From: Chloroflexota bacterium
GTDB taxonomy: Bacteria > Chloroflexota > Dormibacteria > CF-121
DNA length: 58,560 nt
Assembly (NCBI GenBank): GCA_005881215.1
Contig: VBDZ01000003.1
Location: 1 to 58,560, forward strand
Reading direction: 5' to 3'
How positions within the stretch are numbered: position 1 is the stretch's first letter; every line of letters starts with the position of its first letter. The notes beneath the pieces were generated by a model that had not been told where the DNA came from, did not search any database, and worked only from the letters and a program-made list of their open reading frames with translations. A program made the position numbers and the translations under genes. This document shows, one piece after another, positions 1-58,560 of this stretch.

Positions 1-456
1 GACCACTTCTCCCCCGCTGGCCGCACAGGCCTCCTCAACCACGCCGTCCGGGAGGCCGAGGACGGCGATCATGCCGGTGGCCTTCGGTGCGGCCGCGGCC
101 ATCGCTGTTCCCCTCGCCCGGACGGCAGCAAGCGCGTCGAGGCGGTCGAGTGCCTCGGCGGCGACCAGGCCGGCGAACTCGCCAAGGCTGTGGCCGGCGA
201 TGGCCACCGGTTCGACCCCATCAGCCGCCAGGTGCCGCAGCAGGGCGAGACTATGAAAAACAATGGCGGGCTGGGCATTCTCCGTCGCCTGGAGCTCGGC
301 TTCCGGGCCGTCGAGCATCAGCCGTCCGAGCGGCAGGTCGAGTCGCTCTTCCGCCTGACGCAGCAACGCCTGCGATCCTTCATCCTTGTCCAGCAGGTCG
401 CGAGCCATCCCGACGAACTGGGCGCCCTGGCCTGGAAACAGGAAGGCGAGGCGGAT
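1..456 (-). CDS. fabD: Malonyl-CoA:ACP transacylase, 5' part; runs off the window start; probable ATC start
   Basis: Manual translation (I/M)RLAFLFPGQGAQFVGM...TENAQPAI...AGHSLGEFAGLVAA gives the FPGQG and GHSLGE motifs. Not in the ORF track. Confidence 0.95.
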   Translation of the reverse strand, partial: MRLAFLFPGQGAQFVGMARDLLDKDEGSQALLRQAEERLDLPLGRLMLDGPEAELQATENAQPAIVFHSLALLRHLAADGVEPVAIAGHSLGEFAGLVAAEALDRLDALAAVRARGTAMAAAAPKATGMIAVLGLPDGVVEEACAASGGEVV

Positions 457-466
457 CGGGGTCGAC

Positions 467-643
467 CTACTCGGTCTTGATGACTTCGCGCCCGTCGTAA
501 TAGCCGCAGTTGCGGCAGATCGCGTGCGGCCGCTTCGGCTGGTGGCACTGCGAGCACTCGACGAGTTGCGGGCGCTTGATCGCCAGGTGGGCGCGGCGCT
601 CACCCTGGCGGGCATGGGCGTAACGAGTCTTTGGAAGGGCCAC
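467..643 (-). CDS. rpmF: 50S ribosomal protein L32, Zn-ribbon form, 58 aa
   Basis: GTG start; MALPKTRYAHARQGERRAHLAIKRPQLVECSQCHQPKRPHAICRNCGYYDGREVIKTE. TATAAT lies 9 nt upstream. Not in the ORF track. Confidence 0.97.
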   Translation of the reverse strand: MALPKTRYAHARQGERRAHLAIKRPQLVECSQCHQPKRPHAICRNCGYYDGREVIKTE

Positions 644-718
644 GAGCGATCAATTATAGGGCCACCATGCGTGAAGGGTATGGCGCCAGGGACCAGTTGA
701 TTCCTCTAAGGGCTTGAG

Positions 719-1843
719 ATGAGACGAGGGCCAATTGTCTGGACGTCGATGATTGTGCTCGCCTTCACTGTCTCCGCCTGTGGTGACCAGCCAGGCCCTG
801 CCTCCACTCCGACGACCTCTCCAAAGACCGCCAGCGAGTCGGGACAATGGCACGTCGAATCAGCGGGGCAGCTCGGACAGATCGAGGCCGAGACATGCGC
901 GACCGAGCAGTTCTGTATCGTGGTGGACCGCGCGGGATACGTCGTGTCGCGAGATGGCCGGGTCACCTGGCAACGCGGTTCGTTTGCTTCCGACACGACC
1001 CTGTTCAGCGCCGGCGCCGTCTCGTGTCCGAGCCTAACGACATGCCTCGTGGTCGGCACCGCCGGCCGCACGGTGCAGCCTGCCGTCGCAGTCTCAACCG
1101 ATGGCGCCAACAGTTGGCATCTGCAGCAGTTTGAAAGCCTCGGCAGCTCCCTGAACGCTGTCACCTGTGCCAGCGAATCATTGTGCATGACCGCCGGAAG
1201 TGCGATCAACGCCCATCGCAAGAGCTTGGTGTACGTGACCAGGGACGGGGGCACCGACTGGCAGAGTGTCGTCCTCGACCAGAACATTGATATCCACGGA
1301 ATCACCTGCTGGACCACGCTGCTCTGTTCGGCAGTGGGCTACACCATCCGCGATGGGACGACCGCACTGGTGGCTCTGCTGAACACAACCGATGGTGGAC
1401 TGCACTGGATGAGCAAGACCGTCTCCACCCCGGCCGGCATCGGCGGCCTGAGCTGCGTTTCGACCGGCCGGTGCATGTCCGTGGGTCTATCAACGAGCGA
1501 TATCATCACGACCGAACCGGTCGTGTTCGTTCAAGAGGATTACAACCATGCGTTCACGCGAACAGTAAACGCGTTGGGAGTGGCATCACTCGATGATGTA
1601 TCGTGCGGTACCCCGCTCTTCTGCGTGGCCGTTGGTTGGGGGTGGACCGGGTCCGGTCAGAATCGCACCCACCGTGCGATCGTTTTGGCGACCGACGACG
1701 GAGGCACGTCGTGGCACCGCGAGAGCGGACCGGCGAATGTGACCGAGGTGCTGAATGTCAGCTGTCGGGCGACTCTCCATTGTCTTGCGGGTGCAATCAC
1801 CGATCCCTACGGATATGTGGTGTTGAGCCGCGAGGTCTCCTAA
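719..1843 (+). CDS. Putative lipoprotein with Cys-paired repeats, probable beta-propeller (BNR/Ycf48-like)
   Basis: Hydrophobic N-terminus ending VSAC (lipobox-like); seven [IVLE][ST]C-x5-C repeats; STDG/TRDGG/TTDGG/TDDGG BNR-like boxes. Confidence 0.75.
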   Translation: MRRGPIVWTSMIVLAFTVSACGDQPGPASTPTTSPKTASESGQWHVESAGQLGQIEAETCATEQFCIVVDRAGYVVSRDGRVTWQRGSFASDTTLFSAGAVSCPSLTTCLVVGTAGRTVQPAVAVSTDGANSWHLQQFESLGSSLNAVTCASESLCMTAGSAINAHRKSLVYVTRDGGTDWQSVVLDQNIDIHGITCWTTLLCSAVGYTIRDGTTALVALLNTTDGGLHWMSKTVSTPAGIGGLSCVSTGRCMSVGLSTSDIITTEPVVFVQEDYNHAFTRTVNALGVASLDDVSCGTPLFCVAVGWGWTGSGQNRTHRAIVLATDDGGTSWHRESGPANVTEVLNVSCRATLHCLAGAITDPYGYVVLSREVS

Positions 1844-1846
1844 AAC

Positions 1847-2335
1847 TCAGGATCGACCGCTGATCACCTCGACTTGTTTGACCGGCTTTGCCGCCGCGGG
1901 CCGAAGCGATTCGACACCCTTCTTCACGGTGGCGATCGTCCGCATCAGCTGCCCCTCGAGCGACTGCATCACGTCCCAGGCATAACGGTCCGCGGCCCGG
2001 CGGGTTTCCTCGGCCGTTGCCGCGGCCTCCTTCAGCATCGCCTCCGCCTGCTTTTCGGCCCGCTTCACCAGCTCGTGCTGGCCGATCATGGTTTGCGCCC
2101 GTTCGCTCGCTTTGCTGACCGTCCGAGCCGCCTCCGACTGCGCCTCGGAGAGCAAGCGCTGCTGCTCCTGCAGCGTCCAGCGCGCCTGTTTGATCTCGTC
2201 GGGGAGGCTGAGGCGCAGGTCGTCGATGCAGGCCAGCGCTTCCTCCTGGTCGATGACCACCGTTCGGGTAAGCGGGATCTGGCGGCTATGGGCGATCAGG
2301 TACTCGAGGCGATCGACGGCTTCATGGATGTTCAT
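1847..2335 (-). CDS. Conserved coiled-coil protein downstream of coaD (SepIVA/DivIVA-related; often mislabelled ATPase subunit)
   Basis: MNIHEAVDRLEYLI..SRQIPLT..VVIDQEEAL..IDDLRLSLPDEIKQARW; typical position after coaD; ATG overlaps the coaD end. Confidence 0.75.
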   Translation of the reverse strand: MNIHEAVDRLEYLIAHSRQIPLTRTVVIDQEEALACIDDLRLSLPDEIKQARWTLQEQQRLLSEAQSEAARTVSKASERAQTMIGQHELVKRAEKQAEAMLKEAAATAEETRRAADRYAWDVMQSLEGQLMRTIATVKKGVESLRPAAAKPVKQVEVISGRS

Positions 2336-2822
2336 GCTGCTGCTCCCTTGTGAGACGTTGCTTGAGCGGTCCGACGACATTGGCTGGGACGAATTCCGCG
2401 ATGTCTCCGCCGAACTCGGCGAGCTCCTTGATCAGGCTGGAGCTGAGAAACAGGTGGCGCAGGCTGGTCGGGATGAAAACGGTCGTGACCTCGGGCTCCA
2501 GCCGGCGATTCATCAGCGCCATCTGGAACTCACTCTCGAAGTCTGACACGGCGCGGAGCCCACGGACGATGACTTTCGCGCCGACCTGTCGGGCAAAGTC
2601 GATGGTGAGCCCATTGAAGGTGCTGACCTCGACGCCGGGGCGCTCGCCCAGGCTCTCGCGGATCATGCTCACCCGCTCGCCTGTCGAGAAGAGGGGACGC
2701 TTGCTGGGATTTTCCAGCACCGCGATCACCACCCGATCGAAGATTCGAGCGGCACGATCGACGATATCGAGATGACCGTGGGTCAGTGGATCGAAGCTGC
2801 CCGGGTAGACCGCGGTGATCAT
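2322..2822 (-). CDS. coaD: Pantetheine-phosphate adenylyltransferase
   Basis: YPGSFDPLTHGHLDI, VRGLR, DFESEFQMALMN, SSSLIKE motifs. Confidence 0.97.
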   Translation of the reverse strand: MITAVYPGSFDPLTHGHLDIVDRAARIFDRVVIAVLENPSKRPLFSTGERVSMIRESLGERPGVEVSTFNGLTIDFARQVGAKVIVRGLRAVSDFESEFQMALMNRRLEPEVTTVFIPTSLRHLFLSSSLIKELAEFGGDIAEFVPANVVGPLKQRLTREQQHEHP

Positions 2823-3382
2823 GCGTACCTGAGAAATGTCAGCCGGGTGGTTCCGTAGTCACGGTCCCGCAGGTACACGAGGCGCTCGAGCGACGGCAAC
2901 GGCTGGCCGCGGTAATGCTCGACAACGACCAGGGCTTCCTTGCGCAAGGGCGTCTGGTCCAGGGCCTGCAGCGTGCCGGTCAGGGCGCTGCTGTCGCGGT
3001 ACGGCGGATCCAACAACAGAAGGTTGTAGGTGGTGAGGTCGCTTTCGTGCGCCCTCAGCCAGTCGATGGCATCGGCACTTGCAACGTCGCCCTGTTGGGC
3101 GAAGCCGGTTGCGGCCAAATTCTCGGCGACGATGTTAGCACAGGTTCGATCGCGGTCCACGAAGGTGGCCGACGCGGCGCCGCGGGAGAGCGCCTCGATG
3201 CCGAGCGTTCCGGCTCCGGCGAACAGGTCCAGTACCCGCGCACCGCGTATGCTGTCGCCGATGATGTTGAACAACGCTTCCCGGACGAGCGAGGTGGTGG
3301 GGCGCGTTGCTCGACCGGGTGGCGTCTTCAGCAACCGTCCCCGACTCGCGCCGGCGGTGACCCGCGTGGCCGGTCCTGGCAT
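2819..3382 (-). CDS. rsmD: 16S rRNA m2G966 methyltransferase
   Basis: TRPTT..VREALFN, LDLFAGAGTLGIEALSRGA, DPPY; overlaps the coaD start. Confidence 0.93.
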   Translation of the reverse strand: MPGPATRVTAGASRGRLLKTPPGRATRPTTSLVREALFNIIGDSIRGARVLDLFAGAGTLGIEALSRGAASATFVDRDRTCANIVAENLAATGFAQQGDVASADAIDWLRAHESDLTTYNLLLLDPPYRDSSALTGTLQALDQTPLRKEALVVVEHYRGQPLPSLERLVYLRDRDYGTTRLTFLRYA

Positions 3383-3441
3383 GCGATGAGTAAATCAGGC
3401 GCGCCCACCTCAATGGGCGTCGCCGGTAAAGGAGCGGCAGC

Positions 3442-3693
3442 ATAGTCGTCGTCGAAGCGGTACTCGGCATCATCCTGGTGATCGGTCTCCCCATCGCCGC
3501 GGGCCTCACGGTCGGCTGGCTGCTTACCCGGTTGTGGCGAGTGCCACCTGCCGCCGCAGCCGCACCGGGAAAACCTGTTAATCCAACGCGAACACCCGAC
3601 GATACGCCGAAAGCTGGTGGCGGAGCGCCGGCTCGCCGGCCAACGTCGGGTCGCGGTCCAAGAGGCGGACGGCCTCGGTCTGGGCGTCGCTGA
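3442..3693 (+). CDS. Small single-pass membrane protein; probable ATA start; 3' end overlaps recG
   Basis: AAAGGAG 7 nt before ATA; VVVEAVLGIILVIGLPIAAGLTVGWLLTRLWR hydrophobic helix then a Pro/Arg-rich tail. Confidence 0.45.
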   Translation: MVVVEAVLGIILVIGLPIAAGLTVGWLLTRLWRVPPAAAAAPGKPVNPTRTPDDTPKAGGGAPARRPTSGRGPRGGRPRSGRR

Positions 3694-5623
3694 TCAGCGC
3701 CGCATCGAGCAGGTTCGCCATCTTGAACTCGTTGCCGTGCTGCCGGAAGCCGTGCAGCTCGCCCATTCCCCGGAGTTTCAGATCGATTTCGGCCAGGTCG
3801 AAGCCGCTTTGATGGCTGACCACGGCATTCAAGCGCTCGATCGTGTCCGGATCCTCCATGTCGGTGAACAGCAGACAGGTGGATTCGTGCACGCCCCGGC
3901 CGATCCGACCTCGAAACTGGTGTAGCTGGGCTAGCCCGAAGCGCTCCGCTCCCTCGATCATCATCACTGTCGCATTCGGGATATCAATGCCCACCTCGAC
4001 CACGGAGGTCGATACCAGGATCGCCACCTCACCACGTTGGAACTTGCCCATCACCTCCTCTTTTTCGGCGGTCTTCATGCGGCCATGCAGCAAGGCGATA
4101 CGAGGCGCCAGGTCCGGAAAAACCTCGCCTTGGAGTTTTTCGGCCTCCTGGGTAGCCGATCGGACGCCGAGCTTGTCCGACTCCTGGATCAGCGGACAGA
4201 TGACAAAGACCTGCCGGCCGGCGACCACCTGTTGCCGGATGAAGTCGTAGGCGGCCGGGCGTTCGTCGGCCGGGACCAGCCGGGTGGTGACCGGTAGCCG
4301 CCCGGGCGGCATCTCCGTCAGCACCGAGATGTCGAGGTCGCCAAACAGGGTCAGCCCCAATGTCCGCGGGATCGGCGTGGCCGTCATCGAGAGGAAGTGC
4401 GGCCAGCGCCCCCCCTGGCGGACCGACAAACGCTGACCGACACCGAAGCGATGCTGCTCATCGACCACCGCCAGCGCCAGCTGCTTGAATCGGACATCCT
4501 CCTCGATCAGGGCGTGCGTGCCGACCAGCAGATCGACCGATCCGTCGGCCAGCGACGCCAGCAGGGTACGGCGTGCAGCGGCCGGCGTACTTCCCAGCAG
4601 CATGCCGACGACGATCCCGAACGGCCGCACGAGCGACTCTACGACCTCGGCGTGTTGCCGGGCGAGGATTTCCGTCGGCGCCAGCAGCATCGATTGAAGG
4701 CCGGCGTGCGACACGTGGTGCATCGCCATGGCGGCCACCACCGTCTTGCCGGAGCCCACATCGCCCTCGAGCAAGCGGTTCATCGGCTCCGGACGGGCGA
4801 TGTCTTTGAGGATCTGCCAGGCCGCCATCCGCTGGGCATTGGTCAGCGTGAACGGCAGCGATGCCACGAAACCCCGCGCGGTGGCCTGGTCGAACGGAAT
4901 CGGGTTGGCGGCATGCGCCTGGCGGGCGCGCTTGGCTTGCTGGACCGCCACCTGGTTGAGAAACATCTCCTCGAATTCGAAGCGGCGGCGAGCCTGGTCG
5001 AGCGTCTCCATGGAATCGGGGAAATGGACCTGCCGGATGGCGTCGGGCCGGGCCATGAATCCGCGGCGTTGCACGAGGTCCGCCGGTAGCACCTCCTCCA
5101 GCTGGTCCGCCAGCCAGAGGAGTGGTCGGATCTTCGGTCGCAGCCAGCGGGACGTCAGCCCGCGGGTCTCCGGGTAGATCGGCACGATGCGGGCTGCGTG
5201 GCTCGGGTCGTTGGAGACCTTCTCGTACTCGGGGTTTTTCATCACCAGGCCACCATTCAGGTCGACCTCTCCGGCGACGAAGATCTGATCCCCGCTGTGC
5301 AGGATATTCGCGATATACGGCTGGTTGAACCAGACGAGGTTCAACTGTCCGGAGTCGTCGGAGATGGTCGCGGTGGCGATCCGCATGTGTCGGCGCGGAG
5401 TGAAGACGCGCTTGACCTCGTACACCCGGCCTCGAACGGTCGTCCGCATACCGGGCCGGATCCAGGCAATCGGCATGACGCTGCCGAAGTCCTGGTGCCG
5501 GCGCGGGAAGTAGAGCAGCAGGTCGCGCACGGTTTTTACCCCGAGGTGCTCGAGCCGGCTGCCGTACGTGGTATTGATCCCGGTGATGGCCGTCACCGGA
5601 TCATCCAGGGAGAGCCGCGGCAC
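3578..5623 (-). CDS. recG: ATP-dependent DNA helicase RecG
   Basis: Wedge domain; LLEGDVGSGKT, VVDEQHRFG, MTATPIPRTL, QLHQFRGRIGRG. Confidence 0.97.
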   Translation of the reverse strand: MPRLSLDDPVTAITGINTTYGSRLEHLGVKTVRDLLLYFPRRHQDFGSVMPIAWIRPGMRTTVRGRVYEVKRVFTPRRHMRIATATISDDSGQLNLVWFNQPYIANILHSGDQIFVAGEVDLNGGLVMKNPEYEKVSNDPSHAARIVPIYPETRGLTSRWLRPKIRPLLWLADQLEEVLPADLVQRRGFMARPDAIRQVHFPDSMETLDQARRRFEFEEMFLNQVAVQQAKRARQAHAANPIPFDQATARGFVASLPFTLTNAQRMAAWQILKDIARPEPMNRLLEGDVGSGKTVVAAMAMHHVSHAGLQSMLLAPTEILARQHAEVVESLVRPFGIVVGMLLGSTPAAARRTLLASLADGSVDLLVGTHALIEEDVRFKQLALAVVDEQHRFGVGQRLSVRQGGRWPHFLSMTATPIPRTLGLTLFGDLDISVLTEMPPGRLPVTTRLVPADERPAAYDFIRQQVVAGRQVFVICPLIQESDKLGVRSATQEAEKLQGEVFPDLAPRIALLHGRMKTAEKEEVMGKFQRGEVAILVSTSVVEVGIDIPNATVMMIEGAERFGLAQLHQFRGRIGRGVHESTCLLFTDMEDPDTIERLNAVVSHQSGFDLAEIDLKLRGMGELHGFRQHGNEFKMANLLDAALISDAQTEAVRLLDRDPTLAGEPALRHQLSAYRRVFALD

Positions 5624-5625
5624 GA

Positions 5626-6456
5626 TCAGGCGATCAAGTAGGTGAAACCGATCACCCCGGGCCCGGTGTAGGTCCCGATCACGGCTCCGGTTTCGGCCAG
5701 CGGAATCTCGAGGCCCGGATAGCTCCCCGCCACCCGCTCCTTGAGGCGCTCCGCGTCCGCGAGGGCGCCGCCGTGGAGTACCGCGAGGTTGCTTAATTTG
5801 CCGTCACGCCGGAGCAACTCGACCAGCCGGTCGATGGCCTGCGACCGGCCGCGGGCCCGGCCCAGCGGCGCCACCTCACCATCCTGGAGCGTGATCAGCG
5901 GTTTGAAGTTCAGCAGCGAGCCGAGCAACGCGCGCGCCTTCCCGATCCGGCCGCCTTTTTCCAGGTAAGTCAGGGTGTCGATCGCCGCCAGCACGCGGGC
6001 TTTGGGGACCAGGGATCGAACCCGTTCCACGACCGCCGCGCGGTCGGCGCCGCTCTTCGCGAGCCTGGCCGCCTCCAGCGCGAGGAAGCCCAACGCCATC
6101 GACGTCGTGAAGGAGTCGATCACCTCGATGTGTTCCCCGTCGACCGATTTCGCGGCAGCGGTGGCCGCTCCCACGGTTCCCGAGACTTTGCCCGATATCA
6201 GCACCGCGACCACGTCGTCGCCCGTGTCGCGATAGCGCCGGAAGACCTCTTCAAACGCACCGACGGCGGGCTGCGAGGTCTTGGGGAGCTGTGGTGACGT
6301 CTTCAGCCTGGCAAAGAAGTCGTCGCTCGACAGGTCAACGTGATCCTTGAAGACCTGGTCGCCGAACCGAACGTTGAGCGGCACAACCGTGATCCCGGCG
6401 GCTCGCTGCTGATCGTCGGCCAGGTCCGCCGTCGAATCGGTAACGATCCGGACCAC
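5626..6456 (-). CDS. DegV/FakB fatty-acid-binding protein
   Basis: IVTDSTADL, TSQP, ISGKVSGT, LEKGGRIG, GTYTGPG; TATACT 7 nt before GTG suggests a leaderless transcript. Confidence 0.93.
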   Translation of the reverse strand: MVRIVTDSTADLADDQQRAAGITVVPLNVRFGDQVFKDHVDLSSDDFFARLKTSPQLPKTSQPAVGAFEEVFRRYRDTGDDVVAVLISGKVSGTVGAATAAAKSVDGEHIEVIDSFTTSMALGFLALEAARLAKSGADRAAVVERVRSLVPKARVLAAIDTLTYLEKGGRIGKARALLGSLLNFKPLITLQDGEVAPLGRARGRSQAIDRLVELLRRDGKLSNLAVLHGGALADAERLKERVAGSYPGLEIPLAETGAVIGTYTGPGVIGFTYLIA

Positions 6457-6557
6457 GCTGCCGAGTATATAGCCACCAATTCAGACCGATCACGGGGGCG
6501 CAACGGCTGGATGTCGTTAGGTTGCGCGTACCAAACCTTGATAAAGCTATAGCTGCT

Positions 6558-6878
6558 GTGGTGCTCCCAGGCAGCCTATCGTCGCGGCTTAGCCAGGCGC
6601 TCATCCTTACCGGGTTCCTCGGCTTCCAGTTGATGGACTCCTTGACGACCCACCTCGGACTGGGGCTGCAACACGCGGAGCTGAATCGACTCATGGCGCC
6701 CCTGATCGCCACCCAGGGCGAGCTGACGGCCTACGCGGTGAAGGGCACGGCGGTGGCCGTGCTGCTGGCGATCCTGATGATGCTGTACCGCCGGAAGCCC
6801 TGGGTGTGGCACGCCTACCGGGTGGGAGCCTGGCTCAGCGCAGTGGCTGTTATCGCCAACGTGCTGCAGCTGCTCTAA
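6558..6878 (+). CDS. Small membrane protein (DUF5658-like)
   Basis: Three hydrophobic segments; D.LTT..GL....E.N pattern; start codon uncertain. Confidence 0.55.
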   Translation: MVLPGSLSSRLSQALILTGFLGFQLMDSLTTHLGLGLQHAELNRLMAPLIATQGELTAYAVKGTAVAVLLAILMMLYRRKPWVWHAYRVGAWLSAVAVIANVLQLL

Positions 6879-6884
6879 CCGGGC

Positions 6885-8492
6885 TTACTCGACCGCCACG
6901 ATATACGGATACAGCGGCTGTTCGCCGGCCTGCAGCTCGACGGAAGCCGTGGGAAACTCGTTGGCGATCGCGTTGACGAGGGCTTCCCGCTCCGCCTCGA
7001 TCGAGTCGGCGCCGGCGTAGACGGTGATGGTGCCCACCCTGGCCGGGTCGATTCGTTTGAGGACGGCCTGGACGACGTGGCCTGGCGTTTGGCCCGCCTC
7101 CACGATCCGGTCGTTGAGTAGCCCGATGACGTCGTTTTCGGCGATCTTCAGCCCATCGACCTCGCTGGCCCGGACGGCGCGCGTGACCTCGATCGTCTGC
7201 ACCTGGCTCAGCGCATGCGACATGGCGTTCGCGTTGGCTTCGAGATTCGAGCTGAAGTCGAACGCAAACAGTGCCGCAATCCCCTGCGGCAGGCTGCGCG
7301 AGGGCACCACCCGCACCCGCTTTTTGGACAGTTCCGCCACCTGCTGGGCGGTCATGACCACATTCCCATTGTTGGGCAGCAGCAGCACGTCGTTCGACGG
7401 CACCGACTCCACCGCCGCCAGGATGTCCTCGGTCGAGGGATTCACGGTCTGGCCACCGCCGACCACCGAATCGACCCCCAGGCTTTCCAGGATCCGGCGA
7501 AAGCCGTCGCCGCTGGCGACCGCGACCAGCGCCAGGTGCTTGGTGCTCGCCGGACGGCGCACGCTCTCGCCTTGCAGTCGATGGTGTTGCGACGACATGT
7601 CATCGACTTTGAGTCTGGTCAGGCGGCCGATGCCACTCGCGTAGCCGATCACGACCGCGGGCTCGTGCGTGTGGACGTGGACTTTGATTGCCGCCTCGTC
7701 ACCGACGATCAGCGCTGACTCGCCGTGCCGCTGGATCTCGTTACGGACCTGGTCAACCGGCAGCTGCTCGCCGTTGATCACGAACTCGGTGCAGTAGCCC
7801 CAGCCGGCCGAGGGCGCCTCCACGATTTTCGGCCGGGCATGCTGGGTGCTGGGCCGCTCAAAGGTCGCCACCGCCTCCCCACGCATCCGCTTGAGGAAGC
7901 CCTCGAGGATCAATTGCAGGCCGTATCCGCCGGCGTCGATGACGCCGGCCTGCTTGAGGATCGGCAACTGGTCGGGAGTCCGTTCGACAGCCTCGGCGGC
8001 GGCTTCGCACGCCGCCCGGACCACCTCCGTCAGGTCGCTGGTGCCGGCGGCCTTCGCCTCGGCGCCCGCGGCCGCTTCACGGGCCACTGTCAGCATGGTC
8101 CCTTCGGTGGGCTTGATCACGGCCCGATAGGCGACCTCGGCCCCTTCGCGGAAGGCTGCCGCCAACGCCGCCGCATCCACCGCGTGGTGCGACCCGATGC
8201 CGACGCAGAAGCCCCGGAGAATCTGGGAGAGAATCACCCCCGAGTTGCCGCGGGCCCCCATCAGAGCACCGTGGGAGGCCCGCCGGGCCATGACCGAGAG
8301 ATCGGAATCATCGAGGTCGCGAATGTCTTCGACAGCGGACTGGAGGGTGAGCAGCATGTTGGTCCCGGTGTCGCCGTCGGGCACGGGAAAGACGTTGAGG
8401 GCATCCACCTCATCACGATTGAGGGTCAGCCAGGCCAGTGACCCAAGCAAGGCCTCTTTGAACAGGCGGCCATCGCATTCGGTGATGGGCAT
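6885..8492 (-). CDS. DAK2-domain fatty acid kinase subunit (FakA/YloV)
   Basis: LNVFPVPDGDTGTNM, GARGNSGVILSQ, EGTMLTV, DAGG, YCTEF, KVHVHT. Confidence 0.95.
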   Translation of the reverse strand: MPITECDGRLFKEALLGSLAWLTLNRDEVDALNVFPVPDGDTGTNMLLTLQSAVEDIRDLDDSDLSVMARRASHGALMGARGNSGVILSQILRGFCVGIGSHHAVDAAALAAAFREGAEVAYRAVIKPTEGTMLTVAREAAAGAEAKAAGTSDLTEVVRAACEAAAEAVERTPDQLPILKQAGVIDAGGYGLQLILEGFLKRMRGEAVATFERPSTQHARPKIVEAPSAGWGYCTEFVINGEQLPVDQVRNEIQRHGESALIVGDEAAIKVHVHTHEPAVVIGYASGIGRLTRLKVDDMSSQHHRLQGESVRRPASTKHLALVAVASGDGFRRILESLGVDSVVGGGQTVNPSTEDILAAVESVPSNDVLLLPNNGNVVMTAQQVAELSKKRVRVVPSRSLPQGIAALFAFDFSSNLEANANAMSHALSQVQTIEVTRAVRASEVDGLKIAENDVIGLLNDRIVEAGQTPGHVVQAVLKRIDPARVGTITVYAGADSIEAEREALVNAIANEFPTASVELQAGEQPLYPYIVAVE

Positions 8493-8520
8493 GGACGGGG
8501 CGCCGGCTAGCGAGGGCGTG

Positions 8521-8934
8521 TCAGCCGCTGCCACCGCTGACGTGAATGCCCTGCACATTCACGTCGACCTCAACCACCGGCAGACCCAGCGTCCGCTCGA
8601 CGGAATAGCGGACCGCATTAGATAGGTTGTGGGCCACCTCCGAGACGCGGGTGCCGTACTCGACGATGACATACAGCGAGACGGCGACCCCATCGTCGCG
8701 CACTTCGACCTCGACGCCTCGATGGAGTTTGTCGCGGTGCAGCCGCTCGGCCAGGCCGTCGCGCAGCCCGCGGGCGGCCATCCCGACCACGCCGTAGCAG
8801 CCGGCGGCCGCGTGGCCGGCTACGGTGGCGACGACATGGCGTGACACCTCGATCCGCCCGAGGTCTCTGGCCTGGATCAGCGTCCTCGGCGGCTTCCCGG
8901 TGCGCGGCGGGTTGGCCTTCGTCTTTGAGTCCAT
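8521..8934 (-). CDS. Asp23/Gls24 family protein (YloU-like)
   Basis: G.IEVS..VVA.VAG.AA..CYGVVGM, LYVIVEYGT, NVQGI; sits between rpmB and DAK2 as in Firmicutes. Confidence 0.92.
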   Translation of the reverse strand: MDSKTKANPPRTGKPPRTLIQARDLGRIEVSRHVVATVAGHAAAGCYGVVGMAARGLRDGLAERLHRDKLHRGVEVEVRDDGVAVSLYVIVEYGTRVSEVAHNLSNAVRYSVERTLGLPVVEVDVNVQGIHVSGGSG

Positions 8935-9011
8935 ACGTGTGCTACTATGTGACGCTGATTTCGCCCCAATCATACGCGAAGACTCTGGGGGCGTAGAAGG
9001 TTTCCCATACC

Positions 9012-9197
9012 ATGGCACAGCGTTGCGCGATCTGCGGCAAGGGCCCCCAATACGGGCATAACGTGAGCCACTCGAAGGTGCGCACGAAGCGTCGCTTCAT
9101 GCCCAATTTGCACAAGGCGCGGGTCACCATCAACGGCCGTTCCCAGACGGCGCTGGTGTGCACCCGGTGTCTTCGGACCCAGGCCAAGTCGGCTTAG
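9012..9197 (+). CDS. rpmB: 50S ribosomal protein L28
   Basis: [27 protein letters not shown]...CTRCLR. Confidence 0.97.
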
Positions 9198-9799
9198 TCC
9201 GACGTCGCGGCACTGCCGATGTAGCCGGCGTGACCGCGCGGCGACACCCAGAGGGTCACCGAAGTGCCCGGTTTCAGCCACGGCTGGGCGACGGTGAGTT
9301 CCGCATCGCGGATCACGAGGTAGAGGCCGCTGCCTCCGGACAGTGTCAGCTGGCGCCCGTCAACCTTTGCCACCACGCCGGTGACCTGCCGTGGTAACGC
9401 GGCATAACTTTCCAGGCTGAGCGACGTCAGCCAGGTGCCGACGACGGTACCGACCGTCGCGATGACGAGCAGGATGCCGGTGCCCCAGCGCGAACCCTTG
9501 AAGAGCAGCCCGTAGAGGACCCACGGCAGAAAGATGGCCAGCAACGCCAGGCTGGTCTGGGTCTCCTGCCAGATGTTGGTGGCGTAGCTCCGCTGGGTCG
9601 GATCAGCGAGGTCGGCGCCGGCAGGCACCATGGCGCTCAACGAGATCGCCCCCAGGATCAACCCGACGGTTAAGAGCAGGGTTATCCCGACCCCGACAAC
9701 CCGAATCTCGGGCCGCACGAAGATGCGAGGTTTGATCGTCGACAGCGTTGCAGTCAGGGTCACGACCGTGTAACTGGCGGCCCCCCCGGATTCCGACAT
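9194..9799 (-). CDS. Hypothetical membrane protein (about 3 TM plus a small C-terminal beta domain)
   Basis: C-terminal part of ORF 9194..10195; the upstream part is antisense to AIM24. Start is ATG 9799 or GTG 9763. Confidence 0.55.
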
Positions 9800-9826
9800 C
9801 GCGCTTGAGTTCAGAGGAGACCAACC

Positions 9827-10535
9827 ATGCAAAAGCCGCCGCAACTCTTGCCCACCAAACTCGAAGATGGCCAGGCTCCGGGCATCCGCTATCGCATCGA
9901 CGGGGAGCTGGTCCCGGTGCTGCACACCTGGCTCGATGGACGGGCCCGCCGGCCCACGCGAGCGGCGCTTTAGTGCCAGGCGAGCGTTTGAGGCGTTTCT
10001 TAGCATCCCCGTTCGGGCGATGAAGGGGGCATTCAAGCGCATGGTTGCCGGCATGCCAATTTTTCTTACCGAGGCGCAGGGGCCGGGCGAGATCGCGTTT
10101 TCCCGCGATGGCGCCGGCCATCTCTTTCCGCTCCACCTGACGCCCGGGACCGCGGTGCTCGTGCGAGAGCACCAGTTCCTGGCGGCGACCGGCAATCTCG
10201 ACTACACCTTCAACCGGGTGAAGGGCGTCAGCAACATGCTCTTCGGTTCCACCGGGTTCTTCGTCGATCGCTTCAGCGCCTCGCACCAGGAGGGCGTCCT
10301 CTGGCTGCACGGCTACGGCAACGTCTTCGAGAAACAGCTGGCACCAAACGAGCAGATCGACATCGAGCCCGGTGGCTGGGTCTACCGCGACGAGACCGTT
10401 CGGATGGAGGTCCAGATGTTCGGGCTCAAGACCGGCATCTTCGGCGGCGGCGGCAATATGATCTGGAATCGATTCACCGGCCCGGGACGGGTCGGCATCC
10501 AGTCGATGTACCTGCACCTGCCGACGAGCGAGTGA
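9827..10535 (+). pseudogene. AIM24/DUF124 family gene disrupted by a +1 frameshift near 9920-9980
   Basis: AGAGGAGA RBS then MQKPPQLLPTK..YRIDGELVPVLH ending at TAG 9971-9973; the rest (KGAFKRMVAGMPIF..REHQFLAAT..LHGYGNVFE..RFTGPGRVGIQSMY) is in another frame. Confidence 0.7.
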
Positions 10536-10536
10536 T

Positions 10537-11178
10537 TTAGCGGAGTTCCTGGATCGCCGCCTTCTTTCCCTGCGGGTGGCTGTAAACGAAGCTCCCCGCC
10601 ACCAGCACGGTAGCGCCGTTCGCGATCGACTGCCGGCCGGTCGCGGCGTTGACGCCACCATCGATCTCGATGTCGAGGCTGGGATTGAGCCGGTCCCGGA
10701 GCGCCCTCGCGGCCTTGATCCGATCCAGGCTGCCGTCGATGAACTTCTGTCCGCCCCAGCCGGGGTTGACGCACATCATCACCAGCAGGTCGGCATCGTG
10801 GAGCACGGGCTCCACCAGCGCCAGGGGGCTGCCCGGATTCAGACAGACGCCGGGGCGGAGGCCGGCCTGGCGAATGGTATCGAGCACCCGGTGGATGTGA
10901 CGGGTCGCCTCCACGTGGACCGATAGCATGGTGGCCCCAGCGTCCCGGAAGGCCTCGATGGTGCGCTCCGGGTTCTCGATCATCAGGTGGACGTCAAAGG
11001 GGAGCTTCGCGTAGCGCCGGCAGTGCTCGACGGTGCGGGGCCCGATGGTAATCGGCGGAACGAAATGCCCGTCCATCACATCGAAATGCACCCAGTCGGC
11101 GCCCGCCTGCTCGAGGGCGGCCACCTCTTCTCCCAGCCGGCTGAAGTCGGCCGACAGCAGGGACGGCGCGACCAGCAC
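10537..11178 (-). CDS. rpe: Ribulose-phosphate 3-epimerase
   Basis: APSLLSADF, HFDVMDGHFVP, DVHLMI, HVEA, IEIDGGVN, LVAGS. Confidence 0.97.
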   Translation of the reverse strand: MLVAPSLLSADFSRLGEEVAALEQAGADWVHFDVMDGHFVPPITIGPRTVEHCRRYAKLPFDVHLMIENPERTIEAFRDAGATMLSVHVEATRHIHRVLDTIRQAGLRPGVCLNPGSPLALVEPVLHDADLLVMMCVNPGWGGQKFIDGSLDRIKAARALRDRLNPSLDIEIDGGVNAATGRQSIANGATVLVAGSFVYSHPQGKKAAIQELR

Positions 11179-12023
11179 TAAGAGACGGAGGGGATGCTGA
11201 TCGTGACCGGCGCGTCGAAGTGGTGGTAGTTGATGGTCACCGCCGCGATCGCGTGGATGGCAGCGCCGGCCGGCAGCCGGCTCCCCGATGGGGCGGCCGA
11301 AGCGCCCAGCGAGCCCATCAGCTGGTTGAGATCCACGGTGTAGTCCGCGTTGACACTGACCCGCCGGACCAGGTGGTCATCCTTGCCGAACCAGACGTCG
11401 ATCGTCATGGTGCCGCTGTCCAGGACCTGCTTGACCGCGGCCAGCGCCTGGGGGGTCATGGAGGGACGTTTTGCCAGGCTGGCGAGCAGCTTGTCCTTGT
11501 CCGGGGTCAGCTGGTAGTGATGAACGGTCGCGCCGGCGAGTGAGGTATCGCCCAGGTCCTTGATCGACTTGACGTTCTTCAGGTACTGGTCGTAGGAGAG
11601 CGGATCCGGCTGCCCCAGCTGATCGGTGAGGTTGCCGGATTGCGCGGACGCTTCCCATTTTTGGGTGAGCGGGTTCTTCACGTAGGCCTTGCCGTTGGCG
11701 ACAGTCACTTCCGTCGCGATCGACAAGCCCGCCATCTTGGCGTTGACCGTCATGTGGTACCGGTCCGGGAACTGGGCTTCGCCATTGCCGCTCAGGTCCA
11801 CCGTCAGCGTGCCGTTGGCGCCGCTCTGCCCGAACATCTGCGCCATCTGCGGCGGGAACGTCATCGCCACGTGGCCCTGCAGGTCGAACTTCGCCGACTT
11901 CAACTGGCTGGCCCGTTGGGCGGCACCGGACAGCGCCTGCTGAGGCGTTTCCGGTTTGGCCAGCGGCGAGGCGCAGGCCGTCAGGGCGATTACGGTCAGC
12001 AGGCTCGCGAGGAGGCGTTTCAT
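11178..12023 (-). CDS. LppX/LprAFG-like lipoprotein
   Basis: MKRLLASLLTVIALTAC lipobox; beta-rich; GDTSLAGATVHHYQ, DVWFGKDDHLVRR. Confidence 0.75.
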   Translation of the reverse strand: MKRLLASLLTVIALTACASPLAKPETPQQALSGAAQRASQLKSAKFDLQGHVAMTFPPQMAQMFGQSGANGTLTVDLSGNGEAQFPDRYHMTVNAKMAGLSIATEVTVANGKAYVKNPLTQKWEASAQSGNLTDQLGQPDPLSYDQYLKNVKSIKDLGDTSLAGATVHHYQLTPDKDKLLASLAKRPSMTPQALAAVKQVLDSGTMTIDVWFGKDDHLVRRVSVNADYTVDLNQLMGSLGASAAPSGSRLPAGAAIHAIAAVTINYHHFDAPVTISIPSVS

Positions 12024-12049
12024 CGGACTTCCTGAGTATATCGGCGCGC

Positions 12050-12553
12050 TCAGACTAATCCCTTCGCGGCTTCCAGCCACGCGGGGAAGTCGGCGAGTCG
12101 CGTGATCACGTGGGTGGGCGTAACGCCGGCGATCTCGATCGCCCCCGGGTGTTTCAGCCAGATCGCGGGAATCCCCGCGTTCAAGGCACCCGCGATATCG
12201 GTGTCCAGCCGATCGCCCACCATGCAGGTCGCAGCCAGCGGGACACCCAACCGTCGCGCGCCCTCCGTGTAAATCGCCGGCTCGGGCTTGGCTTTGCCGA
12301 AGTCCCTCGAGGTGACGAGCGCGTCAATCAACGACCGCATGCCGGCCTGCTCCAGGACCTTCGCCAGCTCCGCGTCGCCGGAGCCGACCGTGTTGGAGAT
12401 CACGCCCAGCCGGTAGCGTGGCTTCAACGCCGACAACACCTCCAGCGCGCCGGCAATCGGCGTGATCGCCATCTCCCAGAGGTGCTTTCCCGGCTCCTCG
12501 ACCACCAGCGTGTTACCGGCGTCGAAGAATACGCCCCGCAGCTCGGAGGGCAT
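12050..12553 (-). CDS. HAD-superfamily hydrolase
   Basis: FFDAGNTL, VISNT, KPEPAIY, MVGDRLDTDIAGA; TGATG overlap with rlmN. Confidence 0.9.
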   Translation of the reverse strand: MPSELRGVFFDAGNTLVVEEPGKHLWEMAITPIAGALEVLSALKPRYRLGVISNTVGSGDAELAKVLEQAGMRSLIDALVTSRDFGKAKPEPAIYTEGARRLGVPLAATCMVGDRLDTDIAGALNAGIPAIWLKHPGAIEIAGVTPTHVITRLADFPAWLEAAKGLV

Positions 12554-13641
12554 CAGGCGGGCGACGGGGCGCTCTGCAATTGCCGGGCCCGCAGCTGGCC
12601 ACACGCCGCATCGATGTCGAGCCCACGGGTGGCGCGGATCGTCGTCGAGATTCCGGCTGTCTGCAGCACAGCTTGAAACGCCTGGGCGCGCGATTTCGAC
12701 GGCGGGGCGAGCGGGCTGCCCTCGATCGGGTTCATCGGGATCAGGTTGACGTGACTCAGGCCGTGGTTGACGATCTTTGCCAGCCGGTTCGCTTGCTCAA
12801 CGCTGTCGTTGACGCCCTGGAGCAGGACGTACTCATAACTGATGCGGCGACCGGTGCGCTCGGCATGGGCGCGTGCCGCACCGGTGATGGCGGCGATCGG
12901 GTACTTGCGGTTCACCGGAATCATCCGGCTGCGCAGCTCATCGTCCGGTGCGTGCAGCGAGATCGCCAGGTTGACGGGCAGGCCCTCGGCCGTGAGTCGT
13001 TCGATGAAGGGAACCAGGCCGATGGTCGACACGGTGACTCGCCGCGGACTGAAGTTGAGCGTGTCGGCGCGCGCCCAGCGACGGATCGCGCCCACCACCG
13101 CGGCGTAATTGTTCATCGGCTCGCCCATCCCCATGAAGACCACGTTGGTCAGGGATCGCTGGCCTTCGCCGAGATCCCGGCTGGCCATCAGGAACTGGTC
13201 GACGATCTCGGCTTCGCTGAGATTTCGATCGAAGCCGGACTGCCCGGTGGCGCAGAAGCTACACCCGATCGGGCAACCGACCTGCGAGCTGACGCAGATC
13301 GTGGTCCGCGCCCGCGACCGCTGGGTGGCGTCATAGTGCATGACGACCGTTTCGATCGTCTTTCCATCTCGCAGCTTGAAGAGGTACTTGGCCGTCTGGC
13401 CGCGATCGGCTACCCGCTTGAGGTGCGGGGTCACGCTGCTGAAGGTGTACGACGTTTCCAGCAGCCGGCGGGTCGCGGTTGGCAACGTCCGCATCGCGCC
13501 AAACGACGGGGCGAGCTGTCGCCAGAACCATTGGCGGGCCTGGTCGGCACGGAACGAGGCCTCCCCCGCGGCAGCTAGCCGATCCCGCAGCTGTTGCGAA
13601 TCCGCCGTCGCGAACGGCGCCGCCTCAGTTGCTGCGGCGAT
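12553..13641 (-). CDS. rlmN: Radical-SAM rRNA/tRNA methyltransferase RlmN; start uncertain (ATC 13641, ACG 13608 or CTG 13590)
   Basis: CVSSQVGCPIGCSFCATG, FMGMGEP, ISLHAP, YEYVLL, NLIP, DIDAACGQL; the N-terminal 'GEASFRADQARQW' helix lies upstream of the track ATG at 13494. Confidence 0.92.
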   Translation of the reverse strand: MAAATEAAPFATADSQQLRDRLAAAGEASFRADQARQWFWRQLAPSFGAMRTLPTATRRLLETSYTFSSVTPHLKRVADRGQTAKYLFKLRDGKTIETVVMHYDATQRSRARTTICVSSQVGCPIGCSFCATGQSGFDRNLSEAEIVDQFLMASRDLGEGQRSLTNVVFMGMGEPMNNYAAVVGAIRRWARADTLNFSPRRVTVSTIGLVPFIERLTAEGLPVNLAISLHAPDDELRSRMIPVNRKYPIAAITGAARAHAERTGRRISYEYVLLQGVNDSVEQANRLAKIVNHGLSHVNLIPMNPIEGSPLAPPSKSRAQAFQAVLQTAGISTTIRATRGLDIDAACGQLRARQLQSAPSPA

Positions 13642-14341
13642 TTCCGAGCACGAGTGACGCGTAGTACAGCAGGGTCAGGATGGCGCCGAACAACGCGACC
13701 CAATAGGTGAAGGCCGCCGCCCGCAGCATGCGACGCGCGCCCTCCTGTTCCTCCGGATAGATCGCGCCGTTGTCGGTCAGCAGGCGGAGCGCCCGCCGGC
13801 TGGCATTCAGTTCGACCGGCGTCGTAATCAGCTGGAAAACGACCGCGGCAGCGAACAGCGCCAGACCGACCAGGGCGACGTAGAACCCGAAATTCGTTCG
13901 GGTAAAGACCGACAGGAAGAGGCCGGCGATGACAATGATCGGACCGGCCTGCGAACCCAGGTTCGCGGCAGGAACCAGGTCGGACCGCCAGCGCATCGCG
14001 AAATACCCCTGCCGGTCCTGCTGGGCGTGGCCAATCTCATGCGCGACCACCGCCTCGGCAGCAACCGAGGTCCCCAACGCGACCTCCCGCGACAGGTTGA
14101 GGGTCTTGGTCTTGGGGTCGTAGTTGTCGCTCAGCTCGCCATCGATCACCTGGATGGTGACGTCGTCAAGTCCGGCACCGCTCAAAATCCGGCGGGCGAC
14201 GTCGACCCCCGTCTGGCCGCTCGAATTGCGGACCTGGGAGTAGCGCTGGTAGGTCCGCTTGACCCAACTGCTCGCCAGGAAGCTGAGCACCATGATCGGC
14301 AGCGCGACATAGAGCAAGTAGCCCCAGCCGAAGAAAAACAT
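13625..14341 (-). CDS. Membrane zinc metallopeptidase (YugP-like)
   Basis: LSDNYDP, AHEIGHAQQ (HExxH), VELNASRRA, AAFTYW; TAAAAT 9 nt before ATG. Confidence 0.92.
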   Translation of the reverse strand: MFFFGWGYLLYVALPIMVLSFLASSWVKRTYQRYSQVRNSSGQTGVDVARRILSGAGLDDVTIQVIDGELSDNYDPKTKTLNLSREVALGTSVAAEAVVAHEIGHAQQDRQGYFAMRWRSDLVPAANLGSQAGPIIVIAGLFLSVFTRTNFGFYVALVGLALFAAAVVFQLITTPVELNASRRALRLLTDNGAIYPEEQEGARRMLRAAAFTYWVALFGAILTLLYYASLVLGNRRSN

Positions 14342-14481
14342 TGTGCTCGAATTTTACCCTCGGCCCGACGGCCCAATCACCGCCGCTTCGTCGACATCCT
14401 TCCGCCGAGTCGTGGCCGGCTCGTCACTCTGGGTGAACGGTTTCCCGGACAGGCGGTCGTTTCACCCTCATCGGGACGCCA

Positions 14482-14631
14482 ATGCTGGAAGAGCCTCAGC
14501 GACTCACCATGTCGGACGTCTTCAGCCTCTTCGGACGCCAGGCCGAGGACACCCGCTGGGTGGCTTCCGCAGATTCGCAAGAATACCTGGCCGTCGTCCT
14601 TTATCTGGTACAGCGGAATAACACCCGCTGA
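14482..14631 (+). CDS. Unannotated 49-aa microprotein, copy 1
   Basis: MLEEPQRLTMSDVFSLFGRQAEDTRWVASADSQEYLAVVLYLVQRNNTR; 27/40 identical to copy 2 with many synonymous changes. Alternative ATG at 14509. Confidence 0.75.
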   Translation: MLEEPQRLTMSDVFSLFGRQAEDTRWVASADSQEYLAVVLYLVQRNNTR

Positions 14632-14673
14632 TCCGCCCCACAGGTGGGGGTGGTTCATGATAGTATCTCTGTT

Positions 14674-14690
14674 AGCTTAACTGTTAAGCT
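14674..14690. promoter_or_regulatory. Perfect inverted repeat AGCTTAAC-T-GTTAAGCT, candidate operator
   Basis: 8-bp arms with a 1-nt spacer in an AT-rich patch 16 nt upstream of microprotein 2; overlaps a TAAGCT -10 candidate. Confidence 0.55.
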
Positions 14691-14706
14691 GGTATCAGGT
14701 TTAGAG

Positions 14707-14847
14707 ATGTCAGAGAAATTGACCCTCAGCGAGCTCTTCGCCCTCTTCGGGCGAACCACCGACGATACCCGTTGGGTGGGATCGGCCGATTCCGAGGAAT
14801 ACCTGGCCGTCGTCACCTATCTCGTCCAGCGATCGAGCGCTCGATAG
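14707..14847 (+). CDS. Unannotated 46-aa microprotein, copy 2
   Basis: MSEKLTLSELFALFGRTTDDTRWVGSADSEEYLAVVTYLVQRSSAR; C-terminal part of track ORF 14644..14847. Confidence 0.75.
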   Translation: MSEKLTLSELFALFGRTTDDTRWVGSADSEEYLAVVTYLVQRSSAR

Positions 14848-14959
14848 GCGCCGTCACAACCTAGCCACGACTGCGCCACGACCCGTCTGTTCGCAGGGCA
14901 GGTCGCGTTATAGGGCTCATACTCGGGCTACCGGCGAGCGTTCGCCGTACTGAGAAACC

Positions 14960-15151
14960 ATGATCACCATCTTGGCGGCGCGGATCCGAATGCTGTTCGG
15001 CTGGTCTGACAACGAACGCGGTCAGGCCCTGATCGAGTACTCGCTGATCATGTGCTTGATCGTCATCGTGGTGCTGATCACCCTGATCGTGTTGGGCAAT
15101 CAGGTGCGCAACACCTACTGCAACATTCAGGGCGCCGTCATCAGCGCCTAG
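14960..15151 (+). CDS. Flp/Fap family type IVb pilin
   Basis: Leader ending ERG|QALIEY (G cleavage site, E+5, Y+6) then a hydrophobic helix; 63 aa. Confidence 0.88.
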   Translation: MITILAARIRMLFGWSDNERGQALIEYSLIMCLIVIVVLITLIVLGNQVRNTYCNIQGAVISA

Positions 15152-15671
15152 CCTCGCCCCCGCCCTTCTCCACCTCGACCGCCGGGTTTCCCATCACCAC
15201 GCTCTCCGCTCGAACGTCGCCGGCCACCAGCGCACCCCAGCGGACCACGGCGCCCTCGCCCACGGACACGCCCTTGAGGATCGTCGCCTTCCCCTGAATC
15301 CACGCACTCGGGCCAATGCGGATCGGCCGGCGCAGCACGGCTTCCCCGGCCTGGCGCCGAGCCGGCCCAACGGCATGAAAATCCGTGTCGACCAGAAGGC
15401 AGGGACCAAGCACGGCATCGTCGCCGACGGTAATGGTGCTGGCGGACATCAACCCGGCGCCGTCGATTTCGACCCGGTCACCGATTTCGATGCGCGCGTC
15501 GCGGCCAAAGGTGAGGAAGGCGGTCCGGCCGGAGCGATTGCGCACCATAACGTCTCGCCCGAAGATCACCCGTCCCGGGCCGCGGATGCGCAGCCGGGCG
15601 GGACCGTGGAACCCCGCACCGAAGGTATGCCGGGGGTAGCGGAGGCGAAGGTACAGGGTGCTGAGGCTCAC
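15141..15671 (-). CDS. Hexapeptide-repeat (LbetaH) acyltransferase
   Basis: IEIGDRV, ITVGDDAVLGP, DTDFH, IRIGPSAWI, GVSVGEGAVV, VMGNPA. Confidence 0.85.
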   Translation of the reverse strand: MSLSTLYLRLRYPRHTFGAGFHGPARLRIRGPGRVIFGRDVMVRNRSGRTAFLTFGRDARIEIGDRVEIDGAGLMSASTITVGDDAVLGPCLLVDTDFHAVGPARRQAGEAVLRRPIRIGPSAWIQGKATILKGVSVGEGAVVRWGALVAGDVRAESVVMGNPAVEVEKGGGEARR

Positions 15672-15683
15672 GGGTGGGGGCTC

Positions 15684-15767
15684 TGCCCGGGAAGGGATTT
15701 GAACCCTTACAAGCTTGCGCTCACAGCCCCCTCAAAGCTGCGTGTCTACCAATTCCACCACCCGGGC
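15684..15767 (-). tRNA. tRNA-Leu(GAG), long variable arm, CCA not encoded
   Basis: Reverse complement GCCCGGGTGGTGGAATTGGTAGACACGCAGCTTTGAGGGGGCTGTGAGCGCAAGCTTGTAAGGGTTCAAATCCCTTCCCGGGCA folds as a cloverleaf. Confidence 0.95.
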
Positions 15768-15879
15768 GAGGGCGTCTGAGATTTTAGCGCCTCTCTCCCT
15801 CCCCCGCGCCAATCAGCCCGTCCGGATGGGCCGAGCGACCGATTCTCCGTCCGGCAGGCGTCGCTAGGCTGACGGCATG

Positions 15880-15910
15880 GGGGCGCGAGAGGCACCGCTC
15901 GCGCCTCTTT
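15880..15910 (+). terminator. GC-rich 10-bp hairpin followed by T-rich run
   Basis: GGGGCGCGAG-(8 nt)-CTCGCGCCTC then TTTCCATTT. Confidence 0.45.
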
Positions 15911-16045
15911 CCATTTGATCGACGACTCTGTAACAAGGGTCGTAAGCCTGCCTCTTTAGTGTTGGACCGAACTCGACCGGCGACCGGGCTGGTGTGACCC
16001 TGACGCGACAAGAGTCATCACATCGTAAAGAGGAATCGTAAGGAA

Positions 16046-16912
16046 ATGAACGACGAGAGCCATATATCTTTGCCGGCTCTCCACGAGGACCTGAGCCAGC
16101 AGCAGCAGGTCCAAATCCATGGCGGCCGGTCGGCAGCGCGACGCGCGATGGCCGCCGGAAGAGAGGGGTTAAACATCGTCAACCGGTACCGGATTCTGAT
16201 CGTCGACGATGATGCCATGGCCCGCGAGATCCTGAAGCGGATTCTCGAGCACGCCGGCTACGAGGTCATGACCGCCGGCAGTGGTCCGGAGGCGCTGCGG
16301 AAATTGCACGAGGGCATTCCGCACCTCGTGGTCGTCGACCTGATGATGCCGGAGATGGACGGCTTTGAGCTCTGCCGCCGGATCAAGAGCCACCTCGACG
16401 TCCCGATCGTCATCTTGAGCGCGGTGGCCGCGGTCGAGAGCAAGGTCGAGGGGTTGCAGATGTACGCCGAGGATTACATCGTCAAACCGTTCGAGAAAGA
16501 AGAGCTGGTCGCCCGCGTGCAGCGGGTGCTCCGCCGCTATGGCGAATCGGCGGGCGTCGAGCAGCCCGAAGTCGTCATCGACCAGGACCTTCAGATCAAC
16601 TTCGTGCAGCACTGGGCGCGCGTGAAGGGCCAGCAGGTCACCCTCACGCCGACGGAGTCCAAACTGCTCTTCCTCCTGGTTCGCAACGCCGGTCGGGTCG
16701 TCACCAACGAGACCCTGCTGGCGAAGGCCTGGGCCGGCGATGAGGAAGCCTACGAGGAGGGACTTCGGGTGCACATCTCCCGTCTGCGCAGCAAGATCGA
16801 GCCGAATCCAAGCAAGCCTGTCTACATCCAGACCAAGCGCGGCGTCGGGTATCGTTTCGGCGCCAAAGTCAACTACCCGGCTGGGCAAGAGCCCATGGCG
16901 CTCGCGGGATGA
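16046..16912 (+). CDS. OmpR/PhoB-family response regulator; start uncertain (16046, 16148 or ATC 16175)
   Basis: ILIVDDD, VVDLMMPEMDG, EDYIVKPF; winged helix LTPTE..LL..L..N.GRVV...LL..W...LRVHISRLRSKIE...IQTKRGVGYRF. Confidence 0.93.
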   Translation: MNDESHISLPALHEDLSQQQQVQIHGGRSAARRAMAAGREGLNIVNRYRILIVDDDAMAREILKRILEHAGYEVMTAGSGPEALRKLHEGIPHLVVVDLMMPEMDGFELCRRIKSHLDVPIVILSAVAAVESKVEGLQMYAEDYIVKPFEKEELVARVQRVLRRYGESAGVEQPEVVIDQDLQINFVQHWARVKGQQVTLTPTESKLLFLLVRNAGRVVTNETLLAKAWAGDEEAYEEGLRVHISRLRSKIEPNPSKPVYIQTKRGVGYRFGAKVNYPAGQEPMALAG

Positions 16913-17139
16913 ACCTCCGCACGATTGGGCTCGGCCTCATCGTGTTCGTCCTCTCCTTCCCCCTCTTCTTGCACTAGAAGGACGCTGTCCGCCGGACCCC
17001 AACCGTCAGCGCCGAGCTCATCACCCTCAGCCCTCGGAACCAGACCTACACCATGGCCTTAACCGGTGCCTCCAGTCAGTTCACGCAGTTGCGGGATGGC
17101 GCCCTTCACGACCTGCGCAGCTCGTGGCGCTGGAACTAG
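16909..17139 (+). pseudogene. Short ORF coupled to the regulator, with an internal TAG after a hydrophobic N-terminus
   Basis: ATGA overlap; MNLRTIGLGLIVFVLSFPLFLH*(16975-16977)KDAVRRTPTV...WRWN*. Confidence 0.3.
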
Positions 17140-17157
17140 ACGTCTACACTCCTCCCC

Positions 17158-17751
17158 GTGGCCCACGCCCTCGGACTTGGCTTCACCGTCTTCACCATCA
17201 TCTTTCTGCTCGAGCTTCCGGATAAGACGGCGCTCGCCACCCTGCTACTGGCGACCCGGCATCGTCCATTGCCAATCTTTCTCGGATCCGCGGCCGCGTT
17301 TGTGATCCAGAGCGCGGTGGCGGTGGCGGCCGGCTCGGTGCTGAGCCTGCTGCCTCGAGAACCGATCCGGATCGGAGCCGGCGTCCTCTTTCTCCTGATG
17401 GCGGCGGTGATCGTGCGACAGAACCTCAAAAAGGAAGAGGTCAAGGAGGCGAGCGAGATCGAACGGGAGGAGCAACGGCACCGACGACCCTTTGCGACGG
17501 CATTCCTGCTGGTCTTCGTCGCGGAATGGGGCGACCTCACGCAGCTCGCCACCGCCGCCCTGCAGGCGCGCTACCGAGACGCGCTGACGGTTTTCGCGTC
17601 CGCCACCATCGCGTTGTGGGCCGTGGCGGCGATTGCCGTGGTCCTCGGAAATCGGCTCGGCGCCTGGATCCCGCAGCGCCCCCTGCAGTTCGCCGCCGCC
17701 GGCGTGATGGTGCTCGCCGCGATCGCGCTGATCAGCGGCATCCTCGGCTAG
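17158..17751 (+). CDS. TMEM165/GDT1 (UPF0016) Mn2+/Ca2+ transporter
   Basis: Two ExxDxT motifs (ELPDKT, EWGDLT); TACACT 7 nt before GTG suggests a leaderless transcript. Confidence 0.9.
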   Translation: MAHALGLGFTVFTIIFLLELPDKTALATLLLATRHRPLPIFLGSAAAFVIQSAVAVAAGSVLSLLPREPIRIGAGVLFLLMAAVIVRQNLKKEEVKEASEIEREEQRHRRPFATAFLLVFVAEWGDLTQLATAALQARYRDALTVFASATIALWAVAAIAVVLGNRLGAWIPQRPLQFAAAGVMVLAAIALISGILG

Positions 17752-17755
17752 CGAC

Positions 17756-20020
17756 TCAGGCCGCTGTCGTCAGGTCGATCGCCTCGGGCACGGCCCGTTG
17801 CGGGATGGTGAACGTGAAAGTGCTGCCCAGCCCGGGCGAGCTCTTCACCCAGATCCGTCCGCCGTGCATCTCGACCAGCTGGCGAGAGATCGCCAGGCCG
17901 AGGCCCGTCCCCTGGTACTTACCGCTGATCCCGCTCTTTCCCTGTTGAAAGCTTTCGAAGATGCGCTCCGCATCCTCGGCCGGCACCCCGATGCCGGTGT
18001 CGCGCACGTTGATGCGCAGCTCCGCCCCCTGGCGCTCCGCCGTCACCCGGACGCTGCCGGATTCGGTGAACTTGATGGCGTTACCCAGCAGGTTCAGCAA
18101 CACCTGCTTGAGCTTTGGACCGTCGGCAAAGACCCGCCCCACCTCGGCGGAAACGCTGGCGCTAAGCTCCAGCCCCTTGGTCTTCGCCAGCGAGCTGACG
18201 CTTTCGACGCACTCCGAAATCAGGGGCTCGATGTCGACTTCGCCGCGGTGCAGCTGCGCCTTCCCCGCCTCCAGTTTCGAGATGTCGAGCAGGTCGTTGA
18301 TCAACGCCAGCAGGTGCTGACCGTTCTGGGCGATGATGTCGACGTCCTGCCGCTGCTCACGGGTGAGGACTCCCCCGTCCCCTTCGAGCATCAGCTGGGA
18401 GAAGCCGAGGATCGAGTTCAGCGGCGTGCGTAGCTCGTGGCTCATGTTGGCAAGAAATTCCGACTTGTGCTGATTCGCGCGATGGAGCTCGGTATTGACG
18501 GCCCCTAACCGGGCCGTCTGCTCGGTCGCCAGGTGGAACAGGTGCGCCTCCTGGATGGCGGTGGCGGCGTGCTGCGCGAACAGCGTCAGGAGCTCGATGG
18601 TGTTGCGGTCCAGCGGGCGCCGGTGGTACACAGCGAGCACCCCAAGCAGCTGGTCGCCGACGACGAGCGGGAAGCCGGCGAACGCCTGGATGCCTTCCTC
18701 CGCCATCCATGGGCTGAGTCCGACCTGACGGTGATTCGCCGGGTCGTTGGTGATGATGGGCACCCGCAGCTCGGCCACCTGGCCGACCTCACTCATGCCG
18801 CGCTCGACCCGGCTGGGGACCGGCGGGGCATTCCGGGTGGTGTGATGACCGGCTCGTCGCCAGAGCGCGCCGTCGCTCGGCTCGAGCAGCCACACCTGCG
18901 CCGCCGCGAAGCCGAGATTGCCGGTGAGCGCGCTGGCCACGATGTCGAGCAGCTCCGGCTCGAACAACTTCTGGTTCATCTGGTCGATCGATTGGTTCAG
19001 TAGCTCCAGGCGACGGGCGCGTTTCTCGGTCTCCTCGAAGAGCCGGACGTTCCGCAGGGCGACGGCCAGCTGCTGGGCCAGGACCTCGAGCGCCTCCACT
19101 TCCCATTTCGTCAGCCGGCGCTGATCGTCGCGAGTCTGCAGATGCAGGACGCCGAAGACCTTCCCATCGAGGATGACCGGCGTTCCGAACACGGCTGCAT
19201 AACGTGTCTGGTTGAGCGCCGGCGCGTCGAACAGGGGCGGCCGGGTGAGCATCGTAAAGCGCCGCTCCCGCACTGCCCGGCCCACGATCCCCTCCCCGGC
19301 GGAGATCGAGGATCCCTCGATGGCCTCGGGCAGGCCGACCGCCGCTCGCAGGGTGAAGACGCCGCGATCTTCGTCCAGGAGCACTACCGCGCCCGAGTCC
19401 ATCTGGAGCAGCTCCATACCGCAGCGGATGACGGTGTTCAACATGTGCGCCACGTCCAGCTGGCCGACCAGCTCGCCGAGCACGTCGCGGAGCTGCTCGG
19501 TCTGGTCGAGGCGCCGCCGCGTGCCCCGGATCTCGGTATTCATGGCCCGCACCGCCGCCCCCAGGCCGGTGATGACGGCGACGGTCGGGATCGCTCGCAG
19601 GACGGCGTCGCGCACCGAGATGGCCAGGCCCAGGTCGCTCGTCTGGAAGAGGATGATGCCACTGGTCAGAAACAGGCTGGTGCCGATCCCACCCCAGAGG
19701 TCGAACCGGAAGATCGCCTCGGCCGCCACCAGCGCGTAAAGCAGGTAAGGAAGGCTCGACGACGGCGTAGCGAACAGCAGGATCCAGCCGCTCACCACCA
19801 GGTGATCGAGTACCAGCAGGAGGACGGCCATCGGTCGGGCGAAGCGAGGGACCGCCTTCTTCTGGATGGCCAGCGCGGCGACCCCGTTGCACGCCCCCAG
19901 GAGTCCGGCCAGCACGACGGTGATCGGCACCGAGGCGGAGGGCAGCCAGAGCAGCAGGCCGAAGGGAATGGCCAGCGCGACGAAGCGGAGCCTGACGAAT
20001 TGGCGATCGAGGGCAGTCAT
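17756..20020 (-). CDS. Membrane sensor histidine kinase: TM sensor, two GAF domains, HisKA and HATPase
   Basis: About 5 TM; two GAF-like segments; EFLANMSHELRTPLN, NLLGNAIKFT, DTGIG, GTGLGL. Confidence 0.93.
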   Translation of the reverse strand: MTALDRQFVRLRFVALAIPFGLLLWLPSASVPITVVLAGLLGACNGVAALAIQKKAVPRFARPMAVLLLVLDHLVVSGWILLFATPSSSLPYLLYALVAAEAIFRFDLWGGIGTSLFLTSGIILFQTSDLGLAISVRDAVLRAIPTVAVITGLGAAVRAMNTEIRGTRRRLDQTEQLRDVLGELVGQLDVAHMLNTVIRCGMELLQMDSGAVVLLDEDRGVFTLRAAVGLPEAIEGSSISAGEGIVGRAVRERRFTMLTRPPLFDAPALNQTRYAAVFGTPVILDGKVFGVLHLQTRDDQRRLTKWEVEALEVLAQQLAVALRNVRLFEETEKRARRLELLNQSIDQMNQKLFEPELLDIVASALTGNLGFAAAQVWLLEPSDGALWRRAGHHTTRNAPPVPSRVERGMSEVGQVAELRVPIITNDPANHRQVGLSPWMAEEGIQAFAGFPLVVGDQLLGVLAVYHRRPLDRNTIELLTLFAQHAATAIQEAHLFHLATEQTARLGAVNTELHRANQHKSEFLANMSHELRTPLNSILGFSQLMLEGDGGVLTREQRQDVDIIAQNGQHLLALINDLLDISKLEAGKAQLHRGEVDIEPLISECVESVSSLAKTKGLELSASVSAEVGRVFADGPKLKQVLLNLLGNAIKFTESGSVRVTAERQGAELRINVRDTGIGVPAEDAERIFESFQQGKSGISGKYQGTGLGLAISRQLVEMHGGRIWVKSSPGLGSTFTFTIPQRAVPEAIDLTTAA

Positions 20021-20035
20021 CCGAGCCCCCGAAGC

Positions 20036-22483
20036 CTAGGCGGCCTGGGTGGTTTGAAGGTTGTTGATCATCTCGAGGAAGCGGTCCTTGCCGAAGTCCC
20101 CCTTCTGGATGATCGACTGGATATTCCCCTGCAGGCGCTCGCGATCCTCGCTGGTGATGTTTTTCGCCGTATAGATAAGGATGGGGATCTGGCTGGCGGC
20201 CGGGTCCTCCCGCAGTTTCGACACCACTTCGAAGCCGTCGACATCCGGCATCATCAGATCGAGGATGATCAGGTCAGGCTTCTTCTTCAGAGCCAACTCG
20301 AGGCCGGCCTTGCCACCGTCGGCAACGATGACCTCCATGTTGAACGGCTTGAGCATGGCCTTCACCAGCCGGATGTTCTGCGGGTCGTCATCGACGATCA
20401 GGATCGATGACGGCGTTTTCTTCCCCCGCTTGCCATCGGCCAGGAGGTCGAACTTCACCATCATCTGCAGCAGCTGCTGCCGGTCGATCGGCTTGGTGAG
20501 GAAGTCGGCCTGACCGATGTCGAACGGCAGCGATTCTTTGTTGATCTTTGAGGTGAGTACGATCGGAATGTCCTTCGTCTTCGACTCGCGACGCAGGTCG
20601 TAGACGAGGCCACTGCCACCGTTGGGCGGCAGCTGGGTGTCGATCAATACGGCGAGCGGCTGCAGCTGCACCGCTTTGCGTAGCGCCTCCTGGGCACTGG
20701 CCGCGATCACCACCTCGTAGCCCGCGTGGCTGAGGAACGGCTCGATCCGCTCCTTGACCGCCGGGTCGTTGTCGGCCACCAGGATGACGGGCGGCTTGCT
20801 GCCGCCACCCACGGGTGGCATCATCTGGACCGGCCGCTCCTGGATGCCGGCCTCCTGCTTGGCGAACTCGATCAGCTCGCGGATGTGCTCGACCAGGCGC
20901 TTGCCACTCTCGTTGATGTGGGCCACGAATTCCCGACGTTCCTCCGGCGTCGTCTTGTTCGCTTTCTCGTCGAGCAGGATCTCGGAGAAGCCGATGATCG
21001 CATTGAGCGGCGAATTGAGGTCGTGGCTCTGGTCGTAGATCACCCGGAACTTCGCCTCGAAGTCGCGCTTCGCCTGGGTGAGCGCCGGCGCCGCATCCTT
21101 GTTCTTTCCACTAGCCGAAAGCTCGGTCTTGAGCCCGTCGAGCTGCGCCTGCATGGCGCGCTTTTCGGCCTCGTAGCGGGCCAGCACCTGGCTGGTTGGC
21201 GGACCGCTGCCGGCGGCCTTGCGGGCCTCCTCCAGCTGGAGCTTGAGCGAGGCCTTCTCCCGATGCCAGGCCTGCTCCAGCTCCTTCGCCTCGTTGGCGC
21301 GCCGGCTGTGGAGCTCGTTGGTCTCGGCCATCATCTCTGAGAGCTGCCCCTGGACCCGCTCCAGGTCGACTTTCAACTGGTTCTTCTCGGAGGTGAGCCG
21401 CTGCTCCCGGCCCGTCCACGCTTCGGCCTTGCGGCCGGTTTCGCCGGCGAGATCCGCGTGCAGCGCCTTGATCTTCTCGTAGTCCTGCTGCATGGCCGCC
21501 AGCTTCGCCACCGCGTCCTGCACTTGCTTCTTGAGTCCGGCTTTCTCCTCGGCGACGGAGGCTTCCCGGCTCTGCCAGTCCTTCTCCAGCGCCTTGACCT
21601 TGGTCAGCAGCGCCGAGCGCTCGTCGCTGAGCCGCTGGAACTCCGCCTCGGCCTTGTCGAGGTCGGCGGCCTTTTTGCGCGCCTCGTCCAGCTGTCCCTG
21701 GAGCAGCTTGCGATCCGCCTTGAACTGGGCGTCCGCCGCCTGGCTCCCCTGCTCCAGCCGGGCCACGTCGGCGATCAGCCGCTGGCGCTCGGCCTGCCAT
21801 TTCTCGCGTGCCGCCTTGAGCGGCTCGATCTCCGCCTGCACGGCTTTGAGCTGTTGCTGCAGCTGGGCGCTCAGGTCGGTCAGCCGGGTTTTGTCCTGGG
21901 TGAGCTGGGCCCGGGCCTTCTGCCATTCCTGTTCCAGCTCCGCCTGCTTGCCGACGGCGGCATCGCGGTCCTTGAGCAGGGTCTCGCGGTCCATCGCCCA
22001 CTGGAGCTGAGCGGACTGCAGCGTGTCGAGGTCCTCCTGGGCGAGCTTGAGGTCGGACCGGATCTTCTTCTGGTCGTTCTCGAATTTTTGCGCCGCCTGC
22101 ATCCGCTCCTGTTCGAGCTGGCGGAGCTGGCCGCGCCGCTCCTCGTCGCGGCTCTTGGATCGAGTGACGTCATCCTTCAGCCGGCCGAGCTCGACCTCGG
22201 CTCGGTCGTGACTCTGCTGCAGGTCCTGGTGCCCCTGCTTGAGGGCCTCATGCTGGTCGAGCAGCGCCTGGCGATCCATGGCCCACTGCAGCTGCGCGTT
22301 CTGGAGTTCGTCCAGCTCCTGCTGCTTTTCGGCCAGCTGGCGCTTGGTCAGGGCAAGCTCTTTCTCCTTCTCTTCGAGCTGGCCGCCGATGTCTTCCTGC
22401 AGCGCCTGGAGATGGGTGATGAACTCCTGGTTCTGTTGCAGGATGTCGGCGAACGACTTCGCCTTGGGCGCTTCGGGAGCCAT
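20036..22483 (-). CDS. ~490-aa coiled coil, HisKA/DHp without HATPase, two receiver domains
   Basis: Heptad-rich K/E/Q/L N-terminus; QSHDLNSPLNAIIGFSEILL; a short linker leads directly to two receivers (LIDTQL..TKP; ILDLMMP..QKG); no N/G1/G2 boxes. Confidence 0.88.
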   Translation of the reverse strand: MAPEAPKAKSFADILQQNQEFITHLQALQEDIGGQLEEKEKELALTKRQLAEKQQELDELQNAQLQWAMDRQALLDQHEALKQGHQDLQQSHDRAEVELGRLKDDVTRSKSRDEERRGQLRQLEQERMQAAQKFENDQKKIRSDLKLAQEDLDTLQSAQLQWAMDRETLLKDRDAAVGKQAELEQEWQKARAQLTQDKTRLTDLSAQLQQQLKAVQAEIEPLKAAREKWQAERQRLIADVARLEQGSQAADAQFKADRKLLQGQLDEARKKAADLDKAEAEFQRLSDERSALLTKVKALEKDWQSREASVAEEKAGLKKQVQDAVAKLAAMQQDYEKIKALHADLAGETGRKAEAWTGREQRLTSEKNQLKVDLERVQGQLSEMMAETNELHSRRANEAKELEQAWHREKASLKLQLEEARKAAGSGPPTSQVLARYEAEKRAMQAQLDGLKTELSASGKNKDAAPALTQAKRDFEAKFRVIYDQSHDLNSPLNAIIGFSEILLDEKANKTTPEERREFVAHINESGKRLVEHIRELIEFAKQEAGIQERPVQMMPPVGGGSKPPVILVADNDPAVKERIEPFLSHAGYEVVIAASAQEALRKAVQLQPLAVLIDTQLPPNGGSGLVYDLRRESKTKDIPIVLTSKINKESLPFDIGQADFLTKPIDRQQLLQMMVKFDLLADGKRGKKTPSSILIVDDDPQNIRLVKAMLKPFNMEVIVADGGKAGLELALKKKPDLIILDLMMPDVDGFEVVSKLREDPAASQIPILIYTAKNITSEDRERLQGNIQSIIQKGDFGKDRFLEMINNLQTTQAA

Positions 22484-22848
22484 CAGGCCGCCTTCCGACC
22501 TTGCTGGAGGTAGCGCTCGACCGCCGCGCGCATGGCATCGAGGTGGGCGCTCATCGCCCCCAGCTGATCGACCCGTTCCTGTTCGAGCTGGCGGAGCTGT
22601 TCGTGCCGCTCGCTGTCGCGCTGGTTGGCGTGCCGCAACTCCTCCTGGAGGCGGGCGATTTCGGCCTGGGCCTGGTCGTGGGAAAACTTGAGCTCATCGA
22701 GTTCCTTTTTGCGCGCCTCGTGCTCGTCGACCAGGCCCTGGAGATTGGCGACCAGCTCCTGGTTGAGCTGCAGGATCTGCGTGTAAGGATGGCTGGACTT
22801 CGACAGAGACTCCCCCATTCGGCTGGGCTTCGAGGGCTGCTCGCTCAT
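22483..22848 (-). CDS. 121-aa coiled-coil protein paralogous to the N-terminus of the 815-aa neighbour
   Basis: MSEQPSKP..YTQILQLNQELVANLQGL..SHDQAQAEIARL..RDSERHEQLRQLEQER..; TGATG overlaps at both ends. Confidence 0.85.
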   Translation of the reverse strand: MSEQPSKPSRMGESLSKSSHPYTQILQLNQELVANLQGLVDEHEARKKELDELKFSHDQAQAEIARLQEELRHANQRDSERHEQLRQLEQERVDQLGAMSAHLDAMRAAVERYLQQGRKAA

Positions 22849-23202
22849 CAGGCGGTCTTCAGCCGTCCCTGTTGCAGGTAGCGGGTTACCTCCCCGGGGA
22901 GGCCCTGGGGATCGACCGGCTTGGGGATGTAGCCGTCGCATCCGGCGCCCAGGATCTTCTCCCGGTCCCCGGCCATGGCATGGGCGGTCAGCGCCACGAC
23001 CACCACCCCGGCCAACCGCGCGTCGGAGCGGATCTTGCGGGTAACCGCCAGGCCGTCCTCCCCGGGAAGCTGGATATCCATCAGGACGATGTCGGGCAGC
23101 TCGCGGGTCATTTCGGCCAGGCATTCCGCGCCGCTGCCCGCCTTGCGCACCGAAAAGCCCTTCTTTTCCAGGAGGAACTGGGCCAGGCGCAAATTTACCG
23201 GG

Positions 23203-27695
<4,493 letters not shown>

Positions 27696-27849
27696 AGTGC
27701 GCGCACTGATTTGACGCGGATGGAGGGCATTGCTTCGCCGATCGGGGGCCGTGCCCGGCCGTCGGTGGCCGCGGTTTACAAAGGTTTACTGGACCGTCGC
27801 CCGTCCCGAACCGCCCGGGCGCGCTTTGGGCCTTTGCTACTCTCTAGAC

Positions 27850-28320
27850 GTGCAGCGGGAGACGGCCTTCAATGTATCGGCGATCAAGGACACGGTCCTT
27901 CGATCGATCAAGTTGAACCAGCAGGCCTACAACAATCGCGACGCCGATGTGTTGCGCGAGGTCTACCTGGAGCCGATGCTCTCCCAGGTTGCACACGACC
28001 TGTCCGGTGACTTCGAATCCTTTCCGGCCGCTCGGCTGGACATCACCTGCGAGGTGCTCGACGTCTCCTACACCGCCTACCTGCAGATCGGCAAGGTGGA
28101 GCTGTCCGCGTACGGGTTGGAGGCGAGTCCGCAAAACGTCAACGTGACGACCAAGGAGGAGTGGATCTACCGGTTGGTTCCTGACGCCGAAAAGGGAGTG
28201 GGCCTCGGCCGGCGCACCACCCATCGCTTCCTTGGCTACTACCACTACACCCTGGTCGACATCGATGGCCGGTGGTGGATCACCGACGTTCAATCCGCCT
28301 CTGAGATCTGGCTCCCCTAG
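27850..28320 (+). CDS. Hypothetical protein, possibly NTF2/SnoaL-like, divergent from the phosphorelay operon
   Basis: TACTCT 6 nt before GTG 27850; AYNNRDADVL...YTLVDIDGRWWITDV. Confidence 0.6.
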   Translation: MQRETAFNVSAIKDTVLRSIKLNQQAYNNRDADVLREVYLEPMLSQVAHDLSGDFESFPAARLDITCEVLDVSYTAYLQIGKVELSAYGLEASPQNVNVTTKEEWIYRLVPDAEKGVGLGRRTTHRFLGYYHYTLVDIDGRWWITDVQSASEIWLP

Positions 28321-28372
28321 CCGCCGACGCGGCTAGCAACACGCCGCTGCCGGACGCCAGACGGCCCCAGTA

Positions 28373-29542
28373 TTACGCAGCGATGCCGGCGCGCCTCGCG
28401 GCTGCCCGCGCGCCCTGCCGGCGGTTAATGGCAAAGGCCAGGAGGGCGACGAGCCAGACACACTCGAGGAGGAGGAATGGACCGTGCATGAAAAGGGCGT
28501 TCGCAAAGAAGAAGGGTAAGTACGCCACGACCATCAATGCCTTGAGCCATCCGGGCGGAGCGAGTCGAAGAATCAGCCATGCAGCGATGAGAAGGGCGGC
28601 GAGATCGGGCACGCTGAGATAGGGCGTGGCCAGCACGGACCCGGATAGCCCCGCCGCGATAGGGAGTTCGCTGCCTTCGCGAGCCGCGAGCCGGGCGATC
28701 AGAAGGGCGACGCCCGCCGCCGTGACGTTGACGGCGGTGGCGAGTGGACCGGGCCCGATCACTGAGGCGACGCTATTGAATCGAATCCCAGGGAGCTGGT
28801 AGGCGACGGCGATGGCGTGCTGCCAGTCATGGAGGCCTTGAAACCCCAGGGCCAGAACGGACAGGCCCGCGAGGGCGATGGTGAAAAGCGCCCAGACGGC
28901 GAAGACCCGGACCCGCCCGGCGAAGAGGAGTGCGACGGGTACCAGGAAGCTTGACTGCGGTTTCACGGCGATCAGGGCCAGCGCCGCAGCCGCCAGCAGC
29001 GGCCGGTCACGGTGCAGGAGCCACCAGCTGAGACTCACGCCGGCCAAGACGACAAAGGTGGGCTGTCCAAGGGCCAGTCCAAGGGCAACCGGATAGAGGG
29101 CAAAGCCGGCGGCTAACAGAGTGAGACGACGAGCTGCGGAGCCGGGGGCCAGGAGCCGCCAGCAGAGCAGAAAACAGCCAATCAGGAAGCCATCCCAAAT
29201 GGTGAGCGCGGCCGGGTATGGGAGCAGGCTGAGCGGAGCCAGCAGCCACGCGAGCACCGGTGTGTGCTGAAAGGGAAACCAGTTACCCGTCGCGGCGTAC
29301 AGCGCCGGCATGGAAAGCGAGGTGTTGTACATCTCTGCCCAGCCATGGGTCAAACCAGTGCGAGCCGCAAAGTAGAAGTCGGAGAAATCGAGCTGCCAGG
29401 GCGTTTTGATGACGAACGTGAGGTACTGAATAACGTCGAAGCCGAAGAGGACGAGAACAACGGACAGCGCCGCCACCCGGGCTCGACGCCAGCGGGGTTG
29501 GGAAAGGTCGACGGTCCAGGAGCGAAGGCGCGCCAGGTGCAC
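28373..29542 (-). CDS. GT-C (GT87/DUF2029-like) membrane glycosyltransferase
   Basis: DFSDFY, F.HTP, GQPT, KPQ, many TM segments. Confidence 0.8.
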   Translation of the reverse strand: MHLARLRSWTVDLSQPRWRRARVAALSVVLVLFGFDVIQYLTFVIKTPWQLDFSDFYFAARTGLTHGWAEMYNTSLSMPALYAATGNWFPFQHTPVLAWLLAPLSLLPYPAALTIWDGFLIGCFLLCWRLLAPGSAARRLTLLAAGFALYPVALGLALGQPTFVVLAGVSLSWWLLHRDRPLLAAAALALIAVKPQSSFLVPVALLFAGRVRVFAVWALFTIALAGLSVLALGFQGLHDWQHAIAVAYQLPGIRFNSVASVIGPGPLATAVNVTAAGVALLIARLAAREGSELPIAAGLSGSVLATPYLSVPDLAALLIAAWLILRLAPPGWLKALMVVAYLPFFFANALFMHGPFLLLECVWLVALLAFAINRRQGARAAARRAGIAA

Positions 29543-29546
29543 CGAG

Positions 29547-30314
29547 TTAATGGCCGAGGGGCCGCTCAGCTAACGCCAGGAGCGAGACGCCCACCGGTAA
29601 GTCGACGAACCGCAGTACCGCAGCCTCGGCACTGAAGGTAGCCGCCATCAAGTTGTTGAAGAGGCCGGGTTTTGTCATCGAAAAGTCGGACTTCAGCTCG
29701 GAGGGATCGGACCTCCGCCCGCCGCCGGCCAGTCGCGTGGCAACTCGCCGGGTGATGCGGACCGCCGCAATGCCCGGGAAAAGAATCGTATTGAAGGCAG
29801 TCAGTCGCCGCGGAGTGAGACCAGCGTCGGCGATCGCCTGCCTCAGCGATCGGCGGCTGTAGCGCCGGCGATGATGGCTGATCTCGTCCTGGCGACCCCA
29901 CATCCAGCCGTATGCCGGCACCGTCACGGCAATCAGGCCGGCTGGACGGGCGACGCGGGCCATTTCGCGAAGCGCTTTGACGTCATCGTCGAGATGCTCA
30001 AGGACGTCGAACGCTGTGACCAGGTCGAAACTCCCGTCCGCAAACGGAACAGCCTCGGCAGTGCCGTACGCAAAACTCATGCCGGCCCGCCGCGCCACGC
30101 TCGCCGCGCATCGCACGTCGATATCGCAGGCGGTTACGCTGCCGAATTCGAGAAGGGCCTGGGCCACCGCGCCTCCTCCGGAACCGATGTCGATGATGCG
30201 GGCCGGCGGCCGCATGCGGGGGCGCAGTAGGGTCGCGATGATCTGTCGGCGTCCGCGGAACCACCAGTGGGTGTCTTCGATGCTGACATACTCGTCGTAG
30301 AGGCTACTTTCCAC
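29547..30314 (-). CDS. Class I SAM-dependent methyltransferase
   Basis: EDTHWWFRGRR, IDIGSGGG, FDVLEHL, TVPA..W..G.QDE..HH.RRY. Confidence 0.88.
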   Translation of the reverse strand: MESSLYDEYVSIEDTHWWFRGRRQIIATLLRPRMRPPARIIDIGSGGGAVAQALLEFGSVTACDIDVRCAASVARRAGMSFAYGTAEAVPFADGSFDLVTAFDVLEHLDDDVKALREMARVARPAGLIAVTVPAYGWMWGRQDEISHHRRRYSRRSLRQAIADAGLTPRRLTAFNTILFPGIAAVRITRRVATRLAGGGRRSDPSELKSDFSMTKPGLFNNLMAATFSAEAAVLRFVDLPVGVSLLALAERPLGH

Positions 30315-31233
30315 CGTCCGCCTCGCGACTCTCCGGTCGTTCTTCGCGATGGGCTGGGGCCGACCTGGGGGTTAGCTCGCGGACGATATCCTGGCCGGTC
30401 AAGCGACGCGGGCACACCGGCTCGATCCGTTCCCGCCGACCGACCAGCGCGGGAACATAGATCCGTAACCACATCCGTGCCACCGTGCGCAGGGTGCTGA
30501 AGATGTGACTGGCTCGGATGCTGCTCTCGCCGGCCCGCCGCGGGTAGTGCTTCACGCCCTTTTGCAGGATGCGGAAGTTCCACTTCCTCGCCTTGGCCAC
30601 CATTTCGGTGTCGATGAAAAAATCGGTAGTCTCGAGATCGATGGCTTCCAACACCTCACGGCGGAAAAGCTTGAACGAGCAGTCGACGTCCCGGACGCGC
30701 GCCCGGAAGACGGCGCTAACCAGCCGGTTGTAGACCCAGGAGAGGAGACAACGCAGCACCGGGTCGTACCGGTAGACCCGAAAGCCGATGGCGACGTCGG
30801 TTCGCTCCATGACGGGCAGGAAAAACCGCAGTTCGCTTAGATCGAACTGCCGGTCGCTGTCCGTGTAAAAGATCAGGTCGCCCTGGGCGGCATGAAATCC
30901 AGCCCGTAATGCGACGCCGTAGCCGCGATTCTCCGGAAAGCTGATCAGGCGGACCCGAGCCTGCTGCTGGCTGATGCGCGTCACCCGCTGGGCTGTCGTG
31001 TCCTGGCTGCCGTCATCCACCACGATGACCTCCCAGGCAGGCGTCACCGACGCGGCGACCTCGCAAGCTTCCTCCAGCGCGCCCTCAATGTTCTGCTCCT
31101 CGTTGTAGGCGGGCATCACGATGGAGAGGGATGACGACGTTACCCACGTCGGCCAGGGGCCTGAGATGACGCCTTTGTCGTTCGGGCGCGGGGGATTCAC
31201 AGTGCCCACCAGACAACGGCAGGGAATGAGCAA
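30304..31233 (-). CDS. GT2 polyprenol-phosphate glycosyltransferase (DPM1-like); start uncertain
   Basis: SIVMPAYNEE, VVDDGSQD, NRGYG.AL..G, YTDSDRQF, DVDCSFKLFRR. Confidence 0.88.
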   Translation of the reverse strand: MLIPCRCLVGTVNPPRPNDKGVISGPWPTWVTSSSLSIVMPAYNEEQNIEGALEEACEVAASVTPAWEVIVVDDGSQDTTAQRVTRISQQQARVRLISFPENRGYGVALRAGFHAAQGDLIFYTDSDRQFDLSELRFFLPVMERTDVAIGFRVYRYDPVLRCLLSWVYNRLVSAVFRARVRDVDCSFKLFRREVLEAIDLETTDFFIDTEMVAKARKWNFRILQKGVKHYPRRAGESSIRASHIFSTLRTVARMWLRIYVPALVGRRERIEPVCPRRLTGQDIVRELTPRSAPAHREERPESREADGGK

Positions 31234-31256
31234 ACTTGTGATCGCGCGGACGACCG

Positions 31257-31685
31257 TCAGGCGTCGCGGGAGCGGGTCGAGGCAGCCGAATGAGCCGCGT
31301 CGAGGTCCTGGGCGAGTTGCCTGACCCGACGGTCGAGGTCCACCCGGAGGGCGCGAACCTGGTCCAAGGGCTTGCCTGCCGGGTCGCTAAGATCCCAGTC
31401 GACATACGTTTTTCCCGGAATGACTGGGCACTCGTCACCGCAGCCCATCGTCACGACCACGTCGGCCCAGCGAGCCAGGTCATCGGTGAGCGGCGCCGGC
31501 CGCTTCTGAGAGAGATCGATCCCCACCTCGCGCATCGCCTCCACCACCGCCGGATGCACCTGCTCGGCCGGGCGGGTGCCGGCGGACCTCGATTCATGCC
31601 GGCCCCCAGCCGCGCGCTGAAATAGCGCCTCGCTCATTTGCGACCGTCCCGCATTCTGGTGGCAGACGAACAGCACCCGGGCCAT
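31257..31685 (-). CDS. arsC: LMW-PTP-fold arsenate reductase
   Basis: VLFVCHQNAGRSQM, SAGT.P, VTMGCGDECP, WDLSDP; downstream of arsR. Confidence 0.88.
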   Translation of the reverse strand: MARVLFVCHQNAGRSQMSEALFQRAAGGRHESRSAGTRPAEQVHPAVVEAMREVGIDLSQKRPAPLTDDLARWADVVVTMGCGDECPVIPGKTYVDWDLSDPAGKPLDQVRALRVDLDRRVRQLAQDLDAAHSAASTRSRDA

Positions 31686-31691
31686 GGCGGG

Positions 31692-32030
31692 CTAGACGAG
31701 CACGTCGAGCAGGGCACGGGTCTTCGATTCGAGGTGAGGGTTCAAGCGGTAATACGCCCAGATCCCATCCTTGGTCACCTCGACCAGGCCGGCCTCGCGC
31801 AGCCTCCCCATGTGATGAGAGATGGTCGGCTGGCTCAGGTCGAAGGCGGCTGTGAAGTCGCAGATGCACACCGGCCGCGCCGAGCGCTTCAGCACGCCGA
31901 TCATCTGTAACCGGGTCGGATCCGCCAGGGCCTTGAGCACGTCAACCGATGCCTCCACCTTCGTCAGCGCCCGGGGGATCGACGGCGGGCTGCGCACGCC
32001 TTTGACCCGTTCCGGCAGCGCCGTCTCCAC
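31692..32030 (-). CDS. arsR: ArsR/SmtB family transcriptional repressor
   Basis: LKALADPTRL, CICDF, LSQPTISHH...LREAGLV; TAGACT 6 nt before GTG. Confidence 0.9.
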   Translation of the reverse strand: METALPERVKGVRSPPSIPRALTKVEASVDVLKALADPTRLQMIGVLKRSARPVCICDFTAAFDLSQPTISHHMGRLREAGLVEVTKDGIWAYYRLNPHLESKTRALLDVLV

Positions 32031-32123
32031 GGGTGCAGTCTAGCAGTTCCATTGACATCTGTCTATGCGTCTGCTAGCATTCCATCGACAACCGTCGATC
32101 TCTCAAAAGCAAGGGGTGTGCGC

Positions 32124-32900
32124 ATGGAGACCATTCGCGAGTCGGTCCGGGCGAAGTACGCGGACACGGCGATCAAGCTGCGGGACGGCGGCAGCTGTTG
32201 CGATCCCGGCTGCTGCGCCGGGTCCGACGCCCTGAGCGGTCCGATCGGCCAGGACGAATACTCGAGCGCGGACGTCGCCGACCTCGGCCTCTCACTCGGC
32301 GCCAGCCTCGGCTGCGGCAATCCGACGGCGCTGGCGCAGCTGCATCCCGGAGAGGTGGTCCTGGACCTGGGCAGTGGCGCCGGCCTCGATGTGCTCCTCT
32401 CGGCCCGTCGAGTCTCGCCCGGCGGGCACGCCTACGGCGTCGACATGACCGACGAGATGCTGGCGCTGGCCAATGAGAACAAAGCCCGGGCGGGGGTGGA
32501 GAACGCCACCTTCCTCAAGGGAACCATCGAAGCCATTCCCCTGCCACCCGCAACCGTCGACGTGGTGATCTCGAACTGCGTTATCAACCTGGCACCGGAT
32601 AAGCGGGCGGTGCTGTCGGAGGCCTTCCGGATCCTGAAGCCGGGCGGCCGGCTCGCCGTCTCGGACATGGTCGAGATCGAGCCGCTGCCGCCGGAGGTAA
32701 AGGCAGCTGTCGATGCCTGGGCCGGCTGCGTCGCCGGCACTATCCCGGTGGAGGCGTACCGAGACGCGGTGATCGCCGCCGGGTTCCAGGACCTGGAGGT
32801 CGAGGTCACCAACATCTTCGGGCCCGGTGAGGCTGGATTACCGGCAGGAACCGGAAAGATCGCGAGCGCTTATGTCCGCGCCGTCAAACCCGCCAACTAA
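32124..32900 (+). CDS. arsM: Arsenite methyltransferase
   Basis: CC..CC N-terminus, SLGCGNP, LDLGSGAGLD, ISNCVINL, WAGCVAG; AAGGGG RBS. Confidence 0.92.
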   Translation: METIRESVRAKYADTAIKLRDGGSCCDPGCCAGSDALSGPIGQDEYSSADVADLGLSLGASLGCGNPTALAQLHPGEVVLDLGSGAGLDVLLSARRVSPGGHAYGVDMTDEMLALANENKARAGVENATFLKGTIEAIPLPPATVDVVISNCVINLAPDKRAVLSEAFRILKPGGRLAVSDMVEIEPLPPEVKAAVDAWAGCVAGTIPVEAYRDAVIAAGFQDLEVEVTNIFGPGEAGLPAGTGKIASAYVRAVKPAN

Positions 32901-32904
32901 TCAA

Positions 32905-32932
32905 AAAGGCCCGGGCGTTTGCCCGGGCCTTT
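32905..32932. terminator. Bidirectional intrinsic terminator between arsM and the csp gene
   Basis: AAAGGCCCGGGC-GTTT-GCCCGGGCCTTT perfect 12-bp stem. Confidence 0.85.
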
Positions 32933-32954
32933 CGGATTCTGGGTTAGTGAGTCG

Positions 32955-33158
32955 TTAGGCGACGCGCACCCGCGAGGCCCGCGGCCCCTTGGGAGCTGAT
33001 GCTTCGACATCGAAGCTGACCTTCTGCCCCTCCTGCAACCCCTCGAACGAGCCCTCGACGGACGACCGGTGAAAGAAATACTCCTTGCCGTCCTCGCCGC
33101 TCAAGAATCCGAATCCGCGATCCATCACGAGTCGCTTGATCGTCCCGTTCTGCGCCAC
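32955..33158 (-). CDS. Cold-shock domain protein
   Basis: GTIKRL..DRGFGFL, EYFFHRS, LQEGQKVSF, KGPRA. Confidence 0.93.
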   Translation of the reverse strand: MAQNGTIKRLVMDRGFGFLSGEDGKEYFFHRSSVEGSFEGLQEGQKVSFDVEASAPKGPRASRVRVA

Positions 33159-33318
33159 GTCTGTCGCTAGCTCCTTCGCAAAGTTATCCCCGGTCCACTT
33201 GCGTTCTTAGGGCGTGGCATGACCGGGCTGACCCCGCCCGGCGTCAAGCATATCATGGGGGTATTGCGACGGCCAAAATCGGGCGGCCGGTCCAGCCGGC
33301 TGCGGGAGGGGTGACTCG

Positions 33319-34944
33319 ATGCGAAGCACGATGCCGGATTACCCGCTGACGCTGCAGCACTTTCTCTGGCGGTCTACCACCCTGTTTCCGACAAAGGAGA
33401 TCGTTTCCCGACGTGAGACCGGCAGGCACCGCTACACCTACGCCGATTTCGGCCGACGCGTCGCACAACTGGCCCATGCCATCCGCGAGCTCGGCGTTGG
33501 TCCGGGCGACCGCGTCGGCACCCTCGCCTGGAACAATTACCGCCACCTGGAGCTCTATTTCGCCGTCCCCTGCTCGGGCGCGGTGCTCCATACCTTGAAT
33601 CCGCGACTCTTCCCGGAACATCTCGAGTACGTCATCAACGATGCGGAGGACAAGGTCATCTTCGTCGACGCATCGGTTGTGCCGGTGCTGCAACGCGTCG
33701 TCAAAAACCTCAAGGGCGTCAAACACTTTGTCGTCATGTCCGATGGCCCCTCCGCGGATGGTCAGCTCCAGCCGCTCGCCTCGTATGAGGAGCTGATTGC
33801 CGGCCGACCGACGCTGTTCCCATGGCCGGATCTCAACGAGCAGGACGCCGCGGCGATGTGCTACACCTCCGGCACCACCGGCCAGCCCAAGGGCGTTGTC
33901 TACAGCCACCGATCTTCCGTCCTGCATTCGTTCGGCATCGCGATCGGCGGCGGCGTCGGCCTGCAGGAGGCCGACAGCATTCTCGCGATCGTGCCCATGT
34001 TTCACGCCAATGCCTGGGGTCTGCCGTACGCGGCCACGATGCTTGGCGCCAAGCAGGTGTTTGCCGATCGGTTCCTCGATCCCGCCAGCCTCACCGAGCT
34101 CATCCGGGACGAACGGGTGACCTTCAGCGCCGGCGTGCCGAGCGTCTGGATCATGCTGCTGCAGTATCTCGACCAGACTGGCATGAATTTCGACGGCCTG
34201 CGGATGTTCGTCGGCGGCTCCGCCCTGTCCGCCGGCCTGTATGACGGATTGACGAGGCACGGCATCGATACCAATCAGGGATGGGGAATGACCGAGACGT
34301 CTCCGGTGGCCGCGTGCGCCACGATCAAGAGCTATATGAAGGAGAGCGATCCCAAGCCCATCCGCCTCAAGCAAGGCCTGCCGGTGGCCGGTGTTGAACT
34401 GCGGCTCAGTAACGTGGAAACCGGCGAGCTCGTGCCCTGGGACGGCAAAAGTGTCGGCGAGATCCAGGTCCGCGGTCCCTGGGTGACCGCGAGCTACTAC
34501 CGGGGCGTGGACGCCGATCGCTTCACGGCCGATGGTTGGCTCAAGACGGGCGATGTCGCGAATGTCGATCGGGAAGGCTATGCCCAGATCGTCGATCGAA
34601 CCAAAGACCTGGTCAAATCGGGCGGCGAGTGGATCTCATCCGTGGAGCTGGAGTCGGCCATCATGGGCCATCCGAAAGTGCTGGAGGCGGCCGTCATCGG
34701 CGTCCCCCACCCCAAGTGGCAGGAGCGTCCGGTGGCCTATGTAGTGCCAAAGCCGGAATTCAAGGGTGCGATCAGCCAGCGGGAGATCCTCGACTTCCTC
34801 ACGCCGCTGGTGGCGAAGTGGTGGCTCCCCGACGAGGTGCGCTTCACCGATGAGATTCCGAAAACCAGCGTGGGAAAGTTCGACAAGAAGGTGATCCGGG
34901 AACAGGCCAGTAAGGCGCCGGTGACCGCCCAACCGTCCGAATAA
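33319..34944 (+). CDS. Medium/long-chain fatty-acid-CoA ligase
   Basis: [53 protein letters not shown]. Confidence 0.93.
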
Positions 34945-35061
34945 GACAGATCGGTAACGCCACCGGCACAGTGCTGCGCCGGATCGCGGGATCGGCGGAC
35001 CCTCTAAGGCCGCCTTAATGCTGTCGCGCTACAACGGAGGCAAGCAGGATGTGACCGCACA

Positions 35062-35247
35062 ATGGACGCTTCCGGGCAGTTCGAAGCGCTCGTTCCGAAG
35101 CCGCTCGACGCGGATGGCGTCCGGCGCCGCCAGCACCTGGAAGACATCCACGAGGACCTACTGCTGACCGTCCTCGCCCTCGAAGAGGAGTGGTTGCTGG
35201 ACGATCGGATCGCCTACGCGGTGCGGCACCTCGACGCCGCCGCCTGA
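35062..35247 (+). CDS. 61-aa acidic helical hypothetical protein
   Basis: Isolated ORF with GC3-biased codons in a 430-nt gap; no family recognised. Confidence 0.6.
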   Translation: MDASGQFEALVPKPLDADGVRRRQHLEDIHEDLLLTVLALEEEWLLDDRIAYAVRHLDAAA

Positions 35248-35375
35248 ACCGGTCGCGCCTTAACTCCGCGCCACCTTGGCCACATTCTCGGGAAATTCGC
35301 ACGTTTTTCGGATGATGCCCGTTTGGACCGGACGATAGGGCCGCGCGCCGGCTCAAATACACAACGGAGGACACG

Positions 35376-35723
35376 ATGGCGAAAACGCAAAAGTGGACCG
35401 CGTCGACGTTCGTCAGCCTGGTACACGAGAACCTCACGGAGAAGGGCCTCAAGGTCAAGAAATCGGACCTCAGCTGGGCCGTCAAGGATGCCTTTGAGGC
35501 GGCCGTCGCCGCCGGCGCGCGCGGCATGCGCGTGCGCTTCCCCGAAATCGGCGCCCTTGCATGGCGCGAGGTCAAGGCCCGCAAGGCAGGGAAAGGCACC
35601 AATCCCTTCACCGGCGAGTCGATCATGCTGAAGGCCCGGCCGGCTTCCAAGAAGCCGCGCTGGTCGTTCCCCAAGGCCGTCCGCGAGGCCTACAGCCGCC
35701 AGGCGACCCGCAAGGCCGCATAA
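35376..35723 (+). CDS. Divergent HU/IHF-family nucleoid protein
   Basis: GGAGG RBS; RVRFPEIG, ARKAG.GTNPFTGESIML.ARPA...P arm. Confidence 0.85.
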   Translation: MAKTQKWTASTFVSLVHENLTEKGLKVKKSDLSWAVKDAFEAAVAAGARGMRVRFPEIGALAWREVKARKAGKGTNPFTGESIMLKARPASKKPRWSFPKAVREAYSRQATRKAA

Positions 35724-35834
35724 CCGCCGTCGATTTGAGCGTCGGGGCGCCGCCACGTCGAAGCCGGCGGCGCCCCGACCGCGAGCCCAGCGCCTTTCTT
35801 GACAGGTTATCGAAATCCCCTGACTATGATGGGG

Positions 35835-36452
35835 ATGGTGCGGCGAAACCTGATAGCGGGACTGCTGATTGCCATCGGCCTGGCGCTGATGGCGTCTGCC
35901 CTGCCGGCCCTGGGCCTGATCCATCTGGGCCCCGCGGACGTCGCCACCCAGTCCATCCCCGCCCTGGGCGAGCCGCTCTCCCCACCCCACCAGCATCCGA
36001 GGTTTCTCCCCGGCACCAATAGCACCGGGGCCGGTCCCAGCCAGGTCGTGGCCTACCTCTCCATTCCCAAGCTGGGCATCAAGACCGCACCGATCTTCGA
36101 TCGGGGGGTCGATGCCAGCGGCAACATGCTGATCGCCAAAGGCTATGCCGTCACGCATTACAGCAATTCCTCCCCGATCGGCAGTGGGAACGCGGTCCTC
36201 TACGGACACGACGACATCGAGGGCAGTGTTTTCGGCCGGCTGAAAGACCTCAAGGTCGGTGACGAGGTCGATGTCACCGTCGCCGGCGGATCGCCGGTCG
36301 TCTACCACGTCACCGGCCGAACCATCGTGGCGCCGACCGCCGTCCAGATCCTCGCGCCGAGCAACGACGTTCGGTTGACCCTGTTCACCTGCTGGCCCAA
36401 CTGGGTCGATACCCAGCGGGTGGTCGTGACCGCGACCCCCTCGACGACCTAG
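35835..36452 (+). CDS. Sortase (class D/E-like)
   Basis: N-terminal TM; VLYGHD, FGRLKDLKVGD, LTLFTCWP, RVVV (His/Cys/Arg triad). Confidence 0.88.
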   Translation: MVRRNLIAGLLIAIGLALMASALPALGLIHLGPADVATQSIPALGEPLSPPHQHPRFLPGTNSTGAGPSQVVAYLSIPKLGIKTAPIFDRGVDASGNMLIAKGYAVTHYSNSSPIGSGNAVLYGHDDIEGSVFGRLKDLKVGDEVDVTVAGGSPVVYHVTGRTIVAPTAVQILAPSNDVRLTLFTCWPNWVDTQRVVVTATPSTT

Positions 36453-36769
36453 TGGTTGGTGCCCTCGTCTTCCGGTGGCGCCTGGAAGTATTTGAGTAAC
36501 TCCTCGAGCGCCCGGGCGGCCTCCGGATCCCGGAGCAGCCGTTCCTGCATGTCCTGGACCTGCTTGACCAGCTCCTTCGCTTGTGTCTCCTGGGCGACCT
36601 GGAGCAGCACCGGCTGGCTCGCCGCCGACACGATCATCTGCGCCTGCTGACGCAGCACCTCCACCCCCTGGCACCCCAGGCAGGTGCCGGCATTGTTGCA
36701 GTGACAGAGCTGCAGCCGTAAGTTGTCCAGCTCGCGTTGGAGCGGGGAAAGGTCGACTGGTTGGCTCAC
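36449..36769 (-). CDS. 106-aa hypothetical protein with a CxC-x5-CxxC motif
   Basis: LCHCNNAGTCLGCQG; TAAGCT 6 nt before GTG. Confidence 0.7.
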   Translation of the reverse strand: MSQPVDLSPLQRELDNLRLQLCHCNNAGTCLGCQGVEVLRQQAQMIVSAASQPVLLQVAQETQAKELVKQVQDMQERLLRDPEAARALEELLKYFQAPPEDEGTNH

Positions 36770-36794
36770 GTTCCAAGCTTAGCGTGCGCAACCC

Positions 36795-36819
36795 GGAACT
36801 TTTCGCCTCGATCTTCGTC
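36795..36819 (+). promoter_or_regulatory. ECF-sigma-type promoter GGAAC-N17-GTC
   Basis: GGAACTTTTCGCCTCGATCTTCGTC just upstream of the DUF4349 gene. Confidence 0.6.
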
Positions 36820-36830
36820 TTGTTGGTGAG

Positions 36831-37763
36831 GTGAAGCTCATGCTCTCCAACCGTCTGCTCCGTCTCGCGGCCGTCCTCGGCGCGGTCGCCCTACTGGCGG
36901 CATGCGGAACGGCGACGACTTCCAACGGCTCCCCCACCAAGGTCAGCGGCGGGCTCGGCCAGGGCGCGTCGGGGTCCGCGGCGAACAACCCGGCGCCGGC
37001 CAGCCTCGCCTCGGGCAGCGCCGCCAACCAGGCGGCCGCCAACGCGGTGCTCCAGGCCCGCGGCGATCAGAAACTGATCCAGGATGCCTCGATGGGCGTC
37101 CAGATCAAGACCGGCTCGTTCTGGGACAGCTACAACCGGGCGGTCGCGATCGCCGCACAGTTCAACGGCTACCTGTTGAGCTCGCAGGTCGGCGACCTTT
37201 CCGGCAAAGACACCGACTCGGGCACGGTGGTGGTTGCCGTCCCGGCGACGAGCTACGCCGATGCGTTAGGCTCCCTGCGCCAACTCGGCAAGGCGACCCA
37301 GCTCCAAATCACCAGCCAGGACGTCAGCAGTGAGTACGTCGACCTGAACGCCCGGCTCAAGAACCAGCAGGCGCAGGCGGCGGTTCTCCTCGACCTGATG
37401 CGCCGGGCGCAAAGCATCCAGGACAGCATCACGGTTCAGAACCAGCTCTCCACGGTGACCGGTGAGATCGAGCAGATCCAGGGGCGCATCCGCTTCCTGG
37501 ACCAGCGCACCACCTACTCCACGATTACGATCCGCTTCTACACGGTGGCGGCGACGCCGGCCGAACCCAGTCTCTGGGACCGCAGCGGGCTGGGGACGGC
37601 GTGGGCCTCCGCCGGTGGAGCGTTCGCGGGCGTGATCGGAGCGATGCTGATCGCCGGCGGCTTCCTGTTGCCCTTCCTTCTCCTGATCGCGCTCGGGCTC
37701 GGCATCTGGCGGCTGCTCCCGGCATCGGTGCGGCCCGTCCTGCGGCGTCCGACCTCAGCGTGA
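36831..37763 (+). CDS. DUF4349-domain lipoprotein
   Basis: LLAAC lipobox; [15 protein letters not shown]...[16 protein letters not shown]....YSTI; C-terminal TM. Confidence 0.88.
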
Positions 37764-38363
37764 TGCGTCGACCCGGCTGAACCGATCGTTGAGAAAGCGC
37801 CGATGTGCCAGGAGCCGGTCCATGTCGGCGTGGTGCACGATATCCGCGACCCGTCGCATCTGGGCGTCGAGCAAGTCGAGCTCGTCGAGCAAGACCTGCA
37901 GCGGCGTCCACCCCTGGCTCGCCGGTCCCGATGAGACGTAGCCCGACGGCAGCCGAAGGTAGGTATCGACCGCCATTGGTAAATAATCCCGCGCCGTGCG
38001 CTCGATCAGGTACAGCTCGAGCGAACCTGGCGGTAGGCAATCGAGTCGGGGGAGGATCTCCGATCGGATGGTCAGCTCGATGCGCTGAATCCGGGCGATG
38101 ACCTCGGGCGGCACCCGGCCGCTGACGGCGCTGATCTCCTGCCGCAGGGCCTTGAGGACGTCCTTAGGATCGTAGCCGAAGCGCCGGATCGCCGGGTTCC
38201 TCTGAACGGCGGCCGCTCCCAGGAGGTAGAACCCGACGACGAGCACCGCGCCCGCCGGACCGACTGGGTCGGCCAGGACCAGGCCGGCTCCGACGAGCGC
38301 GAGCCCCGTGCCCGCCAGGTGCTGGCGGCTGGTCAGGTAGCGCGTGATGCGGTGCAACAGCAT
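37755..38363 (-). CDS. Hypothetical membrane protein (XpaC/Kla-like helical domain)
   Basis: Two N-terminal TM; [18 protein letters not shown]...LLDAQM. Confidence 0.6.
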
Positions 38364-38432
38364 GCTTCCCTTCAGCATCCTATCCATACCCGGTTTTCGG
38401 CCAGCCCCAACATGCTCGTCTACGCTTAAGCC

Positions 38433-39884
38433 GTGGAAACGACCGCGATCGACGGGCGGATGTTCGTCGACGGTCAGCGCTCCTGGGGGAGCTCGGGATC
38501 AACGTTCGACGCCATCGATCCCGCCACCGGGCAGGTTTTCGCCGCGGTTGCGCTGGCCGACCACCGCGACGTCGACACCGCCGTCGCGGCGGCCCGCGCC
38601 GCGGTTGACGCCGGTTGGGCGGGTCTGCCGCCGGTCCGGCGGGTTCGCATCCTGAATCGGCTGGCCGCGCTGTTGCGCGAGCAGCGGGCGGAATTTGCCC
38701 GCCTCGAAAGTCTGGATGTGGGTAAGCCCCTCCGCCAGGCGGAAGACGACGTCGCGGCGGCCGCCGGCTATTTCGAGTTCTTTGCCGGAGTGGCCGACAA
38801 AGTCTTCGGCTCGAGCATCCCGCTCGGCAAGGGGTTCGTCGACTTCACCCTGCGCGAACCGCTCGGCGTTTCGGCCCAGATCGTCCCCTGGAATTACCCG
38901 TTACGCCTGGCCTCTAGGGGGATCGCGCCGGCGCTCGCCTGCGGTAATGCGGTGGTCGCCAAACCGGCCGCCGAAGCGGGATTGAGCGTCGTCCGGCTGG
39001 CCGAGCTCGCCACTGAAGCCGGGCTGCCGCCTGGCGTATTCAACGTCGTCACCGGCGGACGGGAGACCGGGGCTGCGCTCACGCACCATCCCGGGATCAA
39101 CCACATCACGTTTACCGGCTCGGTTCCGACCGGTATCGCGATCATGAAGGCGGCCGCCGACAATGTCGTGCCGGTCACGCTGGAGCTCGGCGGCAAGTCG
39201 CCCAATATCGTCTTCGCCGATGCCGACCTGGAGCGCGCCGCGGCCTCCTCGGCCACGACGCTGATGCAGAACTCGGCCCAGACCTGCACCGCGCCGACCC
39301 GGTTGCTGCTCGAGAGCGCGGCGCATGACCGCTTTGTCGACCTGCTGGCGCAGCGCATCCGATCGATTCGCCTGGGCCGGGGTCTCGACAACCCCGACAT
39401 GGGTCCAGTCGTGAGCGAGCGCCAGATGCGTCGTGTGCTGGGCTTCCTCAAAAGCGGCGAGAAGGATGGAGCCACCGCCGTCACCGGTGGTGGCCGTTCA
39501 GAGAAGCCGGAGCTCGCCCGTGGCTACTTCATCGAGCCGACCTTGCTCGACCGGGTGCCCCGCGGGTCCCTGCTCGAGCAGGAAGAGATCTTCGGTCCGG
39601 TGCTGACCGTGACCAGCTTCGAGTCCGTCGACGAAGCGATCGCGATCGCGAATGGCACGCCCTACGGCCTCGTGGCCGGCATCTGGACGAAAGACCTGGG
39701 CAAGGCGTTGGCGGTCGCGACCGCGGTCAAGTCGGGCCAGGTGCGCGTGAATGCGTACAGCGTCGAGGGAAGCATCGGTCTCCCGTTCGGCGGCTACAAA
39801 CGCAGCGGGTTCGGCCGCGAGCAGGGCGTCGAGGCGCTGGCGAATTACACCCAGGTGAAGAACGTCATGATCAACTTCGGCTAA
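38433..39884 (+). CDS. NAD(P)-dependent aldehyde dehydrogenase
   Basis: PWNYP, KPA, FTGS, LELGGKSP, NSAQTC, EEIFGPV, PFGGYKRSGFGRE; TACGCT 6 nt before GTG. Confidence 0.95.
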   Translation: METTAIDGRMFVDGQRSWGSSGSTFDAIDPATGQVFAAVALADHRDVDTAVAAARAAVDAGWAGLPPVRRVRILNRLAALLREQRAEFARLESLDVGKPLRQAEDDVAAAAGYFEFFAGVADKVFGSSIPLGKGFVDFTLREPLGVSAQIVPWNYPLRLASRGIAPALACGNAVVAKPAAEAGLSVVRLAELATEAGLPPGVFNVVTGGRETGAALTHHPGINHITFTGSVPTGIAIMKAAADNVVPVTLELGGKSPNIVFADADLERAAASSATTLMQNSAQTCTAPTRLLLESAAHDRFVDLLAQRIRSIRLGRGLDNPDMGPVVSERQMRRVLGFLKSGEKDGATAVTGGGRSEKPELARGYFIEPTLLDRVPRGSLLEQEEIFGPVLTVTSFESVDEAIAIANGTPYGLVAGIWTKDLGKALAVATAVKSGQVRVNAYSVEGSIGLPFGGYKRSGFGREQGVEALANYTQVKNVMINFG

Positions 39885-39897
39885 GGCTGCTAGCTGA

Positions 39898-41130
39898 ATG
39901 TCCGCGATTAGCCGGCGCGCCTTCCTGCACCGTGCCGGCCGGGCCGGCCTCGGGGTGGTTGGCGCCTCCTTGCTGCCAGGCGTCGATGCCTGCCGCTCGG
40001 CGCCCGGCGGCCATCAAGCCGCCAGCCGACCCGGCTCGCCGGCGAGCCGAGGACTTCGAACCCTGGGCGGGAAGCTGATCGACGGCGACGGGCAGGAGGT
40101 CCGACTGACCGGCGTGAACTGGTTCGGTCTGGAGACTTCGGTCTTCGCCCCGCACGGACTCTGGACCCGAAACTGGGAGGAGATGCTCGACCAGATCGTG
40201 GCGACCGGCTTCAATGCCATCCGGCTGCCGTTCAGCAATCAGCTGATCGAGCCGGGGAACCTTCCCACCTCCATCGACTTCACCCGAAATCCGGATCTCA
40301 AGGGGCTCACCGGCCTGCAGTTGATGGACCGCATCGTCGAGGGGGCGGGTCGGCGGCAGCTGGCGATCGTGCTCGACCGCCACCGGCCGAGCGCCGATGC
40401 GCAGAGCGAGCTCTGGTATACGGACCGCGTCTCCGAGAACCGCTGGGTCGATGATTGGAAGATGCTGGCCGACCGCTACCGGTCGCAACCGGCCGTGATC
40501 GGCGCCGACCTGCACAACGAGCCCCATGGCGCCGCCACCTGGGGCGACGGGAATCCGCGCACGGATTGGCGCCTGGCCGCGGCGCGGGCCGGGAATGCCA
40601 TCCTCGAGGTCAACCCCGACTGGCTGATCATCGTCGAAGGCATCGACCGATTTGGCGGCGATGGCTACTGGTGGGGCGGCAACCTGGAGGGCGCTCGCTC
40701 GCATCCGGTTCAACTGGCTCGATCGGACAGGCTGGTCTATTCGGCACATGATTACGGACCACCGGTCTATCCGCAGCCATGGTTTTCCGCCGCGGATTTC
40801 CCGCGCAACCTGGCCGCCGTCTGGCATCGCCACTGGGCCTGGCTCAAGACCGATGGCATCGCCCCGGTGCTGGTAGGTGAATTCGGCGGTCGGTCTGTGG
40901 GCCGGGACCCGGAGGGGGTCTGGCAACGGACGCTGATCGATTTCTTGAAAACCAGCGGGCTCAGCTATACGTATTGGTCGTGGAATCCGGACTCGGGCGA
41001 CACCGGTGGCATCCTGAAGGATGATTGGTTGACACCCGACCGGACCAAGCTCGACCTGCTCGCCACGTATCAGTGGCCACGGCTTCGCCATCTTGTGGCC
41101 GCAGGCTTCAAGGACCGCCGTGCCGCTTGA
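39898..41130 (+). CDS. Tat-exported GH5 endoglucanase-like hydrolase
   Basis: SRRAFL twin-Arg signal; GVNWFGLET, IRLPFS, DLHNEPH, GEFGG, YWSWNPDSGDTGG. Confidence 0.92.
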   Translation: MSAISRRAFLHRAGRAGLGVVGASLLPGVDACRSAPGGHQAASRPGSPASRGLRTLGGKLIDGDGQEVRLTGVNWFGLETSVFAPHGLWTRNWEEMLDQIVATGFNAIRLPFSNQLIEPGNLPTSIDFTRNPDLKGLTGLQLMDRIVEGAGRRQLAIVLDRHRPSADAQSELWYTDRVSENRWVDDWKMLADRYRSQPAVIGADLHNEPHGAATWGDGNPRTDWRLAAARAGNAILEVNPDWLIIVEGIDRFGGDGYWWGGNLEGARSHPVQLARSDRLVYSAHDYGPPVYPQPWFSAADFPRNLAAVWHRHWAWLKTDGIAPVLVGEFGGRSVGRDPEGVWQRTLIDFLKTSGLSYTYWSWNPDSGDTGGILKDDWLTPDRTKLDLLATYQWPRLRHLVAAGFKDRRAA

Positions 41131-42556
41131 GCTGAGCACGGTGGCGTTGAGCTCGGCGGCGATCGAGCCGTTTCGCGAATTGCTCGAGGCGGCGGAGTGG
41201 CAGACCTTTGCGCGGACCATGCGCGAGGCCGCCGCGCAGCTGCACGATCGCACCATCTGGAACATCAATTCGACGGCGCATGGCGGCGGGGTCGCCGAAA
41301 TGCTCGCCTGGGAAATCCCGTATGAGCGCGGCGTCGGGATGGACTCACGCTGGCTCGTCATCGAGGGCGACACGGGATTCTTTACCTTCACCAAACGGCT
41401 GCATGCCTTGCTGCATGGCGTCGCCGCCGACGGATCGACGATCACCCAGGCCGAGCAGGCCGGCTATGCGCAGACGCTGGCGCGCAACGCCCAGGCGCTG
41501 ATCGGCCGGGTTCGATCGGCCGACGTCGTTATCCTGCATGATCCGCAAACGGCCGGGCTCATCCCCCACCTGGTTCGCCACGGCTGCCGGGTGGTGTGGC
41601 GCTGCCACATCGGCGTCGACCAGCCGAACCAGGTCGCCCGCGATGCCTGGCAGTTTCTCCTGCCGGCGGTCGGTGCCGCGCATGCCACGGTCTTCTCGCG
41701 GCGTGCCTACATCTGGGAGGGCCTGGATCGGCGGAAAGTGAAAATCATTTACCCCGCCATCGACGCCTTCACGCCGAAAAACCAGGAGATGGACGGCAAG
41801 ACGGTGGCCGCCGTGCTTCACACCACCGGCATCCTGGCGGACGGCGCGGCTGGCGGTGAGCCAACGTTTCGGCGACGCGACGGCTCGCCGGTGCGGGTCC
41901 AGCGCGCCACCGAGCTCTTCCCCGAGACGAGGATCCCGGCCGACGCACCGCTGGTGGTGCAGGTCTCCCGCTGGGACCGGCTGAAAGACCCGCGAGGCGT
42001 CATGGACGGCTTCGCCGAGTTCGTCGCCCCCAAGGTGGATGGTCATCTGGTCCTGGCGGGGCCGGGCGTCAGCGCGGTCGCCGACGATCCCGAGGAACCC
42101 GCCGTGCTCCGAGAGGTCCAGGACCGCTGGCACCGTCTTTCGCCGAGCGTGCGCGAACGGATCCATCTCGCCCGGTTACCAATGGATGACCAGGACGAGA
42201 ATGCGGCGATCGTCAATGCGCTGCAGCGAGGGGCCCGAGTGGTCGTTCAGAAGAGCATTCGCGAGGGCTTCGGTCTGACCGTCGCCGAGGCGATGTGGAA
42301 GGCGCGACCGGTCGTCGCCAGCCGGGTGGGTGGTATCCAGGACCAGATCCAGGACAAAATGAGCGGCCGCCTGATCGACGATCCCAACGACCTGGCGGCT
42401 TTCGGCGCCGCCATCGTCGAGCTCCTCGACCACCCGGCGGACGCCGAGCGGCTCGGCGCCGGCGCGAAGGCGCGAGTGCGGCGGGAGTTCCTCGCGCCGC
42501 AACTCCTTATGGAGCAGGCGCAGCTGGTGGGACGCCTATTGCGAAGCGCAGAGTAG
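41120..42556 (+). CDS. GT4 glycosyltransferase (TreT/trehalose-synthase-like)
   Basis: INSTAHGGGVAEML, LHDPQT, WRCHI, QVSRWDRLKD, EGFGLTVAEAMWK. Confidence 0.88.
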   Translation: MPLELSTVALSSAAIEPFRELLEAAEWQTFARTMREAAAQLHDRTIWNINSTAHGGGVAEMLAWEIPYERGVGMDSRWLVIEGDTGFFTFTKRLHALLHGVAADGSTITQAEQAGYAQTLARNAQALIGRVRSADVVILHDPQTAGLIPHLVRHGCRVVWRCHIGVDQPNQVARDAWQFLLPAVGAAHATVFSRRAYIWEGLDRRKVKIIYPAIDAFTPKNQEMDGKTVAAVLHTTGILADGAAGGEPTFRRRDGSPVRVQRATELFPETRIPADAPLVVQVSRWDRLKDPRGVMDGFAEFVAPKVDGHLVLAGPGVSAVADDPEEPAVLREVQDRWHRLSPSVRERIHLARLPMDDQDENAAIVNALQRGARVVVQKSIREGFGLTVAEAMWKARPVVASRVGGIQDQIQDKMSGRLIDDPNDLAAFGAAIVELLDHPADAERLGAGAKARVRREFLAPQLLMEQAQLVGRLLRSAE

Positions 42557-42591
42557 CGCTGCACCCGGGCTCTGTGGCAGCGTAGTCAAGG

Positions 42592-44694
42592 ATGCTGCTC
42601 GAGCTCGTCCTTTTCTTCGCGATTGCGTCGGCGATCACGACCGTTGCCGTCATGGTCCCAGGATTGATGCGGGCGCGGGCGTGGGCCAGCATCCCCGTCG
42701 GCCTGGTCATCCTCGCCGGCGCCGGCTGGCTGACCGGGCTGATCGCCCACGATCCGGTTGGCGGCACCATCCTGCCCCTCTTTGGGATCGGCGCGGTGAT
42801 CGAGACGCGGCGCCACCTGCCCCAGTGGAGCATGCTGGCGGCCCAGATGCTCGCCACCCTGCTGGTGGCGTCCGCCGTCTACCTGGTCTATGCCGGCGTG
42901 CAGCCCTTCGTCGATCAACTGGGACTGCTTGGAATCGTCGTCTCGTTCCTGCTCCTGCTCCTCGAAGCGGCCGCGCTCGCCCTCAGCGTGTATTACCTCT
43001 TTGAGATCCTCGACGTCTTCAGCCGCCGGACCCGAATCGCTCACCGCGCGGAGGCATCGTACCGGCCGAAGGTGGCGATGCAGGTCCCCTGCTACAACGA
43101 GCCCATCGAGGTCGTCCGCGAGACACTGACCGCCCTGGCCAACCTCGATTACCCCGACGTGATCGTCCAGGTGGTCGACAACAATACGAAGGACCCACAG
43201 ACCTGGCGGCCCCTTGAGGCCTTGTGTCACGAGCTGGGTGAACGATTTCAGTTCATCCATCTCGAGCCCTGGCCGGGTTACAAAGCCGGCGCCCTGAACG
43301 AAGCCACGCGTCGCTTGCCTAAAGATGCCAGCATCCTGGGGATCGTCGATGCCGACTACATCGTCAAGCCGGGCTTCTTGAAGGCGATTACCGGTCACTT
43401 CGCCGATGAGCGCGTGGCGTTCGTTCAGACGCCGCAAAACTATCGCGACTGGAAGGATAGCGGCTACCTGCGCGGTCTCTTCTACAGCTACCGGTATTTT
43501 TTCGACATCACCATGCCGGCGCGGGCCAATCGCAACGCAATTATTTTCGCCGGGACCATGGGGCTGATTCGCCGATCTGCGTTCGAGCGCGTCGGTGGCT
43601 GGGATGAGAGCGTCATCACCGAGGACGCCGAGGCGAGCCTACGAATGCTCGGGCTCGGCTCCGTCGGCGTCTACGAGCCGACCGTTTGGGGTGAAGGGCT
43701 CATGCCCCTGAGCTTCGATGGTCTGAAGAAGCAGCGATTTCGGTGGGCGCTCGGCGGTATTCAGATCCTTCGCCGGCAATGGCGCGAACTGGTCCCGCTG
43801 GCCCCCCATCGCCTTCAGCTCACGTGGGGCCAACGTCTCAACTACCTGTTCGGCAGCGTCCATTGGTTCGGCGATATGCTGACGGTCGGATTCACGTTCC
43901 TGTTGCTCCTAACGGCCGTCGCCTCCGCCCTCCATCACCGGCTGCCGATCCGCGAGCTGACCGGTCCGGTGCTGATCGTGCCACTCGCGTTTCTCGTCAC
44001 CGGCGTGCTGCGGGGCCTCTGGGCCTTGCGTCGGGCCGAGCGCTGCACCTGGGGCGATGCCCTGCGGGCTCTCGGCATCTGGTTCGCGCTCAGCTGGGTC
44101 GACAGCCTGGCCGTCGTCCGCGGACTGTGGAGCGGCCAGGCGGCATTCCTCCGAACCCCAAAGCAGAAGGAAGGCGGTAATCGGATCTGGCCGGCGATTC
44201 GATCCTCCGCCATCGAATCGTTGCTGGCCATCCTGGCATTGGTTGGCGCGGTGGTGATGCTGATCACCGCCCCGGCGATCGCAACCGCCATCCTCGCCGT
44301 GATGCTGCTCTTCGAGGCCTGGATCTTTGGCAGCGCGCCCTGGGCGAGCCTCGCCGCCGAAGGCGTTCAGCTGACGCCCTACCGACAGATCTACGGGCGC
44401 TCGGCGCAAAACACCGGCGATCGCCCCGAACGACCGAGCCGAGCCGGCATCGTCCCTGGGGCGCTGGCGGTGGTCGTCGCCGTGGTGCTCGCATATGGCC
44501 TACTCAACGCACCCGTCGAGCGCCCGCCGTCGGCGCAGTCTGACCTGCCGACCATCGGCAAGATCACGCAAAAGCAGCTACCCCTGACGGGGCCGACACC
44601 TACGGCCACGCCCACCCCGACCACGAGCGCGACGCCATCGTCAAGTGCCAGCGCGACGCCGAGCGCGTCGGTCAGCGCAACCGCGAGTCCCTGA
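42592..44694 (+). CDS. Processive GT2 glucan synthase (cellulose-synthase/NdvB-like), multi-TM, no PilZ seen
   Basis: VPCYNEP, DNNT, KAGALN, DADY, FVQTPQ, TED, QRFRW; T/P/S-rich C-terminal tail. Confidence 0.9.
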   Translation: MLLELVLFFAIASAITTVAVMVPGLMRARAWASIPVGLVILAGAGWLTGLIAHDPVGGTILPLFGIGAVIETRRHLPQWSMLAAQMLATLLVASAVYLVYAGVQPFVDQLGLLGIVVSFLLLLLEAAALALSVYYLFEILDVFSRRTRIAHRAEASYRPKVAMQVPCYNEPIEVVRETLTALANLDYPDVIVQVVDNNTKDPQTWRPLEALCHELGERFQFIHLEPWPGYKAGALNEATRRLPKDASILGIVDADYIVKPGFLKAITGHFADERVAFVQTPQNYRDWKDSGYLRGLFYSYRYFFDITMPARANRNAIIFAGTMGLIRRSAFERVGGWDESVITEDAEASLRMLGLGSVGVYEPTVWGEGLMPLSFDGLKKQRFRWALGGIQILRRQWRELVPLAPHRLQLTWGQRLNYLFGSVHWFGDMLTVGFTFLLLLTAVASALHHRLPIRELTGPVLIVPLAFLVTGVLRGLWALRRAERCTWGDALRALGIWFALSWVDSLAVVRGLWSGQAAFLRTPKQKEGGNRIWPAIRSSAIESLLAILALVGAVVMLITAPAIATAILAVMLLFEAWIFGSAPWASLAAEGVQLTPYRQIYGRSAQNTGDRPERPSRAGIVPGALAVVVAVVLAYGLLNAPVERPPSAQSDLPTIGKITQKQLPLTGPTPTATPTPTTSATPSSSASATPSASVSATASP

Positions 44695-44698
44695 TCCG

Positions 44699-45649
44699 CT
44701 AGAGGCGGCCGATGCGCGCCAGCAGGGACAGCCCATCGAGGTCGTCCAGGTAATACCACTGGAACATCACCCGCTCCACGCCCACGGCCGACCAGGCGTC
44801 CAGTTGTTCGGTGACGTCATCCGGGGTGCCCACCAGCCAGTGTCGTTGCCGAAGCACTTCCGGCACCGCGGCCGGCGACCCGCCGGCCGACGGCCCGAGA
44901 AACGAGTGGAACCAGCGTCCTTTCTCTAAGACCTCGCTTCGGTCGCGCCCGATCAGGATGCCACCCATCCAGGAGCGGTGAATCGTGTTGGGATCCCGAC
45001 CGACCGCCCGGCAGTGCTCCTCCAGGCGCGCCCGCTTCGCCCGGTACACGTCCGGTCCCGGCGCGTGGCTGTTCCACTCATCGGCGTGCATGGCCACGAT
45101 GCGCAGCAGCCGGACCTCGCCGTCACCGCCGATTAGCAATGGCGGCGCCGGCTGCTGGACCGGCCGCGGATACGCGCTCGCGCCGCGGAGTGGGTAGTAA
45201 CGGCCGTCGAGGTCGACCGGCCCACCGGTCCAGAGCGCCTTGATGACGGCGATCCCCTCCTCCAGTCGGTCGAACCGCTCCTTGAGCGGTGGCAGGGTGA
45301 TCCCGTAAGCGGCGTGCTCGGCTTCGTTCCAGCCCGCCCCCACGCCCAGCACCAGGCGCCCATCGGACAAGCCGTCGACCGCAGCCGCCATCCGCGCCAG
45401 CAGCGCCGGATGGCGAAAGGTGATCGGGCTCACCAGCGGGCCGAACCGGATCCGTTGGGTCCGCTGCGCCAGCGCGGTCAATGATGTCCAGCACTCCAGC
45501 GCCGGTCGCTCGGGGTGCCCGCTGAGGCTGAAAAAATGATCCGAGCGCCAGAGCGAGTCGAGACCAAGCGACTCCACCCGTTCGGCGATCCGAAACCATC
45601 GCTCCCAGGTGAGGCCTTCCTGCCCCTCGATCATCACGCCGATCCGCAT
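44699..45649 (-). CDS. LLM-class (probably F420-dependent) oxidoreductase
   Basis: IGVMIEGQEG, WRSDHF, G.LVSP.TFRHP, LGVGAGW.E.EH, PLLIGG.GE. Confidence 0.88.
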   Translation of the reverse strand: MRIGVMIEGQEGLTWERWFRIAERVESLGLDSLWRSDHFFSLSGHPERPALECWTSLTALAQRTQRIRFGPLVSPITFRHPALLARMAAAVDGLSDGRLVLGVGAGWNEAEHAAYGITLPPLKERFDRLEEGIAVIKALWTGGPVDLDGRYYPLRGASAYPRPVQQPAPPLLIGGDGEVRLLRIVAMHADEWNSHAPGPDVYRAKRARLEEHCRAVGRDPNTIHRSWMGGILIGRDRSEVLEKGRWFHSFLGPSAGGSPAAVPEVLRQRHWLVGTPDDVTEQLDAWSAVGVERVMFQWYYLDDLDGLSLLARIGRL

Positions 45650-45756
45650 CGCCGTTGACGTTAGCGCAATGCCCGGAGCCAACGCCCGGCCGCGGCCACC
45701 GGAGCCTGAGGGCCGGGCGGAATAGGCGGCCGCCGCCGAAGGTTACCGATAATGTC

Positions 45757-46722
45757 GTGCCTGCCGTCACCGTCGAGAACATCCTGACCCTGCCGCGGAT
45801 CCCGGATCCCGACCGGGCGGTGTCGATCGATCGTCCCCTGCTGGCCATCACCACCGCGCCGAAAGGCGTCGAGGGTGAGGGCTTTCCAGTCCGTCGTGCC
45901 TTCTACGGCATCGACCAGCAGTACCTCGACCCATTCATTCATATGGATCAGATGGGTGAGGTGGAATACGGTCCGGGAGAACCGAAGGGCACCGCCTGGC
46001 ATCCGCACCGCGGCTTCGAGACGGTCACCTACATGATCGATGGCACCTTTCAACACCAGGACTCCACCGGGGGTGGCGGCCTCATCACCAACGGCGCGAC
46101 CCAATGGATGACCGCCGGGGCGGGCATTCTGCACATCGAGCGGCCGCCCGAGGCGTTGATCGCGAGTGGCGGTTTGTTCCACGGGATCCAGCTCTGGGTC
46201 AACCTGCCGGCGGAGCAAAAGTGGACTGCGCCCCGCTACCAGGACATCGGAGGAGGCCGGGTCACGCTACTGTCGTCGCCGGATGGCGGAGCGCTGCTGC
46301 GCGTGATCGCCGGCGAGATCGCCGGTCATGCGGGACCGGGGATCACCCACACACCGATCGCCATGCTGCACGTAACGATCAATCCCGGCGCCGAGCTGCG
46401 CCTTCCCTGGCGGCGTGACTTCAATGGTCTGGTCTACGCGCTGGCGGGACGCGGAACCGTAGGGCCAACCCGTGCCCCGATTCGCACCGGGCAGCTGGCC
46501 GCCTTCGGCGCCGGCGACACGATCACGCTCACCGCGGACCTCACCCAGGAGAGTCGCTCACCGAACCTCGACGTGCTGGTGCTCGGCGGGGAGCCGATCG
46601 GCGAGCCGGTTGCCTGGTACGGCCCGTTCGTGATGAACACGCACGAAGAGCTCGCCCAGGCCTTCGATGATTACCGCCGCGGGCGGATGGGCACCATTCC
46701 GGCCGCGCACATCGGCAACTGA
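45757..46722 (+). CDS. Pirin-family protein
   Basis: DPFIHMDQMG, WHPHRGFETVTY, HQDS, QWMTAGAGILH.E, QLWVNLP, YGPFVMNT. Confidence 0.93.
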   Translation: MPAVTVENILTLPRIPDPDRAVSIDRPLLAITTAPKGVEGEGFPVRRAFYGIDQQYLDPFIHMDQMGEVEYGPGEPKGTAWHPHRGFETVTYMIDGTFQHQDSTGGGGLITNGATQWMTAGAGILHIERPPEALIASGGLFHGIQLWVNLPAEQKWTAPRYQDIGGGRVTLLSSPDGGALLRVIAGEIAGHAGPGITHTPIAMLHVTINPGAELRLPWRRDFNGLVYALAGRGTVGPTRAPIRTGQLAAFGAGDTITLTADLTQESRSPNLDVLVLGGEPIGEPVAWYGPFVMNTHEELAQAFDDYRRGRMGTIPAAHIGN

Positions 46723-46744
46723 CGCCGGACTCGAAGCGCGGCGC

Positions 46745-47122
46745 TCAGCGGATGCCGCTGTCATATCCGACCGTCACCGATACATAGGTTCCCGGCGACA
46801 CGGTTACCGACGTCGGGATCGGCCTCGGCAAGAAGCTCGAGCCGACGGTCACGCCAACCAGCGTGTAGGTCCCCGGCGCCAGGTCGACCTTGAATCGTCC
46901 GTCGGCGCCGGAATGAACGCGAGCGACCTCCGCGCCACTCCTGTTTCGCACGACCACGGTCGTGGACAGGGGATGGGCCGGGCATGGCGAGTTGATCCGC
47001 TCCACGGGGCAGGTGGGGCCGACCTCGACGCTGCCCTGGATCCCGGTTCCGGGCTGCGCCGCCGGCGTGCCGCAGGCGGCGAGTAGCAGCCCAATCGCGC
47101 CGGACACGATCAGCCGTTTCAT
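46745..47122 (-). CDS. Small lipoprotein with a carboxypeptidase-regulatory-like beta fold
   Basis: LLAAC lipobox; GPTCPVE...PC, S.ADGRF.V.L.PGTY. Confidence 0.75.
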   Translation of the reverse strand: MKRLIVSGAIGLLLAACGTPAAQPGTGIQGSVEVGPTCPVERINSPCPAHPLSTTVVVRNRSGAEVARVHSGADGRFKVDLAPGTYTLVGVTVGSSFLPRPIPTSVTVSPGTYVSVTVGYDSGIR

Positions 47123-47141
47123 CCAGTCTCTTCATGCTTAC

Positions 47142-47166
47142 GACGCGGACGCCGGCAAAAGGTTCC
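47142..47166 (-). promoter_or_regulatory. ECF-sigma-type promoter GGAAC-N17-GTC
   Basis: Minus strand GGAACCTTTTGCCGGCGTCCGCGTC, 20 nt upstream of the lipoprotein ATG. Confidence 0.6.
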
Positions 47167-47171
47167 CGGCT

Positions 47172-48134
47172 TCAGGCGCCGCGCACACCGGCGATCGGGT
47201 TTCCCGCGGCGTCGACCGAGCGCTGCGCAGCCTGGTCGGCGCGCGGCGAGCCGTCGCCCGGATAGACGACCACCGGCGTGCCGAGCGACGCCCAGGCGAA
47301 CAGCGTCCCAACGGCGGCCAGCGGCAGGTGGATGCAACCGTGGCTGGCGAATGGGCCATTCTGGGACCCCGGGCCTAGCGTCGAGTCCGGCTGCCAGCTG
47401 GCGTCGTGCAGGCCTTCGCCATTGTTGGTGAACCAGAGCACCATCTGCACCGGCGTATCGGGATACCATTCGGGCGCTCCCCGCGGCCAGGGCGAGTGCA
47501 TGGTCCACGGGGCGTCCTTGCTCACCACCCGCATCGCGCCAATGTCCGTCGGCAGCGACGGCCGGCCTGTGGTGACGGGCGTATCGGCGACCGCCCGCCC
47601 GTTGTCGTAGGCGATGAGCCGCTGCGCGGCGATCGAGACGATGATCAGCCGGCTGGGCCCGTTGTGCAGCAGGCCGTTGTGGATCTCGGTGCCGTAGTGC
47701 TCGACGCCGGCAACCCCAAGGGCGAGCCGGGCCTGGTCGGTGGATGCCAGCCACGCGCCGTATCGCTCGAGCTGTGCATCGAGCCGTCCGACCCAGCGGA
47801 GCCTGAGGAAGTCCGCCACCGTCGCGTCATTGCGCCCGACTACCAGCGCCATCCGGCCCCGCTCGCCCAATGCTCGCGGGTTGCCGGCGTAGTGCATCGC
47901 CAGCCGGCTGGCCTCCGGTTGGAGCGCGGCCGTATCGCTGGGCGGTCCGGCTGCCGGCCGGCCCTGGCCAGCGCCCGCCGTCGATGGGCTGCCCAGTGCG
48001 ATGCTGCCGGCACCGGCGGTGCTCAAGACGAGCCCGGCGACGATGACGGCGGCCACCACCGCCGATCGAGGCATCCAGACGGGGCGCCAATGTCGCCCGA
48101 TCCAGTTCCAGACCCCAGTTGCGCTAGCAGACAT
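47172..48134 (-). CDS. L,D-transpeptidase (YkuD domain)
   Basis: IIVSIAAQRL, VTTG, GLHDASW, SHGCIHL, LGTPVVV; TATAAT upstream. Confidence 0.9.
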   Translation of the reverse strand: MSASATGVWNWIGRHWRPVWMPRSAVVAAVIVAGLVLSTAGAGSIALGSPSTAGAGQGRPAAGPPSDTAALQPEASRLAMHYAGNPRALGERGRMALVVGRNDATVADFLRLRWVGRLDAQLERYGAWLASTDQARLALGVAGVEHYGTEIHNGLLHNGPSRLIIVSIAAQRLIAYDNGRAVADTPVTTGRPSLPTDIGAMRVVSKDAPWTMHSPWPRGAPEWYPDTPVQMVLWFTNNGEGLHDASWQPDSTLGPGSQNGPFASHGCIHLPLAAVGTLFAWASLGTPVVVYPGDGSPRADQAAQRSVDAAGNPIAGVRGA

Positions 48135-48195
48135 AGTGTTAGTGCAATTATAATGTTTATCGGCCGATCCGAGCGGCGGCCCGTACCATGGCCGG

Positions 48196-49671
48196 ATGGC
48201 CGTTCCGTCCTATGCCGGGACCTCGCGCGCCCCCGACTTTCCGCAGGGGCTGGACTGGCTCAACGTCGCCCGGCCGTTGCGCCTGGCCGATCTCCGCGGC
48301 CGGCTGGGGATCATCGATTTCTGGACGTTCTGCTGAATCAATTGCATGCATACCTTTCCGCAGTTGCGGAAGATCGAGCGGAAATACGGCGACCGGTTGA
48401 TCGTCGTCGGGGTGCATTCGCCCAAGTTCCCCGCCGAGCGGGAAACGGCCAATCTGCGGGAGGCGGTGTTGCGTTATCGAATCGAGCACCCGGTGGTGAA
48501 CGACCGTGACTTCGCGGTCTGGCAGCGCTTTGGCGGTCGTGCCTGGCCGACCCTGATCTTCATCGACCCGGACGGTCGGGTCATCGGCAAGCACGAAGGC
48601 GAGCTTCCCTTCGAAAAATTCGATCAGCTGGTGGGCGGCATGCTCGAGGAGTTCGAGGCGCGTGGCGTCCTGAACCCGGCGGCCTCGCCGATTGCGCTCG
48701 AAGCGATCCGCGAGCCCGCCCACACCCTGAGCTTTCCAGGCAAGGTGCTGGCCGCTGATGACGCGCTCTACATCGCCGACACCAACCACCACCGGGTCGT
48801 GGTCGCCGCTCTGGATGGATCGATCCAGCGGGCGTTCGGCGGCGGGGAGCCGGCCTTGATCGACGGCCCGGCATCGCAGGCCGCATTTCAGCAGCCGCAG
48901 GGATTGGCGCGATCCGGCGCATCCCTGTACGTCGCCGACACCGAAAATCACGCGATCCGCTCGATCGACCTCGACACCGGCATGGTCACCACGCTGGCCG
49001 GCACCGGCGAGCAGGCGCGAGTGGCCAATGCCGGAGGGCCCGGCCGCTCGACGTCGCTGAGCTCTCCATGGGACCTGGCGTTGTCCGGACCCCTCCTCTA
49101 TATCGCCATGGCCGGCACCCACCAGATCTGGTCCCTCGATCTTGAATCAGGCACGGTCGCGCCGTTCGCCGGGACCGGCCGCGAAGGCCTACTCGACGGC
49201 GCGCTCGATCGCGCGTGGTTTGCCCAGTCGAGCGGCCTGACGCTGGCCGATGGTCACCTGTACGTCGCGGACGCCGAGGTCAGCGCGGTGCGCGACATCG
49301 ACCTTCGCGCCAAACAGGTGAGCACCCTGGTCGGCGAAGACCTCTTCGTTTTTGGTGACCGGGACGGGGAGGGTGACGCGGTGCGCCTGCAGCACCCGCT
49401 TGGCATCTCCGCCCGGGACGGAACCATCCTTATTGCCGACAGCTACAACAACAAGATCAAACGACTGGAACCTGGGCGCCGCGCCGTGCAGACCTGGCTC
49501 GGTAGCGGGGCCGCCGGACGGGCCGACGGGCCCGGCCCATCCGCGTCCTTTCGAGAGCCGGGCGGCGTGTGCGCCGGTCGGGCGGGACTCTACATCGCCG
49601 ATACCAACAACCACCGCATTGCACTGGCGGACTGGGAGCGCGGAGAGGTCCGAACCCTGATCGGCGACTGA
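48196..49671 (+). CDS. Thioredoxin-like plus NHL-repeat protein (NHLRC2/SOQ1-like) with in-frame TGA; probable selenoprotein (C-U-I-N-C)
   Basis: ATG 48196 (TACCAT 6 nt upstream); DFWTFC-TGA(48334-36)-INCMH..VGVHSPKF..E; NHL repeats IADTNHHR, VADTENH, IADSYNNK. Confidence 0.9.
48356..48371 (+). promoter_or_regulatory. Candidate bacterial SECIS hairpin
   Basis: TTCCGC-AGTT-GCGGAA; loop starts 25 nt after the UGA and has G at its second position. Confidence 0.7.
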
Positions 49672-49677
49672 CCTCGG

Positions 49678-50367
49678 TCAGAAGTGGTCGCGGAGCTGCC
49701 GGAACGACTGCAGGACGAGTAGTCGTCCGTCGTGCACCGGAACCTCCGCCTGCTCCAGCCGCCAGGTGTGTGCATGCGGAATGAAGACCGCGTGCAGGCC
49801 CGCCTCCAGCGCGGGATTGATGTCGGACCTGGGTGAGTTGCCGATCATCCAGGCCTGCTGCGGATCGACGTGGTTCGACCGGATCAGCTCGCGATAGCCG
49901 GCCAGATCCTTCTCCCGGGTGACCACCACCCGCTCGAACTGATCCTTAAGCCCGGACCGCTGCACCTTGAGCTGCTGCTCCTCGTGCTCACCCTTGGTGA
50001 ACAAAAGCAGACGGTGACGTGGCTCGAGGTAGGCCAGCGTCTCGGCCACGTCGGGTAGGAGCTCGAGCTCGACGTCGACGATCCGTCGGCCGAGGTGCAT
50101 GACATGGTCGAGGTCGTCCTGGTGCAGTTCCCGTTCGGCCAGGCGCTCGTAGGTTTCGCGGAGATTGCGGGCGAACGCGGCGGACCCATAGCCGTGCACC
50201 CGGCTGTTGAGCCGCTCGATCTCATCCAGGGTGGCCCGCACCTGCGCCCGGCTGAGCGCCGAGTGGTCGAGATAGTCGATGAAATCCTCGATCGCCTGCT
50301 CGAAGTGGACGTTGTTTTCCCAGAGGGTGTCGTCGCCGTCGATGATCAAGACCTGCCGCGCGGCCAT
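49678..50367 (-). CDS. HAD-superfamily hydrolase (5'-nucleotidase-like)
   Basis: IIDGDDTLWEN, FTKG, MIGNSPRSDI.P; TATGCT 9 nt before ATG. Confidence 0.88.
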   Translation of the reverse strand: MAARQVLIIDGDDTLWENNVHFEQAIEDFIDYLDHSALSRAQVRATLDEIERLNSRVHGYGSAAFARNLRETYERLAERELHQDDLDHVMHLGRRIVDVELELLPDVAETLAYLEPRHRLLLFTKGEHEEQQLKVQRSGLKDQFERVVVTREKDLAGYRELIRSNHVDPQQAWMIGNSPRSDINPALEAGLHAVFIPHAHTWRLEQAEVPVHDGRLLVLQSFRQLRDHF

Positions 50368-50477
50368 CGCGTCTTGAGCATAGCCATCAGCGGCCGGCGC
50401 GATTGGGCGCTGGACGGCCAACCGGGACGCCAGTAGAATGGGGCCACCCTGAGGGGGCCAGGGCGGAGGTCGGGGAC

Positions 50478-51314
50478 ATGCGGGCGCCGTCGTTCCTCGG
50501 TTTGGACGTCATGGAGCGGCCGCGCCTCAACGCCATGACCATCCGCCGGTTGGCGCTCATCAATAGCGTCGGCCGCTGGCCGGGCCTCGTCTTCGCCGCC
50601 ATCCTGTCCCTGATGGTGCCGCCGAAGCTTCCCCTCGGGCTGGTGGTGCTGCTCGCCTGGGTCGCCGTCTACAACGGCTGGGCCATGATCAACATCCCGC
50701 GCGCGGATGATGGCTCGGTGCTGCGGATTGCCCGCGCGCTGACCCTGCTCGACACGCTGAGCTACTTCGCCGTTCTCTTTGTCTTCGGCGGGGTGGGCGC
50801 CAGTACCAGCATGTACGCCGCCTACATCGTGCTGATCGTCTGGCTGGTGGCCTACGACGGCGCCGAGGGCGCCATGCTCGCGGTGGGCATCTTCGTGCTG
50901 GGCATGATCCTGCTCCAGGCCGCCCTATTCGCGCTGTTCGGCACCCCGTTCAACGCTCGAGACGTGCTGCTCTGGAGCCTGATCATGGTGTTCGCCGGGG
51001 CGATGCTGGCGGCCTACGACCGCATCGTGGTCGGCGGCACCGCCCTCGCCCAACGCGACCGCCCTGAGGGGGTCGGCAGCGCGACCGTCACGCCGGTCAC
51101 GAGTGGAAACGCCGCCCCGGCGGTCCGCTTATCGCGTCGCGAGCAGGAAGTCCTTCGGCTGGTTGCCGACGGCTACTCCAACACCATGATCGCCGGTCAC
51201 CTGCACCTGAGTGAGAACACGGTCAAGACCTACGTCGAGAACCTGCTGAGCCGGCTGAAGGCCCGCAACCGCGCCGAAGCCGTGGCGACCGCGTCCCGCC
51301 AGAATTTGATCTAG
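50478..51314 (+). CDS. Membrane-embedded LuxR-type regulator (about 6 TM plus HTH, no receiver)
   Basis: GGAGG RBS; hydrophobic N-domain; LSRREQEVLRLVADGYSN..IA..L.LSENTVKTYV..LL.RL..RNRAEAV. Confidence 0.88.
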   Translation: MRAPSFLGLDVMERPRLNAMTIRRLALINSVGRWPGLVFAAILSLMVPPKLPLGLVVLLAWVAVYNGWAMINIPRADDGSVLRIARALTLLDTLSYFAVLFVFGGVGASTSMYAAYIVLIVWLVAYDGAEGAMLAVGIFVLGMILLQAALFALFGTPFNARDVLLWSLIMVFAGAMLAAYDRIVVGGTALAQRDRPEGVGSATVTPVTSGNAAPAVRLSRREQEVLRLVADGYSNTMIAGHLHLSENTVKTYVENLLSRLKARNRAEAVATASRQNLI

Positions 51315-51426
51315 GAAAGGACCCGTCTCCCCCATTCGGCCTCCCCCGGTTGGAACCGGAACCGGCGCATTTTTCATTACCCTGGGGGATACCGCGGGCG
51401 GCCCAACCCACGTACGCTGTGCCGCA

Positions 51427-51714
51427 GTGGGGGCGCCGATCGACCTGGGGGGTTGGACGTTGGCGACCAGGATGGTGGGGGGTTTCATCCTGGTCGCTTT
51501 CTTATTGTGCATCCTGCTCGCCTGGCCCGGACGACGCCGGTGGCCGATCTGGCTGATCTCCGGTCTGTGCACCTCTCTCTGCGCCGCCCTGGCGCTCAGC
51601 CTGACCATGACCGGGGGCTGGCTGCTCGCCTGGGCCCGGCTGGCGACCCTCGTGCTGGCCGCCGCCTTTCTCACCACCGCCGCCGTGCGCGACCTTCGCG
51701 ACCCGCTTCGCTAG
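51427..51714 (+). CDS. Small 3-TM hypothetical protein
   Basis: Three hydrophobic stretches; TACGCT 8 nt before GTG. Confidence 0.55.
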   Translation: MGAPIDLGGWTLATRMVGGFILVAFLLCILLAWPGRRRWPIWLISGLCTSLCAALALSLTMTGGWLLAWARLATLVLAAAFLTTAAVRDLRDPLR

Positions 51715-51739
51715 CGCGGCAGCGAGCCTCCCTCAACTC

Positions 51740-51779
51740 CCGGCCTTGACCGCGAGCGCGGCTGTCAGGTAACGTGATA
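51740..51779 (+). promoter_or_regulatory. Promoter/operator motif, copy 1
   Basis: CCGGCCTTGAC-N12-TGTCAG-N6-TGATA. Confidence 0.55.
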
Positions 51780-51808
51780 CCCACATTGTCCATAACCTTC
51801 TGGAGGGA

Positions 51809-52324
51809 TTGCTCATGATCCTGTTCCTACTGCTCCTGATCGTCGCTGGGGCCGTCGTCGGCCTCTACGCCAGCCAGAACACCGCCACCCACGATGTCAC
51901 GCTCTGGCAATGGCACTGGTCCGCGGTCCCGGACTGGGTCCCGGTCGTGCTGGCCGCCGGGGTCATCGGCGCATTGTTCGTGCTCTACATGCTGTACTCC
52001 GGCGTGGTTCACGGAGTCCGCGTCGGCTCGATGCGCCGCCGCGTCACGACCCGCGAGTCCGCACTCAGCGACCTGCGCCGTGAGAACCAGCGCCTGCGCG
52101 AGGAAAATGCCCGGGTCCGCAGCGAGCTCCGCGGCATGGACCGCGGCGTAGCCATCGCCGACCGCACGGGTTCGGTGCCGGCGGATCGCGAAGGCAGCCC
52201 GCAGCCGGTCGCCGCGGCGTCAGCCGCTGATCGGCCACGGACCGCGGCCCCCTACCGGCCGCGACCGACGTTCGGCGAGCGGGTGCGCGCCTTCTTCAGC
52301 GGCCGCGAACCGGCCGGCTACTAG
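51809..52324 (+). CDS. LapA/DUF1049-like membrane protein with coiled coil
   Basis: A.QN...V.L....W...P..V.V.A; second TM; LRRENQRLREEN. Confidence 0.75.
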   Translation: MLMILFLLLLIVAGAVVGLYASQNTATHDVTLWQWHWSAVPDWVPVVLAAGVIGALFVLYMLYSGVVHGVRVGSMRRRVTTRESALSDLRRENQRLREENARVRSELRGMDRGVAIADRTGSVPADREGSPQPVAAASAADRPRTAAPYRPRPTFGERVRAFFSGREPAGY

Positions 52325-52332
52325 CGCTTACG

Positions 52333-52373
52333 CCGGCCTTGACAGCCGCCCAGGCTTGTCAGCTAAATTGATA
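52333..52373 (+). promoter_or_regulatory. Promoter/operator motif, copy 2
   Basis: CCGGCCTTGAC-N13-TGTCAG-N6-TGATA. Confidence 0.55.
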
Positions 52374-52452
52374 GCGGCGCTAGCAGCATGCGGTCTGGAC
52401 TGATTCCCTGTCGCAGACCTCGTATCACGTCCGGTTGAAAGGAGGCGAACAG

Positions 52453-52740
52453 ATGCCAGCAAGCGGCAAGCGGGGCTTCGGTTCCATGGATGAGATTAAG
52501 CAACGTCAGATCGCCAGCAAGGGCGGTCAGGCCGCGCACGCGAAGGGATCAGCACATGAATTCAGCCCCGAAGAGGCCCGCGAAGCCGGCAGCAAGGGCG
52601 GCAGAGCGGCACACGAGAAAGGCTCCGCCCATGAGTTCTCCTCTGAGGAGGCGCGCGCCGCTGGTCGGAAAGGCGGCGAAGCATCGAGCCAGGACCGCAA
52701 CCGGATGGCGGCCATCGGCCGCGAAGGCGGCAAACACTAA
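52453..52740 (+). CDS. KGG-repeat general stress protein
   Basis: AAAGGAGG RBS; RGFGSMDE.KQRQIASKGG, two HEFS.EEAR.AG.KGG repeats. Confidence 0.92.
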   Translation: MPASGKRGFGSMDEIKQRQIASKGGQAAHAKGSAHEFSPEEAREAGSKGGRAAHEKGSAHEFSSEEARAAGRKGGEASSQDRNRMAAIGREGGKH

Positions 52741-52750
52741 GAACCTCGGC

Positions 52751-52778
52751 GGGAGGAAGCCGACCCCGGCTTCCTCCC
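52751..52778. terminator. 12-bp hairpin between convergent KGG and trpB2 genes
   Basis: GGGAGGAAGCCG-ACCC-CGGCTTCCTCCC. Confidence 0.75.
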
Positions 52779-52784
52779 CAGTGT

Positions 52785-54149
52785 CTAGAGCGCCGCGACC
52801 AGCTCCTGGATGCGCGCCTCCGAGAGCGTGACATCCGACATGGTTCCGGCGAAATAGCTGTCGTAGGCCGCCAGGTCGAGAAGACCATGGCCACTGAAGT
52901 TGAACAGGATCACCGGCGACTCGCCCCGCTCGCGCGCCCTGACTGCTTCATCGATCACCGCCCGAATCGCGTGGGCGGTCTCCGGCGCCGGGATGGTGCC
53001 TTCGGCCCGGGCGAACTGCACCGCGGCGTCGAACACCGCCCGCTGCGGGTAGGCAACCGGCTCGATGAATCCGTGGTTGGCCAGTCCGGAGACCAGCGGC
53101 GCCATGCCGTGGTAGCGCAGGCCCCCGGCGTGGATGCCGTCCGGCACGAACCCGTGGCCGAGCGTGTACATCTCCAGCAGCGGCGTCATCCCGATGGTGT
53201 CGCCGAAGTCGTAGGCGAACTTGCCCCGGGTCATGGTCGGGCAGGCCGCCGGCTCGACCGCCAGGAATCGCGTCTTGCTGCGCCCGGTCAGTCGCTCGCG
53301 CAGGAACGGAAACGCCAGCCCGGAAAAGTTGCTGCCGCCGCCGACGCAACCGACCACCAGATCGGGCATCGCCCCGGCCCGTTCCATCTGCTGCAGCGCT
53401 TCCTGCCCGATGATCGTCTGGTGCATCAGCACGTGGTTGAGCACGCTGCCCAGCGAGTACTTGGTGTCGTCTTTGCCAGCGGCATCTTCGATCGCCTCCG
53501 AGATGGCGATCCCCAGACTGCCCGTCGATTCCGGATTTTCCGCCCGGATCCGCTGGCCGGCCTGGGTCCGATCGGAGGGGCTTGGCACCACCTCGGCGCC
53601 CCAGACGTGCATCATGCTCTTGCGGTACGGCTTCTGCTCGTAGCTGATGCGCACCATGTAGACCATGCACTCGAGGTCGAAGAGTTTGGTCGCAAACGCC
53701 AGGGCGCTGCCCCACTGGCCGGCGCCGGTTTCGGTGGTCAACCGCCGGGTGCCCTCCGCCTTGTTGTAGAAGGCCTGGGCCACCGCCGTGTTCGGCTTGT
53801 GCGACCCGGGCGGGCTGCCTCCCTCGTACTTGTAATAGATCCTGGCCGTCGTCTTGAGCTCGCGCTCCAGGCGGACTGCCCGCATCAGTGGCGTCGGGCG
53901 CCACAGTCGCAAGGCCTCTTGGACCGGCGGCGGGATATCGATGTAGCGCTCCTGGGAAACCTCCTGCTTGATCAGCTCCATCGGGAAGAGCGGTGCCAGG
54001 TCCTGCGGACCAACCGGCTGCCGGGTCGCGGGATGAAGCGGTGGGCTTCCCGGAAACGGGAGGTCCGCCTGGATGTTGTACCAGCGAGTCGGCATCTCGC
54101 GCTCGTCGAGCTGGATCCGGGTCGCGGTCTCCGGCGCTTGAATACTCAT
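52785..54149 (-). CDS. trpB2: Stand-alone tryptophan synthase beta chain, TrpB2 type
   Basis: [52 protein letters not shown]; no trpA nearby. Confidence 0.93.
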
Positions 54150-54183
54150 GGGCTTCTCCCTCCTGTAGTCCCTAGGTTTTAGC

Positions 54184-55296
54184 ATGGACGCCACGCCGAT
54201 GCAAAGCCCGGACCGGGACGCGATGCTGGCCGCGCTCGAGCGGCTGGTGGTCACCGAATCGCCCTCACTCGACAAGGCACGCTGTGACGCGTGTGCCGAC
54301 CAGGTGAGCGAGCTCTTTTTGGAACGAACCGGCATCCGCGCCGTCCGCCACCAGCGCCCCGAACGCGGCGATCACCTGGAAATTCGAGCCGGAAGCGGCG
54401 CTGATCCAATCGTCCTGCTCTGCCACCATGACACCGTCTGGCCGTCGGGCACCCTGGTGCGTCTGCCGTACGGGGTGGTGGGCGATCGCGTCAGCGGACC
54501 GGGCAGCTACGACATGAAGGCCGGCATCGTGGAGGCAGCGTTCGCGCTCGCCGGCTCGACACCGCATCGGCCGGTAATCGTGCTCTCCACCTCCGACGAG
54601 GAGATCGGGAGCGCCAGCTCTCGCGGCTTGATCGAGGCGACGGCGCGTGGCGCGGTGGCGGTGTTGGTCCTCGAACCCGCCGCCAGCGGTGGCGCGATCA
54701 AGACGGCCCGCAAGGGCATTGCGGATTTCGTCCTCGAGATCGAGGGCCGGGCGGCCCATGCCGGCGTCGAACCGGAAAAAGGAATCAGCGCCGTCGAGGA
54801 GCTGGCCCACCAGGTGCTGGCCCTGAAGGCGCTGGCGGACCCGGCGCAGGGCACGACCATCAATATCGGGGTGGTGGAAGGCGGCACCCGGCCCAACGTG
54901 GTGGCGGCGCACGCCCGGGCTGAGATCGACGTTCGCTTTTCCCGCGGCGCGGAGGCGGAGCGGGTGGTCGCCGCCATCCGCGGCCTGCAGCCGAGGCTCG
55001 GGGGCGCGACGCTGCGCATCAGCGGCGGCGTCGACCGCCCGCCGATGGAGCGGAGTTCGGGCACGGTGCGCCTGGCGCAGCTGGCGCAGCGGCTGGCGGG
55101 CGACCTGGGCTTTGCGCTGACCGAGACCAGTACCGGCGGAGGAAGCGACGGCAACTACACGGCCGCGCTGGGCGTGCCGACGCTCGACGGGCTGGGGCCA
55201 GATGGAGGCGGGGCCCATGCCGACGCGGAACACCTGTTGGTCGACAGCTGGCTGCGCAGAACCGAGCTGCTCCGGCTCCTGATCGAGGCCCTCTAG
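54184..55296 (+). CDS. M20-family metallopeptidase (carboxypeptidase G2-like; possible desuccinylase)
   Basis: [49 protein letters not shown]. Confidence 0.9.
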
Positions 55297-55346
55297 GCGC
55301 TCGCCTAATCGCGTACTCGGTGGCTTGACGGGCGTCGTACTCCTTG

Positions 55347-55457
55347 TGGTACGGTGGACGACGGCCCGTTACGCCTCGTCGTAGTCACCGCCTTCCACTC
55401 GTCTTCGCCACGGGCCCAAGAAGGGTTCACGTCGGTTAGTGACGGAGGGAAGGCCCC
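55347..55457 (+). promoter_or_regulatory. Extended -10 promoter and structured 5' leader
   Basis: TGGTACGGT at 55347-55355 (TTGACG upstream); complementary blocks GTCAC/GTGAC and GCCTTCC/GGAAGGC next to the RBS. Confidence 0.45.
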
Positions 55458-56198
55458 TTGAACGTTACAGCGTTTATTGCTATCGTGTCCAGGGCTCGGG
55501 CCCATATTTTGTGGTTGACGAACGCACGACTCCATGATCTTGTGGTTTCGGATTGGGCGGCGCGCCTGGTCCTGCGCTACTGGCGCCTCCAGCGGAGCGG
55601 GCAGCAGCTGCGTCTGGCTATCGGACGCCGCCGGCCGCGGGCGTCCATCGGCCTGGTCGGACACGGCCTGGTGCTGGCATTGGGCATCGTGCTGGTCGCC
55701 CCGGTCGTGATGGGGCGGACCACCGCCACGCCCAGCATCGCGGCCGAGTACTCGGGCTACGTGCTGTGGTCGAGCTCGGCGCAGGCGCGCAACGCCGCGC
55801 AGATGAAGGAGATCAACAAAGCCGACGCGGTGGAGGAGCGTCCCGCCCCCCCAGCCCCCGATCCCGCCCCGCGACCCGCGGCGGTTCGCCGCCCCGCGCC
55901 GACACCGGGCGCCTTCACGCCCCCACCCGGCTCCGGTGGCGACGGCCTGGCCGCCATCTATGCCGTCTTCGGCAATAGCCCTGGCCTGAGCTGGGCCTTG
56001 CGGGTCGCCAACTGCGAGAGCCATTACAACCCGCTGGCCGTCAACCGTTACAGCGGCGCCAGCGGACTCTTTCAGTTCATGCCCTCGACCTGGAACGCCA
56101 ACTTCCCCGGGCAGAACATCTGGGATCCGTACGCTCAGGCGCGCGCGGCCCTGGTGTTCTACAACGCCGGCCGCCAGAGCGCCTGGACCTGCAAGTAG
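55458..56198 (+). CDS. Lytic transglycosylase (SLT/Rpf-like C-terminal domain)
   Basis: TM, Pro-rich linker, then VANCES.YNP.AVN..SGASGLFQFMPSTW...AWTCK. Confidence 0.85.
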   Translation: MNVTAFIAIVSRARAHILWLTNARLHDLVVSDWAARLVLRYWRLQRSGQQLRLAIGRRRPRASIGLVGHGLVLALGIVLVAPVVMGRTTATPSIAAEYSGYVLWSSSAQARNAAQMKEINKADAVEERPAPPAPDPAPRPAAVRRPAPTPGAFTPPPGSGGDGLAAIYAVFGNSPGLSWALRVANCESHYNPLAVNRYSGASGLFQFMPSTWNANFPGQNIWDPYAQARAALVFYNAGRQSAWTCK

Positions 56199-56241
56199 TC
56201 GCGTAGCGGCTGAGCCCGCTGGGGGCGCTAGCATTTGGCGC

Positions 56242-57063
56242 GTGCCGCCAATTTCGGGTGCTGTCCCGGTTGACTCCGCGCCGTTGGATATCCCGCCGGT
56301 CGAGATTCGGCTGGTCCGCACCCAGCAGGAGTACGCGGCCTGCGAGGCGATGAGTCGCGACGTCTGGGGCGCGGCCGAGCGCAATGTCGTACCACGCGAG
56401 CTGCTCTTGACCATGCAGCTCAACGGCGGCCTGGTGCATGGCGCCTTTCGACCAGATGGCCGCCTGGTCGGATTTTGCTTTGCGTTTCTCGGCCGGCGTG
56501 ACGGGCAGCTGCGATTGTGCTCGCACCAGCTCGCGGTCGTTCCGGAGTACCGCGGCGCCGGCATCGGGATTCGCTTGAAGCATGCCCAGCGGGGCGATGC
56601 GATCCAGCGGGGTTATGAGCTGGTCAGCTGGACGTTCGATCCCCTGGAGGCCCGCAACGCCTACATCAACCTGCATCGGCTGGGCTGCGTCGCGCGTTTC
56701 TACGATCGCAATCACTATGGAGACATGGAGGACGAGCTCAACCGTGGATTACCCTCGGATCGACTCGAAGCCGAGTGGTGGCTGCAGCAAGACAAGCCGG
56801 CGGTGATCGTTGATGATCCGATCATCCTGCTGCGGGTCGGCCCCGACGGCGGCCCGCGGCGGGACACGGTCACCCTCACCAGCCGTCGGCCGGCGCTGAT
56901 CGGGGTGCCATCGGATTTCCAGGCGATCAAGCAACAGAGTCTCGAGCTCGCAACCCGCTGGCGGATGGAGAGCCGGGCCGCCTTTGAATCGGCGCTGGGC
57001 GCGGGACTCTACGCCGTCGATTTCCAGCGCCGGGGCGCCTACGTGATGGCCCCATTGGCATGA
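56242..57063 (+). CDS. GNAT acyltransferase (putative amino-acid N-succinyltransferase)
   Basis: SHQLAV..EYRG.GIG..LK..QR, WTFDPL..RNAYINL.RLG, GLPSDRL; TAGCAT 7 nt before GTG. Confidence 0.85.
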   Translation: MPPISGAVPVDSAPLDIPPVEIRLVRTQQEYAACEAMSRDVWGAAERNVVPRELLLTMQLNGGLVHGAFRPDGRLVGFCFAFLGRRDGQLRLCSHQLAVVPEYRGAGIGIRLKHAQRGDAIQRGYELVSWTFDPLEARNAYINLHRLGCVARFYDRNHYGDMEDELNRGLPSDRLEAEWWLQQDKPAVIVDDPIILLRVGPDGGPRRDTVTLTSRRPALIGVPSDFQAIKQQSLELATRWRMESRAAFESALGAGLYAVDFQRRGAYVMAPLA

Positions 57064-58169
57064 AGATCGAGGCCGTCGAACTGCGCGTGCTGAAGATGCG
57101 GTTGCTGAAGCCGTTCCGGACCAGCTTCGGTGTCCAGCAGGATCGCTATCCGATGCTCGTGCGGTTGGAAATCGACGGTCGCTCGCATTGGGGTGAGTGC
57201 GTGGCCGGTGAGGGGCCCTGGTACTCGTACGAAACCATCGAGACCGCCTGGCAGATGCTCAAGGGCTACCTGCTGCCGGCGGTGATCGGGCAGGACCTCG
57301 CCGACGCCGCTGCGCTGGAAGCCCGCTTCTCGCCGGTGCGAGGCCATCACATGGCCAAGGCCTGTATCGAGATGGCATTCACCACGGCCCTTGCGGAGCA
57401 CGCGCGCAAGCCACTATCGAAATTCCTGGGCGGCGTGCGCGACCGGGTCGAGACGGGCGTCAGCATCGGCATTCAGGCCACCGTGGACGAGCTGCTGGAA
57501 GCCATCGGCATCCACCTCAGCCAGGGCTACCGGCGCATCAAGGTCAAGATCGAGCCCGGCTGGGATGTGATGGCGATCGGCGCCATTCGCGAGCGCTATC
57601 CGGAGATCACCCTGATGGCGGACGCGAACTCCGCCTACACCCTGGACGATGCCGCCCACCTGGCGCAACTTGATCGCTTCGGGTTGCTGATGTTGGAGCA
57701 GCCCCTGTCGCCCGGCGACCTGGTCGATCACGCGGCGCTGCAGCGGCAGATGCGAACCCCAATCTGCCTGGATGAAAGCATCGAGTCGGCCCGCGACGCG
57801 CGACAGGCCGTCCAGCTGGGCGCCTGCCAGGTGATCAATATCAAGCCCGGCCGGGTGGGCGGCTTCGCGGAGTCGCGCCGGATCCACGACATCGCCGCCA
57901 ACGCCGGCCTGCCGGTCTGGTGCGGCGGCATGCTGGAGACCGGCATCGGTCGCGCCGGCAACGTCGCACTGGCGACGCTGCCCAATTTCCGGCTGCCCGG
58001 CGACATCTCGGCGAGTGACCGCTACTGGGCGGAAGACATTGTGGAGCCGGCGTTTACGCTCGCAAAGGGCGGGACGATTGCGGTTCCCACCCGCTGGGGG
58101 CTTGGCGTGCGGGTCAAGGTCGACCTAGTCGAGCGCCTCACGGTGCGCCGGGAAATGATCCGGGCGTAG
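57060..58169 (+). CDS. menC: o-Succinylbenzoate synthase / N-succinylamino acid racemase
   Basis: PFRTSFG, GVSIG, KVKI.PGWD, DANSAY, EQPL, LDESI, NIKPGRVGG, WCGGMLETGIGR, DISAS.RYW.EDI. Confidence 0.92.
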   Translation: MKIEAVELRVLKMRLLKPFRTSFGVQQDRYPMLVRLEIDGRSHWGECVAGEGPWYSYETIETAWQMLKGYLLPAVIGQDLADAAALEARFSPVRGHHMAKACIEMAFTTALAEHARKPLSKFLGGVRDRVETGVSIGIQATVDELLEAIGIHLSQGYRRIKVKIEPGWDVMAIGAIRERYPEITLMADANSAYTLDDAAHLAQLDRFGLLMLEQPLSPGDLVDHAALQRQMRTPICLDESIESARDARQAVQLGACQVINIKPGRVGGFAESRRIHDIAANAGLPVWCGGMLETGIGRAGNVALATLPNFRLPGDISASDRYWAEDIVEPAFTLAKGGTIAVPTRWGLGVRVKVDLVERLTVRREMIRA

Positions 58170-58182
58170 GCAAAAGAAAAAG

Positions 58183-58302
58183 ACCTCGGCGATGACCTAC
58201 TCTCCCAGACCGTTGCCAGCCCAGTACCATCGGCGCTGACGGGCTTAACTGCTGTGTTCGGGATGGGAACAGGTGTTTCCCCGTCGCTATGGTCACCGAA
58301 GT
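58183..58302 (-). rRNA. rrf: 5S rRNA
   Basis: Reverse complement has GGTGACCATAGC...CACCTGTTCCCATCCCGAACACAG.AGTTAAGC...GATGGTACT...GGGAGAGTAGGTCATCGCC; ends approximate. Confidence 0.96.
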
Positions 58303-58396
58303 CTTTTTCCTTCGATCGCTGCGAAGAAGTGCTTTAGGGACCGCGCAGTTCACGCGATCAACCTCCTGCGCTATTCAGCGCTGAGGAGTGAGATAG

Positions 58397-58560
58397 ATGG
58401 TCAAGCCCTCGACCTATTAGTACCGCTCAGCTGAAACGGTTGCCCGTCTTACACCTGCGGCCTATCAACCAGCTAGTCTCGCTGGGGTCTTACCTGGTTA
58501 ACCCAGTGGGAGACCTTGTCTTGAGGTGGGCTTCGTACTTAGATGCTTTCAGCACTTATC
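58397..58560 (-). rRNA. rrl: 23S rRNA, 3'-terminal fragment
   Basis: Plus strand GGTCAAGCCCTCGACCTATTAGTACC...CCTATCAACC...CTTAGATGCTTTCAGCACTTATC is the antisense of the conserved 23S 3' end. Confidence 0.96.

Follow-up and report, generated by a model that had tools for sequence, protein, structure and literature searches.

Sporulation is controlled by Spo0B, the cell cycle by ChpT and the general stress response by PhyT. To our knowledge, all known kinase-derived histidine phosphotransferases are small and retain a degenerate ATPase domain. ChpT of Caulobacter and Spo0B of Bacillus are dimeric proteins of histidine kinase descent that are unable to use ATP; they bear a transferable His on a DHp-type hairpin and, within a His-Asp-His-Asp relay, connect two receivers (PMC3433190). 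In the alphaproteobacterial general stress response, phosphate from several Pak kinases is passed via the single-domain receiver SdrG to PhyT and then to the final receiver PhyR, which PhyT also holds in a complex (PMC5898713). RedE from the RedCDEF system of Myxococcus does not autophosphorylate; its His takes phosphate from a dual-receiver protein, and RedE dephosphorylates another receiver (PMC2755868). In ShkA of Caulobacter, a pseudo-receiver together with a linker tethers the receiver onto the DHp and gates phosphotransfer (PMC6969517). The localisation of FrzS, a rod-like polar scaffold of Myxococcus, is controlled by its atypical, non-phosphorylatable receiver (PMC1974792, PMC9811614). 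Proteins with HisKA but without HATPase have been collected in P2CS as 'incomplete histidine kinases' (bioRxiv 10.64898/2026.02.27.708494).

The protein considered here falls into the same bioinformatic class as the last group; however, that group is a catch-all label without a mechanism, whereas the family of our protein has a defined lineage, an operon and added domains. The gene occupies positions 20036..22483 of the minus strand, on which all the features located below lie, in a window of 58,560 nucleotides (the whole stretch of DNA analysed, from contig VBDZ01000003.1). It encodes 815 aa, and its ATG overlaps the stop codon of the upstream gene (TGATG). The domain order is a coiled-coil rod of about 415 aa, hinges, a DHp with His487, a linker of about 18 aa, a pseudo-receiver (REC1) and a canonical receiver (REC2) with Asp742. 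In public records the protein is named 'response regulator' or 'CheY-like chemotaxis protein', an annotation that is thereby corrected, and no NCBIfam model reaches its cut-off in a profile search.

The DHp helical hairpin (residues 471–546, 20846..21073) was recognised by Pfam as HisKA (PF00512 on residues 482–546, E 1.9e-13, 50.7 bits against a gathering cut-off of 26.9), and in AlphaFold2 it forms helices 465–504 and 513–544, with His487 on helix 1. The H-box, SHDLNSPLNAIIGFSEILL, includes this residue within SHDLNSPLN, and the codon of this phospho-acceptor position lies at 21023..21025. The His is kept in 69 of the 71 related loci with a complete DHp; it is invariant in alignment A1 (16 cluster representatives, identity to our protein down to 34%) and at least 90% conserved in alignment A2. 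The DHp ends near residue 546 and strand β1 of REC1 starts at 566, so that a linker of about 17–18 residues (20795..20845) fills the place that in a kinase is taken by an ATP-binding (CA) domain of roughly 150 aa. A preliminary description of this DNA, made from its letters and open reading frames, had claimed a His-retaining DHp, 'about 20' linker residues and no ATPase domain, and all these claims hold. Pfam found no HATPase_c (PF02518) at E ≤ 0.1 in the protein and none in the 16 cluster representatives (0/16). Compared with a class I histidine kinase, the protein thus has HisKA with the phospho-acceptor His and lacks HATPase_c after the DHp.

That the linker or REC1 conceals an ATPase fold was ruled out, because Pfam, both AlphaFold2 models and a Foldseek search against the PDB gave receiver folds only; the Foldseek matches of both models were receiver proteins, with no kinase ATPase fold among the 50 best matches listed. 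A split kinase with a stand-alone ATPase partner was also rejected. The operon holds no such partner, and among the 27 HisKA domains found by Pfam in the genome ours is the only one without an adjacent HATPase_c, bar one cut by a contig end; in this check, HATPase_c matches were considered where a PF00512 HisKA lay on the same contig.

Pfam assigns two stretches of the protein to Response_reg, and of the two receivers claimed earlier both are receiver folds, but only REC2 is intact. REC1 (residues 564–676, 20456..20794; D571, N572, acceptor position D615, T644, K664) carries, on alignment to canonical receivers, Asn572 at the second metal-binding position, which is Asp in the latter. Across the family this position is variable (N/P/H/I/A), 4 of 16 representatives have Glu at the acceptor position, and helix α4 is nearly absent in the AlphaFold2 model. 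[quoted passage not shown] REC2 (residues 693–806, 20066..20407) has all five of them (D698, D699, D742, T772 and K794, the codon of the acceptor D742 being 20258–20260), and these show little or no variation in alignments A1 and A2. The receivers are joined by a conserved linker, KFDLLADGKRGKK (20408..20455), in which D679, A682 and D683 are invariant in alignment A1. Among 28 orthologues, mean identity reaches 98% in the DHp, in REC1 and in the inter-receiver linker, 95% in REC2 and 81% in the rod, which is the least conserved part. At the level of sequence, the DHp, the pseudo-receiver and the inter-receiver linker are shown to be under very strong purifying selection.

This part of the protein is like ShkA, which also comprises a DHp, a pseudo-receiver with a defective acidic pair but the Asp kept, a conserved linker (about 25 aa) and a canonical receiver. 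However, ShkA keeps a functional ATPase domain and has nothing added at its N-terminus, whereas our protein has no CA domain and an N-terminal rod. The pseudo-receiver of ShkA binds c-di-GMP and its linker contains a DDR motif, while our linker reads DLLADGKR, the two proteins being compared by description only; ShkA was absent among the 60 sequence matches listed for REC1.

The coiled-coil rod (residues 11–424, 21212..22453) was delimited from AlphaFold2 helices, heptad harmonics, an internal duplication and orthologue indels. The predicted helices span residues 11–261 and 273–424 (pLDDT about 70–79) and are followed by a short helix (433–456) and then by the DHp hairpin. Residues 1–480 contain 1.2% Pro and 69% A/Q/L/E/K/R. 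As a crude heptad score of a/d positions failed to tell the rod from the globular parts, Fourier harmonics of hydrophobicity were used instead, and they revealed periods of 3.5 (z 4.4) and 2.33 (z 5.0), neither of them seen in the receivers. The rod thus has the heptad periodicity in a long helix that is expected of a two-stranded coiled coil, and, as one continuous coil of this type, it would reach a length of about 60 nm. The coiled coil had earlier been put at ~490 aa; a rod with heptad periodicity is indeed present, but the rod proper measures ~415 aa, and the larger figure counts two Gly/Pro hinges and helix 1 of the DHp. The hinge region (residues 425–470, 21074..21211), with the breaks GSGPP and SGKNKDAAP flanking the short helix, is missing from most paralogues.

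The internal duplication and the recurring Trp motifs that the preliminary description noticed in the rod were both confirmed. The Smith-Waterman score of residues 35–126 with 133–218 was 119, shuffled sequence reaching 59 ± 7.5; the relation emerged in this comparison, while a BLASTP self-comparison of the rod returned the identity hit alone. All seven Trp residues of the protein (67, 162, 187, 229, 303, 356 and 406) are in the rod, each with Arg or Lys 2–4 residues later; the rod also holds a conserved N-terminal head (about residues 10–30) and QLQWAMDR motifs (W67, W162). Coiled-coil families of Pfam matched the protein weakly, in all cases below cut-off. In having a receiver-type domain and a long coiled coil, the protein is similar to the polar scaffolds FrzS and AglZ of Myxococcus. 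In FrzS, however, the receiver is N-terminal, so that the order is reversed, and there is neither a DHp nor a canonical receiver; no sequence relationship between our protein and FrzS/AglZ was detected.

The gene belongs to a six-gene operon, together with three real kinases, a stand-alone receiver and a 121-aa paralogue of the rod. The first gene, HK1 (25629..27695), and the last, HK3 (17756..20020), each encode two GAF domains, HisKA and HATPase; HK1 has hydrophobic N-terminal segments and HK3 several of them, probably membrane-spanning in both. HK2 (23203..25632) is a soluble hybrid kinase with the order pseudoREC-REC-HisKA-HATPase-pseudoREC-degenerate REC. The stand-alone receiver (22848..23297) retains its acceptor Asp, Thr and Lys, and its best NCBIfam matches, below cut-off, are internal receivers of the hybrid kinases BarA, HrmK and TorS. 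The 121-aa coiled-coil protein (22483..22848) is a paralogue of the rod head and residues 72–128 (BLASTP, 49% identity, E 2e-13); its gene has TGATG junctions, that is, translational coupling, on both sides and is found in most orthologous loci. Gene order and start/stop overlaps of the operon are kept in two other genera and in most of about 40 orthologous loci. Pfam gave no match to HPt (PF01627) in our protein or in any other protein of the operon.

Because the operon combines three real kinases and a stand-alone receiver with no HPt, a histidine phosphotransferase or phosphate-sink role would be the natural reading of the protein, which most likely relays or drains phosphate from the three true kinases. 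In our opinion, which we hold with moderate confidence, it is a histidine phosphotransfer or phosphatase node similar to Spo0B, ChpT and PhyT, placed on a rod and having its own Asp742 as the endpoint. The rod would dimerise in parallel and join two DHp hairpins in the usual four-helix bundle. The GAF-regulated kinases of the operon would autophosphorylate and then charge a receiver Asp, most likely that of the stand-alone receiver or else that of the one intact receiver of HK2. From this Asp~P the phosphoryl group would move to His487 by reverse transfer, like in Spo0B, ChpT and PhyT, and then to Asp742 of the C-terminal receiver, or be hydrolysed there. In a His-Asp-His-Asp relay, the protein would supply the second half, His2-Asp2, and the endpoint. 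The pseudo-receiver now stands where the ATPase domain used to be and probably controls access to the DHp; the output would be a phosphorylation-dependent change in location or in binding by the rod or the pseudo-receiver. Past the His, helix 1 of the DHp reads NAIIGFSEILL, and HK1 and HK2 have almost the same sequence there; this suggests that our DHp docks the same receivers as the operon kinases.

The protein shares with ChpT and Spo0B the DHp-type hairpin with its His and the descent from kinases; by analogy with them, its His may be transferable in the same way and may act between two receivers. However, a degenerate ATPase-like alpha/beta domain remains in ChpT and Spo0B, whereas in our protein the DHp is followed by a pseudo-receiver, that is, by a receiver fold and not a Bergerat fold. 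Also, ChpT and Spo0B are small and stand-alone, while in our protein a rod of ~415 aa precedes the DHp and a receiver of its own follows. The putative circuit, again by analogy, would follow the logic of that of PhyT: several sensor kinases, a single-domain receiver, a kinase-inactive protein similar to a histidine kinase and a final receiver. Unlike our protein, PhyT is membrane-anchored, keeps a degenerate catalytic domain and is a member of the HRxxN DHp family, which was described for the Pak kinases (PMC5898713). The circuit of PhyT ends in a separate receiver protein, PhyR, whose output is sigma-like, while our final receiver is fused and the rod is the sole candidate output. RedE also differs, since it keeps a conserved HATPase_c, needs ADP or ATP for its phosphatase activity and has neither a rod nor fused receivers. 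The family differs from the known phosphotransferases in the outright loss of the ATPase with a strongly conserved pseudo-receiver instead, in the long rod mount and in the fused final receiver. If the proposed relay is true, the protein would be a compact natural example of the conversion of a hybrid kinase into a phosphotransfer or scaffold node and would give a first mechanistic handle on signalling in Dormibacteria. As far as we know, these bacteria are an abundant soil lineage with no cultured member.

Several observations count against the relay. There is no effector domain in the operon, and the two AlphaFold2 monomer models (pTM 0.33 and 0.40), whose inter-domain arrangement is not confident, give no confident placement of a receiver on the DHp. 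In one paralogue lineage Tyr replaces the phospho-His, which suggests that at least some members of the family act without phosphotransfer. Finally, residue H+1 is acidic (Asp488), and in alignment A1 D/E is kept at this position in the operon orthologues and lost only in orphan paralogues, which have no kinase neighbours; this fits phosphorylation in trans by the ATPase of a partner equally well. HisKA kinases need the acidic residue after the His for kinase activity, and many of them autophosphorylate in trans within the dimer.

The last observation leads to an explanation that we consider somewhat unlikely, namely that the protein is a hemi-kinase or kinase modulator. Its DHp would heterodimerise with that of an operon kinase, whose ATPase would phosphorylate His487 in trans, with phosphate then going to Asp742, or would be titrated or inhibited in the RetS-GacS manner. 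HK2 would be the most likely partner, as, of the 26 HisKA domains that the genome has besides ours, that of HK2 is the most similar (35/71 identical). Trans autophosphorylation was also predicted for ShkA (PMC6969517). In this light the earlier statement that the protein 'cannot autophosphorylate' is valid in cis, as there is no ATP-binding domain, but does not extend to trans, since Asp488 is retained and the ATPase of a partner kinase could phosphorylate the protein. Paralogous DHp domains, however, usually evolve against heterodimerisation, the long parallel rod favours homodimers, and the operon has no stand-alone ATPase-only gene.

It is unlikely, in our estimate, that the protein is a dedicated phosphatase or phosphate sink, in which the ATPase-less DHp would dephosphorylate the phosphorylated relay receiver and REC2 would drain it, so that signalling would be shortened or reset and not passed on. 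The isolated DHp of EnvZ can act as a phosphatase, and our DHp has the same helix-1 docking surface as the operon kinases. RedE is a precedent for a non-autophosphorylating phosphatase similar to histidine kinases (PMC2755868), and the Tyr-for-His paralogue indicates that the scaffold can function without a phospho-His. Residue H+4 is Ser in our protein and Ser or Thr family-wide; this conservation agrees with a phosphatase, but the canonical phosphatase residue is Thr/Asn and not Ser, which weighs on the relay reading too. The phosphatase activity of HisKA proteins is not strictly His-dependent, as was found for RedE, with EnvZ and NtrB also cited (PMC2755868), yet the His is almost universally kept in the family. 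Moreover, a pure sink does not need a conserved 415-aa rod and a 98%-conserved pseudo-receiver.

The rod may also be regarded as a spatial device, although we give this proposal little credence. At about 60 nm, it would serve as a dimeric ruler or a polar beacon, with the distal head co-assembling with, or capped by, the 121-aa mini-paralogue, while the head made of the DHp, pseudo-receiver and receiver would turn phosphorylation by the three-kinase relay into assembly, localisation or partner recruitment. If true, this would be a signalling cytoskeletal element with built-in histidine phosphotransfer, specific to one family of Dormibacteria and present as 1–3 specialised paralogues per sampled genome.

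The preliminary description emphasised a filament-forming or cytoskeletal scaffold, in which the rod forms a polymer, perhaps jointly with the 121-aa paralogue, and the signalling head is no more than a decoration on it. The long rod with heptad periodicity, the N-terminal head common to all paralogues and the mini-paralogue of this head, predicted to be co-transcribed, are in line with such a scaffold; so is the length of the protein, held at 814–815 aa in most species, with orthologue indels in the rod (7, 11, 39 and 49 aa) made of heptad/hendecad units. However, the rods of paralogues measure anything from about 200 to 575 aa, no other part of the protein is as poorly conserved, and dimeric coiled-coil stalks are common in non-filamentous signalling proteins. 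No intermediate-filament-like domain above the Pfam cut-off was found in our protein or in the 16 representatives; the Filament model had no match in the former and a single one among the 16 relatives, whose E value of 1.8e-4 is poor for a model of coiled coils. We consider polymerisation of this kind improbable.

That an ordinary hybrid kinase gene has recently suffered a deletion, decayed to a frameshifted pseudogene or been misassembled has a practically negligible probability and was rejected, because over 100 near-identical protein clusters, drawn from JGI, ENA and NCBI assemblies (contigs up to 434 kb), contain HisKA and Response_reg only, the phospho-His position and the Lys of REC1 are 166–179 aa apart in 69 of 69 related loci with a locatable H-box, and the frame is intact and strongly conserved. 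None of these 69 loci has a G2 box, so the homologues with an ATPase domain that would have indicated a local deletion or misassembly did not appear among them. The protein is a real conserved gene product of uncultured soil Dormibacteria, and the loss of the ATPase is an ancient, fixed, lineage-wide state and not a local deletion.

The family was found in 43 of 201 sampled Dormibacteria genomes, with 1–3 paralogues each; all 43 are in one GTDB family (5 genera), every sampled genome of which has it. The only relatives outside the lineage are HisKA-HATPase-REC-REC hybrid kinases of other phyla, with 31–37% identity and the motif KPIDRQQLLQ in common. Judged by this sequence kinship, the protein is a kinase-less descendant of such a dual-receiver hybrid kinase, in which the ATPase was cleanly lost and a rod was added in front. 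An orphan paralogue is next to uvrC in 22 loci and next to dnaE in 3; this adjacency is absent in two other genera examined and may therefore be shared synteny alone, and not a sign of a functional tie to DNA metabolism. In the genome studied here, two orphan paralogues lie about 35 nt downstream of dnaE and uvrC.

The open reading frame at positions 20036–22483 of the minus strand, in a window of 64–70% G+C, encodes a protein of 815 amino acids in which Pfam recognizes a HisKA domain (residues 482–546, E 1.9e-13) and two Response_reg stretches. No HATPase_c match was obtained in it down to E ≤ 0.1; the search was sensitive enough, since the same scan gave HATPase_c at about E 1e-30 to 1e-34 in each of the three adjacent kinases. 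The lack of an ATPase domain, proposed in the preliminary description with an HMM search as the check, was thus borne out, as were a retained phospho-accepting histidine, which is His487 within the H-box SHDLNSPLNAIIGFSEILL, and a short linker after the DHp domain, put there at about 20 residues and measured as about 18 between the end of DHp helix 2 and strand β1 of the first receiver-like domain (REC1). The protein alone is unable to make phospho-His from ATP. Among the 27 Pfam HisKA domains of the genome, it is the only one without an adjacent HATPase_c, except for one cut by a contig end.

A word-index search revealed more than 100 protein clusters at 93–100% identity in JGI, ENA and NCBI assemblies, all with HisKA and Response_reg only and on contigs of up to 434 kb; their public names are "response regulator" or "CheY-like chemotaxis protein" from Candidatus Dormibacteraeota or "Chloroflexi". 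It had been considered that homologues might all carry a HATPase. HATPase_c is absent from all 16 aligned members of the family (the protein with its ATPase-less paralogues and orthologues), and in 69 family loci from species-representative genomes no G2 box was found, and 166–179 residues separate the phospho-His position from the REC1 Lys. A local deletion or misassembly is ruled out by the HATPase-less clusters on long contigs and by this constant spacing.

Among 1.84 billion cluster representatives scanned exhaustively with HMMER, only about 15 clusters matched across DHp-REC-REC (43–82% identity), each at the C-terminus and behind an N-terminal extension of 200–575 residues, and all other matches ran through the receivers alone. 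Of 201 genomes sampled from the class Dormibacteria, 43 carry the family at E ≤ 1e-60, all 43 belonging to five genera of one GTDB family, with 1–3 copies apiece; at this threshold the other families of the class gave no match in the sample. The DHp-REC-REC-spanning matches in a phylum-wide sample of 151 genomes came solely from that same family, to which these proteins are confined. Copies of the gene at 64–91% identity also occur in five MAG records (L027, L030, L052, L054 and L055) titled Candidatus Binatus, uncultured Actinomycetes, Candidatus Eisenbacteria, Gemmatimonadaceae and Candidatus Acidoferrum, which are probably mislabelled or contaminated bins. Four loci of other phyla (a cyanobacterium, an acidobacterium, a Caldilineae member and a deltaproteobacterium) share the KPIDRQQLLQ motif with the family and match the protein from DHp to the C-terminus at 31–37% identity. 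Each of these loci encodes an ordinary hybrid kinase, in which HisKA is accompanied by an ATPase domain containing the G2 box and by two canonical receivers. The simplest history would be a HisKA-HATPase-REC-REC ancestor that lost its ATPase domain and gained a rod.

The coiled coil of the preliminary description corresponds to residues 11–424, where hydrophobicity has harmonics typical of heptad repeats, at periods of 3.5 (z 4.4) and 2.33 (z 5.0), neither being present in the receivers. AlphaFold2, run on a 16-sequence alignment, predicted very long helices at 11–261 and 273–424 (pLDDT about 70–79), followed by two Gly/Pro hinges flanking a short helix, the DHp hairpin and two (βα)5 domains. 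Residues 1–480 consist of A/Q/L/E/K/R by 69%, with 1.2% Pro. The internal duplication noticed earlier is real (residues 35–126 against 133–218, alignment score 119 versus 59 ± 7.5 for shuffles), and so are the recurring tryptophan motifs: the protein's seven Trp are all located in the rod and all fit the pattern W-x(1-3)-R/K. Rod insertions among orthologues have 7, 11, 39 and 49 residues, the last (seven heptads) being a tandem copy of about residues 74–122. Heptads and hendecads add up to all of these lengths, in agreement with a coiled coil that has to stay in register.

Mean identity over 28 orthologues is 98% for DHp, REC1 and the inter-receiver linker, 95% for REC2 (residues 693–806) and 81% for the rod. 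His487 is invariant in 16 representatives, whose identity to the protein drops to 34%, and is conserved at ≥ 90% in a 33-sequence alignment of genome loci. Of the two receivers claimed earlier, REC2 has the full catalytic quintet. In alignments with canonical receivers, the first acidic position of REC1 is D571; the second, metal-binding position is taken by Asn572 and varies within the family. Glu replaces the acceptor D615 in 4 of the 16 representatives, and helix α4 is almost missing in the model. Judged by these residues, REC1 is a pseudo-receiver as defined in PMC12632262.

The gene is the fifth of a six-gene minus-strand operon with start/stop overlaps or few-base gaps at its junctions and a convergent GDT1 transporter gene downstream. 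Two kinases, HK1 (gene 1, 25629–27695) and HK3 (gene 6, 17756–20020), each have a hydrophobic N-terminus, two GAF domains, HisKA and HATPase. HK2 (gene 2, 23203–25632) is a soluble hybrid kinase with an Arg-rich C-terminus and four receiver-like domains, one of them intact; in its REC1 the acceptor position is occupied by Asn and the Lys is missing, in REC3 the acceptor position is Glu, and REC4 is eroded. A stand-alone receiver (gene 3, 22848–23297), which scores highest against receivers located inside hybrid kinases (BarA, HrmK and TorS, for example), shares about 95 nt with the 3′ end of the HK2 gene, read in a different frame. Since another genus conserves the first 24 residues of this receiver, the overlap may be genuine and not the result of a wrongly called start. 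Gene 4 (22483–22848) encodes a coiled-coil protein of 121 residues, a paralogue of the rod head plus residues 72–128 (49% identity, E 2e-13); its frame is hidden within a longer spurious one and translationally coupled on both sides, with TGATG at each junction. The segment of about residues 74–122 is also the one duplicated in tandem in the 864-aa orthologues of some species. Pfam found neither an HPt nor an output domain in the operon, the gene order of which is kept in two other genera and in the majority of some 40 orthologous loci. The DHp domain of the protein is closest to that of HK2 (35 of 71 residues identical), and the part of its helix 1 that follows the His hardly differs from the corresponding segments of HK1 and HK2.

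The conserved His, the kinase-like docking surface, the fused canonical receiver and an operon that supplies three kinases and a free receiver but lacks an HPt suggest, as the best fit, a phosphotransfer node of the Spo0B/ChpT/PhyT type (PMC3433190, PMC5898713), a reading to which we would give about half of our confidence. For the protein, presumably a dimer, we infer the partners and direction of flow as follows: the operon kinases would pass phosphate to the free receiver or to the intact receiver of HK2, from there it would move to His487 and then to Asp742 of the protein's own REC2, and the rod with the pseudo-receiver would serve as output or gate. The earlier proposal of a phosphotransferase or sink stays plausible in view of the conserved His and the lack of an HPt in the operon; one of its receivers must be replaced by a pseudo-receiver. 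Although the protein would work most like ChpT, Spo0B and PhyT, it stands outside their families, having no counterpart of their degenerate ATPase domain, and it falls into the "incomplete histidine kinases" of P2CS. Caulobacter ShkA (DHp-CA-pseudoreceiver-linker-receiver; PMC6969517) has the same order of C-terminal modules but also the CA domain missing here. RedE (PMC2755868), a functional analogue, likewise retains its ATPase domain. FrzS (PMC1974792) also joins a domain of receiver type to a long coiled coil, in the reversed order, and no homology to it was found.

The kinase activity of HisKA domains depends on an acidic residue at H+1 and their phosphatase activity on T/N at H+4 (bioRxiv 10.64898/2026.02.27.708494). 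Position H+1 is Asp/Glu in operon-type orthologues and T/H/A/R/L/S in orphan paralogues. This retained acidic residue is the main reason to consider that His487 is phosphorylated in trans, inside a heterodimer with an operon kinase, which we regard as unlikely. H+4 is Ser or Thr across the whole family. That the protein is purely a phosphatase or sink seems quite improbable. The filament role suggested in the preliminary description found no support, and a scaffold that chiefly forms filaments is very doubtful.

Two more family paralogues of 532 and 663 residues occur in the genome (contigs C105:13737–15335, or L013:7737–9335, and C83:553–2544, L014), the former following dnaE and the latter uvrC at the end of uvrBAC, each at 30–40 nt; Pfam no longer detects HisKA in them, and the His is retained. 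Within the genus, 22 loci show the same adjacency to uvrC and 3 that to dnaE; neither was seen in two other genera examined. The only exception to His is the second paralogue of genus g100 (L079:3868–4935, also L080), with Tyr at the phospho-acceptor position (EHLYALKTDLN; PEHLYALKTDLNTITGFS), like the pseudokinase DivL. With this replacement, at least one paralogue lineage has given up phospho-His chemistry and kept the DHp-pseudoreceiver-receiver module.

Ala-Ala, the commonest C-terminal dipeptide in a crude gene set of the genome (100 of 2140, 4.7%), terminates the three paralogues as well as four operon proteins out of six, namely HK1, the 121-aa protein, the 815-aa protein and HK3. The chance of four such ends among six is still low, about 7e-5, and they may represent a shared C-terminal degradation signal or a compositional habit of this genome.

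Follow-up and report, generated by a model that had tools for sequence, protein, structure and literature searches.

A paralogue of a phosphorelay protein's coiled-coil head, with a receiver-like tail, encoded between receiver and relay genes in Dormibacteria

In the window analysed here, a stretch of 58,560 nucleotides from a Chloroflexota bacterium of the class Dormibacteria (GCA_005881215.1, contig VBDZ01000003.1), a 121-codon open reading frame lies between the gene of a single-domain receiver and that of an 815-residue coiled-coil protein, which raises the question of whether it is a gene at all, where it came from and what its product may do. The genes and junctions concerned are given below with the basis of each assignment.

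17756..27695, minus strand: conserved six-gene operon (Pfam and synteny)
22848..23237, minus strand: single-domain receiver (CheY-like) gene, 129 aa, from GTG 23237 (Pfam Response_reg; orthologues called at 129 aa)
22851-22892, minus strand: last 14 codons of the receiver, encoding EVTRYLQQGRLKTA (tail codons)
22846..22850, minus strand: junction 1, TGATG, receiver stop and small-gene start with 1-nt overlap (sequence)
22483..22848, minus strand: small gene, 121 codons plus TGA (dN/dS 0.17, GC3 0.86, orthologues)
22481..22485, minus strand: junction 2, TGATG, small-gene stop and large-gene start with 1-nt overlap (sequence)
20036..22483, minus strand: large gene, 815 aa, coiled coil-DHp-REC-REC (Pfam, AlphaFold2, alignments)
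22013-22483, minus strand: head of the large protein, residues 1-~157, the paralogous region (alignment)

The operon encodes, in order, a GAF kinase, a hybrid kinase, the receiver, the small protein, the coiled-coil-DHp-REC-REC protein and a GAF-GAF kinase, and synteny of the small-gene locus is identical in L003, L005 and L006. AAGGAGG precedes the GTG of the receiver; both junctions of the small gene are TGATG here and NTGA in most other genera. In the large protein, a coiled coil (residues 1-~470) is followed by a HisKA/DHp domain (482-546) with His487, no HATPase domain, and then two receiver domains. The AlphaFold2 model of the full 815-aa protein is of low confidence (pLDDT 59.8) and serves for helix boundaries only (11-264, 273-423 and 431-457, before the DHp and the two receivers). 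The initial annotation had taken this protein for a rod-like scaffold, which is right as to the coiled coil but not as to a purely structural role, since the DHp and two receiver domains follow it.

The stretch 22483-22848 is a genuine protein-coding gene under purifying selection. Its bounds are exact (ATG at 22848, TGA at 22485-22483, minus strand, giving 121 aa), its orthologues encode 111-126 aa, or 170 aa in one genus, and its dN/dS of 0.17 is like that of the head of the large protein (0.20). The 213-aa frame that encloses it (22483-23124), which runs over the receiver gene in a different frame, had been called spurious, and rightly so: GC3 is 0.86 in the small gene and only 0.46 in the upstream extension, the open stretch upstream of the start varies from 14 to 118 codons across orthologues, and the start in every orthologue is an ATG or GTG overlapping the stop codon of the receiver. 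The runs that carry the locus are all DNA; the contigs of three soil metatranscriptome runs of the same study leave it uncovered and yield only spurious pieces of 18-40 nt. Public gene calls at this locus disagree (111, 121 and 192-295 aa), and the automatic names given to the small protein are generic coiled-coil labels without meaning. The JGI auto-annotation 'chromosome segregation ATPase' (SMC, Rad50 or SbcC) was rejected, as the score with TIGR02169 is 20.9 bits (cut-off 729) and only coiled-coil arms are matched, and so was Phage_scaffold (PF06810), to which the small protein scores 19.9 bits against a Pfam gathering cut-off of 35.

The product of the small gene can be divided as follows.

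22789..22848, minus strand: residues 1-20, variable N-terminus, predicted to be disordered (pLDDT below 50 for residues 1-15)
22741..22785, minus strand: motif A, residues 22-36 (YTQILQLNQELVANL), homologous to residues 11-25 of the large protein (FADILQQNQEFITHL) (alignments, hhalign)
22570..22740, minus strand: module B, residues 37-93, homologous to residues 72-128 of the large protein (BLASTP, Smith-Waterman, hhalign)
22522..22569, minus strand: residues 94-109 (DQLGAMSAHLDAMRAA), a nearly invariant segment (invariant columns, heptad register)
22486..22521, minus strand: tail, residues 110-121 (VERYLQQGRKAA), a copy of the C-terminal tail of the receiver (tail comparisons)

As judged by alignment, residues ~18-109 of the small protein are paralogous to the head of the large protein (its residues 1-~157), and the paralogy is old. 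BLASTP with composition adjustment finds 28 of 57 residues identical (49%, E 2e-13) between residues 37-93 of the former and 72-128 of the latter, and the Smith-Waterman score is 149, compared with 54 +/- 7 for shuffled sequences (n = 2000, either partner shuffled; z about 13), 64 for the reversed rod and 68 for the remaining rod (residues 131-470). Profile-profile comparison of the two families by hhalign gives 97.5% (E 5e-12) and places residues 18-95 of the small protein onto residues 7-130 of the large one, with a 46-residue gap between. In genus g124, a 170-aa form of the small protein can be aligned colinearly with residues ~5 to ~157 of the large one, and through this form residues 94-109 are weakly colinear with large residues ~144-158; in most genera the small protein has two internal deletions relative to the large head. 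These alignments and the 170-aa form bear out the earlier proposal that the 121-aa frame is a free-standing paralogue of the N-terminal coiled coil of the adjacent protein, and both motif matches quoted in its favour lie inside the hhalign alignment and represent true homology. It could be argued that the likeness is mere coiled-coil composition, or that the frame is a non-functional remnant or an annotation artefact, inasmuch as public annotations offer only generic coiled-coil names and searches of Pfam, NCBIfam and PDB with the small protein or its profile returned only sub-threshold coiled-coil noise. This alternative, which we consider extremely improbable, is refuted by the composition-adjusted E value and the distance from the shuffled scores, which go beyond coiled-coil compositional bias, by the much lower scores of the reversed and remaining rod, and by the dN/dS together with the length kept across about 300 homologue clusters.

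The small gene and the large head are found together in 40 of the 43 genomes of one GTDB Dormibacteria family, including all 13 high-quality genomes and all five genera, and the pair had no match in the remaining genomes of a 201-genome phylum sample. The clusters of homologues fall between 111 and 126 aa, and a profile search with the long-form and divergent members added recovered the same roughly 300 and none further. The small protein is an undescribed family, confined to one lineage of uncultured soil Dormibacteria. It would also be an accessory part, not described before, of the six-gene multi-kinase relay, which one family of these abundant bacteria possesses universally. In a tree, the 18 small modules included group as a single clade (97/94 support), and none pairs with the large protein of its own genome, in keeping with an old duplication.

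The tail of the small protein, with the pattern V-x-RYLQQGR-K-A-A, is a copy of that of the receiver. The tails V[DE]RY[LM]QQGRKAA and EVxRYLQQGRLKTA occur in every genus but g124, the most divergent one, where the tails are similar. YLQQGR is present twice in the 5.58 million six-frame residues of the genome, at the C-termini of the small protein and the receiver; BLASTP aligns the two proteins with 8/9 identical residues (E 0.002), and the receiver tail is the best 14-mer match in the genome. Synonymous sites vary freely in both tails, and the constraint therefore acts on the peptide. A receiver-query search of representatives for outgroups with the tail found the motif, among the top 150 matches (multi-receiver proteins), only in the orthologue P0300, and is uninformative as to outgroups. 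The small tail could in principle descend instead from residues 163-173 of the large protein (AMDRETLLKDR) and have converged on the receiver tail, but that match is far weaker, at about 4/10 residues.

The small gene was probably generated, to judge from these comparisons, by one tandem duplication across the junction of the receiver and large genes. In the ancestor of the family, the receiver tail, the stop/start and large codons 1-~157 would have been duplicated in frame, and the copy would then have specialised by losing the 43-aa insert and gaining the almost invariant C-terminal segment of 30 residues. A single duplication spanning the junction would explain the whole architecture. No genome was found in which the large gene comes immediately after the receiver, the presumed ancestral order, so that the case for the duplication is one of parsimony. 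The long form of g124, which sits on a long, unresolved branch, may have arisen by gene conversion or a second duplication. The gene would provide a clean, datable example of the making of a new bacterial small protein, in which one in-frame duplication over a translationally coupled junction supplies a ready reading frame complete with start, stop and coupling signal, its interaction domain being taken from one of the flanking genes and its tail from the second.

The AlphaFold2 model of the small protein as a monomer is one helix of ~100 residues (21-120; pLDDT 89), which is uninformative on oligomer state or orientation; in the N-terminal 20 residues, a 10-aa indel separates the 121-aa from the 111-aa forms. 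Asn29 of the small protein and Asn18 of the large one both occupy a predicted heptad 'a' position. Besides positions a and d, conserved residues at b, c and f are shared between the two proteins (residues 25-32 and 85-92 of the small one), and both families conserve the end of module B, R-D-x-E-R...QLRQLEQER, on every heptad face. Within residues 94-109, the small residues G97, A98, A101, A105 and A109 lie on outer faces and are invariant. The C-terminal 30 residues, strongly diverged from the rod and ending in the copy of the receiver tail, are the most conserved part of the protein, and the earlier functional reading leaves this part out. A DHp or HPt phosphotransfer protein was rejected as an identity, because the small protein has no HisKA or Hpt match and its model is a single helix rather than a hairpin or four-helix bundle. 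The 'SHD' of the small protein, shared by the large head, recalls the H-box 'SHDLNSPLN', but position 57 varies among His, Phe and Tyr, with Tyr most frequent (41%). Likewise rejected was a likeness of motif A to the signalling helix that precedes the H-box in the hybrid kinase (ILQVNRQLEQ), for which BLASTP gives E 1.6 (not significant).

A helix of ~100 residues would have to pair, most simply as a parallel coiled coil, and would then present the two epitopes of the large head that are conserved on all faces, ILQxNQE and RDxER..QLRQLEQER. Since these epitopes are common to the small protein and the large head, the former may be read as a free head, which would bind where the large head binds, whether on a third partner or, within a bundle of higher order, on that head itself. 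The REC-like tail and the C-terminal face of small residues would link the protein to whatever recognises the tail of the receiver, and the net effect would be to modulate the assembly or partner choice of the kinase/receiver/DHp-REC-REC relay. The small protein may thus tentatively be regarded, on its sequence, as a bacterial microProtein that arose by the junction-spanning duplication and is composed of a head copy and a CheY-like receiver tail, bridging or competing between recognition of the receiver tail and recognition of the head and so setting the assembly state or partner choice of a multi-kinase phosphorelay in an uncultured lineage of phylum level, although we rate this reading as rather doubtful. 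The explanation as a whole we judge to have an even chance of being correct; the real gene and its mosaic nature are shown, whereas its origin by duplication and the free-head mechanism are inferred.

By definition, a microProtein is smaller than 20 kDa and has one interaction domain, which is akin to the corresponding domain of a multidomain protein (PMC9638782). The small protein is of this size, with 121 aa and one predicted helix, and is akin to the interaction domain of a larger protein while possessing no HisKA or Response_reg domain. In lacking the catalytic and output domains of its parent, it resembles eukaryotic microProteins such as Id (versus bHLH) and LITTLE ZIPPER (versus HD-ZIPIII); however, these target transcription factors, and their binding and negative regulation have been shown experimentally, whereas here both would be putative and the parent is a DHp-REC-REC phosphorelay protein. 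Small accessory proteins such as Sda, KipI and FixT modulate phosphorelay flux by protein-protein contact, but neither their sequences nor their folds are related to the small protein, and none is known to be paralogous to part of its target. FrzS and AglZ of Myxococcus and other coiled-coil signalling scaffolds resemble the large protein in joining receiver domains to a long coiled coil and in serving signalling pathways without DNA-binding output; unlike it, they have an N-terminal receiver, no DHp and no known stand-alone paralogue of the head. No sequence relationship of FrzS or AglZ to the present proteins was found.

It is also possible, though on balance improbable, that the small helix pairs directly with the homologous stretch of the large head and so serves as cap, co-polymer or dominant-negative microProtein, much as H-NST does towards H-NS; this corresponds to the earlier proposal of a co-polymerising partner, cap or competitive inhibitor. 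The paralogy of the pairing domain is true, Asn is placed at the same 'a' position in both proteins, the genes are translationally coupled and strictly co-occur in 40/43 genomes, and core differences (R46(d) and L50(a) in the small protein versus L81(d) and H85(a) in the large one) could favour mixed pairs over R46-R46'. A bacterial precedent exists in H-NST, a short protein that corresponds to nothing more than the N-terminal coiled-coil domain by which a larger relative oligomerises, is believed to act through this domain, and antagonises H-NS via heterodimers (PMC7074111). The small protein, too, matches only the N-terminal coiled coil of its larger relative; H-NST differs in being horizontally acquired (on islands of pathogenic E. 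coli), encoded away from hns and directed at a DNA-binding silencer, whereas the small gene is vertically inherited, is coupled to its parent in a two-component operon, has an added tail from a third gene and would form heteromers that are putative. Against such pairing, net attractive g-e' pairs number 0.46 in the heterodimer versus 1.58 and 1.67 in the homodimers (24 genomes; parallel and in register; a weak test), and an insert of 43-46 residues parts motif A from module B in the large protein of most genera, so that the two cannot pair in register simultaneously. It would also leave the conserved outward b, c and f residues and the C-terminal 30 residues unexplained. Should titration or bridging of the large head by the small protein prove true, the principle of microProteins and H-NST would be extended to two-component signalling.

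The free-head reading must further be weighed against one in which the shared tail is the functional core, serving both proteins as docking peptide or degron (an AAA+ protease acting on C-terminal Ala-Ala would be one example), with the helix as a mere dimerising stalk. The receiver and the small protein would then be under the same control through a tail that has no third copy in the genome, keeps its amino-acid sequence in all genera while synonymous sites change freely, and belongs to the most invariant 30 residues of the small protein. With respect to an ssrA-like degron recognised by ClpX, which ends in ...A-A, the C-terminus is KAA in the small protein but KTA or KSA in the receiver, which has the same motif; in the receiver, moreover, the segment closes helix alpha-5 of the fold and is not a free peptide, proteins that end in Ala-Ala are frequent in this high-GC genome, and the conserved head epitopes are left unexplained. 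This possibility appears unlikely. The QGRxAA tail as a mere coupling or ribosome-binding signal of overlapping junctions was rejected, because the QGRAA of the first kinase is not conserved in its orthologues, in contrast to the tails of the receiver and the small protein. Some of the QGR-K-AA codons may nevertheless have a second role in ribosome binding for the gene that follows, GGAAGG being located 8-13 nt before the ATG of the large gene.

The 121-aa protein encoded at 22483-22848 on the minus strand belongs to a conserved multi-kinase relay, as an accessory protein that is undescribed and confined to one family. Its gene lies, according to Pfam domains and gene order, in a six-gene minus-strand operon with the following members, given together with a longer overlapping reading frame:

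Gene 1, minus strand, 688 aa: GAF-GAF histidine kinase
Gene 2, minus strand, 809 aa: hybrid kinase with several receiver domains
Gene 3, 22848-23237, minus strand: single-domain receiver
Gene 4, ATG at 22848 to TGA at 22485-22483, minus strand, 121 codons: small protein
Gene 5, 20036-22483, minus strand, 815 aa: large protein
Gene 6, minus strand, 754 aa: GAF-GAF kinase with a hydrophobic N-terminus
Longer ORF of the ORF listing, 22483-23124, minus strand, 213 aa: same frame as the small gene

The hydrophobic N-terminus of the 754-aa kinase is probably membrane-spanning. The large protein is composed of a coiled coil (residues 1 to about 470), a HisKA domain (482-546) that retains its histidine and is not accompanied by HATPase, and two receiver domains. 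Independent assemblies (L003, L005 and L006) carry the six genes in unchanged order, and in their gene calls the receiver is 129 aa long. In the window this length corresponds to a start at GTG 23237, the most likely one, with AAGGAGG six bases ahead of it. The start lies within the hybrid-kinase gene, 35 nt short of that gene's 3′ end (23203-23237, minus strand), and the Arg-rich C-terminal tail of the kinase, RRRTGRDRRQGLDRRR, shares its DNA with the ribosome-binding site and first codons (KVLIVEDNP) of the receiver; conservation of this tail may come from the overlapping gene and not from a function of its own. Synteny is also kept downstream of the operon (about 14.4-17.7 kb in the window; 13174-16322 in L003, and likewise in L005 and L006), with genes for a GDT1-family membrane protein and, on the other strand, an OmpR-type response regulator, plus several genes of 46-68 aa. 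The relay of six genes itself lacks an output domain.

The boundaries of the small gene in the initial annotation are correct, as is its remark that the longer ORF is spurious. The extension of the 213-aa ORF is non-coding, because its GC content at the three codon positions is 0.88/0.74/0.46 (0.75/0.35/0.86 in the small gene), it overlaps the receiver gene, and the open stretch upstream varies from 14 to 118 codons across orthologues, every one of which starts at the overlapping ATG or GTG. In the window, the A of the small gene's ATG lies within the TGA of the receiver (TGATG), and the small gene's own TGA overlaps the ATG of the large gene in the same manner. In most of the genomes compared, both junctions share one type of stop/start overlap (L008, L026 and L043-L046 versus L001 and L016-L041): TGATG or TAATG (1 nt) in the window's genus, and ATGA, GTGA or TTGA (4 nt) in g2, g124 and g125, three other genera. 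The genome L042 has mixed types, and in g2 the start codon of the large gene is TTG or GTG. A 10-residue indel in the disordered N-terminus (22789-22848, minus strand), resembling a local duplication (..KPSRxGExxS / KSSRSY..), separates 121-aa from 111-aa forms.

The small protein had been proposed to be a paralogue of the N-terminal coiled coil of the large protein, and this is supported. Residues 37-93 align without gaps with residues 72-128 of the large protein (28/57 identical; BLASTP with composition adjustment, E 2e-13). Pairwise alignment with shuffle statistics, the check suggested at the time, gave a Smith-Waterman score of 149; 2000 shuffles of one partner or the other scored 54 +/- 7 (z about 13), the reversed rod 64 and residues 131-470 of the same rod 68. 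Family profiles align residues 18-95 with residues 7-130 of the large protein (97.5% probability, E 5e-12); this alignment opens a gap of 46 residues in the small protein and takes in the ILQxNQE block. By these three tests the similarity exceeds, and does not arise from, mere coiled-coil composition. In the 2.79-Mb assembly, the small protein has matches in two places only, its own gene and the head of the large protein. A 170-aa form in genus g124 (L043-L045) keeps a 43-residue insert and a second segment deleted elsewhere, and its sequence follows that of the large protein colinearly between residues ~5 and ~157; therefore, the common 121-aa form is a copy of the head with two internal deletions.

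Homologues of the small protein form about 260-300 clusters at 90% identity, nearly all of 111-126 aa, from Candidatus Dormibacteraeota or "Chloroflexi" soil MAGs, and are labeled as hypothetical or with meaningless coiled-coil names. By whole-genome search, 40 genomes out of 43 from the window's GTDB family have the gene together with the head match, covering all 5 genera and 13/13 high-quality genomes; the other three are 70-89% complete. Outside the family, no match was found in a 201-genome phylum sample, in which 16 listed genomes represent other families of the class, all five matching genomes, including the window's, being within the family. The receiver has the lowest median pairwise dN/dS (0.05); the small gene, at 0.17, is close to the first 130 codons of the large gene, at 0.20. 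In a tree of the 57-residue module, 18 small sequences form one clade (97/94 support) and no small sequence groups with the large sequence of its own genome, so that the duplication is old and has not undergone concerted evolution.

Invariance in the small family peaks at residues 92-121 (R92, D94, Q95, L96, G97, A98, A101, H102, L103, A105, A109, R112, Y113, R118 and A121) and not in the paralogous region. [quoted passage not shown] YLQQGR occurs exactly twice in 5.58 million six-frame residues of the genome, at these two C-termini, and the receiver tail is the best-scoring of 3.06 million 14-mers for the small tail. Because synonymous positions vary freely in both tails (CAG/CAA, GGA/GGG/GGT, CTG/CTC/CTT, TAC/TAT), selection acts on the peptide. 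The superficially similar QGRAA end of the first kinase is not conserved in its orthologues.

We infer that the small gene is chimeric and arose by a single in-frame tandem duplication of the last ~14 receiver codons, the stop/start overlap and large codons 1-~157, which would have turned receiver-large into receiver - (head + receiver tail) - large. Four features would follow from such an event: N-terminal homology from the initiator onwards, a tail like that of the receiver, one and the same junction sequence at both ends, and the 170 codons of the long form (roughly 157 + 13). Two points count against this model: the ancestral receiver-large arrangement is found in no genome, and the small tail also resembles residues 163-173 of the large protein, far more weakly.

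The small protein matches no curated family in Pfam (Phage_scaffold, 19.9 bits versus a cut-off of 35; GAS, 16.2 versus 32.3) or NCBIfam (SMC, 20.9 bits versus 729), and the PDB profile search returned unrelated coiled coils at E 0.04 or worse. Conceptually, truncated-paralogue regulators are closest, such as H-NST, which consists of no more than the oligomerisation domain of H-NS and, by forming heterodimers, antagonises it (PMC7074111), and the eukaryotic microProteins, defined as a class in PMC9638782. The small protein shares the structural characters of truncated-paralogue regulators, being small and single-domain and resembling the domain by which a multidomain protein interacts; the functional trait that defines them, binding to the larger relative and altering it, is here putative.

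AlphaFold2 (57-sequence alignment) predicts a disordered N-terminus followed by one uninterrupted helix (21-120, pLDDT 89), and such a lone helix, as modeled, must have a pairing partner. A heptad scan finds an unbroken register from residue 22 to 89, in whose core N29(a), H43(a), R46(d), H57(a), D78(a) and R81(d) are polar. An 'a'-position Asn classically specifies dimers that are parallel and in register, GCN4 being the textbook case, and Asn18 of the large protein occupies the place equivalent to N29. Core positions that differ by family are R46 versus L81 of the large protein and L50 versus H85. Direct heteromeric pairing of the two proteins is the main rival to the reading that we prefer, in which the small protein is a free head; the g-e' charge count, a weak test, gives no sign of a designed heterodimer when parallel in-register dimers are assumed in 24 genomes (net attractive pairs: small-small 1.58, large-large 1.67, small-large 0.46). 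A free head would present the same epitopes as the head of the large protein, and would add its own small-residue C-terminal face (G97, A101, A105, A109) and receiver-type tail. Column by column, the conserved residues shared by both families reach beyond the a and d positions: across 85-92 (L-R-Q-L-E-Q-E-R) both families conserve nearly all positions, R86 (b) alone falling just under the 80% threshold in the small family, and residues 22-36 are likewise conserved around the helix. Because b, c and f positions face the solvent in a two-stranded coiled coil, conservation there suggests that the helix has a further partner or is part of a higher-order bundle. A phosphotransfer (DHp/HPt) role of the small protein was also tested and is not supported.

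In the large protein, His78, His85 and His92 are spaced by seven residues, each at a predicted 'a' position, and are 85-100% conserved (QHEALKQGHQDLQQSHD, residues 78-92; 22208-22252, minus strand); this core histidine ladder could make the head pH- or metal-sensitive. In genus g124 (L043) there are extra tandem copies of a similar segment in this region, with three EH-x-TLKKG repeats, and a subclade of the window's genus has a duplication of the entire module of ~50 residues. Over 31 large-protein sequences, 85-96% identical overall, the DHp and both receiver domains (residues 482-815; 20036-21040, minus strand) are almost invariant, whereas the rod is far more variable; the H-box reads SHDLNSPLN, with Ser at H+4.

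Follow-up and report, generated by a model that had tools for sequence, protein, structure and literature searches.

The UGA codon at 48334-48336 in a gene of a soil bacterium encodes, in our reading, selenocysteine (Sec) at the active site of a thioredoxin-like protein, and we put the probability of this reading at about 0.93 on the basis of sequence comparison. We adopt it because the UGA is conserved, a hairpin just 3' of it covaries, the Sec machinery is present in the host, and the homology of the encoded protein runs end to end. All coordinates refer to the window, the whole stretch of 58,560 nucleotides that was analyzed, and all features are on the + strand unless stated otherwise.

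Results

The complete gene spans 48196-49671 and contains 491 codons, including that of Sec47, with TGA 49669-49671 as the terminator. The ATG at 48196 opens 46 sense codons, the last of which encode ..IIDFWTFC (C-terminal letters ..GRLGIIDFWTFC), and the TGA at 48334-48336 comes next. The frame is unchanged on the other side, where it goes on as INCMHTFPQLRK.. (INCMHTFPQLRKIERK..) as far as TGA 49669-49671. When the internal TGA is read as a residue, the result is a 491-residue protein with the motif F-C-U-I-N-C, in which residue 47 occupies the N-terminal Cys position of a CxxC pair. An earlier note, made from the DNA letters alone, had described a 46-codon upstream segment joined by one TGA to INCMH, giving C-U-I-N-C, and this arrangement is indeed found. 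The list of open reading frames splits the gene into a 46-codon stub and a truncated 441-aa frame from ATG 48346 (48346-49671, start MHTFPQLRK), and the latter is what gene callers produce instead of the full gene.

Pfam searches with the 491-residue read-through identify Thioredoxin_8, AhpC-TSA and Redoxin, followed by NHL repeats (1.4e-28). The thioredoxin-like domain is of the TlpA/DipZ/ResA type (Thioredoxin_8 / AhpC-TSA) and covers approximately residues 11-150 (48226-48645), as assigned from Pfam, NCBIfam and PDB alignments to DipZ (2HYX), SOQ1 and NHLRC2, with a conserved cis-Pro context, AWPT. The NHL-repeat beta-propeller covers approximately residues 177-486 (48724-49653) and can be aligned with 6G7W and 7DJM, structures of the propeller only, by analogy with which it would have six blades. 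NCBIfam has no model specific for the full protein or for short forms with the thioredoxin domain only. The protein ends at residue 491, directly past the propeller, with no C-terminal beta-stranded domain. Only 10 residues precede the region of homology, so there is no signal peptide and no transmembrane helix, and there is also no HAD domain; these features suggest that the protein is probably cytoplasmic.

Upstream of the gene, a -10-like box with the sequence TACCAT is located at 48184-48189, 6 nt before ATG 48196, where the earlier note had placed it. A TAC(C/G)AT box 6-10 nt 5' of the ATG is kept in most of 21 orthologues (described below), and a two-hexamer promoter scan found no full -35/-10 (sigma-70 consensus) promoter upstream of the gene. 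The spacing of the putative -10 box suggests a leaderless mRNA or one with a very short leader.

Sequence homology places the protein in the SOQ1/NHLRC2 family. Residues 11-486 align to the lumenal region of Arabidopsis SOQ1 (7DJJ, E = 2.4e-114; also 7DJK) and to human NHLRC2 (6GC1, E = 4.4e-110; also 6G7W), in both cases straight across the UGA, which agrees with the family assignment and the CCINC motif given in the earlier note. In the alignment to 7DJJ, SOQ1 has DFWTYCCINCMH opposite DFWTFC-U-INCMH, so that FWTYC-C-INCMH in SOQ1 occupies the same place as FWTFC-U-INCMH here. Since the homologues, SOQ1 and NHLRC2 included, have C-C-I-N-C at this site, Sec47 corresponds to the N-terminal Cys of CxxC and replaces the second Cys of CCINC.

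Cysteine forms of the protein were found by searching 1.84 billion cluster representatives. Full-length cysteine forms are 43-52% identical to the protein and 467-991 aa long, and their motifs are FWTY-C-C-INC, G-C-INC or S-C-INC. U47 aligns with Cys in 27 cysteine-form representatives, and TGC was confirmed at the DNA level in four of them. The same search also returned several truncated representatives, for four of which the DNA was fetched; at ~50-55% identity, all four of these distant sequences have TGA in the same column. The TGA/TGC alternation that the earlier note had proposed to look for is thus present, with TGA in the Sec forms and TGC in the cysteine forms with CCINC, GCINC or SCINC. 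Complete Sec forms have 420-526 residues after U; most cysteine forms are 620-720 aa in length, with a signal peptide and a C-terminal domain. A quick maximum-likelihood tree places 63 of 64 Sec forms in a single well-supported clade, which also contains 5 cysteine forms, and at least three switches between Sec and Cys are forced on the tree. The protein studied here groups with records labelled Candidatus Dormiibacterota.

A HAD-hydrolase gene is located next door on the opposite strand (49678-50421). We considered this neighbor as an echo of the HAD domain of SOQ1 and dropped the idea, as tblastn finds the pairing in nine close relatives only and not in other phyla.

To describe the conservation of the codon, orthologues were collected by a six-frame search of 60 related genomes, which yielded full-length genes in 19 species and, in addition, two partial copies that run off contig ends. 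These orthologues come from four genera of the same family, are 71-81% identical, and have exactly one in-frame TGA each. After strand correction, the TGA column is identical in 21/21 orthologues, always within F-C-U-I-N-C, and the start ATG is aligned in 18 of them. The terminal stop varies among the orthologues (TGA, TAG or TAA), and the internal TGA never does. In the codon alignment of the upstream 46 codons, many columns keep a constant amino acid while using three to four codons; A12, T44 and G35, for example, are each one residue with four codons. Downstream of the TGA, too, amino acids are conserved while synonymous sites vary, which indicates that both flanks of the TGA are under coding-type (purifying) selection.

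The Sec form is not confined to this family. We scanned one genome per GTDB species with an exact pattern; at least 119 genomes matched, and 80 loci were fetched. The TGA is present in all 80 loci, which are from named genomes, and all encode FWT[YF][CGA]-U-INC. By record labels, the at least 119 species that carry the Sec form belong to seven phyla: Chloroflexota, Gemmatimonadota, Dormibacterota, Actinomycetota, Methylomirabilota/Rokubacteria, Armatimonadota and Planctomycetota. Approximately 56 of the 80 loci are labelled Chloroflexota in the broad sense (Dehalococcoidia, Chloroflexia, Thermomicrobia, Anaerolineales, Caldilineae and Ktedonobacteraceae). The others are labelled Gemmatimonadota (10), Actinomycetota (3), Rokubacteria/Methylomirabilis (3), Dormibacterota (2), Armatimonadota (1), Planctomycetaceae (1) and Acidobacteria (1), and three have no phylum label. 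Among 5.8 billion proteins, the best 120 matches are all 423-449 aa in length and start past the TGA, and they are named hypothetical, YncE or NHL protein.

This conservation bears on two other explanations of the internal TGA. It could be a recent nonsense mutation that makes the gene a pseudogene, or an error of sequencing or assembly, considering that the source, a 2.79-Mb Candidatus Dormibacterota genome in which the gene lies on contig C76, is metagenome-assembled and fragmented (255 contigs, 88% complete). However, the identical TGA recurs in the genomes of at least 119 species, which were assembled independently, and the codons to either side of it are under purifying selection. Because of this conservation across species we regard a mutation or error as refuted for practical purposes, with a negligible probability. 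The locus could also make two products, a 46-residue peptide that stops at the TGA and, independently of it, a 441-aa NHL protein starting at ATG 48346. Such a split is what gene callers all report, and ATG 48346 is conserved as the codon of the conserved Met51. However, residue 51 is not Met in some relatives (INCIH, INCLH, INCAH and INCHH), there is no ribosome-binding site ahead of 48346, and the 441-aa form would be without the first thioredoxin-fold strand and the first redox residue. Moreover, the 46 codons ahead of the TGA match SOQ1 and NHLRC2 residue for residue and are under protein-level selection, and in more than 100 genomes the two sides of the TGA share one frame. We therefore find two separate products highly improbable, and read the gene as one selenoprotein frame.

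A hairpin is located just 3' of the UGA at 48355-48372, with the sequence UUUCCGC-AGUU-GCGGAAG and the loop AGUU at 48362-48365. Its stem consists of six Watson-Crick pairs and a closing U.G pair (seven pairs in total), and the loop starts 25 nt past the UGA. The earlier note had reported this 6-bp hairpin and called it SECIS-like, and the fixed distance 3' of the UGA, the G-U in the apical loop and the covarying stem (see below) all speak for that description. Codons 54-58 (TTT CCG CAG TTG CGG), which encode most of the hairpin, are invariant in 21/21 orthologues; gene-wide, 12 of 207 conserved degenerate columns have invariant codons (5.8% background). No invariant nucleotide run in the gene is longer than the 16 nt at 48355-48370, within the hairpin, and the second longest is 8 nt, over TGAATCAA. 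The invariance at 48355-48370 indicates selection on the RNA itself.

Covariation across more distant Sec forms points to the same helix. In an alignment of 83 sequences, the seven-pair helix is 94.2% paired, compared with 37-68% after a shift of the 3' partners by one to three columns. Compensatory double changes are found in five of the seven pairs (62 cells), and the covariation score is 0.384 versus 0.158 for shuffled alignments, with none of 500 shuffles scoring as high. The stem swaps seen include CCGC/GCGG to CCCC/GGGG, and UUCC/GGAA to UCCC/GGGA or UGCC/GGCA, and RNAalifold on its own predicts the same helix. We note that loop conservation in the 80-locus set is partly built in, since the scan pattern fixed GTTG in the hairpin loop; the stem columns were left free. 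One distant Sec form has CUUCCCC-AGUU-GGGGAAG, with C-G in place of a G-C pair and, in the protein, G in place of R. At the same site, a second has UUCGCUCC-GUU-GGAGCGGA, whose stem is unrelated. The DNA of four cysteine forms was inspected, and all four have TGC and lack a hairpin at the aligned position. At the residues encoded by the hairpin, Sec forms have P-Q-L-R, whereas cysteine forms have P-[DE]-L-[KQ], which indicates that the hairpin imposed P-Q-L-R on the protein of the Sec forms.

The single-sequence folding energy after the UGA is unremarkable (z = -0.3 and -0.8), and an Rfam search of the hairpin gave nothing above noise. The minimum-energy fold of 67 nt, in which UUUCCGC pairs with a downstream GCGGAAA, was rejected in favor of the local hairpin because this GCGGAAA is not conserved in the orthologues.

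The host genome contains the genes expected for Sec use, as the earlier note had predicted for this organism. A tRNA-Sec was found at 58.2 bits, above the Rfam gathering score, and ARAGORN identifies it as tRNA-SeC with the anticodon TCA. The genes selA and selB adjoin on contig C177, and selD, on contig C247, itself contains an in-frame TGA, flanked as in the canonical G-A-G-U-A-C-K. Thus, of the two findings that the note had named as speaking against Sec, a genome lacking the machinery and relatives with TGC only, neither was observed. The selA gene of the host contains a perfect 420-nt in-frame tandem duplication, which, if real rather than an assembly artefact, could impair Sec synthesis in this strain itself.

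A reassigned genetic code was considered and rejected, because TGA is the commonest stop in the host, where 1178 of the 2292 ORFs with 300 codons or more (51%) end in it, and because the terminator of this gene itself is TGA, TAG or TAA, depending on the orthologue.

The presence of selA was also compared between carriers and other genomes. Among carriers from other phyla, selA is above the curated cut-off in 14/14, compared with 1/14 control genomes. Among close relatives, it is above the cut-off in 50/61 whether or not the gene is carried, so that co-occurrence at this level does not discriminate. The cross-phylum comparison is the more telling of the two.

These data also bear on whether the UGA may be read through as Cys or Trp by a near-cognate tRNA, with the hairpin acting only as a read-through or pausing element. 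The identity of the inserted residue rests on inference, and low-level insertion of Cys or Trp does occur at Sec codons under selenium limitation. The hairpin is also small and matches no curated RNA family. On the other hand, the UGA is at the redox Cys of CxxC, a classic Sec site, and the hairpin has the placement and the loop G-U expected of a bacterial SECIS. selA is present in every carrier genome tested, and the host has tRNA-Sec, selB and selD as well. For a lineage in need of Cys, moreover, TGC would be the simple choice, and it is the codon found in the cysteine-form homologues. We therefore consider insertion of Cys or Trp unlikely, though the least improbable of the alternatives, and Sec remains our reading of the codon.

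Discussion

A mechanism for the Sec form can be proposed from the known bacterial system and from the structures of homologues. SelB-GTP carrying Sec-tRNA(Sec) would bind the apical part of the hairpin at 48355-48372 while the A site is occupied by the UGA, and would deliver Sec, outcompeting release factor 2. In the folded protein, Sec47 would be the attacking nucleophile of C-U-I-N-C, located in the cleft that faces the propeller in solved homologues. It may attack an oxidized substrate held by the propeller, forming a selenenylsulfide with Cys50 as the resolving residue, followed by re-reduction. By analogy with SOQ1, the likeliest substrates would be a protein disulfide, a sulfenic acid or methionine sulfoxide. 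As the protein has no C-terminal domain, U-x-x-C may act directly on the propeller-held substrate, or a separate partner may replace that domain.

If this reading is correct, the position of Sec would identify the second Cys of CCINC as the nucleophile in catalysis throughout the family, including the human disease protein NHLRC2, and the core of thioredoxin-like domain and NHL propeller would be able to function in the absence of the C-terminal domain. The Cys that gives way to Sec is normally a catalytic redox residue, and a natural Sec variant therefore argues for real redox chemistry at the CCINC motif of NHLRC2 (FINCA disease) and SOQ1. [quoted passage not shown] The Sec form would offer a more reactive version, free of the C-terminal domain, for substrate searches. 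It would also follow that a widespread selenoprotein goes uncounted in the selenoproteomes of Chloroflexota, Gemmatimonadota and Dormibacterota from soil and sea, because the best 120 database proteins are all cut at the UGA.

The reviews of bacterial selenoproteins (PMC9312934, PMC13188914) contain no NHL-repeat or NHLRC2-like selenoprotein, and the word NHL is absent from them. Our full-text literature search for an NHL/NHLRC2-type selenoprotein or for CUINC returned nothing relevant, and the part of the GOS supplement that was available has no UINC sequence. Within the literature searched, a Sec-containing NHLRC2/SOQ1-like family has thus probably not yet been reported as a selenoprotein family. 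We lean slightly towards the broader view that the Sec-containing NHLRC2/SOQ1 orthologues form one large uncatalogued selenoprotein family, which lacks the C-terminal domain and a signal peptide, is therefore probably cytoplasmic, and shares one homologous SECIS.

[quoted passage not shown] In SOQ1, this domain bears the second Cys pair and the reported methionine sulfoxide reductase activity (bioRxiv 10.1101/2024.11.01.621559). SOQ1 also has a HAD domain and a transmembrane helix ahead of its thioredoxin-like domain, neither of which is found in the present gene.

Thioredoxin-fold UxxC selenoproteins with an intragenic SECIS are a well-known pattern with dozens of catalogued families, such as Sec-thioredoxin, Prx-like thiol:disulfide oxidoreductase and thiol:disulfide interchange protein (PMC9312934, PMC13188914). 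The protein described here resembles them in having Sec at the N-terminal position of CxxC, a hairpin just 3' of the UGA within the coding sequence, cysteine homologues, and repeated switching between Sec and Cys. It differs in that, among the catalogued families consulted, none is fused to an NHL propeller and none has U-I-N-C. The Prx-like selenoprotein family (PF00578, UxxC, reference WP_010940744.1) was compared by Pfam score only, the AhpC-TSA score of our protein being 29.9 bits against a cut-off of 26. The 'thiol-disulfide isomerase-like' selenoprotein from the Sargasso Sea (PMC1088965), which appears as PF13905/cd02966 in the two reviews, shares UxxC and the Pfam label Thioredoxin_8 with our protein, but its motifs are DW-U-TWC and PW-U-GAC and the sequences around them are unrelated. 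We rejected identity with this family, as the motif differs and the supplement of PMC1088965 is without UINC.

The small covarying hairpin would also provide a clean case of a SECIS that constrains the overlapping protein sequence. In the bSECISearch consensus, the loop lies 16-37 nt after the UGA, and the 25 nt found here is within this range. With seven pairs and a 4-nt loop, the hairpin is shorter than the SECIS of the E. coli fdhF type and has no bulged U, but it is like that element in being a stem-loop inside the coding sequence, at a short fixed distance past the UGA, with G-U in the loop.

Selenium genes of the host genome

The selD gene of the window's genome (contig C247, 40802-41725) encodes a selenoprotein as well, with selenocysteine in the context HGAG-U-ACKIG, and a small hairpin, GGUCC-UGA-GGACC, begins 12 nt 3' of its UGA. 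The selA gene of the same genome (contig C177, 3186-4931) contains a perfect in-frame tandem duplication of 420 nt (140 codons) and thus has 582 codons, compared with ~442 in relatives. The repeat may have been created by assembly, or it arose by duplication very recently; in the latter case, SelA function might suffer.

Possible loss of the Trx-NHL gene, and related proteins

Several genomes of the window's genus lack the full Trx-NHL gene and contain only a C-terminal fragment with 58-71% identity (G006, contig C15, 17017-17400; G008, C34, 77890-78087; G016, C108, 23437-23562; G027, C14, 13610-13723). These genomes retain selA. The pattern suggests that the genus is still losing the Trx-NHL gene. 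The homologue P0211 is placed inside the Sec clade of the tree, and its motif is degenerate (FWTC-S-S-IAC). The first redox residue is entirely missing from this motif, and P0211 may therefore be a redox-inactive derivative.

Among the matches listed from the pattern scan, five loci (L064, L081, L110, L112, and L121) encode short proteins whose sole domain is Trx. These proteins contain the motif MWTFG-U-INC, with ~107-109 residues C-terminal to U, and at least two have lipoprotein-like signal peptides. A covarying hairpin, for example AUUCCUU-CGUU-GAAGGAAU, is found at the same offset as in the main gene. No NCBIfam model scored over its own cut-off for these proteins, which look like exported DipZ/ResA-like selenoproteins, kin to the Trx-like domain of the main gene.

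Neighbouring genes

Upstream of the selenoprotein gene lies a divergent L,D-transpeptidase-like gene (window 48117-48160 and 47172-48134, minus strand), whose protein contains the motif HGCIHLP. Its ATG is preceded, at a distance of ~12 nt, by a TATAAT-like box on the same strand. The element aTTgTAAyGTT is conserved across several orthologous loci. The mRNAs of this divergent gene pair may both have very short leaders. Downstream, a HAD-family hydrolase gene (window 49678-50421, minus strand) is convergent to the selenoprotein gene and ends 7 nt past its end. This arrangement is reminiscent of the HAD domain of SOQ1, but among the genomes compared it is shared by 9 close relatives only.
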